Made by a program: the position numbers and the translations under genes
Notes under the pieces: model-generated
What the model was told of the DNA's origin: nothing
What the model saw: the letters and a program-made list of their open reading frames with translations, nothing else
Database searches by the model: none
Shown: one piece after another, positions 1-525 of the stretch
Layout: every line of letters begins with the position of its first letter
Position numbering within the stretch: the first letter of the stretch is position 1
From: Escherichia coli
Lineage (GTDB): Bacteria > Pseudomonadota > Gammaproteobacteria > Enterobacterales > Enterobacteriaceae
Assembly (NCBI RefSeq): GCF_003334385.1
Contig: NZ_QOWN01000170.1
Reading direction: 5' to 3' (one strand)
Length of the DNA stretch: 525 nucleotides

Positions 1-525
1 CGGAAGGGGTGATACGGATGCACGACGAGCGGACCCACCACTACGACAGCCAGCACCGCCTGGTGTTCTACACGCGGATACAGCACGGCGAACCACAGGT
101 GGAGAGCCGGTACCTCTATGACCCGCTGGGCCGCCGGACGGGAAAACGGGTATGGCGGCGGGAGCGTGACCTGACGGGGTGGATGTCGCTGTCGCGTAAA
201 CCGGAGGTGACATGGTACGGGTGGGACGGTGACAGGCTGACGACGGTACAGACCGGCACCACGCGTATCCAGACGGTATACCAGCCGGGGAGCTTCACGC
301 CGCTCATCAGAATCGAAACAGAGAATGGCGAACAGGCGAAGGCGCGGCACCGGAGCCTGGCGGAGGTGTTGCAGGAGGACACGGGTGTGACGCTCCCGGC
401 GGAGCTGGCGGTGATGCTGGGGAGGCTGGAGCGGGAACTGCGCGCGGGAGCGGTGAGTGCGGAGAGTGAGGCATGGCTTGCGCAGTGCGGGCTGACGGCG
501 GAACAGATGGCCGCGCAGATGGAGG
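1..525 (+). CDS. Rhs-family YD-repeat protein, internal fragment of the conserved core (partial at both ends; reading frame begins at position 3)
   Basis: Frame +3 is open across the entire window (174 sense codons, no stop). The translation contains YD-repeat motifs ([33 protein letters not shown]) and the stretch [24 protein letters not shown]...[18 protein letters not shown], which I recall as closely matching the E. coli Rhs core; this is memory, not a search. Third codon positions are strongly G/C-biased (about 83% by my manual count, G-ending codons dominant), which supports this frame as coding. Internal ATGs (18-20, 183-185, 414-416, 507-509, 519-521) are not starts because the frame is open upstream to the window edge. 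I cannot tell which paralog (rhsA/B/C/D-like) from this fragment, so no gene symbol is given. Confidence 0.9.
39..71 (+). repeat. Degenerate YD-repeat (Rhs repeat) motif, protein level: [11 protein letters not shown]
   Basis: In-frame peptide [11 protein letters not shown] fits the loose YD-repeat consensus (YD followed a few residues later by R-L-hydrophobic). It is a protein motif, not a nucleotide repeat. Confidence 0.55.
108..140 (+). repeat. YD-repeat (Rhs repeat) motif, protein level: [11 protein letters not shown]
   Basis: In-frame peptide [11 protein letters not shown] is a near-exact match to the Rhs/YD consensus RYxYDxxGRL(T). This is the best-conserved repeat in the window. Confidence 0.75.
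213..245 (+). repeat. Degenerate YD-repeat motif, protein level: [11 protein letters not shown]
   Basis: In-frame peptide [11 protein letters not shown] is a YxYDxxxRLT variant with Y replaced by W; the same aromatic-x-aromatic-D ... RL(T) register as the other two motifs. Confidence 0.6.

Follow-up and report, generated by a model that had tools for sequence, protein, structure and literature searches.

A 525-base fragment of an Escherichia coli rhs core gene with a rare six-base contraction in a YD repeat

Here, we identify with high confidence a 525-base stretch of Escherichia coli DNA (hereafter the window, meaning all 525 bases) as an internal fragment of the GC-rich core of an E. coli-type rhs gene, which encodes the last shell hairpins of the Rhs protein and a helical segment and which has undergone the rare loss of one ACCACT unit. 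What it covers is a stretch of a common E. coli Rhs effector gene that is conserved, structural and already known; the closest relatives of the window are vgrG-linked rhs genes that end a T6SS cluster beside yafV-ivy-fadE. Toxin, immunity and cleavage sequences are all absent from it. The part on view is structural shell and, as an initial annotation made from the letters had stated, belongs to the conserved and not the novel part of the system. We located the following features, all on the plus strand:

3–524, plus strand: internal rhs core coding fragment of 174 codons in frame +3, corresponding to residues 973–1148 of the 1,506-residue vgrG-linked Rhs protein of E. coli ETEC1749.
3–323 (residues 1–107), plus strand: predicted last YD-repeat β-hairpins of the Rhs shell, from AlphaFold2, PDB sequence alignment and Foldseek.
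33–65 (residues 11–21), plus strand: YD repeat that is two residues short, with a single ACCACT at nucleotides 37–42, where relatives read ACCACTACCACT (HHYHYD).
105–146 (residues 35–48), plus strand: canonical YD motif, from residues invariant in 19 homologues, and the sole stretch touched by Pfam RHS_repeat.
213–245, plus strand: degenerate YD-type motif (WYGWDGDRL), which aligns with FGWDGDR of Tse5.
324–515 (residues 108–171), plus strand: helical segment of 64 residues with five helices predicted by AlphaFold2.
471–509 (residues 157–169), plus strand: conserved 13-residue block (AWLAQCGL) within the helical segment, from conservation in 19 homologues.

The window has a GC content of 66%, and its frame +3 (nucleotides 3–524) reads through 174 codons without a stop. 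GC content by codon position in this frame is 0.68, 0.48 and 0.83 for positions 1, 2 and 3, and frame +3 was open in 0.45% of 2,000 dinucleotide-preserving shuffles. The openness of frame +3, the difference between third and second codon positions (0.83 versus 0.48) and the family match described below all exceed chance. Frame −2 is likewise stop-free over the full window, and minus-strand ORFs of 88 and 55 residues are listed, which is the case for a real gene on that strand. We consider such a gene next to impossible. The openness is compositional, because the plus strand is purine-rich and minus-strand stops are rare, and in 26% of shuffles one or more of the six frames were open, compared with the 0.45% for frame +3; moreover, the minus-strand translations are low-complexity strings of Pro, Ala, Ser and Arg, and homology and annotation fall exclusively on the plus strand. 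The minus-strand ORFs were therefore rejected as compositional. An Rfam search covering both strands of the window at E-values up to 1 returned zero families, and Tandem Repeats Finder reported a trivial two-copy repeat of 9 nucleotides at 450–468 and nothing else.

The family assignment is carried by a profile model, DNA identity and fold search, since Pfam is nearly blind in this region. The NCBIfam model RHS_core (NF041261) matched the window translation over profile positions 968–1148 of 1261 with E=3.8e-101 and 339.7 bits, a score to be read against a whole-protein cut-off of 2,000 bits that is out of reach for any fragment of 174 residues; a full-length relative, separated from the window by one substitution and a 6-bp indel, scored 2,509.6 bits. 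The Pfam RHS_repeat search that the initial annotation had proposed proved nearly uninformative, giving a non-significant best match of E=5.2 at residues 35–47 and no other family, so that of the profile checks it was the NCBIfam model that supported the proposal. At the protein level, a search of 5.8 billion proteins yielded 241 matches at E<=1e-20, the named ones almost all Rhs fragments, from E. coli, E. albertii, Salmonella, Citrobacter and Pseudocitrobacter. At the DNA level, the window matched 3,721 of 5,426 complete E. coli genomes, at a median of three places per genome and almost always on the chromosome, and its best matches (98.9% by BLAST) overlie genes annotated as ‘RHS element core protein’. 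The proposal that the window lies inside an Rhs core gene is thus upheld by the profile match, by annotated near-identical genes and by protein matches that Rhs sequences dominate; a 174-residue search empty of Rhs or YD-repeat matches had been named as the outcome that would overturn it.

Many vgrG-linked rhs copies equal the window base for base where directly aligned, apart from one 6-bp indel. Among annotated E. coli ‘RHS element core proteins’, WP_097346590.1 of strain 510016 and WP_187002336.1 of strain G1/2 are identical to the window but for this indel, and WP_235392020.1 of ETEC1749 differs by one substitution in addition. The exact 525-base window was absent from the 5,426 complete E. 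coli genomes, and a single complete-genome record at >=99% identity, which does not outrank the full-length 98.9% matches, is presumably a partial alignment. A 50-mer spanning the single ACCACT copy had no match in species-representative genomes or JGI metagenome contigs, and a plasmid search likewise lacked the exact window, its best matches being at most 95.7% identical. Because the exact sequence was found in no collection, the context, tip, immunity gene and integrity of the source gene are extrapolated from relatives.

Inspection of the frame +3 translation located the YD motifs and the conserved 13-residue region that the initial annotation had pointed out, and confirmed its reading that both a DPxGL motif and a stop are absent from the frame. 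Using the YD-repeat consensus Y-x-Y-D-x-x-G-R-L, we found repeats characteristic of an Rhs core in the window, including (H)HYDSQHRLV. Across 19 homologues, residues R36, Y37, Y39, P41, G43, R44, R45 and K48 of the canonical motif are invariant, as are W71, Y72, W74, G76, R78, L79, T80 and T81 around the degenerate motif. In the AWLAQCGL block, C162 and G163 are invariant in the same 19 homologues and W158, L159, L164 and T165 are conserved in at least 90%.

To describe the fold, we used an AlphaFold2 model of a 324-residue segment around the window, built with 35 homologues. Its mean pLDDT of 67 and pTM of 0.41 make the global geometry unreliable, and the low pTM is expected as the model is an excised arc of a shell. 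Residues 11–144 of the model are predicted to form β-hairpins, residues 145–208 fold into five helices (block-mean pLDDT about 73–89), and β-strands resume from residue 218. The top 15 Foldseek matches in the PDB were Rhs effectors and one BC component of an ABC toxin (Tc-type), with E-values down to 6.9e-12; named top matches include Tse5, RhsA (7q97), Tse15, Salmonella bongori Rhs, TcB/TcC and teneurins. A PDB sequence search aligned window residues 1–107 with shell residues 900–983 of Tse5 (8cp6) and with S. bongori Rhs. Together, the model and Foldseek point to a YD-shell (β-cocoon) fold outside the helical segment.

The helical segment is rich in Ala, Glu and Leu and is flanked by two blocks conserved in all Rhs proteins: FTPLIRIE of the last shell hairpin before it and KLHLYHCDHRG of the Rhs-associated core domain, just beyond the window, after it. 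Between them lie 72–76 residues in the E. coli-type family, compared with 2–31 in the three best-aligned solved Rhs structures: 31 in Tse5 (982 to 1013), 2–3 in S. bongori Rhs (957 to 960) and about 3 in Pseudomonas protegens RhsA (1178 to 1181). This difference indicates that the window's second half encodes helices inserted in a lineage-specific manner, directly ahead of the domain responsible for plugging the cocoon and for C-terminal cleavage. In a sequence search of the PDB no chain matched the segment, and it is missing from the three solved shells that we compared residue by residue. Within enterobacterial Rhs proteins the segment is conserved, with R117, L119, A120, C162 and G163 invariant; it is part of the conserved core, which has long been known, and is no peculiarity of this window.

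Comparison with known systems shows what the window has in common with each and where it differs. The vgrG-linked Rhs proteins near yafV-ivy-fadE have the same frame and GC-rich core as the window and differ in reading HHYHYD where the window reads HHYD. The K-12-type RhsA–E paralogues and the Rhs proteins of Salmonella, Citrobacter and E. albertii have the core, the helical segment and the WLAxCGLT motif in common with it at 57–80% amino acid identity; they are more diverged than the closest relatives, and all keep the two-unit Y-x-Y-D form. Many of these K-12-type and enterobacterial Rhs genes are not adjacent to vgrG. The solved T6SS Rhs effectors, Tse5 (8cp6), P. protegens RhsA (7q97), S. 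bongori Rhs (8qjb-d), Tse15 (8uy4), RhsP (8h8a) and Photorhabdus Rhs1 (7pq5), share with the window's family the shell of YD β-hairpins, the Rhs-associated core domain and the DPxGL site; in alignments to them the matched stretches lie to either side of the helical segment, which is covered by no solved structure. Only distantly related in sequence are the Tc-toxin BC components (TcdB2-TccC3, 4o9x; YenB/YenC2, 4igl) and the teneurins, which have the same YD-shell fold with a C-terminal Rhs-associated core at 12–15% identity in structural alignment, and whose delivery systems differ from those of Rhs proteins.

The sole difference between the window and otherwise identical rhs copies is an in-frame loss of 6 bp, in which two ACCACT units have become one and HHYHYD has become HHYD. 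Where relatives read CCC-ACCACT-ACCACT-ACGAC, the window carries a single ACCACT. The two-unit Y-x-Y-D form is retained in every diverged homologue, indicating that the single-copy state is derived. It is also rare: only four of 3,650 E. coli records that match the window's first 100 bases have a single ACCACT, and these four represent two other sequence backgrounds. Three are the pig isolates ETEC1749, ETEC4085 and rl0044, which match the first 100 bases exactly and carry the contraction in a second tandem paralogue, rhs2, that differs from the window at 8 sites. The fourth is the human isolate strain 100181, a gapless match at 96% over the first 100 bases, whose single-copy allele differs from the window at 16 sites (97% identical). 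Given its presence in the window, in rhs2 and in strain 100181, three or more backgrounds have gained the contraction, whether anew or by transfer, and it most likely originated by replication slippage at a 14-nucleotide tract with a periodicity of 6 nucleotides.

A sequencing or assembly error, with the common HHYHYD as the true allele, would also account for the missing unit, and errors are commoner in short tandem repeats of the kind in which the difference falls; the exact window, moreover, occurs in no collection that we searched. We regard this as improbable. The loss amounts to exactly one repeat unit and preserves the frame, and the same contraction is found in four finished genomes in two other backgrounds, which argues for a real, recurrent polymorphism. 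As a side observation, its occurrence in four finished genomes (window 37–42; for comparison, positions 9037–9048 of locus L001, 12037–12042 of L002 and 6537–6542 of L011) suggests recurrent slippage or gene conversion.

To view the gene in its setting, we sampled ten loci with 0–1 mismatches to the window apart from the 6-bp indel. Their gene order is hcp-vgrG-rhs-125-residue ORF-ISAs1 (H-rpt), with or without dsORF-h1-rhs2, and then yafV-ivy-fadE; the rhs genes encode 1,499–1,506 residues. The initial annotation had suggested looking upstream for vgrG, PAAR or Eag-type chaperone genes. In the relatives, vgrG ends 75 bp before rhs and the Rhs N-terminus, MGGGKPAARQGD, includes a literal PAAR sequence, on which the Pfam PAAR model returned no match in the relative's Rhs protein; the gap of 75 bp leaves no room for an Eag-type chaperone gene. 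An intact relative contains DUF6531 at residues 50–127, YD repeats, PF03527/TIGR03696 at residues 1184–1261 and the cleavage motif PVQRGDPLGL from residue 1252. A regular-expression search of the relatives for the N-terminal cleavage motif PVxxxxGE found it absent, the nearest sequence being PVNPLLGA.

The downstream landmarks fell where the initial annotation had placed them. With the window equivalent to residues 973–1148 of the relative and the motif at residue 1252, PVQRGDPLGL starts 104–105 codons past the window end, as it does in all ten relatives, within the predicted 100–200 codons; the tip of 245 residues and the 125-residue ORF that follow it lie at about 0.34–1.45 kb, matching the predicted 0.3–1.5 kb beyond the 3′ edge. 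An extension lacking a DPxGL motif and a variable C-terminal domain had been named as counterevidence, and, judged from the ten relatives, both are present. GC content in the relative falls from 60–69% in the core to 38–45% in the tip and immunity region, and a GC-rich core next to an AT-rich tip is the classical Rhs pattern (PMC2935791); the high GC of the core is seen in the window itself, and the drop at the tip in relatives only.

In four of the ten loci (strains 300709, HKUOPY1, CP61_Sichuan and ET896) rhs is 5′-truncated or a pseudogene. We observed that the T6SS cluster upstream of these four copies has decayed: tssM, tssJ, tagH and vgrG are partial, and an IS1 has inserted (L001:4693-8304, L006:1047-3708, L008:1-6419 and L010:6265-6435). 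The tip and the 125-residue ORF are still intact in the loci with 5′ loss of rhs. The window might accordingly be read as part of such a remnant, a pseudogene or dissociated core, and not of an intact, expressed effector gene. Besides the four truncated or pseudogenized copies beside decayed T6SS clusters, this reading draws on two of them in which the rhs remnant begins about 85–90 nucleotides upstream of the window position, and on the known occurrence of core fragments joined to displaced tips at rhs loci (PMC2935791). We hold it to be a possible but minority explanation: the frame is fully open with no sign of decay within the window, and, the in-frame indel aside, the window is identical to the intact genes of 510016, G1/2 and JP538.

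Alternatively, the window could derive from some other rhs paralogue or from a recombinant, for instance the second tandem copy or a copy at another locus, with a tip other than the one of 245 residues. The single-copy ACCACT does occur in rhs2 of the three pig strains, which bears a different tip (PIRYTDPLGL followed by 153 residues), E. coli genomes have a median of three matching places, and tips are exchanged between cores (PMC2935791). The window, however, agrees with rhs1 at each of the 8 sites within it where rhs1 and rhs2 differ, one tip is common to all ten rhs1-type copies, and the single-copy allele of strain 100181, at 97% identity, carries the same tip family. On balance we judge such an origin unlikely, to about the degree of a decayed remnant. 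Separately, we noted that the region downstream of rhs2 differs between strains, with ORFs of 72 and 58 residues in ETEC1749 and ETEC4085 in place of one ORF of 130 residues in rl0044 (L002:13303-13694 versus L004:13303-13695), and that the rhs2 tip comprises 153 residues in the pig strains versus 218 in strain 300709, which suggests frameshift variation in the rhs2 tip and immunity module.

All ten relatives carry the same type of C-terminus, a tip of 245 residues after PVQRGDPLGL (L002:5783-6517, and likewise in L001 and L003–L010); the rhs1-type junction reads PVQRGDPLGL-SGETLVLGSATT... and is followed by the ORF of WP_001077738.1. Tip residues 24–175 are similar to the CdiA-CT tRNase of uropathogenic E. 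coli over its N-terminal two-thirds (5j5v, 5j43 and 8zyc; E about 1e-7), a region that in CdiA-CTs corresponds to the cytoplasm-entry domain (PMC9424206). The last ~90 residues belong to a family of their own, for which we counted 64 homologues, located at the ends of Rhs and haemagglutinin-type proteins from Escherichia, Salmonella, Yersinia, Gilliamella, Vibrio and Neisseria. Its motif, LYRPNAKVGSGSTADAVRxELATGxxVGGxxHxQKA...NPTASPGDRAAAENV, includes invariant G-S-T and K residues and a near-invariant H. AlphaFold2 predicts the terminal domain to be all-α with a pLDDT of 94, and we obtained no Pfam, NCBIfam or PDB assignment for it. The candidate immunity ORF, WP_001077738.1, encodes 125 residues (L002:6520-6897), is identical in all sampled loci and begins at the final base of the rhs stop codon, giving an overlap of one base; it had zero matches in NCBIfam, the PDB and precomputed Pfam results. 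For the window's own copy, tip and ORF are leads, and their probable linkage to it rests on the relatives.

Published structures and genetics of Rhs systems allow a mechanism to be proposed by analogy (10.1101/2024.02.26.582050; PMC8765631; PMC8636562). The complete Rhs protein would form a closed β-cocoon around its own C-terminal toxin and cleave itself after DPxGL, with the fragments remaining associated; the particle would be mounted on VgrG and fired by the T6SS into neighboring bacteria, while the small downstream immunity protein would shield the producer. New tips are gained by recombination within the conserved core, and cores evolve uncoupled from tips (PMC2935791), so the window's copy could have a different tip. 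By the same analogy, the window is the kind of sequence that would serve as a recombination substrate for tip exchange. We further offer a proposal in two parts, doubtful when taken whole: the helical segment may act as a functional module (a VgrG docking surface or a toxin-release gate, for instance) and not as a passive loop, and, separately, the tip most likely linked to this core would end in an unnamed all-α toxin domain that is common to Rhs and haemagglutinin/CdiA-type proteins and whose activity appears uncharacterized.

As a near-copy of an annotated and widespread E. coli gene that covers only a conserved structural part, the window has little discovery value. It does show that predicting the position of the tip from core landmarks is accurate. 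Two features, neither of them specific to this window, could interest Rhs specialists: the mostly helical insertion of 72–76 residues before the protease/plug domain, and the confidently folded all-α domain of the linked tip, which stands outside assigned families.

Follow-up and report, generated by a model that had tools for sequence, protein, structure and literature searches.

The T6SS Rhs shells whose structures have been solved are among the closest described systems to the Escherichia coli sequence analyzed here. The insert-free shells of S. bongori (8QJB/C/D), P. protegens (7Q97) and V. parahaemolyticus (8H8A/B) align with the E. coli core in the flanking strands, the PF03527 region and the C-terminal protease module, but they have 0 to 3 residues at a hairpin where E. 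coli cores have approximately 80. In the S. bongori structure paper, the outside of T6SS Rhs cores was described as smooth and undecorated. A surface feature has been described for Tse5 of P. aeruginosa (PDB 8CP6), in which "Helical Region 2" (HR2, residues 1031-1062) is a resolved, helical, solvent-exposed protrusion (PMC10684867). Contact of HR2 with a membrane model was proposed from a 1-microsecond MD simulation, and its authors tied HR2 to pore-forming cargo; they report it missing from 13 homologues whose toxins are known or predicted to be enzymes (PMC10684867). The plugs in Tse5 and Rhs1 are formed by the last 77 to 95 residues, approximately. Here, we describe a larger, predicted helical insertion at the Tse5 HR2 hairpin in an E. 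coli Rhs core. Searches of the Rhs structure papers, the 2009 rhs evolution paper and the wider literature returned no description of this larger insert of E. coli, Salmonella and Enterobacter Rhs proteins.

The window, by which we mean the whole 525-nucleotide stretch of DNA that was analyzed, contains a fragment of an Rhs core gene of the RhsG-type subfamily (nt 3-524, + strand). This assignment is based on the open frame, DNA identity, a homologue matching the NCBIfam equivalog NF041261 and the names of AFDB relatives, which are 91-97% identical in the window stretch and are called RhsG core protein. Frame 3 (+) is the only frame open across the window in the translation and six-frame view. 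It encodes 174 codons, and its translation gives exactly the peptide quoted in an earlier note on this DNA. Two minus-strand ORFs of 88 aa (window 116-382) and 55 aa (307-474) were considered and rejected as unsupported; they are rich in Pro, Ser and Arg, a composition typical of the antisense strand of GC-rich genes. By megablast, the window sequence is matched in 3721 of 5426 complete E. coli genomes, and the genes found there are always annotated as RHS element core protein. The gene family, the exact window sequence and its annotation are long known.

The best megablast match is a locus in E. coli strain 300709, with 100% DNA identity over all 525 bases except for one 6-nt gap. The gap reflects a tandem unit, ACCACT, of which the window has one copy fewer (after nt 36, window 31-48) than every E. 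coli match, so that the window measures 525 nt compared to 531 nt. The loss is in frame, falls inside a YD repeat and removes one HY from THHYHYDSQ. The 300709 copy is a 5'-truncated rhs pseudogene and, given that this is the closest match, the window's own copy may not give rise to a full effector. In the 300709 locus (L001 1-12531), the sole identical genomic copy adjoins hcp, an IS1A element and decayed T6SS genes (tssJ and tagH pseudogenes), and a second, frameshifted rhs and ISEc1 lie downstream of the truncated rhs.

An intact homologue, WP_000508723.1 (1410 aa, L003:3099-7331), is 97.6% identical and lies directly downstream of hcp and vgrG. Linkage to the T6SS is thus seen in both homologous loci, with Hcp and VgrG directly upstream in L003 and Hcp and T6SS remnants upstream in L001. 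The homologue scores 2487.6 bits against NF041261 RHS_core over residues 4-1257, the insert included; the curated cut-off is 2000 bits, and the score is that of the homologue, as the window's gene is seen for 174 codons. Six TIGR01643 stretches are found in full-length WP_000508723.1. The PF03527 / TIGR03696 region and the DPxGL motif are present in every homologue examined, at a position beyond the window end.

The first 104 residues of the translation (nt 3-314, + strand) form a YD-repeat, beta-hairpin part of the shell, as judged by translation, AlphaFold2 and shell alignments. All three YD-type motifs that the earlier note had placed in the first 100 or so codons are found here: YDSQHRL (aa 14, nt 42-62, +), YDPLGRR (aa 39, nt 117-137, +) and WDGDRL (aa 74, nt 222-239, +). 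The flank is predicted by AlphaFold2 to be all-beta with pLDDT 85-95, and by sequence search and Foldseek it aligns to the shells of Tse5, S. bongori, P. protegens and Advenella. At its end, a beta-strand, PLIRIETE (nt 300-323, +; model strand 102-109, window aa 100-107), leads into the insert. The upstream anchor, PGSFTPL, is kept in 71 of the 150 top relatives and in the solved shells.

The remainder of the window is occupied by the segment that we call the insert (aa 105-174, nt 315-524, +; residues 1075-1144 of WP_000508723.1), delimited by the AlphaFold2 models and by the gap in the alignments to solved shells. The earlier note had begun this segment at nt 300; a helical segment is present, but the first five residues of that span (PLIRI) belong to the preceding strand. 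The insert continues for approximately 8-10 residues past the window end (..QME-AEYIPERK-LHLYHCDH) before the YHCDHRG strand of PF03527. As had been reported for the last 75 or so codons, no YD motif occurs in aa 105-174. Composition changes sharply at this boundary. Ala accounts for 13 of 70 residues compared to 0 of 104 in the flank (Fisher p=3.5e-6), Tyr for 0 of 70 compared to 6 of 104, and helix formers (AELRQMK) make up 0.69 of the segment and 0.37 of the flank (p=5e-5). Across the 1410-aa homologue, aa 105-174 is the 70-aa stretch richest in helix formers (0.69, compared to a mean of 0.40 and 0.51 for the runner-up). The segment had also been characterized as charged, but this does not distinguish it: the charged fraction is 0.27 in the segment and 0.28 in the flank. 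The difference lies in the sign of the net charge, which is -7 (acidic) in the segment and +5 (basic) in the flank.

Comparison with solved structures supports the conclusion that the segment is a true insert relative to the solved Rhs shells. In HMMER alignments to the solved shells, both flanking strands aligned and the segment did not; when the window protein was compared with PDB chains, the matches ended exactly at the segment start. The number of residues between the two strands is approximately 0 in P. protegens RhsA 7q97, where the alignments overlap, 2 in S. bongori 8qjc (1313->1316), 3 in Vibrio RhsP 8h8a (1046->1050), approximately 12 in Advenella 8qja and 33 in Tse5 8cp6, compared to approximately 80 in E. 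coli cores. The description of the segment as an insert within the YD shell therefore holds, since the flanking strands are joined by 0-3 residues in the S. bongori, Vibrio and P. protegens shells. Foldseek with the fragment model retrieves the same solved shells (E 1e-10 to 1e-16, TM about 0.55). No Pfam family was found for the insert or for any of 44 insert sequences; two Pfam matches to GrpE on divergent inserts were set aside, as they look like coiled-coil composition. A profile of the 44 inserts found nothing significant in the PDB, the best match being a designed three-helix miniprotein (E=0.025), and among the 50 matches listed for a Foldseek search of the insert against AFDB50 all were Rhs proteins, with no independent occurrence of the module.

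Two independent AlphaFold2 runs agree that the insert is helical, rather than part of the beta-hairpin YD shell. For the in-context run, the last 289 residues of the core were modeled from an alignment of 137 sequences (mean pLDDT 85.3), and the isolated run used the insert by itself with 44 sequences; both are models of a 289-aa fragment or a lone insert, not of a closed cocoon. In context, five helices (model residues 110-115, 121-129, 135-150, 155-163 and 168-173; pLDDT 85-96 by 10-residue block) lie between the strands at 102-109 and 184-190 (LHLYHCD), and the isolated insert gives four helices with core pLDDT of 82-86. The structure prediction called for by the earlier note thus yields helices and no beta-hairpins continuous with the shell. 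Helix alpha1, NGEQAK (nt 324-341, +; 110-115 in context), is predicted in the in-context model only and is non-helical in the isolated one. Alpha2, LAEVLQEDT (nt 357-383, +), spans 121-129 in context and 18-26 in isolation. The longest helix, alpha3 (nt 399-446, +; 135-150 and 32-47), carries a conserved L..LE.EL pattern and has a hydrophobic moment of 0.42. Alpha4, AESEAWLAQ (nt 459-485, +; 155-163 and 52-61), has a conserved S..S..WL followed by CGL, and alpha5, AEQMAA (nt 498-515, +; 168-173 and 65-72), follows a conserved G-L-T-x-E-Q turn. A G-[LIV]-[TD]-P/x-[ED] turn before alpha5 recurs in divergent insert classes, and across approximately 30 cluster representatives hydrophobic positions are conserved at i/i+3/i+4 spacing. 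These models support the view that the segment is a folded helical unit, and neither a disordered linker nor a set of beta-hairpins.

All five K-12 cores carry a homologous segment, and it is their divergent part. Identity to the window is 45/70 in the segment and 95/104 in the flank for RhsD and RhsE, and 38-39/70 and 87-88/104, respectively, for RhsA, RhsB and RhsC; that is, the inserts of K-12 RhsA-E are 54-64% identical to the window's and the flanks 84-91%. The earlier note's impression that this segment differs from the K-12 cores while the flanking sequence is retained is borne out by these values (38-45/70 compared to 87-95/104). The K-12 cores also have five extra residues after LQ(E/Q) (EGSENGHG / SGGEDGGS), an indel after window nt 383 at the end of alpha2. 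In RhsG-type cores (WP_000508723.1, NF041261), by comparison, the insert is identical to the window's at 70/70 positions, and the window differs in lacking one HY unit. The cores with this 70/70 identity (WP_000508723.1 and the 300709 copy) are non-K-12 proteins that are annotated but uncharacterized, and the segment is identical to none of the K-12 cores.

By the Nei-Gojobori method, dN/dS against the K-12 cores is 0.37-0.45 in the segment and 0.09-0.12 in the flank, and the insert evolves approximately four times faster than its flanks. Over large distances, the insert is retained under purifying selection, although the constraint on it is weaker than that on the wall. A passenger that has no function would explain the raised dN/dS equally well. 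DNA identity to rhsD drops from approximately 0.9 to 0.64-0.76 at nt ~316, megablast matches to rhsD end at nt 365-390, and dS against rhsD and rhsE is 0.34 before the segment and 0.75 from its start, compared to approximately 0.9 on both sides against rhsA, rhsB and rhsC. This pattern suggests that recombination or gene conversion between Rhs subfamilies has left a boundary near nt 315-390. Such a boundary could in principle make the segment look different with no role for the protein, and a promoter within the gene that drives toxin and immunity expression would be a second kind of DNA-level signal; for EHEC rhsF and rhsG, such promoters have been reported ahead of the autoprotease site, further 3' than the segment in the window. 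The step in dS and the ends of the rhsD matches are what a recombination boundary would leave, but a mosaic history explains divergence and not fold, and the shift seen here is in amino-acid composition, with conserved helix periodicity. No sigma-70-like site, other internal promoter or terminator was found within the 525-nt window, and we regard an explanation at the DNA level as most improbable.

The insert is found in Escherichia, Shigella, Salmonella, Enterobacter, Pseudocitrobacter, Serratia, Rahnella, Diaphorobacter, Acidovorax, Delftia and a Polyangiaceae MAG. On sequence evidence, it is conserved across Enterobacterales and some Burkholderiales. When 1.84 billion cluster representatives were searched, 71 of the 150 top matches had both anchors, with spacers of 69-120 residues and helix-type composition; the named members of these 71 are Salmonella enterica and Serratia silvae. 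One 509-aa cluster representative contains three to four tandem YHCDH..LYYN blocks and probably derives from misassembled, repeated rhs copies. A close-homologue search with the full query returned relatives that are all at least 81% identical. A 463-nt contig of a Terrisporobacter petrolearius assembly (a Firmicute; 0.79x coverage) encodes a sequence 81% identical to the C-terminal region of E. coli-type Rhs proteins and is likely contamination.

A wider view of the hairpin was obtained by scanning GTDB species genomes with a query without the insert and keeping the 80 best among the first 600 pattern matches, a sample whose proportions are not population estimates. In this sample, the spacer is 10-27 residues in Halomonas, Microbulbifer, Pectobacterium, Curvibacter and others. 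Helical inserts of 80-100 residues occur in Escherichia albertii, Pseudocitrobacter, Rahnella, Diaphorobacter, Acidovorax, Delftia and the Polyangiaceae MAG. Pseudomonas, Burkholderia, Achromobacter, Acinetobacter and Andreprevotia carry an unrelated, Pro/Asp-rich insert of approximately 43 residues with a conserved "DEDPLW" (loci L031, L032, L038, L044, L046, L047, L052, L079 and L081). Because this unrelated insert occupies the same hairpin, the site is a general insertion hotspot.

The main rival to an exterior protein-contact module is that the insert is a functionless but folded passenger: if the hairpin turn is an insertion hotspot, the helical bundle could be a neutral, self-folding loop expansion that is tolerated and selected for solubility and folding only. 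Consistent with this, the site varies from 10 to approximately 100 residues across genera and has at least three unrelated classes (none, the ~43-aa "DEDPLW" type and the 80-100-aa helical type), the segment tolerates indels, its dN/dS is four times that of the flank, and shells that lack it work. In addition, the PDB profile search, the AFDB50 matches listed and Pfam gave no fold or family relative of the insert. However, a dN/dS of 0.37-0.45 is well below 1, the helix pattern and polar residues (LE.EL, S..S..WL, CGLT.EQ) are kept down to approximately 30% identity and across orders, and net negative charge is preserved in all enterobacterial-type inserts. We therefore consider a neutral passenger possible but somewhat unlikely.

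The position of the insert in the shell is informed by Tse5. Chain 8cp6_B comprises Tse5 residues 48-1168, and its HMMER coordinates, 983 and 1017, leave 984-1016 unaligned; adding 47 gives residues 1031-1063, compared to the published HR2 boundaries of 1031-1062. HR2 and the E. coli insert thus share a hairpin, between the PGxFxPL strand and the xHxDHLG strand. Both are helical, the E. coli insert by prediction, and HR2 is absent from RhsA and Rhs1. Among solved structures, Tse5 is the sole case with extra residues of note at this site, and by position the E. coli insert is its larger counterpart, with approximately 80 residues compared to 33. They differ also in that HR2 is linked to a pore-forming toxin, whereas the E. 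coli insert is acidic and its associated tips are Pfam toxin domains or DUFs. We detected no sequence homology between them: phmmer alignments stop at the insert, and the 44-insert profile misses 8cp6 at E<=10. HR2 and the E. coli insert may be independent insertions with different behavior.

Because the E. coli segment lies in the Tse5 HR2 hairpin, it most probably projects from the outer face of the cage. An exterior location is the most likely one by analogy, and it rests on the positional equivalence with Tse5 together with an argument from cavity volume. Reported Rhs cavities measure 25,000-35,000 Å^3. At 1.21 Å^3 per Da, an 80-aa domain would occupy approximately 10,600 Å^3 and a 158-aa toxin tip approximately 21,000 Å^3; together these would fill the cavity, and an insert placed inside would leave no room. 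The earlier note had listed a shell plug among the possible roles, and an interior element could be imagined in which the helices line the cavity or help to form the C-terminal plug, where they would touch or hold the toxin packed inside; basic toxin tips could conceivably be kept unfolded by an acidic surface. Against this, the equivalent hairpin of Tse5 lies on the exterior (PMC10684867), an additional domain of approximately 9 kDa would probably be too large for a cavity that also holds a 15-27-kDa tip, and the insert stays constant while tips change. The plug and protease, moreover, map 36-113 residues downstream. We examined and rejected the C-terminal plug and aspartyl protease as the identity of the segment: the segment spans residues 1075-1144 of the homologue, PF03527 starts immediately after it, and TIGR03696 and DPLGL are at 1180-1257 and 1253-1257, respectively. 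The plug/protease (TIGR03696, DPxGL) is a neighboring module of the same protein that begins 36 residues downstream, and it is beta-rich, highly conserved and catalytic, a region distinct from the insert. An interior role is, in our judgment, very improbable, and we hold the structural statement, that this is an exterior helical insertion domain, with good confidence.

The toxin tips found on insert-bearing cores are varied. By Pfam, RhsA carries Ntox34, RhsB and RhsD carry DUF4329, and RhsE carries DUF6973. The tip of WP_000508723.1 (L003 6871-7331) is matched weakly by the Pfam model for the L,D-transpeptidase catalytic domain YkuD (E=0.0018), which hints at a cell-wall-targeting cargo. The insert occurs with many different tips and goes with the core, not the cargo.

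The equivalence with Tse5 raises the possibility that the insert is a membrane-contact element, as proposed for HR2, with exposed helices that seat the shell on the target-cell membrane for toxin release. The shared hairpin and the contact suggested for HR2 by MD (PMC10684867) speak for this, as do helices that are mildly amphipathic, with hydrophobic moments up to 0.42. However, the evidence for Tse5 is from simulation only, and HR2 was tied to pore-forming cargo and reported absent from the 13 enzymatic-toxin homologues (PMC10684867), while the tips of the cores with this insert are Pfam toxin domains or DUFs and include no pore former. The insert itself lacks an amphipathic, membrane-facing character: its net charge is -7, the hydrophobic moments of its helices are 0.12-0.42 and it has no hydrophobic stretch, with a maximum 19-aa Kyte-Doolittle mean of 0.98. 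All 23 enterobacterial-type inserts are likewise net acidic (-1 to -8) and without a hydrophobic stretch. Acidic inserts with no hydrophobic stretch therefore favor an exterior protein-contact or stabilizing module over Tse5-like membrane contact. Membrane anchoring is less likely than a docking or stabilizing surface, and we consider it improbable.

We propose that the insert is an acidic mini-domain of approximately 80 residues and four to five helices, inserted in one beta-hairpin turn of the Rhs YD-repeat cocoon. The insertion point would be before the strand LHLYHCDHRG that opens PF03527, where the barrel wall runs its final stretch ahead of the C-terminal plug/aspartyl-protease module, and the mini-domain would protrude on the outside of the cocoon, close to the cocoon's C-terminal end. 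It would probably neither contribute to the wall nor act in closing the cage or in toxin cleavage; it is dispensable for building, plugging and cleaving the cocoon because insert-free shells do all three. The mini-domain would be a lineage-specific exterior module, most likely offering another protein a docking or stabilizing surface during T6SS loading or delivery. We assign this overall explanation a probability of roughly 0.7. The specific role as a docking surface is more tentative, and we would put it at less than even odds. Of the plug, hinge and partner-binding surface suggested in the earlier note, a partner-binding surface would fit best.

A more speculative extension of this proposal is that the insert is an autonomous acidic helical surface domain that determines delivery specificity, through the C-terminal region of a cognate VgrG, an adaptor or a target-cell factor, and that it keeps the Rhs subfamilies A-C, D-E and G apart. 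We think this unlikely at present; if it is true, exchanging the insert would re-route the effector. Part of the same reading, and similarly doubtful, is the suggestion that a helical insertion at the Tse5 HR2 site is general to a large Rhs clade, whatever the cargo, and not an adaptation of pore formers.

Few T6SS effectors are as common as the Rhs proteins, and the lineages from which shells have been solved all have little or no sequence at this hairpin. The statement that T6SS Rhs cores are smooth on the outside was based on a set of shells from which the founding family, that of E. coli, is missing, and the same gap affects the statement that a protrusion at the HR2 site is special to pore-forming Tse5 (PMC10684867). 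The gain presented here is a sub-domain annotation, not a new system, as a helical protrusion at the same site was already described for Tse5 (PMC10684867). If the insert is a passenger, the hairpin would be a permissive site for engineered insertions into the cage. If instead it is a docking surface, it would provide a handle for understanding and engineering how Rhs cages are loaded and delivered.

Follow-up and report, generated by a model that had tools for sequence, protein, structure and literature searches.

Gene, alleles and locus

The window, meaning the whole 525-nt stretch of DNA that was analysed, comes from within the conserved core of an Escherichia coli Rhs toxin gene of the RhsG type, its identity as an E. 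coli Rhs core being close to certain. Frame +3 alone was free of stop codons (174 codons). The following features were distinguished:

Positions 3 to 524, plus strand: Rhs core gene fragment of the RhsG type, 174 codons open at both ends, corresponding to about residues 965-1141 of a 1499-aa homologue.
Positions 39 to 323, plus strand: portion of the YD-repeat shell, GC 62-67% per 100 nt, with amino acids 13-107 aligning to solved Rhs shells.
Positions 324 to 524, plus strand: Glu/Ala/Leu/Gln-rich insert (amino acids 108-174) ending in ...AAQME, where the GC of the window is highest.
Positions 39 to 44, plus strand: single hexamer CACTAC (His-Tyr), present as two tandem copies in most E. coli alleles.

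The identification as Rhs core, proposed in the earlier note, was borne out by a match of the 174-aa fragment to NCBIfam NF041261 (RHS_core; profile positions 968-1148 of 1261, E 3.8e-101, 340 bits). The whole-protein cut-off of this profile (2000 bits) is out of reach for a fragment of 174 aa, and was exceeded by a full-length homologue carrying the same segment (2554 bits). Save for one 6-bp indel the window equalled positions 12001-12531 of locus L002, which encodes the 1499-aa homologue, inside an annotated 'RHS element core protein' (9108-13607). Amino acids 13-107 aligned with Tse5 of Pseudomonas aeruginosa (8cp6, residues 900-983, E 5e-7) and with the T6SS Rhs of Salmonella bongori (8qjb-d, including 8qjc and 8qjd; overall E 5e-7 to 6e-4), at the final YD-repeat strands ahead of the C-terminal plug; the similarity to both shells was distant, and amino acids 108-174 had no counterpart there. 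Pfam RHS_repeat (PF05593) gave a weak sub-threshold match at amino acids 35-47 (E 5.2), and the full-length homologue had six significant TIGR01643 (YD repeat) stretches.

The insert at amino acids 108-174 aligned to no PDB or Pfam entry. Its GC reached 72-73% in 100-nt windows spanning nt 351-500, and it was kept in enterobacterial homologues, with a variable GSEDGxG indel in many of them. It corresponds to about residues 1075-1141 of the gene, and G3 in L002 peaked at 0.57-0.62 over residues 1001-1150 (100-codon windows). The insert is probably helical and sits inside the YD-repeat shell region. Rfam gave no match to the window at E ≤ 1, and internal repeats were limited to an 18-nt pair and a 15-nt inverted pair, neither above chance level. 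Two open reading frames on the minus strand (116-382, 88 codons; 307-474, 55 codons) were rich in Pro, Ser, Ala and Arg, and look like the usual by-products of a high GC3 on the coding strand.

The window encodes HHY (RTHHYD) and most E. coli alleles encode HHYHY (RTHHYHYD), an in-frame difference in copy number. The second CACTAC was the only difference over 525 nt in the pairwise alignment with locus L001 (12037-12048). Of 5426 complete E. coli genomes, 3721 had Megablast matches; the positive genomes carried a median of three and up to six copies, almost all of them chromosomal. The best matches, on hundreds of chromosomes, were 100% identical to the window apart from the 6-bp indel, and the exact window was absent from the 5426 genomes. 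The short HHY form over positions 1-90 occurred in 3 of the 5426; three porcine ETEC strains with this form differed from the window at eight other sites. Because the short form is joined here to downstream sequence common elsewhere, the window is, judged by its sequence, a mosaic or recombinant allele of the E. coli lineage, with an ETEC-type HHY and downstream sequence identical to that of many other strains.

In L002, hcp and vgrG were followed by rhs, a 125-codon ORF, ISAs1, yafV, ivy and fadE, and the order tssB-hcp-vgrG-rhs-immunity-ISAs1-yafV-ivy-fadE was found in six strains (L002, L003 and L066-L069). Near-identical homologues lay directly downstream of vgrG and next to yafV-ivy-fadE in these six strains and in Escherichia albertii (L009), and from these copies we infer a T6SS-linked locus for the window itself, which came without flanks. 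In an E. coli T6SS cluster, the rhs gene that follows vgrG has been named rhsG (PMC10711316). Like it, the nearest full-length homologues directly follow hcp-vgrG and precede yafV-ivy-fadE; unlike it, one near-identical copy (L001) is a truncated orphan. The window protein was 81% identical to K-12 RhsD and 73% to RhsA, which places it in a third subfamily; the assignment to the RhsG type rests on these identities together with the locus.

In E. coli strain 300709 (L001, 7693-11304) the T6SS was degraded, with partial tssJ and tagH and an IS1 insertion; the rhs copy best matching the window was a fragment without its N-terminus, and a second, frameshifted rhs lay downstream. The flanking proteins Hcp and Ivy had the same accession in most of the strains fetched. 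Rhs core sequence of the E. coli type (75-98% protein identity to the window) also occurred on short contigs of assemblies labelled 'Collinsella sp.' (MAG, L008), 'Bacillota bacterium' (MAG, L014) and 'Jeotgalibacillus sp.' (L031; a 270-nt contig with coverage 0.77). Its presence in these Gram-positive assemblies is most likely contamination or mis-binning.

Composition of the window and deviation from the host

The window contained 213 G, 135 C, 111 A and 66 T, hence 348/525 (66.3%) G+C, and G made up 40.6% of its bases. Third positions in frame +3 were 58.6% G, 24.1% C, 11.5% A and 5.7% T (GC3 82.8%), with GC1 at 0.68 and GC2 at 0.48. The earlier note had reported 66% G+C (348/525), about 83% GC3 and a dominance of G-ending codons, and all of these counts were reproduced. 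So were CGG in 11 of the 20 Arg codons and ACG as the main Thr codon (11 of 16); GCG accounted for 11 of 13 Ala codons. Four-fold sites had G and C in the ratio 65:14. The excess in GC3 consisted entirely of G, with no rise in C3, and G was preferred whether the G-ending codon was rare (CGG, GGG, ACG) or common (CTG, GCG, CCG).

The host reference consisted of 97 long ORFs (37,797 codons) from three 50-kb stretches of E. coli K-12, from which 287 host windows of 174 codons each were cut. The codon adaptation index (CAI) was referred to 30 highly expressed genes (ribosomal proteins, rpoA, tufA for EF-Tu and fusA for EF-G). Host windows (mean ± SD) and the window compared as follows:

GC: host windows 0.532 ± 0.032 (maximum 0.605); window 0.661; z = +4.0.
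GC3: host windows 0.582 ± 0.061 (maximum 0.764); window 0.828; z = +4.05.
G3: host windows 0.308 ± 0.055 (maximum 0.466); window 0.586; z = +5.1.
C3: host windows 0.273 ± 0.053; window 0.241; z = -0.6.
CAI: host windows 0.48 ± 0.12; window 0.29; z = -1.6.

The window exceeded all 287 host windows in GC, GC3 and G3. The comparison with host averages of GC, GC3 and CAI that the earlier note had proposed, run here on the sampled K-12 ORFs, showed the window to be atypical, and its placing of the composition far above the host held at 4-5 SD for GC, GC3 and G3, with a CAI of 0.29. As stated there, CGG was rare in E. coli: it supplied 8% of the Arg codons of the sampled ORFs and 1% of those in the highly expressed genes. 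ACG made up 25% and 6%, respectively, of the Thr codons. Neighbouring T6SS and housekeeping genes had a GC of 0.50-0.57 and a GC3 of 0.53-0.67, and flanking and sampled E. coli genes were at about 52-53% GC.

A composition native to a host of about 65% GC with matching codon usage was excluded, and its probability is close to nil: the DNA was 98.9-100% identical to E. coli chromosomal copies, whose flanking genes had a GC of 0.50-0.57, and the window stood above every one of the host coding windows. It is scarcely more credible that the high GC is a mere by-product of the composition of a YD-repeat protein rich in Gly, Arg, Ala and Asp. The window protein back-translated with host codon usage did have a GC of 0.579 ± 0.012, about 5 points over the host mean of 0.53, but the maxima among 5000 back-translations (GC 0.619, GC3 0.701) fell short of the observed 0.661 and 0.828, so most of the GC excess is synonymous. 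Amino-acid composition as the only cause was thus ruled out; of the 13 points of excess GC, about 5 came from the amino-acid sequence of this Gly/Arg/Ala/Glu-rich protein and about 8 from synonymous choice of G-ending codons.

Core, tip and the G-over-C skew

In the full-length homologue L002 the core (positions 9108-12869, amino acids 1-1254, ending PLNPVQRGDPLGL) had a GC of 0.634 and a GC3 of 0.75, and the tip (245 aa) a GC of 0.488 and a GC3 of 0.37. Across the junction GC3 in 100-codon windows went from 0.72-0.82 to 0.40 and reached 0.26 at the gene's end; the ORF downstream of rhs had a GC of 0.37, and intergenic DNA 0.28-0.32. The core/tip junction PxxxxDPxGL lay in homologues at amino acids 1245-1254, 338 nt (about 110 codons) beyond the end of the window, and TIGR03696 at amino acids 1177-1254. 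The tips varied between strains. The drop in GC at the core/tip boundary downstream, anticipated in the earlier note, was therefore seen in full-length homologues (GC3 0.75 to 0.37). It was also seen in K-12 RhsA (GC of core 0.616, tip 0.403, yibA 0.337) and RhsD (core 0.633, tip 0.367, ybbC 0.306), and RhsG-type homologue cores had a GC of 0.634-0.637.

Rhs genes have been described as a 'G+C rich conserved core' with an 'A+T rich' core-extension (PMC2935791, Jackson 2009), and the match to the GC-rich Rhs cores asserted in the earlier note agreed with this description and with RhsA and RhsD. The composition of the window is the long-known signature of a GC-rich core and an AT-rich tip, the classic picture of these genes from the Hill laboratory (1990-1998) and Jackson 2009. 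E. coli RhsA-H share a common GC-rich core ORF of about 3.7 kb, an AT-rich variable extension, a small AT-rich immunity ORF and ISAs1 (H-repeat) (PMC2935791); tip GC was 0.37-0.49 in RhsA, RhsD and the RhsG-type homologues. In Serratia marcescens SMA1610 the core is likewise far richer in G+C than the tip (67.7% vs 46.4%), with a low-GC trough running downstream (PMC2935791), although that gene differs from the window in rhs clade (clade II) and in host.

Dominance of G-ending codons, reported for the window in the earlier note, does not extend to Rhs cores in general. Core G3 and C3 were 0.35 and 0.37 in RhsA, 0.42 and 0.34 in RhsD, and 0.45 and 0.30 in the RhsG type, so that the vgrG-linked type to which the window belongs had a stronger G-ending dominance than RhsA. 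Within the RhsG-type core (L002), G3 peaked at 0.57-0.62 at residues of about 1000-1200, including the window, and the skew was a property of the 3' approximately 290 codons. Once amino-acid families and the G/C preference of each host had been allowed for, the excess of G among four-fold sites in loci from many genera was +0.01 at amino acids 1-500 and 0.00 at 501-965, increased to +0.13 at 966-1141 (positive in 28 of 34 loci), and increased further to +0.23 at 1142-1254 (positive in 28 of 30 loci), these loci being phylogenetically non-independent. In E. coli it was +0.30 at 966-1141 and +0.29 at 1142-1254. In most genera the skew was absent from amino acids 1-965. Lelliottia, Buttiauxella and one Phytobacter core had little or no skew over 966-1141, and over 1142-1254 it was lacking too in only one of three Buttiauxella cores.

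In the 3' bins the third-base identity of E. coli to Citrobacter, Phytobacter, Lelliottia, Mixta and Trabulsiella was at the level expected from composition alone, and the 3' skew is therefore not a simple retention of the same ancestral bases. In the GC-rich hosts Pseudomonas, Curvibacter and Parachitinimonas, C3 exceeded G3 both in Rhs cores and in flanks, and no donor with GC3 > 0.8 and G3 far above C3 was found among the sampled hosts.

Several candidate causes of the skew were tried and rejected. A strand bias of replication or transcription was not reflected in neighbours on the same strand, which had at most a slight excess of G3 over C3 (vgrG 0.37/0.30, hcp 0.30/0.30). A strand signature of deamination would run in the opposite direction to the A3 > T3 of the window. 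Chi sites numbered 0 in three rhs genes of 4.2-4.5 kb (about 0.8 expected). Against synonymous-codon shuffles of the window, G-runs and Shine-Dalgarno-like motifs were not enriched; GGAG/GAGG was marginal (P = 0.03, uncorrected for four tests). The choice of G in the window did not depend on the next base.

Elsewhere in L002, the block at about 10450-11200 (Rhs amino acids 450-700) had a lower GC3 (0.61-0.64) than other parts of the core, G3 and C3 being about equal there. This block overlapped the segment most divergent between alleles (62-77% identity).

Age, mosaicism and origin of the composition

The E. albertii locus (vgrG-rhs-ISAs1 remnant-yafV-ivy-fadE-lpcA) was syntenic with that of E. 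coli, and dS between E. coli and E. albertii was 0.33 for the rhs core vs 0.27 for fadE, lpcA and vgrG. Because the locus is syntenic and its dS is like that of its neighbours, a recent import into E. coli was excluded. The order tssE-tssC-tssB-hcp-vgrG-rhs was likewise present in Yokenella. Alleles of the rhs core at one locus (L002, L003, L066-L069 and L009) were block mosaics, in which identity went from 100% to 68-78% between 300-nt blocks, and the E. albertii allele fell within the range of E. coli alleles. As a clean vertical clock, the rhs dS between the two species is weakened by this mosaicism. Across many genera, core GC3 at 26 loci with a near-full core correlated with flank GC3 (r = 0.78) with a mean excess of +0.066 ± 0.063, the host baselines being samples of 1,700-5,100 codons (at least 1,500 was needed for these 26) and not whole genomes. 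In enteric hosts the excess was smallest in Serratia silvae and Trabulsiella (about 0) and largest in E. coli, E. albertii and Lelliottia (+0.15-0.17).

Isolated singletons in eight RhsG-type alleles comprised 25 S→W and 7 W→S changes at third positions (binomial p = 0.002) and 37 and 16 at all positions, a net flux from GC to AT in a small sample of young polymorphisms, with which a weak fixation bias towards GC stays compatible. The flanks, whose GC was 52-53%, gave 49:37 and 61:31 for S→W against W→S. The observed S→W share (0.78) equalled that expected from the per-site bias of the flanks (0.78-0.84), so the core is under the substitution regime of the host and yet out of equilibrium, and its composition looks as if it is currently decaying towards host GC. 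With per-lineage dS assumed at 0.47, on about the E. coli-Salmonella scale, a rough two-state model left a starting GC3 of 0.95 at about 0.72. An old import would therefore suffice.

Import from a GC-rich organism was reportedly argued by Wang et al. in 1998 from substitutions that distinguish the subfamilies. The Rhs core has elsewhere been described as 'introduced from an organism with high GC content' (PMC7259588, quoting Hill 1994). The horizontal acquisition that the earlier note read from the composition retained the atypical composition, the lack of equilibrium and the literature view on its side; a recent arrival did not stand, the locus being syntenic in E. albertii, and the donor was unmatched among the sampled hosts. 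The pure-G excess, the 3' skew across genera and the decay together point to an import that is old and not recent.

The account considered moderately probable is that the composition is a legacy of an old foreign origin, followed by slow decay and by reshuffling of alleles; the old origin and slow decay are what the composition and the substitution pattern suggest. The core, chiefly its 3' part, would have resided for the greater part of its history in a pool of GC- and G-rich sequences, the 3' core being the piece that may be exchanged along with toxin tips; orphan tips bring partial 3' cores with them (PMC2935791). In E. coli the core would be out of mutational equilibrium and would slowly lose GC, and block recombination among alleles and paralogues would reshuffle the GC-rich segments. 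A mobile shared pool of '3' core plus tip' cassettes would account for the signature being specific to the 3' end. Against the legacy account, C3 exceeded G3 in the GC-rich hosts sampled, unlike in the G-dominated window, and a donor-matching taxon was not found among them. A 3'-only skew persisting at chance synonymous identity is moreover not predicted by a uniform donor composition, and could be produced by a standing force. An old import alone does not explain the G-only skew specific to the 3' core.

Two standing forces were weighed against this legacy. One is that GC-biased repair or gene conversion during recombination keeps GC3 high in the multi-copy, constantly recombining Rhs cores, favouring W→S alleles at conversion tracts, with no foreign origin; this is possible but unlikely. 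In its favour are the strong block mosaicism at one locus, with the E. albertii allele in the E. coli range, and the median of three and up to six copies of the window segment per positive genome; a core GC3 that exceeds the host by +0.066 on average and still tracks it fits a general upward push, and GC richness was kept in lineages with saturated synonymous sites. Biased conversion, however, favours G and C alike, which leaves the G3 of 0.59 vs the C3 of 0.24 and the 3' skew unexplained; the young substitutions favoured GC no more than those of the flanks did, and multi-copy Trabulsiella cores were nearly without excess (+0.00 to +0.07). Known effects of gBGC in bacteria amount to a few GC3 points and not to 15-25, which also counts against it. 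Selection on a G-rich non-template strand in the last approximately 290 codons of the core, for R-loop or single-strand formation and hence recombination at the core/tip junction (tip displacement), or for slower translation before the toxin domain emerges, is improbable. It would fit the position-specific skew (about 0 at 1-965, +0.13 at 966-1141 and +0.23 at 1142-1254) and its recurrence in most genera despite third-base identity at chance level. It would also fit the 40.6% G of the window, with two G-cluster runs of the type used to predict R-loop initiation, and the position of the region beside the junction at which tips are exchanged (PMC2935791). Yet G-runs and SD-like motifs at shuffle level and the irrelevance of the next base indicate no organisation at the level of motifs, and the choice of G in rare and common codons alike speaks against codon rarity as the selected trait. 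Also against this putative role of the strand are the weak or absent skew over 966-1141 in Lelliottia, Buttiauxella and one Phytobacter core and the phylogenetic non-independence of the loci.

Beyond the literature examined are the pure-G excess at third positions, the skew specific to the 3' end across genera, and the current decay in E. coli. The 3' skew could be a selected nucleic-acid feature, an R-loop or single strand beside the junction driving the recombination that swaps tips, a reading to which an even slimmer probability is attached than to strand selection at large; if it were true, the G-rich non-template strand of the 3' core would be loosely analogous to immunoglobulin switch regions. 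The main use of the finding is the correct annotation of the window as an RhsG-type Rhs core in an E. coli host.

Follow-up and report, generated by a model that had tools for sequence, protein, structure and literature searches.

Does a short fragment of an Rhs core gene represent one of several near-identical copies in its genome, mapping equally well to several loci, or does it come from a lineage with a single chromosomal home? This question is raised by the stretch of 525 bp analysed here in its full length, hereafter called the window. An exact-sequence match identifies it as the whole of the 525-bp contig QOWN01000170.1 in the draft Escherichia coli assembly GCA_003334385.1, and the corresponding protein, RCQ53754.1, is labelled 'RHS repeat protein, partial [Escherichia coli]'. 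Our analysis indicates that the window is very probably an internal piece of the GC-rich, conserved core of a Clade I Rhs gene in E. coli, belonging to the rhsG/H lineage, which is normally present in one copy per genome, and that it was left as a stand-alone contig broken by a repeat.

The coding assignment is straightforward. One stop-free open reading frame spans all 525 bases in frame 3 of the plus strand (codons from nt 3 to nt 524, 174 amino acids). Its translation aligns in register with the NCBIfam model NF041261 'RHS element core protein' (profile positions 968-1148 of 1261, E 3.8e-101) with 339.7 bits, a score to be read against a curated cut-off of 2000 bits that applies to the whole protein and is out of reach for a 174-aa fragment. 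A full-length relative that carries the same segment, apart from a 6-bp indel, reaches 2505.5 bits against this model, above the 2000-bit cut-off, and contains, besides its YD-repeat stretches (Table 1), the Rhs-associated core domain. The window corresponds approximately to residues 972-1148 of the 1414-aa T6SS-linked Rhs protein of strain N18-04097, whose intact gene occupies positions 6087-10331 of the genomic context L015, with the window match at 9001-9531. The motifs YDPLGRR and WDGDRL can be read in the window translation, and the Pfam RHS_repeat model gives a weak match only (aa 35-47, E 5.2). With default megablast, annotated RHS genes are matched by the window in 3721 of 5426 complete E. 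coli genomes. The preliminary description of the window as an Rhs core fragment is therefore borne out by the open frame, the profile match and the annotated genes. This is known biology, a generic annotation of a known gene family.

Other readings of the same DNA were set aside. The window has a GC content of 62-73%, well above the E. coli average, and two minus-strand ORFs of 88 and 55 aa were taken as chance ORFs of GC-rich DNA inside a strongly supported plus-strand Rhs frame. A scan of the window against Rfam gave no match, and a tandem-repeat scan returned a trivial 9-bp repeat (2.1 units) and no meaningful one. The possibility that the feature belongs to a phage or a plasmid was rejected: a 40-mer spanning the deletion junction described below had no match in viral or phage contigs, and only 11 plasmid records matched the window, mostly weak matches or mislabelled chromosomal pieces.

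Table 1. Coordinates of the features discussed for the 525-bp window
Feature	Position in window	Strand	Remarks
Site of the 6-bp in-frame deletion	37..44	+	Alignments: ACCACTAC in the window versus ACCACTACCACTAC in every other copy examined
Clearest YD-repeat unit of the window	111..146	+	Read from the translation; the full-length relative has six TIGR01643 stretches
Most conserved part between core lineages	151-300	+	81-95% identity (binned)
Most variable part between core lineages	301..525	+	51-73% identity to K-12 rhsD and rhsA per 75-nt bin; 15-nt indel
Seven single-base sites separating the window type from the second tandem copy	246, 306, 308, 395, 422, 437, 443	+	Copy 1 versus copy 2 in 300709 and P13-6
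82-bp stretch identical in both tandem copies	444..525	+	Holds, or ends at, the junction of the alternative tip-linked 3' ends

The best matches among the 5426 complete E. coli genomes are identical to the window except for the 6-bp indel, and they point to one chromosomal region. In all five genomic contexts that were fetched, the gene lies between dnaQ/tRNA-Asp and yafV-ivy-fadE, within a type VI secretion island, the gene order being dnaQ, tRNA-Asp, T6SS genes, hcp, vgrG, RHS, a small ORF, ISAs1 and yafV. Strain N18-04097 has the intact form (tssE/C/B, hcp, vgrG, the 1414-aa RHS, the small ORF and ISAs1). The islands of 300709, P13-6, 2017.10.01CC and F1005 are decayed, and their RHS gene is a 5'-truncated remnant. 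Linkage to hcp and vgrG is thus present in the relatives, as an intact hcp-vgrG-RHS arrangement in N18-04097 and in decayed versions in the four other strains. The map position is the same as that of locus 1 (dnaQ-fadE) in Table 3 of Jackson et al. (2009; PMC2935791). Three E. coli subfamilies, rhsABCF, rhsDE and rhsGH, are distinguished by Hill, as cited by Jackson et al. (PMC2935791). Nucleotide identity of the window is 74% to K-12 rhsA/B/C and 82.5% to rhsD/E, within a family whose lineages are 18-26% diverged in E. coli. Because the map position is that of locus 1 and the other two subfamilies are too distant, the window is assigned to the third lineage, rhsG/H; this putative placement combines map position with the exclusion of rhsABCF and rhsDE.

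Divergence between the core lineages is unevenly distributed along the window (Table 1), and several megablast matches end at window position 365-379. The variable 3' 40% encodes a stretch without YD motifs that ends in AAQME. The 5' truncation of the locus-1 Rhs remnant differs between strains, being located at L001 7304, L007 11919, L013 19916 and L008 10002. Relative to the window start, these points lie approximately 697 (L001), 82 (L007) and 85 (L013) bases upstream, and at window position 113 in L008. Each remnant adjoins a different truncated T6SS gene. Such varied truncation points, together with the different abutting T6SS genes, therefore indicate that repeated independent deletions erode the T6SS island.

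How many copies of this lineage does a genome carry? They were counted directly by megablast against the 5426 complete E. coli genomes, repeated with stepwise stricter E-value limits and with full-length matches kept; identity thresholds were set indirectly through these limits, and the 95% and 90% figures given here are approximate. At the default threshold, which includes paralogs of 80-90% identity, 3721 genomes contained 10375 places (median 3, maximum 6). The number fell to 3038 places in 2370 genomes at E <= 1e-190, about 90% identity or more (median 1, maximum 3), and to 1054 places in 1006 genomes at E <= 1e-235, about 95% or more (median 1, maximum 2). At E <= 1e-268, which allows at most one mismatch plus the indel, 61 genomes had exactly one place each (61 places). 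About 48 genomes, approximately 5% of carriers, have two copies at about 95% identity or more, and approximately 95% of carriers are single-copy. In both two-copy genomes examined, 300709 and P13-6, the second copy is located 6.8-7.1 kb downstream in the same locus and differs at seven sites of the window. The 95-99% identity band contained 877 records in the default search and 1005 in the strict search, a discrepancy that may come from the choice of the best place or from the joining of pieces, and that leaves the counts of copies per genome unaffected.

These counts disagree with the expectation of several near-identical copies, as there were at most two per genome at about 95% or more in the 5426 complete genomes. 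Nor do they support an equally good mapping of the window to several loci: about 95% of carriers have one copy at 95% or more, and none has more than two. A single-copy state in complete genomes had been named in advance as evidence against the copy-number claim, and in about 95% of carriers the claim fails in this way. The notion of a multi-copy family holds if the count extends to diverged paralogs (median 3, maximum 6), but not for near-identical copies of the window lineage. Similarly, the five copies of K-12, which had been given as an example, do exist as five rhs loci (plus an orphan fragment), but they belong to other core lineages that are 18-26% diverged from the window. In the window segment, K-12 rhsA, rhsB, rhsC and ybfO are 97.4-98.9% identical to one another and rhsD is 100% identical to rhsE, while the longest exact run that they have in common with the window is 20 bp for rhsA/B/C and 59 bp for rhsD/E. 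By extrapolation from the carrier genomes of other strains, the source genome would contain one or two copies.

The window differs from its closest relatives by a 6-bp in-frame deletion (Table 1), by which THHYHYDSQ becomes THHYDSQ and one unit of a tandem hexamer is lost from a YD-repeat motif. The extra hexamer is kept in all three K-12 core lineages and in both 300709 copies, and the best identity in the 5426 complete genomes, 98.9%, reflects the indel alone. Within the window lineage, none of the 5426 complete E. coli genomes has the deletion allele, and its junction had no match in 100k species-representative genomes. In metagenomes, four loci (L009-L012) have the deletion junction; they belong to a different Rhs lineage, 82-88% identical to the window, and were rejected as its source for this reason. 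One of them, L009 (contig OKVX01001758.1), contains tandem copies of this single-HY lineage at 217-731 and 5000-5533, 4.8 kb apart and 82% identical to the window. The single-HY form is also present in another E. coli Rhs lineage, P0029, with 178 member sequences. Slippage within the tandem hexamer is the likely cause of the deletion.

What lies beyond the window can be followed in its relatives. Their core ends with the motif PVQRGDPLGL or PIRYTDPLGL, 113 aa or 339 nt past the window end; this PxxxxDPxGL motif marks the border between the core and the variable toxin tip, and GC content drops in steps, the core having 0.646, the tip 0.485 and the following ORF 0.37. Two alternative tips were observed directly. 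Tip A (245 aa) follows the window-type segment in 300709, P13-6 and 2017.10.01CC, and tip B (153 aa) follows it in N18-04097 and F1005. Because an identical segment is joined to tip A or to tip B depending on the strain, the tip is not inferable from the window. The caution that had been voiced about linking a tip to this core was thus justified, but the call for long-range linkage was overstated, the boundary being only about 339 nt away. The alternative tips agree with the C-terminal displacement model of Jackson et al. (PMC2935791), and the exchange observed here is within one locus.

Tip A has no Pfam or NCBIfam match. At L001 8870-9607, it begins with an Ala/Gly-rich hydrophobic stretch and is followed by a small ORF, WP_001077738.1, at 9607-9984; both persist although the gene has lost its 5' part and the adjacent T6SS cluster is decayed. 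Tip B is located at about 9870-10331 in L015, in the RHS remnant CDS at 10002-11213 in L008, and in the second RHS CDS at 12186-16180 in L001. Because of a weak match to Pfam YkuD (L,D-transpeptidase catalytic domain, E 3.4e-5), its sequence suggests a peptidoglycan-targeting toxin. The small ORF after tip B, WP_001101839.1, is a candidate immunity gene.

The tandem copies reveal how cores and tips may have been re-assorted. In 300709, they share 1531 bp at 93.1% identity and are visibly mosaic, with about 500 bp free of mismatches (L001 7754-8250) next to a patch that is approximately 27% diverged. This patch of about 150 bp (approximately L001 7604-7753 versus 13888-14040) lies amid near-identical stretches of the tandem cores, and its divergence points to gene conversion in the past or to an exchange between subfamilies. 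The seven sites of Table 1 are seven mismatches at copy-1 offsets 252-449, at each of which the window has the copy-1 base. Divergence of the downstream sequences sets in with the first base past the window. F1005 resembles copy 1 at 7/7 diagnostic sites (to offset 449) and copy 2 at all sites from 532, and N18-04097 shows no difference from copy 1 between -700 and offset 531, departing from it only from 532. Junction-spanning queries at 99% identity or more retrieved the copy-1 type from 65 genomes, the chimeric type from 45 and the pure copy-2 type from 667, three sets that may overlap for intermediate genomes. The mosaic tandem copies and the chimeric junctions in tens of genomes support the earlier statement that cores act as recombination substrates.

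Insertion sequences are found at the same locus. In P13-6, two ISAs1/ISEc1 (H-repeat) copies (L013 22453-23589 and 29220-30356) flank the second Rhs element. In the single-copy strain 2017.10.01CC, one such copy is located at L007 14453-15589, and this strain looks like the product of a deletion between ISAs1/ISEc1 copies. If this is true, such a deletion would be a route of copy-number change that does not involve the cores. A bolder proposal, which we regard as quite improbable as it stands, is that the boundary 531|532, located 337 nt ahead of the core end, is a preferred exchange point for tip cassettes in locus-1 Rhs genes and, separately, that the HY-deleted motif, instead of being neutral or an artefact, is a genuine, functional allele arising from recurrent slippage at the hexamer. 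Each swapped cassette would then run from the final ~110 codons of the core through the toxin to the immunity gene.

The position of the contig ends is also informative. The last base of the window is offset 531, one base before the downstream variants diverge (L001 8531/8532; L015 9531/9532). This position fits a branch of the assembly graph and, because the contig ends exactly at the divergence point, suggests that the source genome contains at least two sequences sharing the 3' end of the window. At the 5' end of the contig there is no divergence point in the compared genomes, copies 1 and 2 being identical from 258 bases upstream to offset 251. The idea that both window edges are block boundaries of the tandem copies holds for the 3' end and fails for the 5' end. 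One might speculate that the 5' end marks a graph branch created by the HY/HYHY difference between two copies (with k around 45), which is numerically possible; we set this idea aside, as it conflicts with the behaviour of unitigs further along.

Related fragments are abundant in draft genomes. The 90%-identity protein cluster of the window has 55 members, and each of the 15 members listed, from E. coli or Shigella sonnei drafts, is a partial protein encoded on a contig of 253-1117 bp. Of 37 related protein clusters, 27 consist of partial RHS proteins from contigs shorter than 2 kb, and some count their members in the hundreds to thousands; this share is inflated by the selection of candidates, the protein search list containing short proteins only and no full-length ones. 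No 100% match was found among the cluster representatives in the protein homology search. Fragment ends vary between assemblies, only P0041 shares the 3' end of the window, and there is no single universal break point. That short-read assemblies break in this core, as had been anticipated, is nevertheless well illustrated by the window itself, a whole contig, and by the short contigs of its cluster and of the related clusters. A repeat was probably the cause of the break.

Other origins of the contig have to be considered. The window could be strictly single-copy, its contig being short because a GC-rich stretch was poorly covered, because the assembly is of low quality or because the contig follows a minor variant path. 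The GC content of 62-73% is in line with this, as is the single-copy state of about 95% of carriers at 95% or more, and a low-coverage or alternative-path contig could also account for the 5' end, which otherwise lacks an explanation, and for a 6-bp deletion that is unique. We still consider such an origin unlikely, as a random break would fall on the exact divergence base only by a roughly 1-in-500 coincidence, and sub-kb fragments of the same segment come from many independent assemblies. In addition, even where a genome has a single copy of this lineage, paralogs of the rhsD/E type share exact runs of up to 59 bp with it, enough to tangle small-k graphs. The deletion itself might be an artefact of assembly or sequencing, the true sequence being the common allele. 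Its absence in the window lineage from the 5426 complete genomes is compatible with an error, and so is the lack of any match to the junction 40-mer in viral contigs or species-representative genomes. However, the deletion is in frame and removes exactly one tandem-hexamer unit, a classic product of slippage, and clean 6-bp deletions are rare from Illumina assemblies. With the contig reported in two samples and the single-HY form recurring in the P0029 lineage (178 members) and in metagenome Rhs genes, an artefact appears rather improbable.

It is far harder to maintain that the window is one of at least three near-identical core copies in its genome, mapping equally well to each of them in the manner of K-12 rhsA/B/C. 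Some lineages do behave in this way, as the identities among K-12 rhsA/B/C/ybfO (97.4-98.9%) and between rhsD and rhsE (100%) attest, and default megablast gives a median of three places per genome. Yet the extra places at the default threshold are paralogs of 80-90% identity, with exact runs of at most 59 bp, too diverged for ambiguous mapping; none of the 5426 genomes has more than two copies at about 95% or more than three at about 90%, and all 61 near-exact carriers have one. This reading is extremely improbable, and the copy counts have already largely refuted it.

We therefore favour a repeat-broken fragment of an rhsG/H core that is normally present once per genome, for which the following scenario can be proposed. 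The home of the rhsG/H lineage is the type VI secretion island at tRNA-Asp, between dnaQ and yafV. In the intact form of this island (hcp-vgrG-rhs-small ORF), the window segment would encode part of the YD-repeat shell, about 113 residues before the PxxxxDPxGL motif; in the light of established knowledge of Rhs proteins, it would be part of the shell of a T6SS-delivered toxin. The Rhs family is multi-copy overall, with lineages 18-26% diverged, and the window lineage is normally present once per genome, with a second copy about 7 kb downstream, differing at seven window sites, in about 5% of carriers. Between paralogous or tandem cores, the sequence is exactly the same over limited runs (82-500 bp for the tandem copy, up to 59 bp for rhsD/E) and diverges beyond them. 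The 525-bp stand-alone contig would exist because a short-read assembler could not cross such a core. Homologous recombination within the common core sequence may finally re-assort cores and tips.

To call Rhs cores multi-copy is not appropriate for every lineage alike. In most strains, the window lineage is effectively single-copy for read mapping, the lineages being sufficiently diverged. Its core still breaks short-read assemblies, and the toxin tip that it carries cannot be told from the core alone. For annotation pipelines, sub-kb contigs labelled 'RHS repeat protein, partial' are assembly debris of a known family and not novel features. The value of these observations is mainly practical; they do not advance an open biological question.

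Among known systems, the closest to the window is the locus-1 Rhs protein WP_106379582.1 of N18-04097, to whose gene it is identical in the same frame over 525 bases, apart from the 6-bp indel. This protein is an NF041261 RHS_core equivalog, encoded 3' of hcp-vgrG and 5' of a small ORF and ISAs1; unlike it, the window lacks one HY dipeptide (6 bp), and its contig ends inside the core. The cores of K-12 RhsD and RhsE belong to the same family and align in the same register, with 82.5% nucleotide identity and a 59-bp exact run around the HY motif. However, they are 17.5% diverged from the window, with a 15-nt indel in window 376-450, and are located at different loci, in the ybbP and yncG regions. 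They are too diverged from the window for ambiguous mapping or efficient homologous exchange. RhsA, RhsB and RhsC of K-12 also belong to this family and are the original 'rearrangement hot spots'. Their mutual identity is 97.4-98.9%, and they are documented substrates of RecA-dependent unequal crossover (PMC2935791). In contrast, the window is 74% identical to them, with a longest exact run of 20 bp, and their multi-copy near-identity does not carry over to its lineage. More distant homologues from other genera, Tse5 (PDB 8cp6), RhsA (7q97) and Tse15 (8uy4), align with the full-length relative over the YD-repeat shell (E 4e-114 to 1e-61). This likeness, which rests on the sequence of the full-length relative, to solved T6SS Rhs effectors supports a putative role of the window segment in a toxin-enclosing shell.
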